64,000 bases of DNA from Schizochytrium sp. TIO01 (GCA_004764695.1 SMSO01000032.1:8526483-8590482), one strand, 5' to 3'; positions 1 through 64,000 are shown, counted from the stretch's first letter. Translations and numbers: made by a program. The notes: generated from the letters alone by a model not told the origin.

Positions 1-1682
1 GTATCGTGAGCTATGGTATAACCATCAATGCGTAAGTTCTAAAGCTGTTTGGTTGACAATTAAGCACTGGGCTAGGTTGAGACTCATAATTCTTCAAAAC
101 AATCTATAGAATAAGAGTCTATAAAAAAGGAGTAAGTGCAAATGAAAAGGCCTCATTCATGCGCTTGAATGTTCTTAAAAAAAAAAAAGAATCTGAGGAA
201 AACAAAAAAACACTTGCAGAGGAGTTGCTCATGTATGAGGTTTATTTATCAAAAGGAAAAAAGATCTGCTCAGCTCTTTGTTGGACTGAGTGTTAGAATC
301 TGGATATATGGCTTCAAAATTCAGTTTGAGGTTGCTGCCTTTTTTCATTTCAATTAAAAACTTTTAAAAAATAAAATTAAAAAGACCTTTTTGAAAGAAC
401 TTGAAGGGAAACACTAAAAATAAAATAAAATAAAATATAGATTATAAATAGAGACACTATTCGATCACACAAAATATGTGGTTCGCGAACATCTTTTGAG
501 AAATAAAATGCTAATTCTAAATCCATTCTGCAATTAAAAACCAGCAGACTTGTTGTGTCAACCTGCGTCGTTCCAACGTAGGAGATAATCTTCAATTTTA
601 GCAAATTCATTGTTCTATTTGAGTTTGCAGTTGGTGAGACTTTTTTTTTGAAACAATTATAGGATAACGTTGCTTCGAATATCTTATAATTTATCAATGT
701 ATAAGGGTGAATGGACTTCCGAGTAATAGTGAATTCTCTGGAATTCTCAGGAACTTTCAATGGGATCTGATTTTTTATTTACATTTTAAAATATAAATTG
801 AAGATAGAGGCTTTTTTTCTACTTTCTTTTTCTGAATAAAATCATAGTAGACAGTCGCTACTCACAATCCTATGTACCTACTTTCTCCAGGGAGGAAATT
901 GATAATTCGTTGCTGCAGAGCTGCTTCTTCATTCAGAGAAGAAAGTACGTAGCGCTACTCAGTAGCTGAGGAACAACTCGTTTGTGCGCTTTGCCTCCAA
1001 AATGAGTGGAGTTGCATAGCTGGAGTGCCGTGACCAAACGAGTATGGGTACAATTCGATTGGTTCTAACTGGTGTTCTATTTCTTACTTTCTGTACATTA
1101 CCTACCTAGTTCCAGCCTACTCACCTACCTACAACTGCACGAAAGGAAAGAATTAATCTCTCTCGGCTGCTCCTGAAGAGGTAGGTAGGTACCTACGATG
1201 ACCGGCAGCTTCAAGATACATATGTATGCGGTACACATGTAAACATTTATTCATTTATTCATTAACCACTACTTCAATATACGTACCACAGCTTGAGGTT
1301 CAACGCCATTCCTTCTTCAACTCATGGGATTGAATTTGAAAACATGCATAGCTCCATGCAAGTCGTGGCTTCGAATTCTTCCATGCTTGTCACCAAATCC
1401 CGCTCCAGCCTGCAATCGTCTATACATTCTACTCTTAAAATTTCATGAAACCCAGGCCTCCCAACCAATTAAATTCATCAAGCAATCTTGCCAAACGTCA
1501 TGCCAAGGCCCATCGCCACGCCGCACGCGACAGCAGTAGCGCCAGTCATCACTCAACCCCAAGACACGACGTGCAGAACTAACTCCCAAGCACAGCAAAC
1601 CTCGAGATTCGAGCCGAGTACTTTCGTCAACAGCATTTTCATACTCAGGCAGGCAACCTACCTGCCTGCAAAAGATCAATGA

Positions 1683-1775
1683 GTACGTATGTATGTATGC
1701 ATGTATGTATGAATGAATAATAAACGTATGTTATGTATGCATGTATGTTAGGTATGTATGTATGCATGTATGTAT
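1683..1775. repeat. Degenerate (TATG)n microsatellite
   Basis: Run of gtat/tatg/catg units read directly from the sequence; begins with GTACGT. Confidence 0.8.
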
Positions 1776-2230
1776 TCCCTCCGAAGTCCTTAGTGCTACC
1801 ACCTCCGAGGCCTCTGCTGATTTCTTTCAAACTCTTTATCCCCTTCACTGATCGATCCTCGCATGTTCATTAATTCAGCTCAGATGCTATGGGGCTGGGT
1901 ACACCTGCGATGTGTCGTCCCCAGGGGGCCGTGATAAGTCGTGCCAGCCAGCGAGCGAGCGCTGCGAACCTCGAATTCTTTCTGGTTATCTGCTGAGCTC
2001 AGGCCTGGCAGCTGAAAGGCCATTACTCCAGAGCGGAAGGCGGTCGCCGCTCAGCGAGTTGGTCTCAGGGGCGCTCGCTCTGGTTTGTCGCTTTGCGTTG
2101 TTGGTCTGTAGCTGCCCTGCCTTTCTTTCCACTGGGGGGATTCTCTAAGGAAGATGGTCCTTTATCAGAGGGAGGGAGAAAGAAGAAGGCCGCCATGAGA
2201 TTTTCTTCGCTCGCTCTTCTGAGGGAAAGA

Positions 2231-2438
2231 CACTCATTCATTCATTCACTCATTCATTCACTCATTCATTCACTCATTCATTCATTCATTCATTCATTCA
2301 TTCATTCATTCATTCATTCATTCATTCATTCATTCATTCATTCATTCATTCATTCATTCATTCATTCATTCATTCATTCATTCATTCATTCATTCACTCA
2401 TTCATTCACTCATTCATTCACTCATTCATTCATTCATT
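2231..2438. repeat. (CATT)n microsatellite, ~52 units with occasional CACT variants
   Basis: Directly visible tandem array; accounts for the HSFI repeats in spurious ORF 2093..3037. Confidence 0.98.
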
Positions 2439-5400
2439 GGAGCGCTGAGGACTCAGTGACGACTCTGACGAGGAAGGAGGAGGGCTCTGCAGAACCCTTT
2501 TTGGCGCCACCGCAGAACCCGCCTCAGCGAGCGAGCGAGCTCCACGTGCTTTGCTTTGCAAAGCGTGGTGGGCTCGCTCGTCGCCGCGGGGCTCGAGCAG
2601 GGCTGCCGCGAGGGCATGCTCGCTCGGGGGCTGGCCGGCGGCTGTCGGTTTGCGAAAGGGGTGGGTTTCGATCACAGTTCCGGGAGGTGGGGAGCGAGCT
2701 GTGCGAACGCTCCCAAGCAAGAAAACAAGCAAGCAAGAAAACAGGCAAGCGAGCTCAGGCAGGAGGACTTGGAAAAGCTGCTCGAAATCCTCTTGGGCGG
2801 GAGAGAGAAAGAAACCCAGTCGCAATTCGTTCTTCCTTCCTCGACGGGGATGTCCATCCAAGGTATCCTGGACTCGCCCGGCCCTCCCGAGTGCTGCATG
2901 TCCTTGGCAGCGAGAAGCGAGTGAATGCAACCTTGAGAAAGAAGGACACGCCACGCGATGGGCCTCGAATTCAAGATTGTAAGCTCTCGCGGTCTCTGTG
3001 CGTGGCTGGCTGGCTGTCTGGAGGGCAGATTGATTGAATAGTAGGAGCTGCCAGCAGGTGACGAGTGCTACTGCTACGAAGCTGCGGACAATGGGTACCT
3101 AAGTCTTCTCGTGGCTCTGGCTTGAGCAGACTCCGCGTACAATAACTGTTGCGAAGTCTCGCGAATGCTTTGCGACAAAGATTTTGCCGCGATGTTTTTT
3201 TTTTGTTTTTTTTTGGTTGCCAAAGCAAGGCTCATGGCGACAGGGAATGGTGAAGATATCAATGTGGAGACCGCAGCAATCAAGCAAGCAGGCACGCACG
3301 CAAGCAATGAAAATTGCCTGCAAGATTTGAACGATCGCGAAATCAAAACGGAGATAGGAAAGTAAAAATAGGAAGAGATACAACCATCATCATATAGGTT
3401 CAGGCGGATTGTTGAATGCAGTTGAAGGCAATTGCGGCGAGCATATCAACGGTTACTTCATATTTATAGTTTGGCTGGCAACTCCAGTAGGTTTTGTAAA
3501 AGTATGAAATTATATTTAACATATTCAGCAGCTGGTATGATGGAAAGGACAGAAGTCAAGTTTGCGCAGTCGAATATTCATTAGAGGTACGTACTCATAT
3601 GGATACACTGGCACTCCTGATAGAAAAGAAAGATCGAAGAGGTTCGTTCCAATCCCAATCTTCGCAAGGTCTTCGAAACCCACATTCGTTACGTTTTCTA
3701 CACTGCCACCTTTTCTACACAAGATAAAAGATCAAGAAGCAAAGTGTGCCACTCTGGAAAGACCAAAAGGAAAAAATTGTCGTGTCAAGTTGAACAAACT
3801 TTTTAATCTTAAGACTATAATTCGAGGGTCTGCGCACGTAGCGTTTGATTCTCCATTATCTCCATTTTCTTCACTTATAATAAACTAAAAATGAAAGACC
3901 CCTACCTACCCGCCACTTGAAAAAGGTGTTCACAGCACCTTCCTCGCATCTTGAAAGCTGATTGTTTTAGATACACCATTATAATAATTAAGTAATTATT
4001 ATTATTATTTCTCTAGTTCCTCTTCAAGTTTTCGCGCAGCGGAATAATTAAATATGCTCGGAACAACCAGCATACTGTTCAGACGAGACGCCCAGGGCAG
4101 CAGCTATTATGCAGATGCTGTGGAGGACCATCAATACCTCCTCGTCTCATTCCTTCTTCACCTCCAAGAATTCGTCTTGTACTGGCGAACAGTTTTGGAA
4201 GAGCCCTAAGTGCTCTTCAAGAGTTCGTTGCTAGCTAGTTAGCCATGGCTAGCGGTCCTAGCTAGCTTCCATTGCAGTTTAGTGGCATAGGCAGTAAGAT
4301 CTGAATTCGCCGGCTATGATTACGGCGACTTCTTTAGGTAGCACTCTGACGTCATTTGTTGATAGTTGTAAGTAAGCAATCCAATGCTGCTGCTGCTTGT
4401 GCTTATCTCGATCAACGCCAGGTTCTGGGTACATGAAAGTTGCTGGGTGCGCGAAAGGGGCCAGGACTCGCCAACTTGGTGAGGAATCTGAGATACTGTA
4501 AACGAGGCTTTCGTTGATCAACGGTGCTGATTGAATGAATTTGCTGGCAGTTCGGTTCTGTGGATGAAACGCGAGGAAGTTAAACGCTTGTGTATTCATG
4601 GCACTACCGCAGGAAGTTGTGAGATTTCACCCGGAAAGGCCGGCGCCCGCTATCGTCAATCATTCCATGGCGCGCAAGTCGGCTTCGTTTCACGCTGCAG
4701 CGCGAGTTTTTGGTGAACTTGAGGTATGCGAGAGAGCATAGCCGACTCGACGTCAAGGGTGGCGAAAGGATCCTGGGTAAGGAGGCAACGTCGCAGAGGT
4801 AAAGGGGAGAGTAAATTGAGTCTAGTAGGATAGAACGACTGGTACATTACTCGTTCCGGTCTCAATTGGTAGTTAAAAGAAGTGTTCCTCGTTTCTAGAC
4901 AGACGACTGTAGTGCAAGTATCTATGCACCTGCAGGTACGTACGTGGTAGTGCTCGCTTAGTCAGGCAGGCAGGCAGACATGCTTATCTGCTTGTATTAG
5001 CACTTTTCTTGACATTAGAACACCAATGGGAATGGCATGCGAGCGCCAGGAATGATAGGGGGGACGCAACACCACTTTTCCTGAGGCGAAAAACGAGTAC
5101 ATAGTGAGACTTGCCTGCAACTGATGGTTCAGGTAGAAATAAATTTGGCAGATTGGGAGTGCACCAATGTCCCTTTTTCCTTTTTCTTTTTTTAATGGGG
5201 TGGCTGTGCATCATCGAATTTCGAAGGCTACTATTGGGCCACGATTGGTCGATAAAGCACGTGTAGTTTGAAGTTTGGTAGCCAACTTCATGCCATCCTC
5301 GCGTTTTTCTTTGACACAGGAACTGATCATCCTCGCTCCTAGCAATTTAAACGCCGATTGCTACATTGAATGTCAAATTGTGCCACACGCGCTGAGGCTC

Positions 5401-8400
5401 TCGCCGCTACCTTTCTTCTGTGGGTGCCTACGAATAACTTGAAGTAGGTAGGCACAAGTGAAAGCTACGACCAAAAATGTTGACGAGTTGAAAGACTTTA
5501 GATTGAGTGTGCAGCAGTTCTCTCGTTCACTCAAAAACAGCCTCCAAGGATGTGCAAAACGACCATGTTCAATTAAGATGAACTCAAAATTAGAACGGTT
5601 AATCAGGAAAACTTATTCCTCGAAAGGCATTCGTTGGCGACAAAAGAAGAAGGGCTATCTGGAGCTTTGCTTAGTTAACGAAGAAAAGTTAAACTCGCGG
5701 AAACGGAAAGATCAATTTTACTAATACGATGAGTAATACTGTCTCCATTCAGAAGCAAAGTATAGTGAAGGAAATCAACACAGAGGGACGGTGCTATATC
5801 CTGCAATGATAGCGGTGGATGCGCTGGGTTGAAAACTAAAAATAAACGCTAACCAAATGGAAAAAAATGTCCTTTACTATGGCATAAGTAGACAGCGAAA
5901 TATGCCAGGGAAAATCCATCAAATTAGTCGGACCAGAAGGGATCGATTTAATACATCAACAGTAAAAGAAGAGAGCCCATCAAGCAGAAGAACATGCTGA
6001 GACATACATCTCCCCCATAGGCTAAACTACTACAGAGCTGTGGCATCACCATTATACGTAGATTTATGAAGCAGCAAAATATGTACAAGCTCAAGCTTTG
6101 CTTCGAAAGTAGTGGAAAGAAATTCTGCTATTGCTCTTATATATAGTAACGTCTTTTGTATTCTTTTGTTTAATGGCAATCCTCTTTGCAAAGGTTTGAA
6201 TTCGAAAAAGTATATTTCTTTAGTGACAGGCAACCTACCGATTGTATTCGCGGCCTTAAAACTGATAAATCAGAAGCACCACACTCAGCTGTTATGACTT
6301 GGAACCTTTTAATGTGGGCATATTATAGTAGTAGAGGTATTTTGAATGCTTGACATTTAAAAATTAAATAAATTATCCTGATGTATCTACTTATTTACGT
6401 TTTCTTGTTTTCTCGTGTGTTAAAAAAAAAAAAGAGTTAAAAAAAAAAGCATTTATAAGATTGATAAATGAAAGACATGCAAGCAACAAAGTAATTCCGG
6501 GGTTCAGCTCATCTTTTTATTTTAAATTAAAAGAATATAGTATTATTTTTATAATTACGGACTCTCAGATTAAAATAGAAAAGAAAGTTTATTACATTAT
6601 TAAAGATTTAAAAATGAAATAAATAGCTCATTTTTAAACGGTATATATTTAAATTTTAATATAGTCTCTTTTCTCTTCTTTGCAACCTGAACAACAAACA
6701 CTAATCATTAAAAACATTTAAAAAAAAACGTTTTAAAATCTCAAGAGTTATATTATCATTTTCCAATTTAGGTAAGGAGTCTAGAAGTAGGTACCCAAAA
6801 CTAAATATTTGATTAAAACTATTATCTCTTTATAAATAGATGATCTAATTTTTTCTAAGTGATTTTCAAGTTTGCTTTTAGAAGCAAGTCGAAAAGTAAG
6901 AAAAATACATGAGAAAAACAGAAGAAACACTGACCTACCTAGTATGATTCCGTGTCATCTTTAGAGTGAAAACATTTAAATCCAGCCAATCCGGCTGTGA
7001 GGACTCAACTGAAGGTGTTCTATAAGTTGAGTTGGGCCTCGAGCCAACTTGACTCGCAAAAACACTTAAAATCCCTCGCTCGTCGGGTCCTTGAATATCC
7101 CGTTTTTTGGGAGAAACGAACTTTTGCATCACGACACTTCGTGGTTATTTTCTTGCCCATATTCTCTTCTCTAGAGATACTCAACAAAATCCGATACCGC
7201 GTCCAAGGTTGATAGCCTATAGATACTTTAATAAGAAGAAAAAAACTGATTCTCAAATATCCCAGTGACGCACAGCATCATAGTGACTGGTACGTCGTTA
7301 ATTCCCTGAAAAAAAGGCAACATTCTTATGAGTGATTGACTGACATCCTCCCAGGATCACATATCGGCTGATAGATTTAGATGGTGAAGTATGCGCATCA
7401 AACCTTCGTTGAAGTAATCCTGTTTTTATGGAAGCCCAGCTCCATTAAATGAACAGTATGCGAGGAGAGCTTACCATAACACTCTATTAGAGCAATTCTT
7501 CAAAATAATTAAAGCCCAATGATAGGTGGAACTACCCAGTAGTACTGCTGTTGTTCTTTGCAGTGCGCAGCACGTGCAGCAGTTGCAAAAGCAAGACCAA
7601 GAGAAGCAGTGGAGCAGCCTGGGCAGGGAATTAGCCAGGGCCGTCGGGTAACCATGCAGCACAGTTTTCAAAGTGACGGAATGGCGATCGAAACCTGACC
7701 AATGAATATTATGGCGAAACGACGGGGTCAGAGCTTTCCACAATGCAGTGCTTGCTTGTTTCCAGACCGTTGGTGTGGTGGAGATGTAAAAGAACGATAT
7801 CCACCCGCCCAAGAAGCTGGCTGTGAACTGCTTTAGTATCGCTCTTTGGAGGCTCCTGGTCTACACTTACATTGGCTAGCGCCAATGTCAGTGCCATGGC
7901 CAAACAAACACCGTTGGTTGGTGGGCGTGAGGAGCGTTGACTATCTTCCCAGCTGCCGAGGAACAAGCAATGATGGTGAGAAGATGATGATTGGTCGCTG
8001 CACTATCGCACTAGCGCATTAGTATCACATTATCGCTGACCAGAACCACCGAAGTTGCGCAACCGCAATTGTGGAAGTTCTGTTGGGCAAGCCGCGACTG
8101 TGTTTGGCAGCCAAGAATAGCACAGGTTTACGGCACACAATGAAAGGCTGGAAATCTTACCTGTTTCTAGGGTAAGCCTGGTGGGGTTCAAAATGGGAGG
8201 TTTTTTTATTGAGCGAACATCTTTAGTTTTGCCGGGTGTCTCAATGTGGGAGAATGGATTGCTCTAAATTTGATATCAATTTGCAGACATTGTGCGTCGC
8301 TGTCTCTGTTTAAGATAGTCCGTGATGAGAATTAGCGTAGCCCTGCGTCGCTGAGAATCCTGAGACGGGTTAGGATGGCCCACGCAATACAAAAACTCTA

Positions 8401-11400
8401 ACCCACCTTCACCTAGCAAAGTTCCGCGATCAAAATGTTCTGCGGAATTTCCAAGTGGGCGAGAGGGAGCCCATCTCTCTTTCTTTGTTTTGTTTTGTTC
8501 TTTGATCTAATAGACACACGTTCGCAATAGACCAGAATGAGAAGGCTGGGAGAAAAACGAGCTACACCACACAAGCACGTGGCTCGGTGTCCAGGCACGC
8601 GGCTTAGTTCGAACATCTGGGAAAATGACTTAGGTATAGGCGAGGCTGCCACGAGAGGGAAAAAGAAGGTACCTGGGACGAGCTAATTGATACTTAGCCC
8701 AGCTAGGAGCGGCCTTGGTTGTTCAATAAGAGGCATCCGACGTCGTGAAGTTTTCCAGCTTTTTCTTTTGGGGCAATATTTTCTTTTGTAAAAATAGAAA
8801 AGAACTTCCTTTGCTTCCCTCCTAATTTACTTTGTGAGTGGTCTCTTTTTTTTTATTTTATTTTATTTTTATTTTTTTTAAATGGCGAACCAGAATGAGC
8901 AACTCGAACTTATTAATCGTGTCAAGCACAATATTAGTAGAAAACTCCAAATCGACTGCCGAAAAATCCACTTTGAAAGGGGAAAGTTTCGTGAGATACA
9001 ACTATAGGAAACTTGGGCTTCTCGTATCTACAATTCAAACTATATCAAGCATACTAAATTATTATTATTCATTGATTCAATAATCTTTATCATATTGCGT
9101 ATATATATTTATTTAGAATAATAGGTAATATTAGTAATAGTTTTGCGAAAACCTGGTGAATAGATATCGAGGGAAAGCACGTTGGGGACACCGAAGGATG
9201 ATGCGATAACATCGTTTAAAATCTGCAACAATCTCTGAAAGTTTCATAAGTGTCATACGGCGGATGGCTGATTGCATCAACGTGAGTAGTATATTACCTC
9301 TGGGAAAGAGAATAAATTAGTCTTGACTAATTCATATTAATATTTAAAAACAAAAAATAAAAGCATTATATGCGTATCATGATAGAAAAGGTATATACTA
9401 TACATAGGGGCAATGTTTTACTTATTTCTTTTTAAAGTAAGAAAAAAGAAAAGAATATGTTGTGTCACGACGCACGCAAGTGCAAGGTCACACGTCGTTC
9501 TTGCATGGATTTGTACAGCCTTCATTGCAGAAAACTTCCGCGATGGATAACGATAATGCGTAGCAGTGCCGCCGCATGTAAATAGATATAATCGTCAAGC
9601 TGATAATTACAGCGACGCGATGGCAATTTGCTTCGGAAGTTTGCTTTCTGGTGCTTTTACGAACACACAAGGACGTGTTTTTGTGCGCCAAAAGAAACAC
9701 CACCTTCGTGCTTTGGCTTAGATGTCCACTCATCAGCAAGGCCACCTGGTCTGTTTATCATCCGTAACGTTTCCTTTATTCAGTCCAGAATCTGACAGCC
9801 ATGATGGCAAAATTGCAAGAACAGCACCCTTAGCCCTAAAAATAGAGGCAGTTCTGATGCGAGCTCAAAGCTTGCTGTGGAGTTTCTGTGTCACCTCATG
9901 CTAAGGTCTTCAAAAGCCTGCATTGCGACGGGTATGTATTTTGAAGCATAAGATGCAGCGGCGGGAAATAGTTTTTGGTTATTATTCAGAAGGGGGTTCG
10001 AAGATTCGCCCGCCTTGAGTCTGCGTGGCTTCCCTGGCTGCTAAGAGCCTTTGGCGAGAGCGGCCGCCGTTTGCACGTCGTCTCGCGAGGAAGCAAAACG
10101 CTGCGACTACATAAAAAGCCAAATCCACTCTTGGGGGCGCGAATCTCGAAAGACGAGAACGAGGCAGACTTAGCAAGCTAGCAAGCAAGCAGCGAGGGGA
10201 GTCACGAGACTCAGGACGCAGGCCAACTCTTGAGAGCTCCATGAAGGTTCATCGAGCCGCTCCTGAATATGCGCGAATTGCGTGCACGTTTTAAAAGTAT
10301 GGCGGCCAATTAGTGTCTTTCTGGCAATAAACAGAGAAAACAAAGAAAAAAGCGAAGGTGAAAGAAACAAAGAAACAAAGAAACGCAACAAACACAACAA
10401 ACACAACAAACAAATCAAACAAATCAAACACCCCGGCGAAGCAGCGCAGGCCGTCTATAAGCCGCCCCTGCCTGGTGTCGAGACCCTTCTGCTGCGCAGA
10501 TGTGGTGTTCTGCCAGCCAGTACCCGCGTGGACGGACGCATTACGGCGTCCAAAGCTTCGAAATAGGTACTAGGAAGTATGGGTCGAGCAAGGTCGCGAA
10601 ATCACCCGCTTCCTGCCCGAAAGACAGCAGGAGCCCTTTCCTTTTACGCACCTATACATGTAAATGTATGAGAATGTATGTAAATGCATGTATCTAAATG
10701 TATGTTTGTTTGTTCGTTCGTTTTTTCGTTTATCCAGGCCGCCTTGTTGCCTTCCTGTGGCGCCCTTGACTTGTCTACTCGGGTCGGCGCAGGTGGAGCC
10801 CCCGGCGAGCGAGAACGCGCCAAGGGCCGCTTCTTTCTGCGGGTGCCGCTGCCCCCATCTCCGCGGAAAACGCCAGCAAGCAGGCTGGAGCGCAAGATCT
10901 GGGCCTTTTCGGACCCTCTCACGAGTCTCAGTCTCGCTGGTGGCGCGAGAGACGCGAATTCTGCGACGGCCTCGTTGAGAGCGAGTGGCAAAGGGGAGAG
11001 CGCCGCGCGCGATTCTTTCAGTTTCCAAGCCCGAAGCTGTCTTGTCTTCTCCCGATGGGCTCCCTCCTCAGACCAGGGCTCCTCGAGTTCGTGGGCCTTT
11101 CGAAATCGAGCCACCGGCACGGACTGCGCAGGAGTAAAAAAGTAGGTGCCGCTTGGCAGGGCTGCCAAAGAAGAACTCTTGCTGACTGGAGCATCTCTGA
11201 TAATATCGTGTGACGGATGGGCTGCCTCTGATTTTGATTTAGATCGACCGTGGCCGTGGCCCAAAAGAGTACGGGAGCATTTTTGAGGAAGCTGGTTCGC
11301 TGACAAACAAACAAACAAACAAAACAAACAAACAAACAAAGAAACAAACAATCAGCAGGACGGCCAAACGGCGGCCGACCTTGGTTGGCTGGAGTGGGCG

Positions 11401-11734
11401 GGAAGGGAGACTCACTCGCGAGCGCAGCGCAGGCAGAGCGGACGCAGAGGAGGAGCAGGATTGTACGTTTGACACTCTTTCGGCGAACTGCAGAGGAGTT
11501 CAGACGGAAGCCCGATTGCGGGAGGTGCGCGAATCAGGAGCCCACTGAGAAAGAGGGCAGCTTTCGAAAGCAGGGCGCGGCAGGAAAACTCGATTGAGCC
11601 TTGGAATCGTCTTGGGGATCGTGCAATAAAGTAAACGAGGCTCGACCTCACCGACCAACCAGCCACTTCTGCAATTAAGCAGCATGGATGCTGCCTAAAC
11701 AGGAGAGGTCTGAAAATCTGAAAACGATTGCGCC

Positions 11735-11754
11735 TAGGTGCTTAGGTGCTTAGG

Positions 11755-11813
<59 letters not shown>
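11735..11813. repeat. (TAGGTGCT)x3 followed by (GCTT)n, ~14 units
   Basis: Directly visible tandem arrays. Confidence 0.95.
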
Positions 11814-12347
11814 CTGTGCACCAACCTCGTCGAACCATGCGAGAGGAAGTTGTCGCTAGTTTGAACGGTGCACCGTCGTAATACCCTTGCTCAGCTCCAC
11901 AGTTATTCTGAGCACAACGAGCTTGCTGGCAGGTTTCATTTTTCGTGTGGCCGTGAAACGGCGAGTCCGTTTGCGAATCGAGTGTACCGCAGGTAGCCTG
12001 CTGTCCCGAAAAGTCTGCTGTAGCTGCAGTGATCCTGCTCGAAGAAAGCGTTTCCAGCAAAGTGGCGCAATAAAGTCACGATTGGGACAATGCGGAAGAA
12101 GCGAAGCAAGTGTGCTTGGTGTCCACGACGTCTAGCTAGCTAGATACGATTGGTTGCCTTGTTTTCGTTTATTTGAAATGAGAGATAGAGAGGAAATGTT
12201 TTCCAAGAAAAAGAAAGAAACATAGAGGTCTTCGCTTCTGAACCTTGCAGGAAAATACGCTGACATGATTCATTTTGGTGTTGTGATTGTGGAAACGTTT
12301 CTTTGAATGTTCTGTGCATTTCTCAAGCAAAGCCCCATGCAATAATA

Positions 12348-12371
12348 GTACGTAGGTAGGTACCTACGTAC
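12348..12371. promoter_or_regulatory. Palindromic element GTACGTAGGTA-GG-TACCTACGTAC (candidate DNA-binding site)
   Basis: Perfect 11-bp inverted repeat with a 2-nt spacer. The 17-mer GTAGGTAGGTACCTACG (12352-12368) is identical to 1181-1197. Function is inferred. Confidence 0.4.
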
Positions 12372-12601
12372 CGACTGAAAGCGTTGGCCTGTAAACTCAT
12401 CTTCTATTCTCTCCACTTCTATTCTTCTTGAATTAAAAAGATGTAAAACATTAATTTAAAAAATAGAAAAAATAATTTACAATATATACACAGGCAGCAG
12501 CCTTGGTAGCTTTTCAATAAAATAAAATAAAATGATAATACTTACTATACGATAATATATTGTAAAAGAGTAAGTTCAAATTAACAAAAGATGAAAAAGA
12601 T

Positions 12602-12602
<1 letters not shown>

Positions 12603-12647
<45 letters not shown>
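12603..12647. repeat. (GAAA)n microsatellite
   Basis: Directly visible; lies within an AT-rich island. Confidence 0.95.
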
Positions 12648-15600
12648 GTTTTTGTATCTACTTTTTTTCCTCTTTTTTTTTTTTTTTTTAAATGAGTAAA
12701 GTACCTAATTATCAGAGTGACGGAAACTTCATGAGTGAGACGTCGTATCAAAAACACCTATGTAGATATTCGCTGCGCAGAATAATCAACTGTGAGTTTA
12801 CGATTGTTGAGTCAGGCATAATTTTGTTGTAACAAAGGCGACGTCTCTAGAACGCGTCAAAGGAAGAGCAGCATCGCGAATTCGCGGGGGGCCCAAACGA
12901 ACCTTTACCCTTCGTCATAGTTCCATCCACTACTTCTTATGGCACATTGCGGTTCTTTATATAATGAGGTATCTATATTCAAAGATCACTCTTTGAAAGC
13001 GAAGTTAGTTTCCTGAATGAATCCTACTCCAAGTACAATAAGTAAATGCTACGAAAAAGGTGGAGCTACTAGCTTCGTTTCGAAGCAGGAAACAGAAAAC
13101 CTATGGTTGCTAGAGGACAACAAACACATGATTTTAGACACCAGGTATGCGAGGTTGGTGTTTCTGAAATGGTATTTTGTTAACTCGAAAGTTCACTACT
13201 CGTCGAGTTTGTTTCCTACTTGTTGCGTATGTTTTAGGTAATTGAAGCCAACAGAAAGAACCTTCGACGTCCGAGAAATGCAATTCCTTGAAATATACAT
13301 CGATAAACTTTATAAGATAAGAACCAATCACTCGAAGGTACGTCTAAAATTTCAAATTTCAATACATCAGGATAACAATCTGGACATTTCGCGACCTCTG
13401 TCGGAGAAAAGAACTGTTTTCTAATTCAATGACTTTAGGAGATCTGCTCAAAATGATGTTCCATCTGTTTATATTTAGAGAAGATCTCAATTTATGGTGA
13501 AATAGTATACTGAGAATAGATTGAATATTATTCTGATATCTTGTACCATGAAGTCACCGATACGCTGATTGACACAATAGACACCTCTTCAGACAGAACA
13601 GAAAAAGGAACAATCATACATCTTTCTTTGGGATTTCAGAAAATCATGTGTGGCTAAACTCAGCAGGAGTCTATGGCATTTGACTCCTGACTTTGACAAA
13701 AGTTGATTTCTCCAGGTTTTCTTTACGTTTATCCTGATGGAAGTGTTGCAGATCAAGAACAAAGCCTTCTGTTTTGCGACATTTCCAATACAAATATGTT
13801 CTGCATCAACGCCATGAAGCTTTAGTAGACTCTACTTTATGGTAAACATATACAAATTGGCTGATACCGAAAAGACGACCATGAGGAAATAATTGTTTCC
13901 TCTGTTTGTTGCTGATGAACATAAAAACAAATTTTTACTATGAGTAGTAATATACATTCGCTTCTCCCAGGTCCTGGATTTTATTCAGGTCAGAATCTTA
14001 GTATCATAGTGTAGCATACCTTCAAAAAAATCATGCAAGGTATTTACATGCAAAATATTAAAATTTAGTAGGAAAGATCTTCGTAGTACTACTACTTGGT
14101 AGGAAAAAGGTACCATTTTTCGTTCCATGAGTCATGGTAGTCAATCGCCCACTTCGTTGTTTCCCAGAACCTACTAGCACAGTAGTTTGCTCGAGCGGCC
14201 CTTCGGTGACATGAACCTTTGAAGCCAGTCAATGTATTTGCGGACATCATCAAAACGTAGAACTTCAACCTTTTCCTTTACTCTGGCATTATGATAGGTA
14301 GTAACTTAGTGGTGTGACGCGTGGAAACGGACCAGTCTTGCAGAGTGTGGTGCCGCTGACGATTTATTTAATTTCGCCAGCATGCAAACCAAAATGCCAA
14401 CAATTCCAGCCATCATCTATCTATGTAAAGTCCAAGTCGTCCTGATAGTGATACGTAACGCAGATGTAAGCAGCTCTAGTTACGAAGAGGCGGACACGAA
14501 ATCTTAAGTTTGATTGTTAAAGTTTTCTAGCCTGGAGTTTTCCTGGTGAGAGATTGCAAAAAAGAAACAAAAGGTGCTTTATTATTTTTATTATTTTATT
14601 ATTTTATAAATTAATTAATGAAAAGAAAAGGGACCCGCGAAAGTTACTAGTAATAAACTACGTAGGTACTAGGTGCCTTGTCCTAGTATGACCAAACTTG
14701 TCATCGCTCGTAATTTACCGTGTAGGACAAGAAACATTAGGTGGGCAGTGAGGTCCGTGGATAGAGAGTGTGCTAAGTTCGTGTTTCAGACGTAGCTTCG
14801 TGGGTTTAAGGAGTCAAAATCGCGCCCTTCACGATTTCGCTAGGATTAGTTTATATTAAAGAAGACTATATGCAGAGTTTTGGTAGACACAACTTAGGGC
14901 AGGGGAAGCAGCTGGAGCAAATACCTGGAACGCGCTATGGCCTTGTAGGCTAACAGTTTAGCTTCTGCCCCCAAAACCAGTTGGACTAACTTATGCCTGT
15001 AGATGAGCCTAATGACAGTACACTCGTAAGTTTACCTTGCTATTATTCTATCGCATGCAGCAATGTTTTAATTACTTAAGGATAACTATAGAAAGCTGAG
15101 CAAGCATGTTTAGTTTGGAAAATAAAAGCGAGAGCCTGCTAGCAGCATATTTTCTACTACGAACTATATGAAACACTTCGAAAAAACCCTTGGATTGTTT
15201 GCAAATGCGGTAATACTGTTTTGATTGAGACGTCTCCGTATCCAATGTGTTGCCAACGAACTAAACTTTTTTCAGGGCTCCGGTCAAGTCGTATCTTCAA
15301 AAAGCGTATCTACCCTGAAACATCGCTCCTGCTTTAGTTTAGCTTCAGTTTTGGCTGGCCTTTCGAAGCGACGAAGAACGCCATCAGAGTCTTGTCGCCA
15401 CTTTCTTAAAGGTAATCTACGAGACGAATGATTTTCATGCAAACAAGCCGAAAGTCAGATCATAATAGTCTTAGGGTTTTCGAGCGGCGACAGATCTTTG
15501 CGACTACCAGCCAGTGCTAAGGAGATGTATTGCTAAGTAAAAGAAAAACCAAAAAAAGAAGCTACAAGGTCAAAGTCTTTATATGAAGATAGTTTCAGGA

Positions 15601-18600
15601 GTTCTCAGTCTTAAAGAGCTAGTATTGCTAAACACTGGTTTGACTTTTCAGTTTTGGACGAGTACTGATTTATGGTGGCAACTTCTAACATTTTAGATAG
15701 CTTTAGCGTAGAATACCTACTACGTAGATAGGAGGTTAATAATCATCGTCAGGCAAGCTAGATTGCTAGTTTATTATTTTTATGAGTAGTAGTAGTAGTA
15801 GTAGTATTTAATATGTTTTAAAATTAAAACATGAAGCTTAAAGTTAATTACAAATACTTAGAAGGGCTGACGAAAAGGCTAAAAGCACTTTCTTTTAAAA
15901 CATACATGGCTTCCGAAATCATAAATAATTATAAGAAGAAACGGGAAACAAACAGATCAAGCGTTGCTTCAAATGAAGAATTCTTATGAACGTCCTCAAA
16001 TTGACACGCATTAGCACCTTAACTGCATACCTGTCATAGTTGGTTAGTATTACTGTAACCAGAGACTTCTTGTCTTAAACTCGGTATCTTTAAGTATTAT
16101 TGTTTTTCAATAATAAAAGTGAATGAAAGACTAATTTAAAGTATAGTGCAGGGACAAATAAAAGAAAATTTGCTTGAATTACCTGGCGTTCTGTGAGATT
16201 TTTTCCCGTCCAGGCAAGGCATGAAGACTTGGCATAAGCGTGGTGAGGTGATTATTACTAAATAAATGCGTAGGCGGGAGAGTCCGCCTCGCTAGTGCTT
16301 GCGAGCCATAGCTTTAGCTTACATTACGACTTGCAATCCATGATGCTCACTGCTATATAGGAGTTTTTATTCACAGCTGCAATACCACAGTACTTTTAAT
16401 GATAGTAACTCAATTTAAAATGTCAATATTGCTTGCAACTAAGCGACAATAAATTAATTCAGCAGATGTCAATGACTAGGAAGCTGGTCAAACGATCATA
16501 TTCCACAATAGACAGCCCAGGTTATAACGCGCACATTCATCAGCATCACTACTCTATAGTACATCGTTTCCCTATTTTACAAAAAAGTAATTATATTCAG
16601 GAAAAATGCGGTGCTTATCTCATCAACCTAAGGAAATAGTTTGATGTTAGTGTTCTTCCAAGAAAAACAAACAAAAAAACAATACTTTTAAAATTAGAAA
16701 TGATGGTCCGTATATTTGAACAACTGTTCCCCAAGGAAGTTGAGTTACATGTATTTTGACAATCAACAAGTGCAAAGACAATCGGAGAGAGTGGGTTCTC
16801 CAAAGACTCATGGTGCCTCGTCGTCCTATTTTTTCAGCCATTTCTCTTTCAAGTTTAGGGAGAGTCTCCCATCCCATCGATAGTTTGAAAATAAAATTTA
16901 TCTGGGCAGCACACTAATGATATCCTAGAGGATACATAATATATGTTGGAAACTATGGAAGAATGTTTAGGTCACACTCCACACTCTTTTGCTCACACTC
17001 TTTTCTTCTTTCATTTCATTGCCGACATTTTAAATGAATTAAAAGTCCTACGGTAGCTGCGGGAATACACTAACACCCCTGGTTCGTGTAAGAGCCGTTC
17101 CAGAGGCACGTGGAACCAAGGTGCTATGAACCCTATTATAATATTGCATAGGATTTTTAGTGTGGGAGGAGTTAGTTGCATGCTTTAGTATTCTTAAACA
17201 TAAGAGCTTAAAGGATGTTATAGATTATAATATTTTTTACCTTTACTTGTTTATTAGAAAGAATAAGATAACTTTTTCCATTTTTAAAAATTATGGTTTT
17301 ATACTAGCCATAATTAGCAGGTAAGTTGTGTATTTCCGAAATACAATAGTGAAAAAAAAAAAGAAAAAAAGATTTAACCACTCTTGCGGTATAAGTGAGA
17401 ATGAGTAAAAAACGAACGCCTGATTAATTGAGAGTGTTTTTCCCGCAATTTATTCCTTTTCTTTAATTTATGGAAAACTCTTTTCGAAAAGTAGTTGATG
17501 AGGAAAATTATGAGATGGTATATGGACCTTTCTAGTAATTTTTAATGACTTTGACATACGCTAATGACTAGCAACTCATAGATAGGGTCAGATCTAGGGC
17601 ACTGTGCCTTTATGCGGTTGTTAATGCAATATCGCTTTCTAGACCTAAGTTCACCATAAATAAATATAAGCCTAACCAACTTGTTTCGGTTGTTGATCAA
17701 GAAGTTAGACGATGTCTCCAGCGTTGTATACCTAGAGGTACTTTGCCAGGACGCATTTCCCCTTAGGACGAAACGCAGTCGCTTTTGCTAGCTGTGGCAG
17801 CCTGCTTAGTGAATATGTTCAAGTTAGGAGTAAGAAAGGCCAAAAGGACTACTATGGATTAGTGTCCTTACTATGATTCATATACCAACTTAGTATGATA
17901 CCTGCTGACTCGAACAATTTGTTTGCCACAAATTGATGAGGTTAATAATAGTACATTGCCCTAGTATGGAGATTGGCTAGCAGCCATTCAGGCGCGGTTG
18001 CGATATTCCTAGCGGTCTCAACGAATGGGAAGATCTTGCAGCTTGTACAAAGCATGCTAGAGGTACACGAAAGAAGGGATCTCACACCCGTTATCTCACC
18101 TTATACGTTTTAACATCTCCTTGCTGGCCAGTCTGTGACATCGCAAGACGATTGCTAATTTGCGTAAGGAAGCTAGTTCGAACGCCTTGGAGGCGAGAAG
18201 ATGTCGAGACAGCAACTATCAAGGCGACATCGAAACTTATATGCGACGATCTGATTGGTTCTCTATGCGTTCGAGCCTTTACTGTAGGCATCAGCAAGAA
18301 ATGCGAGCGCAGGCAGTTCGAATAGCTCCAGAGATGTTGACGTCATTTTTTAGAATGTTTACTTACATTTACTTATTTTCTAGTTTCTGTTACCACCTAT
18401 CGACACTTAGAGCCAGGTATTTTGGCGCAAATAAACCGGCCGGGGCGACTCGGTAGACAGCAGCCTCTTCCGTGTTTCCTTCTGTATAGCGGCGACGGTT
18501 CTTCTCAAAGTCTTCGGGCTTGCTTTGAAATTTTTGAGTAGCCAGGTTCAATTTATAAATCTGTTTCGCTTACCTGCTCAGAACTGCTTTCGCCGCATGC

Positions 18601-21600
18601 CTTCCGTTCTGCGCTAGCTCTACTAAACTCAAGGTTAGTAAACTTATCATGATATGCCAACTCACATTGTTCAACTCTTGACTCTACAAAGATTTATTGG
18701 AACTTAGACTTGTCGTCTCGACAGTGTTGCTTGGGACTTTATTGCACTGTTTGATTGAAAATCTTTGGCCTTTTCCTTGCTCTATGGAAACATCACGACG
18801 AAGAACACTCTGGGTTATACCTTTGAAGAGGTACCGATCTTTGAATGAAGGTATGGACAATCTGTTTATTGATATTAAACGTGTCGCATGGTTCTGCTTG
18901 TTGAGTACGAGCATAACTTAATTGAGCAACGAAAGGCAATAGTTCCGAAACCTAAACCTTTGGGCCTGTGCAATTTCTCGCATTTTATTATTTGTTATAG
19001 AAAAAATATATATTCTTATTTATTTCTCAAATTACTCAACTCTTCGATTGTGTCCTATAAATAATTTTAATTAAGATCCGTACGGTATGAAAGAGTCCTT
19101 TTTAAATTTTACATTAAACAATATGATATTTCATCAGACCGGAAGCAAAGGCCTCTCCCCCATTCGCTTCCCACAGCGGAAGCAGGTGGCCCGATCCCTA
19201 CACTCTATTAATGATAAACTAAAAAATAGCCTTTTCAGTAAGTGATTTTTAAAATATAAATTTTCAAGTTAAAGGCTTATTTTAGTAAGAAAAAAAAAAC
19301 ATATAATACGAATCCTATTTGTACAAATTAAATCATCATATAAAAATGAATGAAGAATAATAGAGCGTTTTAAAAAGAAAGGAGAAGAGAAGCATCAATT
19401 TCCACAAATGTCAGGGTAGGTACTTTCAAATAGAAAAAATGCAGAAACATGAAATTTTAAAAATACTTTGTTGAATAAGACTGAGTATGAGTAGGGGTGG
19501 CAGGATTCCAATTTGAGGCAGGCATGCAATTTGTACGATGATACGATTCGGAATTGTCGGAGTTTCTCCGAGGCTTTGCCACGAAATAAGTACGGTATAA
19601 GAACAAGGTTTACTTTTGAATGCGCCAAATTCAATTCATTGGCAACAAAAGCTTAAGTGCTAAACTTGAATAAAAAATTTGGTATATCCAGGTCTAAAAA
19701 CTTATCTGTATTGTTGCATAGTATAGATGACTTATTTAGTGGATTTTTTATTTATATACAGTTCTATATTTGTGGCTCAGCTTGCTTTGTAGGGAGGCTC
19801 ATACTAGGCTTACATATGTTTATCCTCGTTTTTAGAAAGCCAATTCTTCTTGGACTGAAAGAAGTTGAATGTCCCGTTATCAAGTTCAACGTTGTAACAA
19901 CGGCTTAGGCCAAACTTCTGATTTTAAACCATTGTAGAGAACAAATTACGATAGCTTATAGATGACGATTCGAAAAGAGCTAATTTCTTCCTGAGTGAAA
20001 AGGGAAAACATCTGCTAATATGACTGATTTGCTTTTAGTAGAATAGTATCTGCCATTGAAAGTCACAATTTGAGTCAACTCTGGTCTATCTTCATATAAT
20101 ATTACAAGATTGAGATTTCTGAAGCTGAGTAAATTCCTTTATACAATTGAAAATAATCCACGACTCGAAGGATAAGAGGCAATACCGGCTACATAATTGT
20201 GGCATATCTTTGCTTGAAAACCAAACCAAACCAATCCAAACCATGGAAGCAATTTTTGTCTTTCAAGTCTTTCATAAGAATTTCCATTTTAACCATTCAT
20301 AATAGAACGGTTAAAACGTTTAATGGTTAGTTCGCTCCTTTCATTTGGAACAAGCGGAGAGTGAATTCCATGAATTGAGTAGAGCTATCGAAAGTGAGCA
20401 AGACCTATTACTCTCAGAGATAACAATTTATGTAAAACAATGAGGCATACAAGTATTTGAACCTTTGGTCTTTTAATTTAAACTACTCACATTGTTCATA
20501 TTTTGTTAGAGAGGAACTAGACACCTCTTACTCATTCACACACGAAATGAAAAGTTGAGTGGAAGGAAAATATTTTCTCGTACGAATCAGCTTGAAATTA
20601 CTAGAATGAGGCCTGTTGTTTTCTTCCTAATCAGAAATCTTACGAGTGTCGCCAGGCTCCTCTGTGACATTTTTTTAAAATAAATAGGCTAGGAGGTACA
20701 ACTATTCTTTTAGAAATACCTTAATTTTCCAATAGTAAATAGTGTAAGTTTCTGTCCTTTAAAAAATATACATGACTGTTAGTGGTGAGCGTTAAAAGAA
20801 AAAAAATATTGAAAAGAGTTTAAATGGTCGATCGTCGATGTCGACAGTAAAGATCTTCTTCTACGGCTAGGTTTTCAAGAAAGAAGAAGCATGACAAACA
20901 AAAACCTGGAAAATGAGGGGCATTTTCTACTCTGCGCATCAGGCCGCACGTGGGGTGACTTGAAACTGATTGCTATGTAAGAAAGCTCAACACGAAGGGG
21001 ATATCTTGAATGCTAAGCCGCCTAGTACTTACAGAGCCTAATTAGAAACAGCTTGAGCTACGAAACTTGTCTCAAACGTTACAAGAAGTGAGATGGCTAT
21101 TTGTTGTTGTACTACAATGATGGCGAGCTGCTGGCAGCACATCCAGGCACTAAGTTTTTCGGAATTTTGGCTAGTTTTATGTAGACCAAGGTGAGTCCAA
21201 ATATTACCCTTAATAACAGACCGACTGCTCAAAGAGCCGCGCCGCAACATCGATTCGGAATGGGGTCCGTATCGGCTTTCCTAAAGTAAGAAGAGTCAAC
21301 AATGCACGTTCTGAGTGCTTAGAGAGATTGCACGATACGGGAGACAGCCACAGTTCTACTCACGTTTCCATCATCAAATGTCTTTCTTGAGTTCTCAGTG
21401 TGTGTATAGGCGTTGAAGAGCAGTGAGGCTGTAAGATTCGTAAGGTTAACTTCATCAACAATTGATCGAATTTAGCTTTAAATTCCTTGTTTTCTGTCCA
21501 AAAGTAGGTTTCTCTGCTCCACTTTACTTGAGCGTAACTTGAAATACGTAACATCTCGAGAAGAAGTGGCTCATGATCTAACTAGCAGGAGGCTCCTGTC

Positions 21601-24600
21601 CTCTTTGAGTCCTGATCCGTAGCCTTTTTGGCATTTGCTCGAAGCTTTGAGATGATTTGCGGTCCCACGCTGCCAGCCACCAGTGTGATACGATGCAATC
21701 ATAACGAGCGGTCCCAAAGTGGAAAGCACGCACGGTAGCAAGCCATCATCGCTGGACCACCTCCACACCGCCTAATACACTTCACTTATTGTTAAAGCAT
21801 AATAGTTAAAGCTCAAGTACTTAATGCAAAAGCCTGTGGCAGTGAAAAGGGCAAACCAGCCAGAAGCAATTGTCCAGGTACAAAGGAAAGAGTATATATT
21901 CATCCCAAAGCCAAGAAATGAGTTATAGAACAAACCGCTTCGCTCCTTTTTCTCCCGAAAATGTGTTACACTCAAACTATCATCTTTCAGGCAGAGGTAC
22001 CTACTTGAAAATCATCCTTTTCTTCTCCTTTATCGTTCTTCAACTTATCTATTTCTCTTGTTATTGACGGTTTTCAGACGCTGCACGGACTGGACAAGTG
22101 CTAATTAGTCTGAGGGCTAGCCAAAAGAGTTCATTGCATGTCAAAGGAGCGTTCGCGACAGAAAGAAGGAGATCCTGCCGGCTAGAGCATGCGTTAAAAT
22201 CACTTTTTGTTTCTCTTCTTTTGTTTGGAGACCATGGTACATAGTGCTGCTTTGAAGGATTATTTTTGCCTGTTAACAGACTTTAACTTATTACCTATTA
22301 AGAGTGAGAATGTATACTTTTAAAATAGTTTTTTAAAGAGTCCTAAGCTATATATTTACTATGGTATATTATCTAATATATTTATTTTAAAGAAAGGACT
22401 TCTTACTAATTAGTAGGTTTGTTCTTCTTCTTATCCCCTTTAACTGGAGTAATGTTTCCATGAGCAAACAGATTATTGATTTCTAAATGAACTCTTCGGT
22501 AGCTTTCTTTACTTTTAGAGCCACTGAGTGAAAGTTTTGTTCATAACACAATTGTGACTCTCTAGAGGCAACCAACCCCATACTCAGAGAAAATCGTATC
22601 TGAAGATTATTGCAGAAATATTTGAACAAGAAGATCACGGACATTTTTTTCGAGATGTTCGAGTTGACATCAAACTATTACTTTTAAATTAAAAACTGAG
22701 CGGCCATATTAGAGCATGTCTACTGTTCTTGCCATAATACCGGTGCTTAGTAAAGTACACTGAGATTAAACTTTTCAACGATAAGATCCATATGGAAGAT
22801 TAAAGATTTTACAAACCAATGGTGGTCAAACAAAAGGGGATAACTTTATATTCGATATCCTTTTATGTTCATTTTACACGCAGAGGAACATCCTCTTATG
22901 AGTTAGCTTTCATAGTGTTGGGGACTTGGTTAGGTATGTAAAATACCTAAGTGCTGGAAAGACCCGTAGAGTTAGGGTATCGAACGAGCAGTGATGGCCC
23001 TTCAAGTAGGGTAGAACACCAGCTTCAAGTTCACATGTCATAATGTAGTAGACCCGGAAAGATTGATTATATGAGTTGATGCTTCTCAACCTACAGCACG
23101 CGATCAAGAACTAATTCTAAGTAATGTTAGTTTCACGATTTTTTTTTATTTTATTTTATTTTATTTTATTTTAACATTATTCTTAGTTTATTTCATATGA
23201 TAAACGAAAGTAAATATTAGTCTAGAAAGCGTGCTTCTCCACCTACCGGGAAAGCAGAAGGAAACAAAGTACTTCCTGGCTTGTTTGTTATTGCCCGAAA
23301 GCACACACTTATGTGTATCTTTCGTGGAGCATTGGCGGCTGCAGCTGATGTTTTCGTTCGATGTTATTCTCCCTATTAGCTTTTCTTTTCTTTTTCGCTG
23401 TTAATGAAAGGTGCTTCACCTCTTCTCATTCGATAGCCAGATAAGGAATAATCTAGAGAAGAATAAAGTACTCATTTGACCATCAATCCTGAAAGTTGGC
23501 GAGATCGGTCATTACCTTCCCACGAAAGAACCCGGAGAATTAGAAAAATTCGGTGGAGGATAAAATGAATCGCATCGTAAATCTGTGCGTTTCAGAGTAC
23601 AGTATAGATTTTGATAGAAAAGGTTAATCTCGTGGAGACAATCTCAACAATGCCAAGTAGGGACGATACAAACAAAAAAAATGATTTTCTTGTAGTCAGA
23701 GGGCACAACTCAGCAGCGACAACATGATTGCAAATAGTTCTATCGGAGTTCAATCCGTACAACTTAAGATGAAATGAGTGCCTTTTTCCCCTGAGCCGAA
23801 CCTGGCTGTTCTATAGCCAACAATTGCTGTGCAACTTCAGTAACTGAAAGCGAAGAAGCTACGCTCTTCAGTTTAGGTATTGACAAAATTTCACGTTGCA
23901 CCTGATTGTGTGTATCAAATAAGCTAATAGTTCTATCAGAATCATAGCCACGCTCAACGTTCTCGTACTTTGCAATCTTAAGAGATACTCAATGCTGAAA
24001 GCGCATAGCGGATGAGCTCTCTGCCTTGAAACTAACTATGGCATTAATTGCTTCCTCAGGCAGGCTATACAGGCAAGCACTCTTGGTTCTATTTCCAGCT
24101 GAGCCGCGAGTTCATGAGGGACGAATCAGAAATATATGCCAAGTGAGAAAGACTCGTACTACCAAGCATTTCTTTCATCTGCTTGGAAATACCCCTTTCC
24201 ATGCTTTTGTTATTACCCACTTTAATTACAGGTAGTAGTAAGATTCTATTTCTCACTACTATTTGATTGTAATCATTGATATTTTTTCAGATTATAAGAT
24301 AAAACAAAATAAAAAAAACTGGTAAGTGAAAATGGAAAAAGTAAAGGGAGCTATATACCAAATGATTAAAAGAGCTAGTTTCGTAATCTGCGCGAATCGG
24401 TCTTCCTTCAGCCTCGCCTCAGGGCTCAGGAGTGGTGGCATGGGGCTGTGACGTCGGTGCAGATAGCGCAGAACCTACAATAACGGCAGTAATGAGAGTT
24501 GGTTTACCTCATCACGCCGTCGCAAAGATTTCTTACTCCTGATGGTACTCTATTTTCTATTTTACAACACGTCAACACGTCATGCGAAGTATAGATTGCT

Positions 24601-27600
24601 ATATAAAGATGGATGACTATTCCGATCCCACAAAGTCGTTGCATTGAAAGAAAGACGATGGCTCATTTAGTTGCTTTGGTTTCTGGGTTTTCAACTGTTG
24701 GCTTTTTTACCAAAGAACCAAATCTTCATATTGTTGGTTAGCCGGGTCGCTCGTTCTGTTTGCCTGCTTCTCCTATTGGTGTTCATCCTCCGACTTCTAA
24801 GGCTAATTTTGTCCAAACCACGAGCGAAGCAATGGTCAGCCCCGGGCTTGGGCGCTCGATCCCGATGAAAACAACGTCGAATGAACCAGCTGCGCAATCA
24901 TGCCTGATTAGCATCAGTGGTTTATTGAGTAGAAAAAAGCCTTCAATCTCACGATGAATCATTAACGACTTGTATTTTTCTTATCAATTTTTTTTTTTTG
25001 AGTATTGGCGTTTTGGGTGGTCCAGGCATATCAGAAAAGATCGAAGTTACCCAACCGTGGTATCATAGATCATAGATCAACAACAAACCCTGAGGACCCG
25101 GACCAATCGCTGGAGTTGGCGAACCGGCCAGCCTTGAGGTCGACCCGTCGGTATCGGCCAGAGGTATGGATGCTAAACGATAATGCAAGCAAAATACTTT
25201 CTGCTCCCCTACCAGGGCTACTGAGGTTCATGATGAGAAGATTATGAATTCGGAATATCATTTCTCAATTATTCTTCCTCTAAACAGGTTTTTGTATGTG
25301 TGTAATATACTCTTTGTCTTTCTTTTCTTGCGTTTTATACTGGGAAAAGGAAAAAGAAAAAGAAAAAGAATCGATTACTGTAAAGGAGTTCCGGAATGCG
25401 AAATGTAGGGGAAGGAGATTGCTGGTTATGCAAGTATTTCTGAAGCGCTTTTCTTCGGACAAGGGGCTCCTGCAACTGATCTTGGACTAATAATGAATCT
25501 TGAACCTTCTGGATTCGTTTCGTCCTACCAAATTACGTCATTTTAGGTAGGTAAGTATATACTTTTTATAAAGTTTTGAAGGACAGTGGGCACTAACGAG
25601 ATAATACATTGTACCTTAATACAGGAGTAGACCGAAAGCCTCGAACGGATGCGGAGAAGAAAATCTGTGCACTGCGTGGGACGGCATCATTGCCAGTAGT
25701 GCGTTTTGTCAGCCGCCTTTTTTTTCATGAATGTATATGTCTTCTTACCACAAGTAGTTGTTAAAAAGTATTTTGAGGAAACGACAAGGCATATATATTT
25801 CAATGAAACGAAATTTGGATTTGCGTTGTGAATGTCCCTTCTAATTAGACTAATTAGACATAGCCTTTGTGTACATTTGTCAAACCTCAATTACCCCAAA
25901 CATTTGAGACAAACGAAATAGGTTAACCTAGAATGCTTGCGTAATTTTTTTACGACTGTAAATGGTTTAATTGCTATCTAGACAAGGGAGCGGAGCCTAT
26001 CGATAATTCGGCCTCCGCTTAAACAAAGAATGAGCTGCCCTTATACTTGCTGCATTTAATTCACGGTATGCATCTCTCCAACTCTATATACTTGTAGGAG
26101 TGAAAGAGAAGCTGATTGCTCCAGCTGCTAATGGGATATATATATATCACTACTCTTGGTCTTAGTAGTACTAGAGTTAGTATTCTCTAATTATCTAATA
26201 TGATACTGTCTGATGCTTTTTTCTTCTTACTTCTTTTTGAATTTAAAATCTTCACAAAGAGAGCAGACAATACGCCAGAAGTTGAAAACAAACACAGCAT
26301 TGATTGACGAACTTCCCTTGATTGCTTTGTTTTCTAAAGATGAAAGTTTGTCGGGATACACTCAAAAGATTCATTTGATTTGTCGGACCCTACGAAGAGT
26401 TTACAAAGATTAAAACACTTTGCATGGGCATACTGAGTACCTATGAATTTGTTGTCTTTTTTATCTGCTCTGCCATTATGTTCCTCTGCAAAAAGTGGCG
26501 TGTGCTCCGCTGCTTGAACGAGGCTGCTTATGTGCTTTTAAACTATTAGCCTTTCTGGTTAAACTGTTGGTACCGTGAATGGACTGGGCGGAGAATGCAA
26601 ACAGCAGCAGTTGCTTGTCGAGCCTGGCTCGAGGGTGCATGGCTGCTAGCTTCAGCAGGTTTCGTGAATCACCGTGATGGTGACCTAGGGACCATCTTAT
26701 CTCGCACACGCTCAGAATATCATGAGCCTGACTGGCTGCTGGAGGTGGGGGAGGGTGAAGTTAAACCCCCAGATGCTCGGAGGTCACCTTTATTGGTGGC
26801 GGCCAAAGAAGACTGTGACTACTATACACTTTGCAATTCTCGCTAGTTCGCCACTTCTTCTGGGCCTTGACGAGACTAGGCAGATCAGGTGAAGAAGACA
26901 AGTTGTCTTAATTGCCCATTGTTTGTGATCATCACACGCTGCGCCATAAACTACCCACTTTCATCTTCAACTAGTTTCGACTGGATGCTGCGAAGCACGT
27001 GGCATCATCGTTACCTTAGCTGGGCACCCTGGGCATGGCTGAAGAGTACAACTGTTCTTGTGAGTGAACTGGAATTGAGGCTTCACCCATTGGAAAACTA
27101 GAAAACTAGTGCGAAGCAGCATAAAAGCGAGCGTGTGCCAGGTTTTCATGGAAACCTCGTTTTTCTAGCTGTAAGCTTTCGCGCCAGTATAAGTTCCTTC
27201 TAGCAAACTTTCTTTCTAACTGTTCCGCTAGCATCATGTAGGATTGGGGTGATAAATCATACTTGTTTTCAGATGGTCTGATGAAGCTGTGGCTACGACA
27301 GGTCTGGGCGCAAGGGAGCTCCGTAGTGACAGTAGCGGGACTAAATAATCGATTTCAGCTTGTGATGCGGATGTAGCTCCAAAGAGGCAAATCCAGCTTA
27401 TATATATCATCGAGTACTGAAAAGGCGAGCTTTTCGTGTTTTTTGATGGGCTTCAGTAGGAAAAACTACTGTTATTGCGTAAGTAATGAAACTAAAATCA
27501 TTTTGAAAGGATATTCTAAAAGTAAAATTAAAGGGTAGTATTCGGAGTAGGAGCACATAATCTTGGTAGCAGATGTTTTTTTGTGGAATTTAAATAAGTT

Positions 27601-30600
27601 AAGGGTCTATTCCTCTCACCCTTCGAGCGAGTGTGCAACAATGATGCTGCTTCTGCTGGAAGCATGGAAAACTTAGAGGTGTCGGTAGTATCTCTAGTTG
27701 AAAAGTGATATATTTGAAGCTATCCTGTTCGACGTGTCTCAGACTTGAGCGGACTTTTAGCAGCTTGGTTCAATACGCGTTCCTTATCAGAAGTGATTGT
27801 GAAAAGCATGGTCTTTAGTCCTCTGTTTGTAAAAAGCTTTTCTTCTGCTTCTCATGAGCGATGCACCCACCAAACTAACGCGGCCAGGCACCTTGCACTT
27901 GCGCGTGGCTTCTTCGCACGATTGCCAAGTTGCTGATACGGGAAGAGATGGTACTAAAATTTAATTTTTAAGCAAGATTATTTATGCACCAGCACCAGCA
28001 CCAGCACCAGCAACAAAGGCATTGACACAGAAGATATCATGGAAATAGGACTGTCTGTATTCACTTGCTACAAGGACACTCACTGTACAATGCCTTCTGA
28101 AGCAAAATCAGACCTTGTAACTTTTATGAACAGAAAATGTGGGAAAGAATTCCTTAGGTGAAGAATCCTTCTTACTAAATGACTCTCGTCTCATGTATAT
28201 GTCCACTTTCTCCCAAATAGCACGATTTCGTTCGTGGGTAAGCCAGAACAACACGATTGAAGGTAGTACACGGGTAGTAAGGAAATGAGCGCACGTTCAG
28301 TATCTTCATTTGGAGTAAGATGTGTGCTGGAAACGGACACAATGTGGGAGAGGGTAAATTGTGGAATTGTTTCCGTCTCCAGAGGACGAATTCAAAGCAT
28401 TCTATTTCTTAGCCATGAAAAACCTTAGCTATCCTAAAAGGATGTCGGCATCAGCAATGTATAATTAATATTTTGTAGACCTCAATTCGGTTATGCAAGG
28501 GCATATTGCTATGTGAAGTTACTCATGATGCGGGGTCCGAGTGCTTTACATCGCGAGGCATAGATTCTCAATCCCATACTTTTAAAAAGCCTGTCATACT
28601 AATCAAGATGCTTCCAACTTCGGGCTGAAAGCTTGACTTTCCGAGCTGCCAGTCACCATAGTCCAAGTCGTTCGAGGGTGGTGCCTGCGTGTCATGACCT
28701 ATTATTGTCAACCTGCTCCGAACTAGTGTAATTGGCCTTCAAAAAGATTATTTTTATTTAATTTACCATTGATCAAATATACTTTTAAAACGTTTAGACA
28801 GGGGAAAAGGTGTTAAAAAGAAGACTTGGCAAGCAGTCCAGCTTGCGCGTGCCAAACTAAGCGGTCCAGCTACAAAGCATTATTGCCAAGTTTCACGAAA
28901 GTACATTTATCTGACCAAAAAACGCATCGAGTATCTCAATCAAATTCAAAAAGCTTATCTCTGAAAGGAAACAAAGTGTATAATATTATTAACTAGCAAA
29001 CTTGAACGACGAACTCTTCGAAGCACGGCAACTCGACTTATTCCTGGACAGAAAGCCTCCGCCAACCTTCTGTCGAAATTCAAAACACATTAACCTTCTC
29101 ATTAGCAATAAATGTTGGTCTGGCGGTAATAATATGACATGACCTGTACACCGTATCTTCACAATTTAATTGATTGATTATCGTCATGGTTGTTTTGTTT
29201 TATGCATCTAAACATGGAATCCTGCGTTGATTTTAGCAATATTTGAGTGTCTGTGAGGGACGTAAAACTTCTACGTCTATCACACTTAATAATTCTAAAT
29301 TTACATATTGGTTTGTTTGAAAAGGAGTTTGCATGAGTAAGCGTTTGCTCTAATTTGCAAGAATGAACAATCCCAAGGAAAGTTCCACAGATTAGTGAAA
29401 ATTTCTCAAGCTTCTGTGGGACGACTGTCGATACACATGGATTTTTAATTGCTCATCAAGGATTAACTCTACTTATTATGTGATTTGATTAAAATCTCCT
29501 ATGTGTAGTTGCTGCAAATCTTAGCAGCTGGACCATGTCCAAATCTTCATACATGAAGCACCTCAAGGCTTTTTCAGAAAACGCCGGAACAACATCATCA
29601 TCAAGGTACTACCCGGAACGTCGAGCGTGTGCTATGTGCAGACCCAATGCAGAGCCAGCCCGAGATCCCCAGAACCCAAGCATTGAGCCTGCTCGAGAAA
29701 AACTATTCGTTTCTATTAAATTATAATATCATTACACATGTTCCTTTAATGACTCTACTATAAAGTACTACTAGTAAAGTATGTGCGTATATTTCCTTCT
29801 TAAAAAATAAATAAAAATCATAACGTTAAGAGTATCTATAAATGGATAGGACTGCTCTGAAAAGCTATGCGACAAGCACCCACTGGTAGGGCGCACGCCA
29901 ACTCCTGCGAGCTTTCGGAAACGCAATGTAATAGTTTTAAAGTTGTGTTATCAGAGTTCTGCATACTGTAAACAGTTAAGTAGGCACAGCTTGGTTGCAT
30001 TAATCAAGATTGGCAGTAAATCGCTGCTCAATCGTAACGCTCTCGTAATGCAAAGTGGTAAAAGAAGATAGGCTACAGCCAGAGACAGCAACTTAAAGAA
30101 TCAAGCCAGCAAACCCAGCACTTTCTTAATTCAGCCCTTTTTACTATTGCACCTTATGACATGAACGAAGAAATCCTCGAAGAAGATGAGAACTCCCTAT
30201 TGTGAATCTTGATGTTTATAGAAAGACACTATAAATTCACTTTTAAAGCATCGGCGGGTGGCGAAAAAGAGTCTAGTTGGATTGATTCATCAAATGCGAG
30301 AGCTTGAGCTAAATCGTACCATAATTTTGGAATATATGGATAAGATTTGAAGACGGCTCTTTATCTTATCAACATCAGATATAATCATTTCTCAGAAAAT
30401 GATTCATTGTAAGTCCTCTATCTTTTTCTCGGTTTTAAAGAAGCATAGCCTAAGCAGAGCAGAACAAAAAGAAAACGAACCGTCAAGCAAACAGATGGCT
30501 GGATATATCAGACACTTTATTAGTTCATATGGAGCGTAGCAAACTCATTGAAGAATAACCAAACGGTATTCTGTTCTTAAATACGGTCATGGAATATGAA

Positions 30601-33600
30601 TCTTTGCATATTTATTTGACATCTCAAATAAGCTAAACTACAACGCAATTCTTTGCTGTTACTCCAACTACATTCTTTTACGACTTCAACTTTTTCAAAC
30701 AACAAGAAAACGAAATTTCGTGATCATTTGTAATGGGACAACTCGAAGTTCGAGGTGTAGTTCTATGGGTAGCGCATGGCGGACTTCAGATAAAATTATC
30801 TGGATGCTCTCTTGCATATATAAATAAAGCACATTTCATGTATTAAAATCACTCTGCAGGCCCATTGCTGACGAGCTGACTCTTTCGGATCATGTCATCT
30901 CTGACACTTGAACGCATGGGTCTTGTATTTACTTTAACTTTGTCCTCATGGCCTAAAAACCCTCTAAGAATAGTAAAATTTTGTCAAGTGTAAGTTCTCC
31001 CATTTGCCTTTCATTCACTTGGATCACTCTATACTTGAAATGCCATATACAACAGGACAGAGCTATAATTGCTTTTTTAATTTACGCTTTTTATAATACC
31101 CAGTATTTTTCATTCGTATTAATATATATAATGAAGAGCTATGAAATAAAAACGAGTCACTCACTCACACTCCCTCATCACTCGCTCATTTCCCCCATCT
31201 CTCACTCCCTTTCTTCCTCTAGTCCTTCCTTACTTCCAATTGGCGCTAAAATCCGTCATTCTTCCAACTTGCCTTTCACTGCCTTCCTTCCTGTCTTTAG
31301 TACTGCCTCCTCCCCATTCAACATTAAAACTGCTTTACTTTTTAGACTCTTTTTTTAAATAAATTTTATTAGAAGGTATACTATCAATTTCGGCCAGATC
31401 ACTTTGAATTCTTTTTTAATTAAAATAGTTTATAATTATTAACATTATCATATGTTTTCTGAGGTACTGGTATCTATGAAGACTTGCAAGAACTGCGTCT
31501 TCAAGATTCCGTGGAGACTAAGATTATGCAAACTTTTGCATCCACTGCTCACCCCAAGCACTGTAGTATGATTCTCTTTGCTGTGAGCCTTCTCTGAGCT
31601 CATATGATGATCGTTCGAATCAGCTATTCTTTTCATAGAGAGACTAAAACCAGGAAGAACAGGATGGAGAACAAAAAGAACGAAAGACAGGCTTCAAACT
31701 GGCAAAGTGAAATGGCGAGAAGAGACCGCGTTTGCAGATTCGCCAGCTTAGCACCGCAGTAATTTCCCGCTGCTAGCTGACACCGCAGAAGAAAAACTCA
31801 AGCAGGTCACCACAAATTTATATAGGAGTTTCCGCTTTCTCTCTCAATGATGTAGTGTGATCTAGCGTATCCTTCTCATACTGCGTTGCTCTGCTTGCTT
31901 TAACTACTGCTATCTTCAATTTATTTTATATCGGACGCACTTTTGGACCGCGACCCGAAATCACAGACTTGCGCGGATTGGTAGGTGATTATGCGTTATG
32001 AGTGTATTTCGACTGCTTGGTGAGAAACTAAGATGAAAATGACGCTTGTGTCAGTTGCTTGTTTGAATCGTATCAGAACAGCGAACTACCGTGCAACCTA
32101 AGCACATTATTACTGCCACTCTCGTCGAAGAGCCTGTTTCGACGGATTCCCATTATACTAGGCTATTCTATGATTGTAAACTAGCACCAGGAGTATAAGT
32201 TATGAATTGATTGATCTTGATACAAAACACGAAATAGATCCGTGAATTTCCGTATTTAAGTGCAGGAATAATGACTTGGAGGCTGGTAAGGAGTTAACGT
32301 TCCTACCGCCATTCAAACAAGTTCACTTGCTATACACGTGTTGCCTGTATTCCTCAATTCGATTGATTGTTAAAACACAAGAATAGATCATCATGCTTGA
32401 GGGTGCAAAACTGAAAGGTCACCGATGGAGATGAAGAGGTGACAGCAAGAACAACACTGCACGCATCATTGTAGAAGTAATTATTTCAGTTTGATCCTCG
32501 AAATGGCAAAAAAGAGAACAGATTTCTTGGTAGCTTATTTTAAGACTGGAGCGTAGATGGAGCAGGTACAGGGTGACAGAGAATTTTCCGTCGGGTATGC
32601 ACAGCGTCATACCATGACTCTTGGGAGTCTGAGCTCGGGGACCGTGTTTCTAAACAGACCCTTATTAGCAACCTTAACGTATGGACCAATATATATGATA
32701 AGGACAATGTCTTTTACTTATAATCTATTGTTTTTTTAATTATTTGAATGTAAGCCGATTAAGTATCTGTTTTTCTTACATTTCCTATCATATATCATAA
32801 CTTGCTTGTTCTTATTAATCCAAAATCAAACAATTTTTTTTTGGTCCACTGACTGGCAAAGTGCCTGGCTGACGGCCGGGTCTGGTGTGGGTACGCATTG
32901 GGAAGATCAGCTGAGCTATGCAGAGCTTTAGTACTGATTAAATAAATCAATAAAGTAAATAAAGTATTAAAAATAAAAGTAAAAAAGTACAAAGTTTTAA
33001 CTTTTCAAAATACTGAACTAGCGCTTTTACCATTATTTTAAACAATAAATAAATAAAAGATCATCAACCTCAAAACGAGAAGTTGAAAAGAGTAAAAAAG
33101 TAGTACCTAACTACTATGTTTAAGGCCTTCAAGTGGAGGATCGCAAGAAGAACAAAGTTGAAAGAAATTAGGCACCGAGGACAATAGAGTAGCGATGCAA
33201 AAGCAGCAGTAGCGCACCTGCCTACGACCAGTTATCATCCATTTGGTATAAAGAAAGTCGTTCCTCCACCCGAAAAAGGTAAACATTGCGCTCTTTTACT
33301 CATAAAAATAGGCAGGTTTTCAATTTAGAGAAAGAAGAAACATTAAGTTAGAAAGCCACCTTGGCGGTAATATATTCTCGACTCTTCAGTTCCATTTATG
33401 CAGTTTTAAGGGGGAAATGTTTCCTACTTAAAAGTCTTTTTTTAAAAGACCTCCTCATCTTCGATCATTGGATCGCGAAGAAGAGCCTGGAGTAGCGGCC
33501 GCAGAAAACTCATTGTAGAAGGGGGAAAAAATCCCATGCTTTTTTTTTCTTTCAATGAGGCGGCGAACAGAGAGATAGAGAGGATTGATCCATGAGGGGC

Positions 33601-34365
33601 TAAAGCTGTGTCATTTGTGCTTACCAACACTGAGCACGGACTCTAGGCAAGCACTCGAGGTGAAGTCCCCCCACTAAGTCGGAGATGTGGCACACCAAAT
33701 ATGCTCCGATACAAGAAAGGGCAGTGCAGCGAAGCACAACACCTAGAATCACTTTTCAGGCTCATGATTTGCTGTAAAAGACATAGGTTTTGCTCTGATT
33801 GTATACTCTTAGCACGTCTTAATGAATGGGCCTCTTCGATTTGGCAGTCCCTTCTGTTATCCATGTGCCCATACCGCTTCTTTTAGAACAGCCAAACCTG
33901 GTTCGAATGCTTAGTAAGCCCTTCTTCAGTTGACCTCATCTAGGAAATACTACGAATTTTAAAGTTTAAAAAGATGAACCAAGATCATATTCCATTTAGT
34001 TTTATTTTACTTTCAACTTTTCATAAGAAAATTATTTGTTTGGTTTTGCTCAATGGAGAAAGAATCAAAATTAGAGAGACAACTCGATGAACTATGCAAG
34101 AACCTACCAAAGCAGGACGCCAAGCAATTGAACGTAGACGGCGTCGCCTGAAAGCTTACTAAATGAAAGCCTGGGTATTCGTTTCCATACGATGATGCTT
34201 CGTGTGCCTGTGCTGACTAAACTGACTTCTGGCCTTGCCTCCACTCTTAGGTACCACGTCTCTTCTGCTGCTTTTGCAGCGCCCGGTTCGAAGCCCAGCG
34301 TCTCTCCTTTAGTTGACGCACGGGTCGATTCCCACTGTCAAAAGTACTTCATGTTTATTTAACTT

Positions 34366-34367
34366 TT

Positions 34368-34399
<32 letters not shown>
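34366..34399. repeat. (TTTC)n microsatellite
   Basis: Directly visible. Confidence 0.9.
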
Positions 34400-35725
34400 T
34401 TAATTAAAAAGAAAAGAAAAGAAATACTATTATTCTTCAAGTCTTTTTTGGAGTTAGCATTATTCGGAGTTAGCAGTTAGGGTTTTTTTGCTTTTAACCC
34501 AAAGTCTTTACGAGTTTATTCTCTCTTTCTTTTCTTTCCAAAATAATAATTCCATTCGAGGTCTTTCTCTTTCATTTTCCTTTTTCTTTTGTTTTTGCAA
34601 TAATCTTCCAAAGACTAGTCACAGTTAGGGGTGTTGTACGGTGACAGGATTTTAGTTGGAGTTTCCACTTTCGCAAGGCACTTGCTTTTTCAAAGAGAAA
34701 AGAAGGAAGAAGGGGATCGATCTGTAAAATATTCTGCAACTCACGCGTTGGAGAGGGGAACTTTGCGATACTCAATTTGGTGCGCGAGAGGAAGGAAGAA
34801 ACAAGCAACCAGCGAGCCAACGAACGAACTAACGAACGAATGCTTTAACTTCCCTAGATGTTAATATAGTGCAAGTAAAATCGTTTTTTTAGTTCTTACG
34901 GAAATTTTAATTGACAAAGTAAGGACCTTTTTGTTTGTTTTTATTTTTGTTTTTAGGATAAAACAAAAAAGCGCATTGTCGAAAAAACAAACAAACAAAC
35001 AACAAACTCGCGGAGCCTTCAGGCTTGCGGAATCAGCAGCTCGAGCTTGGAGTCCAGCACCGCTCATCGTTGCCTGCTTGCCACAGGAACAGCAAGGAAG
35101 CGAGGGCCTGGAGGAGAGACCGCTGTTCTATCCTCTGTCATCCTCACGGCGTCCTCACGGTCACCAAACGCCAAACGGAGCTCGAGCAAATCAAAGCGCT
35201 CGCTTTACTCGCTCTGTTGAATTCGTTTGTAAACAAGGCCCTCATCTGTCTTTCTCCCTTCTGTAAGGTTGAACTCACGGCTTGCTCAGTTTGAAGGCTA
35301 GCAAACCCCAAACACATAGAGCTCCGAGGCGGTGCAGCCGGAGTTAGTCACACAACCTTCTTACTGCTTATATCAATTGAAGGGCCAATTCCGCATACTC
35401 TACGATTACACATTGCATTGACATCATTTTGAGACGCAGGTGGGATCATCATCTGTGAGGCCAGAAGCTGTAGACCTACATTCAAACTCAAGCCACGTCT
35501 TGACCGTGCCTACCAAAGGCCGGCATTTGACTAGAGTACAAAACGTCATCGAAACGAACCGCACGTGGGACTGTGGCGAGGTCCCGAAGCGCCCTCAAGA
35601 GGCGACGTCGCAACCCCGCCACGAGATCAGCCTCTGCCATTTCAGAGCAAGTCAATTCTCGCAAATTTGCCCCGAGACAATTAGAGATTAGAAGCAGCAG
35701 CAGTAACAGTAACCGCAACAACAAC

Positions 35726-36220
35726 ATGGCAGAACTCCACCAGAGATCCAGCTTGAGAAGCCACGTGGTTTGCCCTGCATTCACCATGCCATTACCACCC
35801 TCATCTAAATCTGTCTTTGAAACCGCCAACTTCGCAACAGCAACATCCATGGAAGCCTCCTCTCCAAGGCCACTATCGAGGACGAAGGCGATGGTCTTGC
35901 GGCGTACTGAGGCACAAAAAGCCCAGTTGCAGAGCCAAAACTCTCTGCAAAGGTTACACGACTCTCAGCAATCTAGTAACAGTGCAGGGTCAAGCAACGT
36001 TAACCTTGGTTACTTTGAGGAGGGACTTCAACAGCAGGACCAGAGGCGCCGCCGTCCGAGAGTATACCGCGCGAGGGCAAAAGCCTGTCTGAGCTTGCCC
36101 TATGTTCATAAAGAAGGCGACAAAGTCACCGTGTACTCTTCCTTCGATAGCTACAAACAGCAAGAACAAGAAGACGTACCGGGCAAACAGAGCCATTCAG
36201 ACAAGTCTTCCAAATTATAA
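35726..36220 (+). CDS. Hypothetical low-complexity protein (~164 aa) ending in a PTS1-like -SKL
   Basis: ORF 35573..36220 is open; first ATG at 35726 in a good context (aacATGG). Q/S/R-rich; ends gac aag tct tcc aaa tta taa = DKSSKL*. No family recognised. Confidence 0.6.
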   Translation: MAELHQRSSLRSHVVCPAFTMPLPPSSKSVFETANFATATSMEASSPRPLSRTKAMVLRRTEAQKAQLQSQNSLQRLHDSQQSSNSAGSSNVNLGYFEEGLQQQDQRRRRPRVYRARAKACLSLPYVHKEGDKVTVYSSFDSYKQQEQEDVPGKQSHSDKSSKL

Positions 36221-37643
36221 ATCTGACTGGTTAGTTTCCGTGATTGCTCATGTGGCCTGCAACGAGCATTAATCTACCATTCACGACATGTCTTTAGACA
36301 GAGCAAGCAAGTTAATGACTCTCTCATATTCGGGAGGATTGCCTTCTTTCCGTATCTGCTCGCTGATGTTTGCTCTTCGTGTACTTCATTTCTCGCTACA
36401 TGGTATCAGGGAGAAAACCCATCGCTTATCATACTCCAGCCTAAATCACAAGCTCCAGGTAGCACCTGCTTCACACGGTTGCTTCCTCGCACCCAATTTT
36501 GTTCCACAATGTGTTCATCTGTCCTTTGTTGTCACACACGAGATCGCCATATTCGTGCACGCGCCTCATGTAGAATGAGGTGCGATTGCATCAAAGATCA
36601 CCTTGTGCGCTCTTCACACTAATTTTTCAAGACTCTTGTATACCACTTACACTACTTATACATCGTGGTTTAAGGAGTACACGCATGCCCAGAAGTTTCT
36701 GCTCTTATTACAAAAATATCACGATCGAGCTTCATCTTCTGAGGTCGCGTCAATTTCCTGGGCTTTGTATTGCGCAGCTATCGTGCAATGTCGCTTTGTT
36801 TCTCTTCTTCACAAACAATTGTACGTAGGCCCGTTAACTTGTTAGCTTGACTTATAAGCGCCATATAGATTCTGAGTCAGTGTCAGGTCAGTTGCTGATT
36901 TGCATCGCTTGGTATTTCACAAGCAATAGTCACCTAATGTAGCCAAACTTTACAAATAACCCTTTGTGCTAATCTATTTCTATAATCTTTTACTTTCAGT
37001 CAGCTTCTACTCGTACTAGGTTCAACAAAAGTGAATAATTATCTCTCAACAGCTCCCCAGCCTGAGCACGGCACAGATCTGAAGTACATTTATTGATTCA
37101 CAGAAATGAAATTTGCAGATACACGTCCATGTGAAGGTCTCCTCTAGCCAGCTCCGCCATCGTTTATAATAAACTATATCGAGCACGAATAATTCATATT
37201 TGTATGAAAAACCTAGCTTTGCGAACTTTGATAACCATTTGTGAGCAATATCTTCAAGCATCATCTCCTCCAATCCGCTGCTTGAAGGTTTCATGCGCAG
37301 ATTTGTACCACCTTTCTTCATGAAGAGGAGCCTAGTACTCCCTGTTACAACTACTACTAGTACCTTACTATAGGAGCAGCAGTACTAGTTGGAGCAGAGC
37401 GACGGACCTCTATTGCCTATTTACAAAAAACAATAGGAGTGAAGAATTGAAGATCAAATAAGGCTGACGCGCAGGAGCTGCGCGAGTAGAGACCATATTG
37501 AAAACATCTTCACTCAAAGAAGCTCTGAGTAGAATCGTGACGTTGGATTCCGAGCCTAGCACGCGCTGCAAAGGACTGACGTGAAGGCTCATTAGAGCTT
37601 TTGTAGACGAATAGAGAAGTGCAAAACCACGGAAAACTAGACA

Positions 37644-39171
37644 ATGGCTAACAAGCAGGACGAAGATCTGCTCGCGGTGGAGGAGGCCCTCCGTCGAGCC
37701 TCAGTCAAGATCTACGATGAGATCCAGCAGCACATTGGCTGGACCGGAGACGAAATTTGTAAGTTGAATCGCTTCTAGTTTAATGATCTGCAAGGGGTTC
37801 TTTCCTTCCGCTGATGTGGTCAGCTTCTTACCCAGGGACAAAAGAAAAGCTCACTTAGGAATGGAATGGAATGGCAATATAGAACAATCTCCTCTCTTGC
37901 GCACGACAGAATTCCAAGAAAGCAGAATGGATGACTAATGGAGATAATGAGTACGTGATTTGGGAATTTATGCAACCCACTCGTTCATGCGTTGCTGATT
38001 GAGACATGCAGCCTCTTTCATTAAGGAAAAACCTGGTCAGACCAAAACTGAGAAGGTCAATGTGAGTGGAGATAAGGTTTTGCAGCTTGACATGCTTGCT
38101 GACAAGCATGTCGAAGACGCTCTTCGTGACTGCCCTGTAGTTGCTGGATTTGCATCGGAGGAACGCGATGATTTCGTGGTGCTCAACCCTGAAGGCAAAT
38201 ATCTTGTAGTCTTTGACCCTCTCGATGGATCCCAGAACGTCCCAGTCGGAATCACTGTTGGCGCCATCTTTGGTGTCTTTGAGGCCCGCAACCTCGAGGA
38301 GGTCAACAAGGGTGACGAGATCGTTGCTGCCGGCTACGCCCTTTTCTCTTCGGCCCTTCAGTTTGCCTACTGCACCCGCACCAAGCCTGTGCATCTCAGT
38401 CAATACAGCTTTGTTGATAAGGATTGGGTGATCTTCCTCGACAATGTCCAACAGCCCAAGAAGGGTAACACGTATGCTATCAACGAAGGAAGTTGCGCCA
38501 ACTGGGATGACATCGTTGCTACATTTGTTGCTCAGCATCTCCGCGGTCGTTCAGTTCGCTGGATGTGCTGCATGGTTGCCGACGTATCTCGTCAGCTTCT
38601 TCAGGGTGGCTGCTTTCTTTACCCTGCCGACAAAAAGTACCCCAAGGGTCGTCTTCGCCTTGTATACGAAGCGGTAAGTTCAACATTGATTTCCCGTCAC
38701 TCGTGCATCCTAGTCCGCATTCAATGTTCAAGTCATTTGCGGGCTAAAAGTTTGAGGGTTCACGAGGCCTTTCGGCTCATTTGACTAACTTTTCTGTTCT
38801 GTGTATGCGATGTGCGCCCTTGTAACACTCGAAAATAATCCCAGGTCCCGCTGGCCTTCATGTGGGAGCGCGCCGGTAATGGCAAAGCATATGCCAACAT
38901 CAAGGGTGAGCGTATCCTGGATCTCCCTATCCCACATGACGACGTTCACTGCCGCTGCGGTGTTATCTTCCTGGGTGAAGACGAGGCTTCCAAATTCGAT
39001 CGCCTCCGTGAGAGTGCGCCCTCTTGGCTCGGTGGCCAACCTGAGGCCAAGGCAAAGGTTCAGAGCTCCAAGAATGAGGAGGAGGCCGTTGCAGAGACGA
39101 GCATGCTTCGGAAGGCCCTTGCTGCCTTTGCTGTAATCAACCTTGTCCTGCTCTACCGCGCCACTCGCTGA
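37644..39171 (+). CDS. FBP: Fructose-1,6-bisphosphatase class I, 3 exons (37644-37758, 38012-38673, 38845-39171; 367 aa) with a C-terminal hydrophobic tail
   Basis: Motifs NVSGDKVLQLD, SEE, FDPLDGS, NEG, MVADV, GGCFLYP, GRLRLVYEA|VPLAF. Introns 37759-38011 and 38674-38844 are both GTAAGT..CAG with matching phases; intron 2 has a GACTAAC branch point. Spliced length 1104 nt. Confidence 0.95.
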
Positions 39172-39645
39172 CCAATTTAAAACAGCTAGGATACAAGCTC
39201 TTCCATACAACCCGCTGGCCTCCTTCAATCCAACCAATCGAATCACTATGATCCCACTATCACATGTTTTGCTTTGAATTATCCTTTTTTAATGGCCTTC
39301 TTTACTTCAACTTCAATATCATTTCTCCCATAATTAAATCCTTTGCAAACTACATGTTGACTTGTTTGTACCAGCAGCAACTTTGTTACTGGAAGCTATC
39401 CTCCATATTTTTAACTGGAACGGATAGACTTCCCCGTGCTTGAAGTTGACACGGTATGTGAATAAGTCAAGATACAACGACTTGATATTCTACATTTCCC
39501 AATTTCTTTATCGCTAATATGTATGTAAAGCAACAGTAATCAATCTACAAGGTAATAAGTTCATGTTTGGTATAAAAAATTGCTATAGGAAAAAGAGAAC
39601 CAAATATAAGATTTCTGATAAGTAATCTTAACGACCTGATGAGTT

Positions 39646-39746
39646 CTTGACTTGACTTGACTTGATTTGATTTGATTTAATTTGACTTGACTTGACTTGA
39701 CTTGACTTGACTTGGCTTGACTTGATTTGACTTGATTTGACTTGAC
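39646..39746. repeat. (GACTT/GATTT)n pentanucleotide repeat between the convergent FBPase and cytochrome b561 genes
   Basis: Directly visible; grades into GACGT/GACAT/GATGT variants up to ~39840. Confidence 0.9.
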
Positions 39747-40064
39747 ATGACATATGTGACGTGAAGCGACGTGAAGTGACATCACGAGACGTCACGAGAT
39801 CAAAAGGAGATGACGTGACATGATGTGATGTGGCATGACTTCAATGTGGCTTGACAGGGTTTCACAAAACCTGGACATTTTGACTGGACTCGGAGTGATT
39901 TAGCTTTGCTTGTCATCAGCTGTGAGACCTCATCTTAAACGCATGTACAACGAGCCAATACCACGATCGATGAGCGACTGTTTGCTGAAGAACAAGCCTG
40001 ACGCTCTTCAATAGTAAAATTAAAGGCATAGACCCGTGTCTTTCTGCAATCAGGTGATCCACAT

Positions 40065-40871
40065 TTAGAACCACATGCGAGCCAGAACATTCTGAGCCTT
40101 GAGCATATGCCAGGCTACAGCAGCCATGTGGAGAGGGATAACGTACTCGAGGATCTGGCCCATCTGTTTGTGCGCCTTAAATGCATTACCGGCCATCTCC
40201 TTATTAGGCTCCTCAGCTCCAGGGACCAAAATAGTATCAAAGAATGGAATACCCTTGCCACCAAAGTAGGCCATTGCGAATCCGGATCCAGGCATGGCTA
40301 CCATCATCGCGTACAGGTAGACATGGGTGATCTTAGCCATGACATGCTCAAATTTGCTGCCTTCAGGGAGAGCAGGCATGCGCTGGACGAGACGCAGACC
40401 CACGCGAGGAATGACGAGCGCAGCGACGAGCACGGCAGTTGATTTGTGGATCATCATAAGTTCGCCCTTGGAGTATCCGTACTTCTTTGGGTTTTCCTTC
40501 GGGGTCCATTGGGCCATCTTCACGGTGGCAATGCAGGTGATGAAGCCTGCCGCGATGAGCCAATGCAGAAGTACCATCGAACCAGGGTATTTGGTCGGAG
40601 TTGGCACAGAGATGGTGGTTGTACTCTGGAGACGAGACATTAGAAACCCACGCGGCTTGATGAAGAGTGCCGAGAGACCTGACATTTTGTTCGAAGCTGC
40701 CATAGACTTTGAGGCGAGGCTCTGGGCAGGTGTCGCCTTGAGCGGGGCACGGGAGCTCGTCATGCGCACAGAAATTGGGGTCACGCGAGAAACCTGGCTG
40801 TGAACTGAAGCCGCAAAGCGAGGCGCCAAAGCGGTCGCACGAGTGGCACGGAGTACAGCAGAGGCCAACAT
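40065..40871 (-). CDS. cybB: Dihaem cytochrome b561, CybB/YceJ/YodB (superoxide oxidase) family, with an N-terminal mitochondrial-type presequence
   Basis: Family pattern KY...LLHWL, IHKS, R..LRL..RMP.LP, H..LY..M..MP.SG, G..IPFF, AHK, LHMAA..WH, NVLARM; four hydrophobic helices. The first ~95 aa contain no D/E and are rich in R/S/A/T/K. Confidence 0.9.
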   Translation of the reverse strand: MLASAVLRATRATALAPRFAASVHSQVSRVTPISVRMTSSRAPLKATPAQSLASKSMAASNKMSGLSALFIKPRGFLMSRLQSTTTISVPTPTKYPGSMVLLHWLIAAGFITCIATVKMAQWTPKENPKKYGYSKGELMMIHKSTAVLVAALVIPRVGLRLVQRMPALPEGSKFEHVMAKITHVYLYAMMVAMPGSGFAMAYFGGKGIPFFDTILVPGAEEPNKEMAGNAFKAHKQMGQILEYVIPLHMAAVAWHMLKAQNVLARMWF

Positions 40872-42980
40872 TTTCCACCTACAATCAATCTCCTAAACTG
40901 CTCCTTGGTGATTAGCAGTCAAACGGTTGATCAGCAAACGCAAGCAAATGGAGAAATAAAGCTAAAAGAACTAGAAGAAGTCTCGGGGAGGCCCAGCCAG
41001 ACCAAAGCAGTGGTGGTCCTGAGGAATACGAGTCTATTCGTGTCCTCAAGTGTAACTATTCCTTCTCCAGTTGGGCCTACAAAATACTTATCTACTGGCA
41101 GCAGTAACAAAAACTGTAGTGATAGACAAACAGACACCAGGATTTTGCAGTACTTAGCCTTTAAAGCTCGTCAATGATTCACGTGTATTCGATCAAGTGT
41201 CCCGACCAGTCGTTAATGCAGATGCTTAGTTTCTTTATTCCGTTGCTTCAAGCCAAAGCTCAACCCGAGTTTGGCAACAGTCGTATTCGGACCTACTGTT
41301 TGCTCTCTTTTCTTTTTTAGCCAATTCAATGTTGACAAATAATTGTTCATTAAAAAAGCCCATGACCGAGGGACTCGGGTTCCTGAGAAGAACTCATGCA
41401 GAAGCCTCAAGGGAATACAGGCAGTATATCATGGAGATTTGCGAGGTAAGAGAGTGAGAGACTCGAATGGCGAAGATCCGCCATCTACACGACGGAAGTT
41501 CTGCTTTCGGGGGACGGGTCTTCAAGTTGGAAAAGATCTCGAGATCTTTTGCTTCTCCTATCACTCTCTATGTAGTTAGTTACCAATGATGGTACGGGAA
41601 ATGATGCACAACTTGTGCGAGAGTATCAGGAACAAAGAATCCAACGAATATTGTTGTGACAACTATTCCAAGATGACAGTTTTGGTTTAAAGAGCTGACT
41701 GTCTGATCTATGCTGCTAGCTTCTCGCTTCGCTTACTGCGTGGTTAATAATCCAGGAAAGGAAACTTAATTAGAGGTTGGCAGATAAATTTCAACTAATG
41801 GACCCGTGCTGAAAGGAATGAACGGGGGATGTCAGGACTGCAAATTTATACGCCAAGCGAGCAATTTAAAGCTAGTTCGGTCGTAGCCAATTGTATGCAA
41901 ACGGTAGTTTACATCAATGACTGACCTATTTGTGTTGAACATATGTTCGATGTAATATACCTGCTTACTTACGAAAACCTCCAATCATCCTGTAAAAACA
42001 TTTTTTCTTGAAGTGACCTTGAAATGATCTTTACACCAACAACATTGTATACAACTTTGAATACTTGTAATGCAAAATTAACGTCATCTTTCAGAAAGGA
42101 AAGGCTCTGCCAAAACGCTTGATTGCTTGCCGATCTCCAGCTTATAATCGGCGTTTTAGCTCGTTCATCTCCTTCTTGCCATCTATGTGCTGATTGACCA
42201 AATACTACCTCCAATTTGGGTATATCATTTAGCAAAAGAAACTGCGATATTTGCTCCATTCTTAGCACAGCACAGAGTCAGCTCCATCCAGATTTTTTAA
42301 TCATGACTCTGTTCTCAACTAGGAAAAAGTAATCACACTACCATCCATGACAGTGGGAGAGGAAGTCGGGGACAGAAGGATCCGTTAAACATTGGTCAGC
42401 TGTGATCGAGAAGCTTTTGAACCACCATGACATAAATTGGTTTCCTCCCCTCAAAATGTTACTGAGTTCTCGTATTTCGTACTTTGAGATCGTTCTCATG
42501 CTCCCAAAATACGCAACCCTCCTTGAGTTCGAAGGCACTGACTACTACTTAGAATAATCCAGACACTTTCAAGACTTGCAGAAGACATTTTATTTGACTA
42601 AAATCTCCATCTACTGAGGCAAGTATATAAAAGTTTTCGTAGTAATATAGTCTGACTTGAACCAGAAAGAATAACCTCTTAGTAGTGTGAGCGTAAGTTC
42701 TCTTATGGTTTGAAAAGTAAAACATAACCGTTTACCCTCGAGTTGATAAGTATAAGTCTAATATGTTGCTACTTTCTGAGGAGTCACCAACAACAAAGAT
42801 GAGATGTTCGCTTTTTTGTCTCGGCGCAAAGGCAATCATCCTGGTACTGGCAAACATTGGGAGGTAAAACCTCAATTCAAGTGGATTGGTAATATTTCAG
42901 TCTGCAACCGCGGAAGACCAAGATTAGGTGCAGGCAGGGTTATTCTGAGAACGGGGAGGGTTGCTAAAAGCAGGGAAACC

Positions 42981-45900
42981 ATGGCAAAACGTATTATTGT
43001 ATTTGGTCACAACGCTGACGAAGGTCTGAGTAGGTTTGTCGATAAGGATGGAATACCACTCGATATTTTGACCCCGCGAGAGTTACCTTTGCAGGAGCAA
43101 ATTAAAATTGTCGGTTGTGGTCGAAGCCACTCGGTCTGGGTGACTGAGCGAAATGAGATTTACGTTGCAGGAGATAATCGGCATGGCCAACTAGGTCGCA
43201 TCCCTAGTGAAGCAGAGCTTACAACATTCCCAGACCTTGCTCCGTCCGCTCGTACAATGAATAGTGATGATGTAGGGGACGATGACGAATCGAAACATCA
43301 TCAAGATGATGACAACGACGTTGATGATGAAGATGACGACGACGACAAGAACCATAAGACGACAAAAGCTGGGAAGGTGAGTCACCCTAAAAGTGACTAC
43401 AGTACCTCCGCGACAGCCCCTACGATCCTCCAACACCCTTTAATAGATGGCAAACCTATCGCTTATGTTGCTTGCGGAGACCATCACTCCGTGTTAGCAA
43501 GTGGCACGTCAGTTTATACCATGGGCAATAATGCATACGGGCAACTAGGAGCAATAACTAAAGATACCGTTTGTGAAATTTCCTTTCGTGTGCCTATTGT
43601 TCAGATAGCTTGTGGTCTGCAGCACACATTAGTTAGACTTGATGATGGGTCTGTTATGGCTTGGGGAGACAATGGAAAGGGGCAGCTCGGTGTAGGAGAC
43701 TTTGAGCCTAGAAGAGCCCCAACGCAGATTTCTTTGCCTTCTAGAGCAGGCCTTTCTCGCGCCGCTCAAGTTTGCTGTGGTCATAACTTTTCTGCCATTT
43801 TGCTAGATACAAAGAATACTCCCCTTGAGAATCTCGAAGATGGGAAACCTACAGAGGGGGCATTGTGGCCAAATCTCTATACTTTTGGTGATAATTCTTG
43901 CGGCCAGCTTGGCCGCAAATCATACAACCCCACCCTACCAACACCCGTTGAAGATTTTGGAACAGACTTTCCTCTTACTATTCACTCTATATGGTGTGGT
44001 GGCCATCATGTATTCGTGCAAGTCCTCTGTGCTATCGTCAAAGAAGACCCAAAAGGTAGAAAGGACCCTAAGACATCTCTCAAGAAGAGGGTATTTGTTT
44101 TTGGCAGTAACAAATACGGCGAGCTCGGCCTTGGCCCAGATGTGAAAGATAAATTTGTTCAGACCCCACAACAACTTGTAGATTTGGATAGTCTAGAAGT
44201 ACGTGTATCTCTTGGAGATTGCTCATCTTTTGTCTGGGTGCTTCCCTCGAAGCCCAAAGAAGGGAGCAGTCGTTCTTCTATACTCTCAACATCATCTCTT
44301 GGCTTAGGATTTTATGCGTGCGGTAGAAATTCTAAAGGGGAGCTTGGGCTGCCGATATCATCAAGCAAAGTTTCTACCCTTACCCGCGTCAACAACATTG
44401 ATATTAGCGATGCTGGGTGTACCTATTCATCACGGTTTACTATCATCCTTTCGGGCACTGATGATATTGAGCCAAAGGTAGGATACCGCAAGGATATCTT
44501 CTCTTGGGAATCCGCAAACATCCATCAGCAAAGTAAAGATCCCAAGGTGCGTGAAAGAAAGCCTAGCTCAGAACGTCACGATCGCCGGACCTCATCATCA
44601 CCTCAACGGCGACACTATTCCGTGCAGGCAGAAGAGGCTTCCATAGCCTCTGAAGATAGTTTTCAATCCCTTTCTCCGATGAGGCCACCTCGTCGTAGCG
44701 AGTCTCCACAAAAGAAGCGAACAGAAGAGTCACCTTCAAAGTCTCGACGCAATAGTGCCGGTAAAAAGTCAACCAGTCATAAAAAATATACCCTCGCCCC
44801 GGAGCCTGAGTCTCGTCGTGAGACCATGCCACCTGACTTGCAGCAATCATATAATGGTGAACAAAAGAGAGCCAAATCACCCTCCCAAAATCGTCGTGCA
44901 TCCTCTCCCACGAAATCACACCCTAATCAAAAGGACCAAGCGAGTCCTGAGAAAAATAGAAAGAATAAACAGAGGGCAGTACCAGCAAATCAAGATTTAC
45001 TACAACAGCAAGCTACCCTTGCCATTGAGATGGAACGTTTACTCTCTGATCAACTCATGTGTGACGCTTTAGTAAGAGCTGGACGTCCGAGTACCTTTCT
45101 TGATAGTATTTTGCCAACAGACACTTTCATGAATACCACCCCAATTATGGCAAGCCAATCTCCACGTGCCATGCGTGACGAGGATGCTCTCTACTACCCT
45201 GTCCATGGTGCAATTCTAGAATGCCGATGTACTCGTCTTGCACAGCTCATCAAACAGGAGATTGTTCATACAAACGGTCGCCAGTACGGGACACAGGACT
45301 TTGCCCGGAATGGGATCAATTTTAGAGCAGGTTCAGGTTGGGATTGGTCTTCTCGAATGACTCGAGTTAACCTTGCTTATGCATCTGAAGCAGCGATGCC
45401 AACATTTCTACAGTTTCTATACTCGGATCGTGACGGTCTTATCAACCAACTTACAGCAGATCACTTGGGGATCTTGCTTGACCTCGCGTACGCAGCACAC
45501 TCCTATGGAATGGATCGTCTCCTGGGCCTTTGCCAACTTCGTATTAAAGCTCTGCTTGACATCTCCAATGCTGTTCCTGTTCTAACACAAGCCTGCAATC
45601 TTGGACTACTGGCTGTGAAACGCTGCTGCTTGGAGTTTATTCGCGCAAGATACGAAGTCACTATATCGAAACGGAATCGAATGGCAGTTGAAACCCTCAA
45701 CAATAACCCTTCCTTACTTGCCGAGGTTGTTGGTCTTACCAGCCCTGAATTTGCGGATTCTCTTATCCATGCGCTACCCGAGGTTGGACGAACCACTCCT
45801 TCAACGCTCGTACATGACTTAGCGAGGCTGAAAGATATGGCCTCTTTCGCTGATGTTGAATTTCAGCCTTCGGAAGCTGTCATGTACATGCGTCGGGATT

Positions 45901-46790
45901 CAAAGCGAGGAGGGCACAACAATATGCATACCAATGTTGCAGCCCAGACACCGATTTGCTGTCATGCAATTATTCTTGCCGCTCGATGCCCAGCCCTTTT
46001 CGATGCAGTTCGCGAGCACATCTTCGGGTCCAACTCTACCAATAGTGGATTTGGAATAACACGTAGATTGAGTAACCATGGTTCTCAACTGAAATTGATA
46101 GATAACCTCAAAACCGGCAATGCGACAGAAGAATCGAAAGAGAGGTATCCTGAAACGAAGTCCTCCACAGAAAATGAAGGAGCAGACAAAACACAGACAG
46201 GGCAAAAGGATGCTTTGTTGAAGGAGCAAGATGTGATTCCAGGTGATACAAAACCCAAGCCTTGTGTTGCTAAAGAACATCGCACAGTTGACGATTCAAT
46301 GATGGAGTTCATTCAATCCATCGGTAGTACTAAGAATGGTCTGCCTAGAGCTCGTGTTGACGGTTTATCCTCAGAGACAAACCGAATGCAAATTGGTGAG
46401 GTAACAGAGGCGTCACCAAAAGCCATACGCGTTTTTCTTGATTACCTCTATTCAGCCTCTACTAAAAACGTTACTGCTGAGATTGCAATCGATATTCTTA
46501 TGATGTGCTACGTTTACAAGCTGTCGGGTTCAGCCCTAGACACAGCAGCTGCGCAGGTCCTAGAGCACAGCTTGGATGGATCAACTGCTATCGATGTCAT
46601 TTGTGCAGCTACTATTGTGCATAAACCGTCTCTTCAAATAGCATCCCTTGCGTACGCTGTCTCCCATGCCCGCGCGTGCTTAGTGCAGAGTAAGGAGAAA
46701 CTGAGAGATGCAATTCAAGACTTTCCTGACATTGGTCTGGCACTCATTCAAGCATTGTCTGAGCGTTGCGAGCCATTAACAGAATACTAA
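42981..46790 (+). CDS. RCC1-repeat and tandem BTB/POZ domain protein (CUL3 adaptor-like)
   Basis: Single long ORF (alternative upstream ATG at 42804; 42981 has accATGG). RCC1 motifs GDNRHGQLG, GNNAYGQLG, GDNGKGQLG, GDNSCGQLG, GSNKYGELG, GRNSKGELG. BTB motifs VHGAILECRC..FLQFLYSD and CHAIILAARCP..FLDYLYS. Confidence 0.92.
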   Translation: MAKRIIVFGHNADEGLSRFVDKDGIPLDILTPRELPLQEQIKIVGCGRSHSVWVTERNEIYVAGDNRHGQLGRIPSEAELTTFPDLAPSARTMNSDDVGDDDESKHHQDDDNDVDDEDDDDDKNHKTTKAGKVSHPKSDYSTSATAPTILQHPLIDGKPIAYVACGDHHSVLASGTSVYTMGNNAYGQLGAITKDTVCEISFRVPIVQIACGLQHTLVRLDDGSVMAWGDNGKGQLGVGDFEPRRAPTQISLPSRAGLSRAAQVCCGHNFSAILLDTKNTPLENLEDGKPTEGALWPNLYTFGDNSCGQLGRKSYNPTLPTPVEDFGTDFPLTIHSIWCGGHHVFVQVLCAIVKEDPKGRKDPKTSLKKRVFVFGSNKYGELGLGPDVKDKFVQTPQQLVDLDSLEVRVSLGDCSSFVWVLPSKPKEGSSRSSILSTSSLGLGFYACGRNSKGELGLPISSSKVSTLTRVNNIDISDAGCTYSSRFTIILSGTDDIEPKVGYRKDIFSWESANIHQQSKDPKVRERKPSSERHDRRTSSSPQRRHYSVQAEEASIASEDSFQSLSPMRPPRRSESPQKKRTEESPSKSRRNSAGKKSTSHKKYTLAPEPESRRETMPPDLQQSYNGEQKRAKSPSQNRRASSPTKSHPNQKDQASPEKNRKNKQRAVPANQDLLQQQATLAIEMERLLSDQLMCDALVRAGRPSTFLDSILPTDTFMNTTPIMASQSPRAMRDEDALYYPVHGAILECRCTRLAQLIKQEIVHTNGRQYGTQDFARNGINFRAGSGWDWSSRMTRVNLAYASEAAMPTFLQFLYSDRDGLINQLTADHLGILLDLAYAAHSYGMDRLLGLCQLRIKALLDISNAVPVLTQACNLGLLAVKRCCLEFIRARYEVTISKRNRMAVETLNNNPSLLAEVVGLTSPEFADSLIHALPEVGRTTPSTLVHDLARLKDMASFADVEFQPSEAVMYMRRDSKRGGHNNMHTNVAAQTPICCHAIILAARCPALFDAVREHIFGSNSTNSGFGITRRLSNHGSQLKLIDNLKTGNATEESKERYPETKSSTENEGADKTQTGQKDALLKEQDVIPGDTKPKPCVAKEHRTVDDSMMEFIQSIGSTKNGLPRARVDGLSSETNRMQIGEVTEASPKAIRVFLDYLYSASTKNVTAEIAIDILMMCYVYKLSGSALDTAAAQVLEHSLDGSTAIDVICAATIVHKPSLQIASLAYAVSHARACLVQSKEKLRDAIQDFPDIGLALIQALSERCEPLTEY

Positions 46791-48541
46791 TTCTTAAGCG
46801 AATATTTGTTCAAGTCGATTTAAATCACATTGAACTTGAACAGGTTGGCGCTATGAAACTGTTTTATTATTATTATTATTATTATAGTGACGCAACTGCA
46901 ATAAGACTTGCCGACCTGTGGCAATATCTGGCCCAACTTAACATAATTGTATGCACTAACTCTTACAATATTGCAGCTCAGTATGTTTCTAATCAATGCG
47001 TTTTCTTTCAAAACTATTATGAACCTTCTTGCATTTAACCAAAGACGTGTTCCGGTGCGTTAAATGAAGCTCAAATCGAATCAGAAAAACATTTTTTCTA
47101 AATGCTGCAATTCAGCACGTTTACACTCCAGTCAACGCATGGATTGCTGATATTGCATCCTTATTAGAAATTAGAAAGTATAATATATACATTTCTATAT
47201 AACCTTCAATTAAAGGAAATTCGAAGATTCGAATTGTGTTTCAAATTTATATACCAAACTAGATTTGAAGGCATACGTATTCCTGTAAAGCTGCCGAAAG
47301 ATGATTCTGATGTGCTTGAGGTTAACTACAAAGATGAAGGCAATAGGCTTTATGATGGTGAAGGAAGGCTATATAAGCTTTGATTAAAGAGTTATCAATA
47401 TGCTGTCCCTGGAATTGGATTCCAAGGAAGACTGGTGCATTTTATATATTTTGGAGACTATTGAAATAGTTGGCATGCGCTAGATACGAATGACAAGGTA
47501 AGGGTAGCTCGTATCATTAGCTAGCAATTAAGATTCCATCATGTTTGATTCACACAAATCAGTATGTACGCTCTTAGTTCTTGCCTTCACAGTTGTGCCT
47601 TTGCATCCACGCAAATATCCATTGTCTAGCTCTATTCCTATATAATCCCCCAAACCTTGAACTCTCACGATGGAACCCCCAGAACTCTGTCAAATGTCTT
47701 ATCCACTAGCTCCACCAACTAGAGATTTCAGCAATAACTAAGTTGCCCCCCCAAATCAAAACTAGATCACGAGACGGCAATTATTTTTGCATCAGTATTT
47801 TTGTTAAGGCTGCAAGTTATACCTCAAATGTCAATGTAGGTGGCTTTCTGTTCTAATTATTGTTCTAATTCTAGATATTAACAGTCTAAAGCATTGATCG
47901 ATCCTTGTCATAAACACATATTTCCTAAACTAGCTATCAGACCCCTTACTATTTGTTGTTTTCTCTGAGTCACAACGAGTGCTTGAGTCTACGTTTCAAA
48001 TAAATTTACATGGACAACATCTTGACTGTTTTGGCTTGCTTTTTTACCCAAGCGAAAAGCATTATAAAGGATGTTTCTGATTAACAAGAATAAGACAAAA
48101 CCAAAATAACCTATTCATTAACTTGCAAAGGCTGCATTACAAAACGGTTTGATGACTCTTTCATCCTTGTAACATTTTGAAGAAATTAAATATTTTTCGC
48201 CAAAAGTTCAAGTAACTTGGCAAGAATTTATTCAATGGGGGCTAAGTAACTTCAATGATGCGCACCTAAAACTTGGCCAACATCATTTTCTAAATATCCG
48301 CTTCTTCTCTCTTTATTGATTTCTGTCTTGGAAATGGCAACTGCTAGGCCTAGTATTTCTGCCACCTTCAGAGGCTTTTCCTATCTTTTTTATTTTATTA
48401 AAAAAATAAAAAATACAGATAATCACTCATAGTGTTGTTAATAGGTAGGTAATTAAGGCACGTTTTAGATGCAAAAGTAATTTTGCCGTTAAGAATTGGG
48501 CTCTTTCTCTAACATGAAAAAGACCAAACATAATACGCATC

Positions 48542-50662
48542 ATGGTTCAAGGTTGCGTAGGATGCTTGGTAGCGCGAGAGCACAACAAATGGCATTCTGC
48601 AATATCGCCGGCTAGCGCAGAGCACAGCGCTTCGTACTTTGGTATCACCAAAGCTCCTGATATGTCAAGGAGCATTTTAAGAGGTTATGACCTTTTTCTT
48701 GTTGCCTTCGGAGGTCTAATGGCGTACCAGCCATGGATCAAGCATCATACTGGCGTGGAAGCAGGCGCGAATGAAAGCCTTTTCGCTGATTCTGCGACTG
48801 CTGTCATAACAATGCATGTAATTCTTTCTTGGGTAATTGTTTCACAAGCAACAACGTTTTGGCCAATTCGAAGCCTTTACATGGTTCTCCTCGCCAGCAA
48901 TCGACACATAATCTTTCTTGCGCAACATTCCATGGCATCATATGCATTAGGGATTATGCTTGGGACATGTATAATTATTCTTGCTTTTCAAACACTCACC
49001 AGCTACTTCTTAGCAGTTTGGAATCTAGAAAAGTTTCAAAAATTTGTAATCCCTCCCCGCTGCTTTACACTAGCGATCAGCGCAACGACCGCAATAACGA
49101 TGCTTCTGAAATCAGACCTTCTTTTCACATCAGAAGCGCCCAGCAAGGATGATTTCTCTTTTCTACAGCTTTCAGGCCAGTACTTTCGGCAATGCAGCAT
49201 GGCTTGGTTGCTTGCCAGCTTTTGGAGCTTTATCTACTCGTGCTCTCTTGAACCCCAACATTTTCTAGTCACAGTTAGAAAAGAGCTACAACTTATTGGA
49301 AGGATCAAAAACATTGATCGAATTTATGAGGCTTGGGTTCGTTTTCAGGGCGTTTGTGATGATAACAAAGAAGGGTTCATCTTGACAGTGATACTTTTCT
49401 CGGTCATTTTTTTGTCAATTTTAATTGAAGGGAATGCCGCGCAGGAGGCGGCTATTCTGGCAAACCCATGGCTCAGATGGCAACAACAACTTGAAGCCGC
49501 TGAAGAGGCACTACAAGTTCACGGAAGGGCTCACACTGCTGTGCAGCTTCTTCCGGAATGGGCTGGCTGGAGTCTTGAAACCACAGAGAGGTTCTGCCGA
49601 GCGAAAGTTCTTGCCTTTACGTTTGTCAATGCATATGATGCTCTCTTGGCCTGTAGCGCTTGTGTACAGTACCCAACGAAATGGAATGCTACGTGTGCAA
49701 GGGCTACTGAATTGTTTAACTTTGATGATTCTCTTAAGGCACTAGACGCAGCAGAGGACGCCTGCAGAGCTTGTAGATACATGCAGAAAAACTACGAATT
49801 TGAAAATGTAGGCCTTGGAAACCAAACTGCAAATACATGGTTGAGACATATTAATCGCGCTATTTTTGCACAAAATAGGACTCTTGCTAAATCTTGTTGC
49901 CAACACTCTGAATCTGGTTTATCCCAAGATTGGGTTCATCAAGCTGAATCCTTAGGGCAGTTAGAACTCTACGAAGATGCTGTTGAAATTCTAGAGCGTG
50001 GTCTACAACAAGTTACAGTAAATGCATCCACGAAGCCTTGGCTTCTCTTAGGACGCTTCCGGGCGCTGATGGGTCAGTGGGCCGGCGCAGAGCTCGCGTT
50101 AAGACGTGGGATAAGGTTAGATGCTTACGATCCAGATCTACGTATTCACGCAGCTTTTATTGCAAGTAGCAGAGGTCGTCTTGAGGACGCAGAGGAAAGC
50201 TTTTTACTTGCTTATCAGATATACCTTGGCAGAAGTGAGAATTCAAAAGCAGCGGAGACATATACTGATTTGTGTCATGCATACCTTGCTCACATAGTCT
50301 ACCCCAAAGCAGCCACCTGTGCAATACCCGATCCACAAGCAGCTAAGTTTGCTCCAGCCAGTCTTTTCAATCATCAAGGAATTGCAAAAGCTCATCTGGG
50401 ACTTGAAGAGGAAGCAGCAGAACGCTTCATATATTCAGTGCAGCGGAGTTGGTCATTGCTTTTATCTTCATCGTCACTGTATAAAACAAAGTCTCATGCT
50501 GATGCATTTAACAACCTTGGCTCATTGGCATGGAGTGCTCAACGTTTTTCAGATGCGCTTAAGTACTTTGAAATGGCGCTTGAAGTTGACCCGAACCATG
50601 ATCAAGCCAAAACCAATCTTAAATCTCTTAGAGAAGCATCAACCCCTCCTCCTATAATCTAA
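48542..50662 (+). CDS. Multi-pass membrane protein with C-terminal TPR repeats
   Basis: 706-aa ORF; several hydrophobic segments in the first ~300 aa. TPR motifs such as AFNNLGSLAW..ALKYFEMALEVDPNHDQAKTNL and PWLLLG..ALRRGIRLD. The start could be the second Met (48662). Confidence 0.85.
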   Translation: MVQGCVGCLVAREHNKWHSAISPASAEHSASYFGITKAPDMSRSILRGYDLFLVAFGGLMAYQPWIKHHTGVEAGANESLFADSATAVITMHVILSWVIVSQATTFWPIRSLYMVLLASNRHIIFLAQHSMASYALGIMLGTCIIILAFQTLTSYFLAVWNLEKFQKFVIPPRCFTLAISATTAITMLLKSDLLFTSEAPSKDDFSFLQLSGQYFRQCSMAWLLASFWSFIYSCSLEPQHFLVTVRKELQLIGRIKNIDRIYEAWVRFQGVCDDNKEGFILTVILFSVIFLSILIEGNAAQEAAILANPWLRWQQQLEAAEEALQVHGRAHTAVQLLPEWAGWSLETTERFCRAKVLAFTFVNAYDALLACSACVQYPTKWNATCARATELFNFDDSLKALDAAEDACRACRYMQKNYEFENVGLGNQTANTWLRHINRAIFAQNRTLAKSCCQHSESGLSQDWVHQAESLGQLELYEDAVEILERGLQQVTVNASTKPWLLLGRFRALMGQWAGAELALRRGIRLDAYDPDLRIHAAFIASSRGRLEDAEESFLLAYQIYLGRSENSKAAETYTDLCHAYLAHIVYPKAATCAIPDPQAAKFAPASLFNHQGIAKAHLGLEEEAAERFIYSVQRSWSLLLSSSSLYKTKSHADAFNNLGSLAWSAQRFSDALKYFEMALEVDPNHDQAKTNLKSLREASTPPPII

Positions 50663-50885
50663 CAAAAAGATGCCGTCATTGAAATCTCCCTCCTTAATGT
50701 AATTTAGCTTATAAATCATTTGAGTGACCTATAAAGGGGTTTACAGAAGCGTTACGTTTTTGACGATTTTTTGTGGAATGACTTTGTTTGAAATCCAAGC
50801 AAAATCAAAACAACTATCATTTCTCTCAATTAGCCAGATATTTTATTTTTCTTTAGTTGAAGAGGAGATGAAAAGGAATAAAGCA

Positions 50886-52289
50886 TTAGAAGTCGTCTTG
50901 CGGCTGTGCATCCTTTGTTTGAAAGTGATGATTATCTCGAAATTCTGCATATAAAGTGAAGAGCACATGCAGAGGCTCGATCATACTGTTATAGACAGGA
51001 ATGTCAAGGATAGCACAAACAACTCTGGCGTAGTCCTTAAGGTCAAGGTCAATGTTGGCATCCGGCAACTTGATTTCCTTCATCAGCTGCTCTACTTGTT
51101 CTGGCCACACCTGCATCAGAGATTCAATGTCAGGCATTTGTTTTGTGTAATGAACTTGCGGAGGCGGTTTTGATCTATGGAGATCCTTAATTGAGTCAAT
51201 CCAGTTTTGCACGGCCTTGATATCCTTGTCTGCATTTTCGATTGATCTCACAATCATCGGGTTTTTAACTGATTTTTTACTGATGGCTCGCAGCTGCAAG
51301 TCAAGTACAGTTGCATCAGATTGAGTCGCTGCGGGCTCATCAAGTACTTTAAGACCAAGTTCATCGCGCTCATTATCGGGGCGAGGGACCTTAACAAATG
51401 CATCAATATCACCAACTGCGGGGATATAGTCAGGGATGAAACATCGAAGCTTGGTATCTAGTTCGATGTCATGAGGTTTATAGCGTCCAATGTATTGAAT
51501 TAATTCTTCCACCTCCTTTGAAACATCTAGTTGTGTAAAGTCGCGCGGGTCGAACCCTTCAAATCCGCTACCTTGTCCTGCTCGTCGATTTCCCGTGGAG
51601 TTGGTCATACTACTCTCGTCATCGTCATCATCATCGTCGTCATCATCATCGTCGTCATCATCGTCTCGGTTGTTTCGATTCGCCATTGCCGTCTTACTTT
51701 GTTCTGCAGCACGCTGGGCTGCATTTCGCATACTTGCATCCCCTGCTTCTAGTTTGACCCCATAGTGGCTTCGCTTATTTGGATCGGAGTCATCAGATGG
51801 ATCAGAAGGCTCCTTTTCTTCTCCATGTGATATCTTCATATTTCCAGGGATTTCCTCGTTGTCAGAGAGACCTCCAGCGCCGAGCCCTGGCGAGCTAAGT
51901 GTATTCGGAGGCGAGTCACCACGGTCAATCTCGGCGTCAAGCCGTGGGTTCTTGGGTACATTAATGCTACTGATATCTCTCATCTTCGGCGTGCTCGTCT
52001 CTTCAGTGTCAATACTTTCATCAGAAAAACTTTCATCTAGTTCGATTTGAGCGTCGTAGGGTTGGTTTTCTACTTCACGCAGTTGGAGAGTACCTTTTTC
52101 GTCTCCGCCGTTGACTGGTCTTCGTCGCGGATCTTCTACGCTTTCCGCAAAGGAAGCGTCAAAGTCCGAGTCATCATCTTCATCGTCTTCAACGCCTCCA
52201 TCGCCGTCAAATGACTGACTGCTTGATGAGCTACTTTCGTCAGAATCGTCGTCGTGCATGGCGTCGTAGTTCTGTTTCGTCTCCGCCAT
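50886..52289 (-). CDS. IFT46: Intraflagellar transport protein 46
   Basis: Conserved core YIGRYKPHDIELDTKLRCFIPDYIPAVGDIDAFVKVPRPD..LGLKVLDEP..QSDATVLDLQLR..MPDIESLMQVWP..LHVLFTLYAEF, plus an acidic N-terminal region. First ATG at 52289. Confidence 0.96.
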   Translation of the reverse strand: MAETKQNYDAMHDDDSDESSSSSSQSFDGDGGVEDDEDDDSDFDASFAESVEDPRRRPVNGGDEKGTLQLREVENQPYDAQIELDESFSDESIDTEETSTPKMRDISSINVPKNPRLDAEIDRGDSPPNTLSSPGLGAGGLSDNEEIPGNMKISHGEEKEPSDPSDDSDPNKRSHYGVKLEAGDASMRNAAQRAAEQSKTAMANRNNRDDDDDDDDDDDDDDDDESSMTNSTGNRRAGQGSGFEGFDPRDFTQLDVSKEVEELIQYIGRYKPHDIELDTKLRCFIPDYIPAVGDIDAFVKVPRPDNERDELGLKVLDEPAATQSDATVLDLQLRAISKKSVKNPMIVRSIENADKDIKAVQNWIDSIKDLHRSKPPPQVHYTKQMPDIESLMQVWPEQVEQLMKEIKLPDANIDLDLKDYARVVCAILDIPVYNSMIEPLHVLFTLYAEFRDNHHFQTKDAQPQDDF

Positions 52290-52963
52290 TTTGATTGAAA
52301 TACCTGCCACGCCTGCAGAAGAATTGCCAAGATTGTCTGCTTAGTGTTCTGAAATTTTCTACACTCTGTTAAAGCGGGACAGGGCAGTTATCTGAAGTCC
52401 GCTGCTCACAGCTATTTCTGAAAAGACCTGGTGACTCGCCGTCAAACCTGTAGCCTAGCCCTACACACGGCTCTCCTCTAACACACAAAGTCTTCACGTG
52501 TTTGTAGACCACAAGCTAATTCGAAAAGTCAGTGAACGAGCTCCCCTCTACTTTGCTTTTTTGAACTCTAGGTGATTCTAAACCTGGGCGCCTTATTAGA
52601 AAATTAATTATGTTTCCTTTCAACGGTCAAAATAAGGTACACGCGAATGGGCCTCGTTATATTTTAGACACTATTTGATAAGACTATCTACTAATCCTTA
52701 TAGTAGACATATTTCTACTGATGATTCTTCTAGTAATTGTAGTAGTAGTAAAAAAATAGGGCCTAATACCAATATATTTCTTTTAAAAATATATATACAT
52801 TTATCCTGCGTTACTTTTAGTCCTGATACATTGGGTAATAAAAAGAAATGCATATATTTACCTTGCTATTTTAAAAACACATACGTAAGGGTTCATTTAT
52901 TGATAATCGCATAGCATTTTTGGATTGAAAACAGATATCTTTATATTATTTAGTTCAAGTTTC

Positions 52964-55025
52964 CTAACTCGTGAAAAAGTCTGCAGATACAGATAAGTTG
53001 GTAGTCTCCAATGAGCTCAGAAGTTTTGCCTGGTGTTTCGTTTTAGGAAGCTCGTGGGCAAAAAACCATTGGGACACTATTATTTTGCTATCAAGAAAAG
53101 CAACATCCTCCCGACCTGCACTCTTGGCGAGCCTTGCAGCAGTCTCTGAGACTAATAAGCGCCATGCAATTGTTGTATGGCCAGCCATGTTCAAGTACTC
53201 GTGGGAGTTTGCGAGCATTACATCTGGGTTCACTCGACCAGCATCTGCAAGAATCTTGGTTGTCTCTTCAAGACGAGTAACAGCTTGTGCAAGAAGCCCA
53301 GCTCTCATTGAGAGCTCTTCGGATTCTAAAGAAAGCGCATCTTCAACCGCGATTCGCATTGTGCGTAGCCACACTTGAAAACCACGGCCGCCCTTGAGAT
53401 GCACCTTTCGCCCGAGAAGGTCAATGGATTGAATTGCATTGGTCCCTTCGTGTATCATGTTAAGCCTATTGTCTCTGTAGTATTGTTCAACAGCATAGTC
53501 TCGTGTGTACCCGTAACCCCCGTGGACCTGGATTGCCCATTTATTAGCCTCAAGGGCCCACTCCGAGGGCCAAGATTTAATGATAGGGGTCAGTGTGTCA
53601 AGTAGCATGGATTTGTCCTCGGCTTCTTCTACTGACAGGTGGGCAGGGTCGTGCAGTTCATCCACTAGCATTGAACCCAATAGGCAAAGTGAAATTGCAC
53701 CTTCAGTGTATGCCTTTTGTGCAAGTAACATTCGTTTTACATCAGAGTGTTCAATTATCGGAACTTGACTCGAAGTAGGATCTTTAGCACTTGCAGGGCG
53801 GCCTTGACGACGATCCAGGGCGTAAGCAAGAGATGCAGCATACCCCGCATAGCCCAAAGCCGATGCGCAGATCCTGCTCATACCATCAATCGCCCACACT
53901 TTATTACGTGGTTAGTATTCAGAAACGCACGCATGTGCTGCAAAGAAGCAATCAATTCTCATCACGGAGTTTTGTGAGCGCGCCGTGATCTCTAACTTAC
54001 CCTATCGTAATGCGAGCCTCATTCATCATGAGAAACATGGCCGCAAGACCTTCACCTTCTTTCCCTACCAGCTCACCTATAGACTCTTCATTTTCGCCAT
54101 AATTCAAGACGCAGTTCGTGATACCCCGCCAACCCATCTTCTTGTTCAGCCCAGCAAGTTCGACGCCATTTTTGGGTCCAAGAGAACCATCACTGTTGAG
54201 GCGAAACTTGGGAACAATGAAAAGAGAAATACCCTTTACGCCAGCAGGAGTCTGGTTTGGGTGATCCGGGTTGCTAACTTTCGCCAAAACCATGTGCACG
54301 ATATTTTCTGACAGAGGTTGCTCGCCACCAGAAATCCACATTTTGGTTCCTTTGATTGAGTAAGTTCCGTCTCCACGAGGAAACGCTTTGCAAACAATAT
54401 CCCCAAGACTTGACCCTGCTTGGGGCTCACTGAGGTTCATCGTGCCATAAAACCGTCCTTCCAGCATAGGCAAAAGGTACTTCTCCTTCTGCTTTTGGTT
54501 GCCCACAGCATTCAACATGTTCCCAGCAGCGATGGTGAGAAAAGGAAATGTCGCAGTGCCTACATTTGCAGCGTATATGGGCAAAAGAAGTGCATTAGTG
54601 ATCACCGAAGGCAGTTGCATACCACCCATCTCATAATCGGCGTGGGCACTGAAGAATCCAGCTTCACGGAAGGCTTCTAATGCCGGTTTGACAAAGTCGT
54701 TCATCTTGACTTCACCTCCATCAACGAATTTGGGCTCGTCGAGATCGTTTTTGCGATTATGAGGAGCAAAGTCATTTTCAGCAAGCTTTAAGGCAGTTGC
54801 AAGAGCATCGTCGAACAAGTCTCGCGACGCGTCGCGATAACGAGGTACCTTTTCAAAAAGATTCTTCTCCACATCAAGAACATCAAAAAGCTGAAATCTT
54901 AGGTTCTTTTCGTCCGCGTACAAGTTGATATTTGCAGAGTTCGAGGCCTGTCGAACAAGAGACAGCCGAGCCTGTTTCTGTGTCAAACCTCCAAGTCGCC
55001 TTGAGTTCAACTTAAATAGAAACAT
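52964..55025 (-). CDS. Acyl-CoA dehydrogenase, long bacterial-type (FadE5/DmdC-like clade), 2 exons (55025-54001, 53873-52964; 644 aa), mitochondrial-type presequence
   Basis: Motifs GTMNLSEPQAGSSL, IKGTKMWISGG, KGISLFIVPK, MFLMMNEAR, IQVHGGYGY, YRDNRLNMIHEGTNAIQ. Intron 54000-53874 (GTAAGT..CAG, phase 2) joins EARITIG|ICASALGY. Spliced length 1935 nt. Confidence 0.95.
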
Positions 55026-55938
55026 AGTGTACCTTCAATCGTACGAGGCAATCTGTCCTTTGCACGGTTTGAGGTTTGAATTTCTTAGATTTCACGATTT
55101 CCCGCTGGTGCGAACGGGGCTAGGATTCCATACAATACTTAGAATGACACTCTTACCAAACTTGATCGGACTCAAGATCCTCGCAGGGTAGGTACTAACT
55201 AACCTACAAACTAGTTAGGTAGGTAGTAAGTAGGTATATACACTTACGTTTTACGTTTTTTCTTTTCCTCTTCCCATTTTTTATTTCAAAAGCATAATAC
55301 TAATGATAAAAGACCCTTTAAAATAAAATAAAACTTCTTTTCTAATTAGCAGCAATATTTTAATATTGAAATCACTAAGTCTCCACGGCACAAGCCTTCG
55401 CGAATGTAACCTGTTTTAAGGATACAATAGTAATAAGAAAGTTGAAGTCTCTCGTATACAAAAGAGGAGATAAAGTGGGAAATGGCAAGATGAGATTTTG
55501 GGGGCAACGAGTGGTTTGCTTGCTCAGTAATCCGAAACTAAAAGTATAGGAACTGCAGCAAATGCTTTGGATCAAAGAGGCCAGGTTGTAAGCTCTCAAT
55601 TAAGTAGGCATCTTCGATGTTGGTTTCTAGAACACGGCGCAATGCAATGGCCGAGATAGCATGAAATTGTCTCGTACAATGCCTTTAGCTTGCTGATTAT
55701 TCTTTAAAATAATTAATAAGTGAGAGCAGAAAAGCGCTCTCAATTCCCTCTATGTTCCATGGGTTCTCTGCTGGGTAGCGAGCTGACGAGATCAAAGCAC
55801 GAGTAAAACCTCAACAGGCACGTGAAGAAGAGGAAGGTCTACTGAGAGTGAACAGTGGCTAACCGGACTCAGGTTGAAAGAGAAAGCAGAAGACAGTGAT
55901 CAAATATATATTCCTTTGGGCTCACTGTTGCATGCCAT

Positions 55939-57401
55939 ATGAAGCGCTCAAGAGGATGGAGTTGTGGCGAGTCAAGCGGACTGCAGAACAACTGCGTGGA
56001 TCATGACACCCTCTCCTCTCATGTTGCACTTTTGAGCCTTGTGGACAGGGTTGGGGTGGCTGCGGACAGGAAGACAGCTAGCGTTGACGCTAGAAAGATG
56101 CCGAACACTTGCTCCCAGCTTGCTTCAATGGCTTCACTTTTTGAGGAGCTCTGGCTCAATCGGATTTGTGTATTCTGTTTGGAGGCAGGGGAGCTCGAAA
56201 TTCATGATACTTTGACTAGAGCTAATCTGTCAGCTCTTAATGAAACATTACGCATCCCTGTGCATCTGAACTGCAAACGAAGCTCCTACTATATGGATAT
56301 TCTCAAGCCTGGTTTCAAACAACGTGCTTCTAACTGTCTCAAGCTAGCTAAGGTGTACACGGCAATAGGGCGAAACGCCTTGGCCAGCACCTATGTTGCA
56401 TGGGTTCGGAATAGCCGAATGCATCAGTTTAGCTCAGGAGATTCGTATTACGTCTGTCTCGTTAACTTGGAGCGCGGCGAACTTCAGCGCGAATACATTG
56501 CAGAAGACATGAGCAAATTGCCATTTCTTGTACAAGTTGAAGAAATGTGCAAAAAGCTTAAAACTCGTACTAGAAAATTGCAAGCCTACCTAGACAGCTA
56601 CAATGGTATAGCTGCTAGACATTTTGTTGAGGGTTTTCCCCATGTAGTACCTTTGGATTTAAGTAGATTCAAAAGCCTGGGTGACATATTAAGCTTCACG
56701 AAGCCATATGCTAGTACAGGCTCTCGCGACCTAGCTCCGTTCTTTCGACGCACTCAGCGAAAACATCAACTGCAACAGTCCTTTGCAACTCCTGAGATGC
56801 CTCCAGTCTTTGAAGCTCTCTCACAAAAAGGATGCATCAATATATTGCAGTTTATTGTTATACGAATCTCATACCGGATGCTTGTTCAGCTTTACGAACC
56901 GAGGTCGATCATAATAGGTCGCTTTACGCAGACCTAGAGGGTGAGCGAAACATTCCTACATTGCTGGTAACTCACCAAAGCAATCTCAATAAAATCATAG
57001 AGGGTTTGATCCACTCAGTACCTCCATTTTTATCAACCTTTGAGATAAATTGGGAGAGCTTGAAAATCGACGAGAGGGCTGCTGTCACCAAGCTATTTTA
57101 TATCATACAAGCAATGCACTTCCGGAACCATGATTTGTCCAAGTTCATCTATAGCGCCGATTGTTCATTCCAAAGCGAGTGTGAATTTTGTAGTATGGCT
57201 GTGGATGCATTCAAACAAGTGCCAAAGTCTTCAATTGTAAACAGAGTGAACACAGCCTGTCAAGTGATCATCAAAAAGCTTGCTGAAAGGTCCCAGAGCT
57301 ATTGCTCCCCAACATGGAGCTGGCAACCTCCAGCACATTTCATAAAGTTAGCTCTCCGGAAACGTAAAAAGGATACTACATCCCAACGTTATGCAAGTTA
57401 A
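55939..57401 (+). pseudogene. Frameshifted coding locus (ORFs 55939-56937 and 56832-57401); weak resemblance to eIF3 subunit L
   Basis: Two overlapping same-strand ORFs; one extra A in the A5 run at 56825-56829 would fuse them into ~487 aa. Could be an assembly indel, a cryptic intron or a pseudogene. The family call is tentative. Confidence 0.5.
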
Positions 57402-58350
57402 TATACCAATCACTTCAATACGTTCCCAACTATTCCCACGCTTTTTGTCACCTGTGACCATGCTTTAAATTTACGATCGTCCTGAAGATAGTACCTACCT
57501 ACCTTCAGCACACTGCGCTCTACCGTCCATCTACCTCGTGGCACCATTGTCTTCAGCATTTTAAGACTACCTCTCAGCGTATGGTAATGGCATTCGCTAG
57601 TCCCTGCATCAGCAGAGCTTAGAAAAAAAACAACCAGCTCGAACGCATCTCGCAGCCTCACGTTCTCCGCCCTCTTTGTTCCGTTCTCGTCCCACCACGG
57701 CTTCAGAAATGCTGCGCCAGAAGACCCCTACACATCTCGGAGCGCTCAATGTCCTACCCAACTCTCTTCAGAATCGGCGATAATCAAGTCACAGCATTGC
57801 ACTCCCGATCTCCGAATCGTAGCCTGAATCGATTTCAGAATCCCGCGCATAGATGAGAGCACTGGACACCGTACAGATTAATTAAAAGCCGCGACTCAAA
57901 GACAATTCTTCAGACTTGTTCTTGAGGGCCAAAGGATGCCTCGAGCGGCGTGGGTGTCGCGACCTGCAAGGTGTTTGCGTTTGGGCCATTTGAAACCCTT
58001 GGATGCTCCGAGTTTGTTGTGGACGGTTCCACATTCATTGCATGGCTTTGAAGCGCAGTCCTCTCGGCAAACAACCAGTTTCACCTGTCAGGCTTCAATG
58101 GCACAGCGTTTCTTCGTGCTGGTTCTTTCCATTCCCACCTGAAGAGCCGCTATGTCCTGTCTGATCCGCCTGGGTTCCTTGATGGTTCCTTGATGGAACA
58201 GAGAAGTGTTCGCGGAACAAAGGTGAGTGAGCAAAGCGGCGGCGAAAGTCAATCAAAACCAAAACAGAAATAGAAATCTCCCAGGATCCCCGGAACTGGT
58301 TGAGATAAAAGACTGGATTGCTTTGTGAAGATCTGCGTGAGTGACTAAGT

Positions 58351-60402
58351 ATGATGAAGACGAACAACCCTGGAAGAACCTGGATGATTGAGGTGAACGA
58401 TGCGGTGGTGAAATCGTTTAGCATACAAGATGAGTCCATAACCATGGACGAACTTCGTGCCCAGGTCGTGGAGGGCCTTGGGTCGAAGGCTCAAGTTCCC
58501 GATGGTCTTGCTATTCGAACGGGGATGCAGAGACTCACTCCTGTGGAATCTGACGAGGCCCTTCGTGAGCTCCTCGCGAACTTGCCCAACTTTACCGTAG
58601 TGGTCCCGGTATATACTGCTAATGCAGAACACTTAGCCGAAGCTACGGCGACGTCAACTACCTCTTCGTCGGGTGTAGACGCCACTGCTGAATCTTTATC
58701 TGAAGGATCGCAGCATGTATCAAAGGTTGTTGCTGATGACCTAGATGAGAACATGATGACGGACGATGAAGATGAGGATGGTGATGACAGCGATGATGCA
58801 TACATGGATCAGGACCGAGCAGCCCTTGAGGATGAGCGCGCTGAGCGCATAATTGCGACAATTACGAGCGATGATTCCTCTGTTGACGTTGCCAGCAGCG
58901 TGGCCAAGTTTGATTCTCTCTTTCCTGACACCGAAACCAAGGTGAGCTTTCTCCTTTTTGCGGTTCGAAACAAACGTAAGCGCCTTGCTCGACTTGGAAT
59001 GGATTTATCGAACGCCCGAGAAATGTCGTACAAAGAAGCGACAGTCTATGAGGATGCTATTCTGAAAGCTCTCTCGCCAGATGAGATCGTGCTCGCCCTT
59101 CTCACGTATCGTGTGAAGCCCATGAAGCTACGCCGTACTGGCCTTTCCCGTCTTGGTTTCGTCATGAAGGAAGTCAAAATAAAGCGCAAGCTCGCCGGAG
59201 GCAAGAAGGGCCATAAGATGAAGAAATTTAAGGACGGACGGGGCTTCTATGGTATGCATCATCATGGACCTCCGCCACCCTTTGGCGGGCCCCAGCCATG
59301 GGGCTATGGAGGCCCAGGTCCCCTGCAACATCCTGGTTTTCACCACGGTCCTGCACACCACTTTGGAGGTGGCATGATGTATCCAGGCCACTTTGGTCCT
59401 GGAGGTGGTCGGGGTGGACCTTGGGAGCGTTACAATGAATCCACTGAAGATAGCAAACGTTTCTCCGAAACTGGGGACAACGAAGGTAACTCTAGTCCGG
59501 ATTGGGGCTGGGGTCGCCCCGGCTTCTTTGGTGGTCGTGGAGGCCGTGGAGGTCGCGGAGGCCGTGGAGGTCGTGGTGGTCGTGGAGGACCATTTGGTCC
59601 TCCTCCCCCACACGCAGGTCCCTTCGGGGCGCCTCCTCCACCTCCACCTCCACCTCAACCTACTTCTGAAGGTGGAGATGCCAAAGGAGACAGTGAAAAG
59701 AGTTCTACTGGTGATGGACCTTATGGAGGTCCTCCAGGAAACTGGTGGGGACCCGGCCCATTCGGTTTCGGAGGCCGTGGTCCTCATGACCATCACTTTG
59801 GTCATCATCCGTTTGGCCACCACGGACCACACCACCACTTTGGCCATCCTGCTCCTCCACCTCACCGCCGCTTTAGCGATCGCGATGGATTCGACAATGG
59901 GGAAGGCAATGAATACGGCCAATGGGGCCCTTGGGGCGGTCGCGGAGGTCGTGGTTGTGGGCGCGGAGGTAGACCTCGTGTTCGTGGCCGTAATAACCAC
60001 CCTGGCGAAGCCAAGAAGATGGCTCGCTTCGTTGCGCACAAGTCAATCCCTGACGGCACTGAGATTAGTCCCTTGGCAACTTTCTGTAAGAAATGGCGCA
60101 TTCGTAACGATGCCAATGCTCCATGGCCAGGCCCTGCCAGCATTGTAACCATTGGCGGAGATGACCTAACGACAAAGGATACCAAGGCCATTCGCATTGG
60201 CCCCCTTGGCCCTGGTGAGGAAGGCGAGGTGGAAATTTCCCCTTTGCAAGCTCCTTTGAAAGCGGGTCTCTATAAGTCTTTCTTCAGACTTGAGGGCGAT
60301 AATGGTCGCCTCGGCCAACGTCTATGGTGTGAAATCCTTGTACCTGAGGGCGACAAGAACCAACAATGGACCGAAGTGTCTGCCAGTGACGCTAAGCAGT
60401 AA
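58351..60402 (+). CDS. NBR1-like protein: PB1-like N-terminus, G/P/H- and RGG-rich low-complexity region, FW (N_BRCA1_IG) domain, terminal AIM/LIR-like motif
   Basis: FW signature ARFVAHKSIPDGTEI.P...F.KKWRIRND...WP..LQAP..AG.Y.S.FRL....GQRLWCEI.V. The N-terminal ~85 aa follow a PB1-like pattern. WTEV lies near the C-terminus. Confidence 0.85.
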   Translation: MMKTNNPGRTWMIEVNDAVVKSFSIQDESITMDELRAQVVEGLGSKAQVPDGLAIRTGMQRLTPVESDEALRELLANLPNFTVVVPVYTANAEHLAEATATSTTSSSGVDATAESLSEGSQHVSKVVADDLDENMMTDDEDEDGDDSDDAYMDQDRAALEDERAERIIATITSDDSSVDVASSVAKFDSLFPDTETKVSFLLFAVRNKRKRLARLGMDLSNAREMSYKEATVYEDAILKALSPDEIVLALLTYRVKPMKLRRTGLSRLGFVMKEVKIKRKLAGGKKGHKMKKFKDGRGFYGMHHHGPPPPFGGPQPWGYGGPGPLQHPGFHHGPAHHFGGGMMYPGHFGPGGGRGGPWERYNESTEDSKRFSETGDNEGNSSPDWGWGRPGFFGGRGGRGGRGGRGGRGGRGGPFGPPPPHAGPFGAPPPPPPPPQPTSEGGDAKGDSEKSSTGDGPYGGPPGNWWGPGPFGFGGRGPHDHHFGHHPFGHHGPHHHFGHPAPPPHRRFSDRDGFDNGEGNEYGQWGPWGGRGGRGCGRGGRPRVRGRNNHPGEAKKMARFVAHKSIPDGTEISPLATFCKKWRIRNDANAPWPGPASIVTIGGDDLTTKDTKAIRIGPLGPGEEGEVEISPLQAPLKAGLYKSFFRLEGDNGRLGQRLWCEILVPEGDKNQQWTEVSASDAKQ

Positions 60403-60743
60403 AATAGCTCTGCTTTAAACTCATGGGTATCATTATGTTCTTCGTCAAATCAAATGATATAGTATTACAACACTCAATACTCCCATGCATGCTTTAACCT
60501 ATAATAATATTTTTCTGAAGAAAGTTAAAAACTAAGAAAAATCCTTAGAATACTTTATATGATCTAATTAATTTGAACCCTTGACGTTGGAACTCCTGGA
60601 TATTTCCTCGCATCCTATTATGTTCTTTAGGAAATGCTTTCTGTTTCCCAGCTATCTGAGGGTATGCAAATGGTCGAATGAACCGACGCTTCCAAATTAA
60701 TATGTATTATAGCCTTCTTCATCATGAAGGCATTCAATCAGAC

Positions 60744-60817
60744 AACAAAATATTATTATTTGATAAACATCAAGGTCTTAAACAAAATATTATTATTTGA
60801 TAAACATCAAGGTCTTA
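60744..60817. repeat. Perfect 37-bp tandem duplication
   Basis: aacaaaatattattatttgataaacatcaaggtctta at 60744-60780 and 60781-60817. Confidence 0.95.
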
Positions 60818-61283
60818 AATCAACCAAAACCTTCTTGGAAAATGATGTTATAGAACAGAACTGATCTTCTATCCTACACAAATCATATAAAAGAAAAGGC
60901 AGCTGAAAACATTGTAGATGACACAATGTTTAACCAGGATACTATAGGAGGGAGTGACTCAATCGGGTTTAGCTGTTAGCAAGAGCTATTTTGTGGGAAA
61001 CCTAACTAATGTGGAGTATTTTTGTGCAAGAACGGCAATGTCAACGGAAATCCAGAAGAAAATATGGTTTTCAATTTCAAAAATTAAGCAGGTGCCGGGC
61101 CCCCCGCTTTAGGCGGTGGAAGAATTTGTGGAGATAATAGAAAGGAGCACCATTAAAACGCTAGTTCCCCAAGTCGTTTGTGCATGCTGCTTACACGAGA
61201 ATCGTTAGATGTCCACTTTCTTGCAGATTGTACGATGCAAATGTACGGTAGATACTACGTAGCTAGAAATAGTCTTGTTAAAT

Positions 61284-62135
61284 TTAGGAAGAGCTTCCTT
61301 GGGTAGCGTTTGAGGAGCTGTCGTCAATATACTTCTTTCTCACCTTTTTTGTGGCGACTTTCTTTGATCGCTTGGTCCTTCGCCTCTCAGAAAGACTTAA
61401 TGATTTTTTAGAGGAACCCGAAGATGAAAGGGGTGACAACGAAGACGATGACGCTGTGCGCTGACTTCCTTGTTTTGATGAAGATGCCCTTGTCGAAGTC
61501 GTTGAAGAAGTTGAAGTAATAGAAACAGAGTTTGTTGCACCTCCATGTTCGATCGTGCTATTGCTAGAGATCGATGCCATAGACCTCATTTCTGGTACAC
61601 GACCCTCAGCCAAGGTGTAAAATTGTCCAGGGTTTGTTGTATGCTGAGATATCGCTGAAAGGTTTTGCCCCAAAGAGGCAACGGACATAGCTTTGCCGCT
61701 TCCATTGCTCTTCTTGGCACCTTTTTTTTTGTTGCTCTTTGTCTTGTGATTATTACCAGCATTGTCGCCGTTTTGATTATCGAACTCGAGATCTTTGTCC
61801 TGGTCGTCATTACTCTTCGTGTTCGTGTTTTTGTCGTTGTTGGCTTGGGCTTGTAGCTTCACCCGCTGTCGGTGTCGTTTAGCTCTTTTCGCGGAGGCTG
61901 TTTGTTTAGGGACAATAGTAATCTTTCCTTGGTCTCGCGCCTCCCTTACTATGGGGATTGCGGCTGCCATGAAGGCATCAAAGCGGCCTTGGATGGTAGC
62001 CTCGTTGTCTTCACACAGCTCGTTTATCTGCCGCAGCATTTCTTCAGTGAGCCTCACTCTTTTGTTAATAGCAGCAGCTGCCTCGAGGGCAGTGCTGTCG
62101 CCTCCCCGAGGTTCATTTTGGGGTTGTTGCAGCAT
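61284..62135 (-). CDS. Hypothetical basic, Ser-rich low-complexity protein (~283 aa)
   Basis: ORF open 61284..62144, first ATG at 62135. Helical-looking N-terminal ~95 aa, NLS-like KRAKRHR and RRRTKRSKK. No family recognised. Confidence 0.7.
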   Translation of the reverse strand: MLQQPQNEPRGGDSTALEAAAAINKRVRLTEEMLRQINELCEDNEATIQGRFDAFMAAAIPIVREARDQGKITIVPKQTASAKRAKRHRQRVKLQAQANNDKNTNTKSNDDQDKDLEFDNQNGDNAGNNHKTKSNKKKGAKKSNGSGKAMSVASLGQNLSAISQHTTNPGQFYTLAEGRVPEMRSMASISSNSTIEHGGATNSVSITSTSSTTSTRASSSKQGSQRTASSSSLSPLSSSGSSKKSLSLSERRRTKRSKKVATKKVRKKYIDDSSSNATQGSSS

Positions 62136-62189
62136 AACGACCAAGGTGCGGATAGCTAGACTCGCAGCAGGAAGAGTGGTCCGCCAAGT

Positions 62190-62240
62190 CTTGCGCCTAA
62201 GCCTTGCGCCTAAGCCTTGCGCCTAAGCCTTGCGCCTAAG
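62190..62240. repeat. 13-bp minisatellite CTTGCGCCTAAGC x ~4
   Basis: Directly visible, ~55 nt upstream of the ATG of the minus-strand orphan. Confidence 0.95.
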
Positions 62241-62750
62241 TCTAGAAGCCCGTTCTTAACGCGGTCAACGCAAGGATGAGCTCAAAAGGCAAGTTTGGTT
62301 GTTTACTTCAACCGGAGTAAGGCCGGCTTCGACCTACAACAAAGCTGGGTTTCAATTCGCAACCGCCTTAGGCTACTCCGACGAAGACCTGTTCTGCTCA
62401 CGTAAGAAAAGAGAAGATCTCAGATCGAGGCAAGCGCTCATCTAAGGCCCTGCCGAAAGACCCGATCCTCAAAACTGGGGCAGGCACGTGAGCAAGCAAG
62501 TCCCAAGGATGCCTTGCGCGTGCCGCCCCGTGACCGAGGCGGGCTGCGCTTTCCCGAAGCCCCGATTGGGGTTGCCGTCGATTCGCCAATGCCGAGCGCA
62601 GTTGGGCTGCCTCCTCGGCGGTCAATTCTGAGCAATCATGAGCAAAGAGGAGCACAATACACTATACCTACTACGCAGGAAAGTACTACTGCCTCTAGAG
62701 AAAGAAAAGAACATTCAACTAATTACACTCAGTTAGTCCATAGTAAACAC

Positions 62751-62784
<34 letters not shown>

Positions 62785-63642
62785 TATTCCTCTAGAAACA
62801 GTAAGCAACCAGCAAACAATGAATAGACTATCCATCCATCACTCAACCAAACAAACACCTCAGGCCCAAACCCAGGTCTCGCTTGCCCACCTCCAGCATA
62901 CCAGGCAGCCAAGCCACCACGCCAGCATCAAAGTACATGCCATTTATCCACACATACATTTTTGCACACCACAAAGCTCACAACAGCCATAACGCTGCCT
63001 CCACACATCCACCTACCCACCCACCCGCATAGGCCAGCCAGCCAGCCAGCAACCCAGCAAACAAGCAAACAAGCAAACAAGCAAACAATCAAGTCAATCA
63101 AGTCAAGTCGGTCCATGGCCTTCGACAATCAACAATCAAACGCTCCATCCTCAAGTTTGCAAGACATTTATTTACTTATCTTCGCCTTCCATCCATCCAT
63201 CCATCCATTCCACCATAGCTAGTGACTGCCCAATCGACTGGCGTAGGGCAGCGGAACGTTCAGAACGCTCGCTCTCTCAGCCAGCGAGGTCGAGCTCTCA
63301 AGGCAGGCAGCAGCCAGGCAGCCTTCTTGGGCAAGCAAGCCTCGCTGCGTGCGGGCGGGCGGGCAGGATTTTGAGAGCGCGGTCCGCTTCGAGGCAGAAG
63401 GGTTCATGGCGAGATGTGGGCCGGAAGGTAGCGCAGTGGCGGAGAAGTGACACCACTTCTCCGCCGGTTGTTGAGGTATGGGCGCTAGCAGGCGGCCAAG
63501 CGGGTGCTCAAGGAACTGTGGTACGGCGCCAGAGCAGCGCGAGATTTCTTGGAATTAGCTGGCCTTCTCCGAAGTGCACGCGCGGCGCGTGGACCTCCTC
63601 GCGGGAGCACTCGCTGACTGACTGACAGCGGCAAAGCGCGCA

Positions 63643-63881
63643 CATGCATGCATGCATATGCATACATACATACATACATACATACATACATACATACATA
63701 CATACATACATACATACATACATACATACATACATACATACATACATACATACATACATACATACATACATACATACATACATACATACATACATACATA
63801 CGCGCGAGGCGCGTGATCGCACGCGTGCATGCGCATGCATTTGCATTTGCATTTGCATTTGCATTTGCGTTTGCATTTGCA
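63643..63881. repeat. Compound microsatellite: (CATG)n, (CATA)35 at 63661-63800, then (TTGCAT)n
   Basis: Directly visible; accounts for the MYVC/HTYI ORFs in the track. Confidence 0.98.
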
Positions 63882-64000
63882 CTTGATCTGCATGCGCATG
63901 TGTCGCACGAGGCAGCGTTAAACTTGGGTTGAGGTCAGGGTTGGAGCCTCTGTGTGGGGACCCGCTCTCCGTTGCTCACGTGCCGCTTGACCTTGATTGA

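What the first reader, a model, noticed from the sequence alone, without database searches (positions are those of the whole stretch)
40065..40871. Bacterial-type superoxide oxidase (CybB) homologue apparently targeted to mitochondria
Seen: an intronless 268-aa ORF made of a ~95-aa acid-free R/S/A/T-rich leader and a complete four-helix dihaem cytochrome b561 with the conserved histidines (LLHW, IHKS, THVY, AHKQ, LHMA, WH). Established: E. coli CybB is a superoxide:ubiquinone oxidoreductase, and this family is distinct from eukaryotic ascorbate-dependent CYB561. Inference: an inner-membrane enzyme returning superoxide electrons to the mitochondrial quinone pool, i.e. a respiratory/ROS branch absent from animal and yeast models; origin endosymbiotic or by lateral transfer.
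Basis: partly seen in the sequence, partly recalled or inferred. Interest (0 to 1): 0.8.

Follow-up and report, generated by a model that had tools for sequence, protein, structure and literature searches.

The report
Mitochondrial superoxide-oxidase-like cytochrome across protists
This transcribed, intron-free protist gene encodes a bacterial-type two-haem membrane cytochrome of a eukaryote-wide family, predicted to enter mitochondria and likely to pass electrons between oxygen/superoxide and ubiquinone, which would be an unstudied branch of the respiratory chain.

Summary
A 268-aa ORF on the minus strand (40065-40871) has a 94-aa acid-free leader and a four-helix dihaem cytochrome b561 whose closest solved fold is E. 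coli CybB (Z 19.9, against 12.6 and 11.6 for the hydrogenase and FDH subunits). RNA-derived contigs cover it unspliced. It is no one-off: relatives named from choanoflagellates, an amoebozoan, a green alga, Chromera, stramenopiles and Ancoracysta form one clade (100/100), and 80 of 91 long leaders look like mitochondrial presequences. Four haem ligands and the quinone-site histidines are kept. The label 'superoxide oxidase' goes too far. The protein fails the CybB cut-off, lacks R30, R108, K134 and D164, scores about equally to CybB, YodB and YceJ, and has no resolved bacterial sister. Its haem-2 face is nonetheless twice as lysine/arginine-rich as CybB's, and the clade has lost the bacterial positive-inside bias. 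Published thermodynamics say the E. coli orientation would run backwards at high membrane potential, so net scavenging needs low oxygen or a flipped topology. Verdict: new variant of a known kind; mitochondrial about 0.88, superoxide/O2 as partner about 0.5. No paper describing it was found in 10 searches.

The parts
40065..40871 (-). Coding sequence, 268 aa, no intron
   Evidence: transcriptome-sourced near-identical protein P0006
40590..40871 (-). Residues 1-94: basic, acid-free leader, predicted mitochondrial presequence; candidate cleavage near RLQ/ST at residues 80-84 (inferred)
   Evidence: the first 11 residues are conserved with Hondaea while the rest of the leader diverges
40068..40589 (-). 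Residues 95-268: four-helix dihaem cytochrome b561 core (PF01292)
40563..40565 (-). H103, aligns with E. coli CybB H13 (haem ligand; role recalled)
   Evidence: 72 of 72 clade rows, 150 of 150 bacterial rows
40446..40448 (-). H142, aligns with CybB H45 (haem ligand; role recalled)
   Evidence: 72 of 72
40170..40172 (-). H234, aligns with CybB H137 (haem ligand; role recalled)
   Evidence: 72 of 72
40128..40130 (-). H248, aligns with CybB H151, ligand of haem 1
   Evidence: 72 of 72; role from PMC11869295
40323..40325 (-). H183, aligns with CybB H87, quinone-site proton donor
   Evidence: 70 of 72; role from PMC11869295
40107..40109 (-). H255, aligns with CybB H158, quinone-site proton donor
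   Evidence: 65 of 72; role from PMC11869295
40092..40094 (-). Q260, in place of CybB D164 (partner of H158)
   Evidence: Q in 34 and H in 17 of 72 clade rows; D in 133 of 150 bacterial rows
40449..40526 (-). Loop between helices 1 and 2 (about residues 116-141), lysine-rich haem-2 face, with K135 at the R38 column
40173..40274 (-). Loop between helices 3 and 4 (about residues 200-233), haem-2 face, with K206 and K232; K235 follows
40872..41293 (-). Transcribed upstream stretch free of ATG, likely 5' untranslated leader (contigs end at 41293-41376)

Best explanation
This expressed nuclear gene encodes a bacterial-type dihaem cytochrome b561 of a eukaryote-wide clade that is predicted to be imported into the mitochondrial inner membrane and likely works as a reversible superoxide/O2:ubiquinone oxidoreductase. 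Shown: the gene, its transcript, the fold, the conserved haem and quinone-site histidines, and the clade. Inferred steps: (1) the basic leader is a cleaved presequence; (2) the weakly hydrophobic, proline-bearing helices pass into the matrix and are inserted from there; (3) ubiquinone binds at haem 1 by H183 and H255; (4) a rebuilt set of lysines around haem 2 (K135, K143, K206, K232, K235) gathers an anion, most likely superoxide; (5) electrons cross the membrane through the two haems. If the protein keeps the E. coli orientation (haem-2 face in the intermembrane space, my odds about 0.7), it would scavenge only at low oxygen, high superoxide or low membrane potential and otherwise leak electrons from quinol to oxygen. 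If it is flipped, it would scavenge matrix superoxide continuously.
For: Fold: 5oc0 Z 19.9, rmsd 2.3, 169 aligned, against HyaC 12.6 and FdnI 11.6; only Foldseek hit with E<=0.001. Haem histidines 72 of 72, H87 column 70, H158 column 65, R59 71, R63 66, R169 68 of 72. Leaders: of the 150 hits, 112 reach the first haem His, 111 of these start with Met, 91 have leaders of 20 aa or more; 80 of 91 have net charge >=+2 with <=1 acid in the first 20 residues (19% of internal 20-mers of window proteins do), and 36 of 91 carry R-x-[FLYM]-[SA]-[STA] against a shuffle mean of 7.0, maximum 16 in 1000 (the motif is recalled as the matrix peptidase site). 0 of 67 leaders has a signal-peptide-like hydrophobic stretch. 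Haem-2 face K+R: 10.3 in 72 clade rows, 5.2 in 102 CybB orthologues, 5.3 and 4.4 in 73 and 68 other bacterial rows; in CybB overall charge mattered more than residue type, Arg-to-Lys changes left activity unchanged (PMC11869295). Helices less hydrophobic, prolines gained in helices 2 and 4 (0.85, 0.83 per helix against 0.00-0.04). None of 156 clade proteins is fused to a YceI-like lipocalin.
Against: No localisation or activity data exist for any member; the targeting score is my own heuristic, not TargetP, and 3 of 8 other window ORFs pass it too. 20 of 111 hits have leaders under 20 aa, among them the diatom Astrosyne protein. The query lacks an exact match to the cleavage motif. R30, R108 and K134, kept in 100-102 of 102 CybB orthologues, are K/R in 4%, 0% and 1% of clade rows; D164 is lost. 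Net charge of the haem-2 face does not separate true CybB (0.3) from YceI-adjacent proteins (0.7), so it is not a validated marker of superoxide use. The free trees do not join the clade to CybB/YodB. The physiological role and direction of CybB itself are unknown and its knockout had no growth phenotype (10.1101/2021.12.23.473985).
Confidence: 0.5

Rival explanations
1. Mitochondrial inner-membrane quinol oxidoreductase with a partner other than superoxide: it delivers electrons from the quinone pool across the membrane to repair lipid peroxyl damage (like LcoA/YceJ) or to reduce another anion, metal or acidic protein; the lysines bind that partner or cardiolipin.
For: The clade has K at the HKS column like YceI-adjacent bacterial proteins (86% against 100%; 0% in CybB) and lacks the CybB triad. 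Profile score to YceJ (80.7) is close to CybB (86.4). 12 of 30 best alphaproteobacterial and 8 of 30 best gammaproteobacterial hits lie next to a YceI-like gene. LcoA mutants show more lipid peroxidation (PMC9113575, passages). Quinol-to-outside flow is the favoured direction at high potential.
Against: No YceI fusion in 156 clade proteins; 18 of 30 and 22 of 30 best bacterial hits have no YceI-like gene within about 1.5 kb; the haem-2 face is far more cationic than in YceI-adjacent proteins (net 5.6 against 0.7). No partner is identified.
Confidence: 0.33
2. The protein is not mitochondrial: it sits in another membrane (plastid in algae, peroxisome or secretory system), or is translated from a downstream Met without a targeting signal.
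For: 20 of 111 hits have short leaders; a database record of the same gene starts at Met63 (P0007); the Atlas found no usable look-alike for residues 1-92.
Against: Met1 is the first ATG in 422-442 transcribed bases and its first 11 residues are conserved in Hondaea; a start at Met63 or Met78 still leaves a basic acid-free leader; the same leader type occurs in plastid-free choanoflagellates, an amoebozoan and thraustochytrids (plastid status recalled); 0 of 67 leaders is hydrophobic; the quinone site needs a quinone-bearing membrane.
Confidence: 0.12
3. It is the membrane anchor of a larger oxidoreductase, like the cytochrome b subunits of [NiFe]-hydrogenase or formate dehydrogenase, which share Pfam PF01292.
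For: Same Pfam family; second and third fold matches are HyaC and FdnI.
Against: Profile scores 10.1 bits for HyaC and -1.2 for FdnI against 81-86 for the CybB paralogues; identity 15-17% against 21-26%; HyaC and FdnI lack the H87 and H158 columns that the clade keeps; neighbours in the window are FBPase and an RCC1-repeat protein.
Confidence: 0.04

Closest known systems
E. coli CybB, superoxide oxidase (SOO, PDB 5OC0, NCBIfam PRK11513)
   Same: Fold (Z 19.9, rmsd 2.3 over 169 residues), four haem histidines, quinone-site H87 and H158, R59, R63, R169, a basic residue at R38, a cationic haem-2 face.
   Different: 26% identity; 53 bits against cut-off 170; R30, R108, K134 and D164 not kept; one-residue deletion at H159; twice the K+R on the haem-2 face at other columns; positive-inside bias lost; 94-aa presequence-like leader; nuclear eukaryotic gene.
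YceJ / LcoA, lipocalin (YceI/BcnA)-associated cytochrome b561 (PMC9113575)
   Same: Same family and histidines; HKS motif at the second haem ligand; no CybB triad.
   Different: No lipocalin fusion in 156 clade proteins; haem-2 face strongly cationic (YceJ net -3, query +4); D164 lost; not grouped with YceJ in either tree.
Cytochrome b subunits of hydrogenase-1 (HyaC) and formate dehydrogenase-N (FdnI)
   Same: Pfam PF01292 and the four haem histidines.
   Different: Much weaker fold and profile match, no H87/H158 site.
Eukaryotic ascorbate-dependent CYB561 (chromaffin granule b561, Dcytb, plant CYBDOM)
   Same: Name, two b haems, transmembrane electron transfer (established knowledge).
   Different: The only Pfam match at E<=0.1 is the prokaryotic family PF01292; four helices, presequence-like leader.
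'SOO (EC 1.10.3.17)' annotations in three diatoms (PMC10128935)
   Same: Notes CybB-like genes in eukaryotes by automatic annotation.
   Different: No location, phylogeny, residues or assay; whether those genes belong to this clade was not checked.

Membership tests
Bacterial-type cytochrome b561 family (CybB/YodB/YceJ, within PF01292) | PF01292 above the curated cut-off over the whole domain | tested here: met
   77.4 bits, cut-off 30.1, profile 2-177 of 179
Bacterial-type cytochrome b561 family (CybB/YodB/YceJ, within PF01292) | Four-helix fold with four haem histidines at H13, H45, H137, H151 | tested here: met
Bacterial-type cytochrome b561 family (CybB/YodB/YceJ, within PF01292) | Binds two b haems | not testable with these tools
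   needs spectra of purified protein
CybB / superoxide oxidase in the strict sense | NCBIfam equivalog PRK11513 cut-off | tested here: not met
   53.1 bits, cut-off 170
CybB / superoxide oxidase in the strict sense | Superoxide site R30, R35, R38, R108, K134 (PMC11869295) | tested here: not met
   query A120, K125, K135, G204, F231; clade K/R 4%, 19%, 92%, 0%, 1%; other lysines lie 1-4 columns away
CybB / superoxide oxidase in the strict sense | Quinone-site histidines H87 and H158 | tested here: met
   H183, H255; 70 and 65 of 72
CybB / superoxide oxidase in the strict sense | H158-D164 ion pair | tested here: not met
   Q260; D in 102 of 102 CybB orthologues. D164A kept 50-80% activity with about 12-fold higher Km in E. 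coli
CybB / superoxide oxidase in the strict sense | Branches with CybB/YodB in a tree | tested here: inconclusive
   free trees keep them apart but the union is not rejected, p-AU 0.45
CybB / superoxide oxidase in the strict sense | Superoxide:quinone oxidoreductase activity | not testable with these tools
   needs assay
YceJ / LcoA | Linked or fused to a YceI/BcnA lipocalin | tested here: inconclusive
   no fusion in 156 clade proteins; no whole genome is held, so a separate YceI gene could not be sought
YceJ / LcoA | Branches with E. coli YceJ | tested here: inconclusive
   YceJ forms its own small group and the backbone is unresolved; no AU test run for this union
Hydrogenase/FDH cytochrome b subunits | Closer in sequence and fold to HyaC/FdnI than to CybB | tested here: not met
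Eukaryotic ascorbate-dependent CYB561 | Match to the eukaryotic cytochrome b561 Pfam family | tested here: not met
   only PF01292 at E<=0.1
Presequence-targeted mitochondrial inner-membrane proteins | Basic, acid-poor, non-hydrophobic N-terminal leader with a peptidase-type motif | tested here: met
   heuristic only: 80 of 91 leaders, motif 36 of 91 against 7.0 shuffled
Presequence-targeted mitochondrial inner-membrane proteins | Found in mitochondria by experiment | not testable with these tools
   no record in the readable supplements of five proteome papers; the main Acanthamoeba tables were too large to read

The most novel reading that the evidence does not exclude
Early eukaryotes took a bacterial cytochrome b561 into the mitochondrion, kept it across Amorphea and Diaphoretickes, and turned it over in the membrane: the lysine-rich haem-2 face now points to the matrix, so electrons from matrix superoxide run down the membrane potential to ubiquinone on the outer side. 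That would be an H2O2-free superoxide sink wired into respiration, solving the thermodynamic problem that besets E. coli CybB. Basis: K+R bias (bacterial cytoplasmic face minus haem-2 face) is positive in 101 of 102 CybB orthologues and 139 of 141 other bacterial rows but in only 14 of 72 clade rows (48 negative), stable to boundary shifts of 3 residues; predicted mature N-tails are net acidic in 19 of 29; D164 is lost. Against: the query itself ties at 8 and 8 with more acids on the haem-2 face (6 against 2), and net-charge bias still leans the bacterial way in 58% of clade rows.
Probability: 0.17. Interest if true: 0.92.

Novelty: new variant of a known kind. Interest (0 to 1): 0.7.

Why it matters
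Textbook mitochondria remove superoxide only by dismutation to H2O2, and the known side branches of the quinone pool come mostly from animals, yeast and plants. A conserved dihaem quinone oxidoreductase with a presequence in choanoflagellates, amoebozoans, green algae, alveolates, stramenopiles and Provora would be an overlooked, probably ancient branch of protist respiration or ROS handling. It also offers a direct test of an open question in the CybB field, namely which way the enzyme runs in a living membrane: the mitochondrial potential is high enough that orientation decides between scavenger and superoxide source. The protein is small, expresses from one exon and has a published assay set, and thraustochytrids are tractable lipid producers in which oxidative stress matters (recalled).

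Tried and rejected
Bacterial contaminant or recent transfer: rejected; spliced neighbours, IFT46 and other eukaryotic genes in the window, best bacterial identity about 31%, long stem to the clade. Hidden intron or upstream exon changing the N-terminus: a branch-point-like motif lies upstream of the ATG, but no contig shows a joint there. Only these two classes were sampled. Pattern scans with the eukaryotic alignment found no relative in genome contigs (0 of 125 stretches) or viral contigs (0 of 63). Run search: no RNA holder listed on record; contig depth was not used to rank expression. Atlas search of the leader alone: no usable hit. Earlier scan findings: none by sequence or words. Experimental localisation: no b561/PF01292 record in the readable supplements on Andalucia (6 of 7 files readable), Acanthamoeba (4 files, one cut, six more too large), Euglena (1 file, cut), diplonemids (3 files) and CoMR (1 file); these blanks show neither absence nor presence. 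The original CybB structure paper was not held. No complex prediction was run, as no partner is claimed.

Full report
Observation. The ORF lies on the minus strand at 40065-40871 and encodes 268 aa. Residues 95-267 match Pfam PF01292 at 77.4 bits. The only solved relative by sequence is E. coli CybB, 5oc0 (E 6.6e-11 for the protein; 1.4e-23 for a 69-row profile). An AlphaFold2 model (mean pLDDT 83, core above 89) has four long helices; its best fold match is 5oc0 by Foldseek (E 1.2e-6, the only one of 343 listed matches at E<=0.001) and by VIA-align (Z 19.9, rmsd 2.3, 169 aligned; HyaC 12.6, FdnI 11.6). The 94-aa leader has 13 K+R and no acid before E126.

Gene and host. The nearest named relative is from Hondaea fermentalgiana (56% identity over the whole length), a thraustochytrid, and the window holds FBPase, RCC1-repeat, IFT46, acyl-CoA dehydrogenase and NBR1-like genes, so this is a nuclear gene of a thraustochytrid-like protist. 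In 4 of 4 runs from 4 studies the contigs skip two GT..AG introns of the FBPase gene next door and cross this ORF in one piece, ending upstream at 41293-41376. The tool only guesses that these runs are RNA; the splicing is my reason to take them so, and contigs do not show strand or level. A transcriptome-sourced protein of the same length differs by one residue (F76S), the same change that two runs show at 40645. There is no ATG in the 422 or 442 bases upstream (7.6 and 8.2 expected); two lie at 41350 and 41363. Met1 is therefore the likely start, though one database record begins at Met63.

A eukaryote-wide family. A profile of five close relatives found 121 representatives at E<=1e-30 and 4003 at E<=0.001 among 1.84 billion; 150 were listed. 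I looked up 24 relatives: 9 gave an organism (Hondaea, Aphanomyces astaci, Astrosyne radiata, Chromera velia, Nephroselmis pyriformis, Ancoracysta twista, Dracoamoeba jomungandri, Barroeca monosierra, Stephanoeca diplocostata), 3 more came from eukaryotic transcriptome sets, 12 had no organism, none had a prokaryote's name. Lineages were checked for four (Stramenopiles, Provora, Amoebozoa, Opisthokonta); the others are recalled. The Atlas's two shown clusters are 100% eukaryotic. I chose by hand 69 full-length rows and added 3; these 72 rows are called 'clade rows' below, and most are eukaryotic by placement, not by name. With 150 bacterial rows and two outgroups they form one branch (99, FastTree, 224 rows); in a 64-row IQ-TREE mixture-model tree 24 of them do so at 100/100 with a long stem (bootstrap not fully settled). 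Because the rows were picked by likeness, some clustering is expected; what counts is that named members of distant supergroups fall together and none of the best bacterial hits from 602 genomes searched in two proteobacterial classes falls inside. The inner branching does not follow eukaryote phylogeny (the two choanoflagellates are apart), which 176 columns may not resolve; one ancient origin and later spread between eukaryotes both remain open. No bacterial sister has support, so endosymbiotic against lateral origin is undecided. Absence from animals, yeast and land plants is recalled, not tested.

Targeting. Of the 150 hits, 112 reach the first haem His, 111 of these start with Met and 91 have a leader of 20 aa or more; 80 of 91 have net charge >=+2 with at most one acid in the first 20 residues, and 36 of 91 hold R-x-[FLYM]-[SA]-[STA] against 7.0 in shuffled leaders (maximum 16 of 1000 shuffles). 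I recall this motif as the matrix peptidase site and fixed it after seeing the sequences. As controls, 19% of 3979 internal 20-mers and 3 of 8 other window ORFs pass the charge test, among them the acyl-CoA dehydrogenase, so the test is weak for one protein and strong only for the family. Leader length runs from 6 to 133 aa and none of 67 is hydrophobic. Twenty of 111 have short leaders, which may be truncated calls or real. The helices are less hydrophobic than in bacteria (1.2-1.6 against 1.6-2.8) and helices 2 and 4 have gained prolines; both are features I recall for inner-membrane proteins that are imported and then inserted from the matrix. I put mitochondrial location at about 0.88.

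Is it a superoxide oxidase? PMC11869295 (abstract, results parts 1-2, passages, discussion read) defines the CybB sites: superoxide at R30, R35, R38, R108, K134; quinone at H87, H151, H158 with D164. The clade keeps the four haem histidines (72 of 72), H87 (70), H158 (65), R59, R63 and R169, so a quinone site is likely. It replaces D164 by Q or H. Of the superoxide site it keeps only the R38 column (92% K/R); R30, R108 and K134, present in 100-102 of 102 CybB orthologues, are K/R in 4%, 0% and 1%. It has lysines instead at columns 46, 110, 135 and 138 (86%, 69%, 44%, 71%) and 10.3 K+R on that face against 5.2 in CybB orthologues. The protein fails the CybB equivalog and the clade profile scores CybB, YodB and YceJ almost alike (86.4, 81.8, 80.7 bits; HyaC 10.1, FdnI -1.2). 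The free tree separates the clade from CybB/YodB, yet their union is not rejected (p-AU 0.45). So it is a member of the bacterial b561 family, not of CybB in the strict sense; that it works like CybB is plausible, about 0.5. The family has at least one other proposed role, lipid-peroxyl repair with a lipocalin (PMC9113575, passages); 53 of 80, 12 of 30 and 8 of 30 bacterial loci in my three sets have a YceI-like neighbour, and 0 of 156 clade proteins a YceI fusion.

Direction and orientation. Both CybB papers doubt the forward reaction in aerobic cells: it works against the proton motive force and is limited to about 100 mV (PMC11869295), and the reverse is 'more likely' when oxygen is plentiful (10.1101/2021.12.23.473985, parts 1, 4, 5, 6 of 6 and passages read). 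With 50 uM O2 and 1e-10 M superoxide the O2/superoxide couple sits near +176 mV, and mitochondrial potentials of 150-180 mV are textbook. In the E. coli orientation (N-terminus in the matrix, haem-2 face in the intermembrane space) the enzyme would thus scavenge only under low oxygen, bursts of superoxide or low potential, and would otherwise drain quinol to oxygen or another acceptor. The clade, however, has lost the bacterial positive-inside bias: positive in 101 of 102 CybB orthologues and 139 of 141 other bacterial rows, but in 14 of 72 clade rows, negative in 48, stable when boundaries move by up to 3 residues. Predicted mature N-tails are net acidic in 19 of 29. A flipped protein would let electrons from matrix superoxide run down the potential. 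Against this, the query itself ties (8 and 8) with more acids on the haem-2 face, net charge still leans the bacterial way in 58% of rows, and extra lysines may simply be an anion antenna. I give inversion about 0.3 and the full flipped-scavenger story 0.17.

What is in print. Ten searches of the held library (listings seen, showing 30 of 33, 30 of 386 and 20 of 25 papers) found no paper on a mitochondrial or eukaryote-wide CybB-like family. PMC10128935 (passages and section 13) reports automatic SOO annotations in three diatoms and asks for assays. UniRef already names the Hondaea, Aphanomyces and Chromera proteins after the domain. Main-text term searches of PMC7050145, PMC13632651 and PMC12699882 and supplement searches gave nothing, but six Acanthamoeba tables were too large to read and could hold a member, since Dracoamoeba is filed in the same family. 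PMC11018031 concerns an unrelated b561-domain protein (passages). Subscription journals are mostly not held.

Verdict. Its partner and direction are untested. New variant of a known kind; interest 0.7.

Noticed in passing
window 37542-39171 (+): Fructose-1,6-bisphosphatase gene convergent with the finding, with two GT..AG introns (37759-38011, about 38673-38843). Its last exon ends in a hydrophobic stretch followed by basic residues (about 39100-39171), which looks like a C-terminal membrane anchor, unusual for this enzyme.
   Followed up: partly
window 39646-39751: Tandem array of a 5-base unit, 21 copies, between the 3' ends of the two convergent genes; contigs of two runs lack about 47 bases here.
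   Followed up: partly
window 52964-55025 (-): Acyl-CoA dehydrogenase in two consecutive ORFs, probably split by an intron, with a presequence-like leader.
   Followed up: partly
window 50886-52289 (-): IFT46 gene (E 1e-92), pointing to a flagellated stage.
   Followed up: no
window 42804-46790 (+): 1328-aa RCC1-repeat protein with a long C-terminal part that got no Pfam match; contigs of three runs begin only near 42833-42884, so the true start may be a later Met.
   Followed up: no
proteins P0089, P0092, P0131, P0154, P0160, P0162: A subgroup of the eukaryotic clade has Glu instead of Lys after the second haem histidine and branches early; its organisms are unnamed.
   Followed up: partly
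proteins P0064, P0086, P0042, P0061: Clade members with N-termini under 10 aa, among them the diatom Astrosyne protein: truncated calls, or forms without a presequence.
   Followed up: no
protein P0156: Divergent clade member with a 133-aa leader that looks coiled-coil plus a hydrophobic stretch rather than a presequence.
   Followed up: no
loci L092-L121: Many of the best alphaproteobacterial matches come from small genomes (1.2-2.6 Mb) and 18 of 30 have no YceI-like neighbour; they may be a stand-alone b561 type worth naming.
   Followed up: partly
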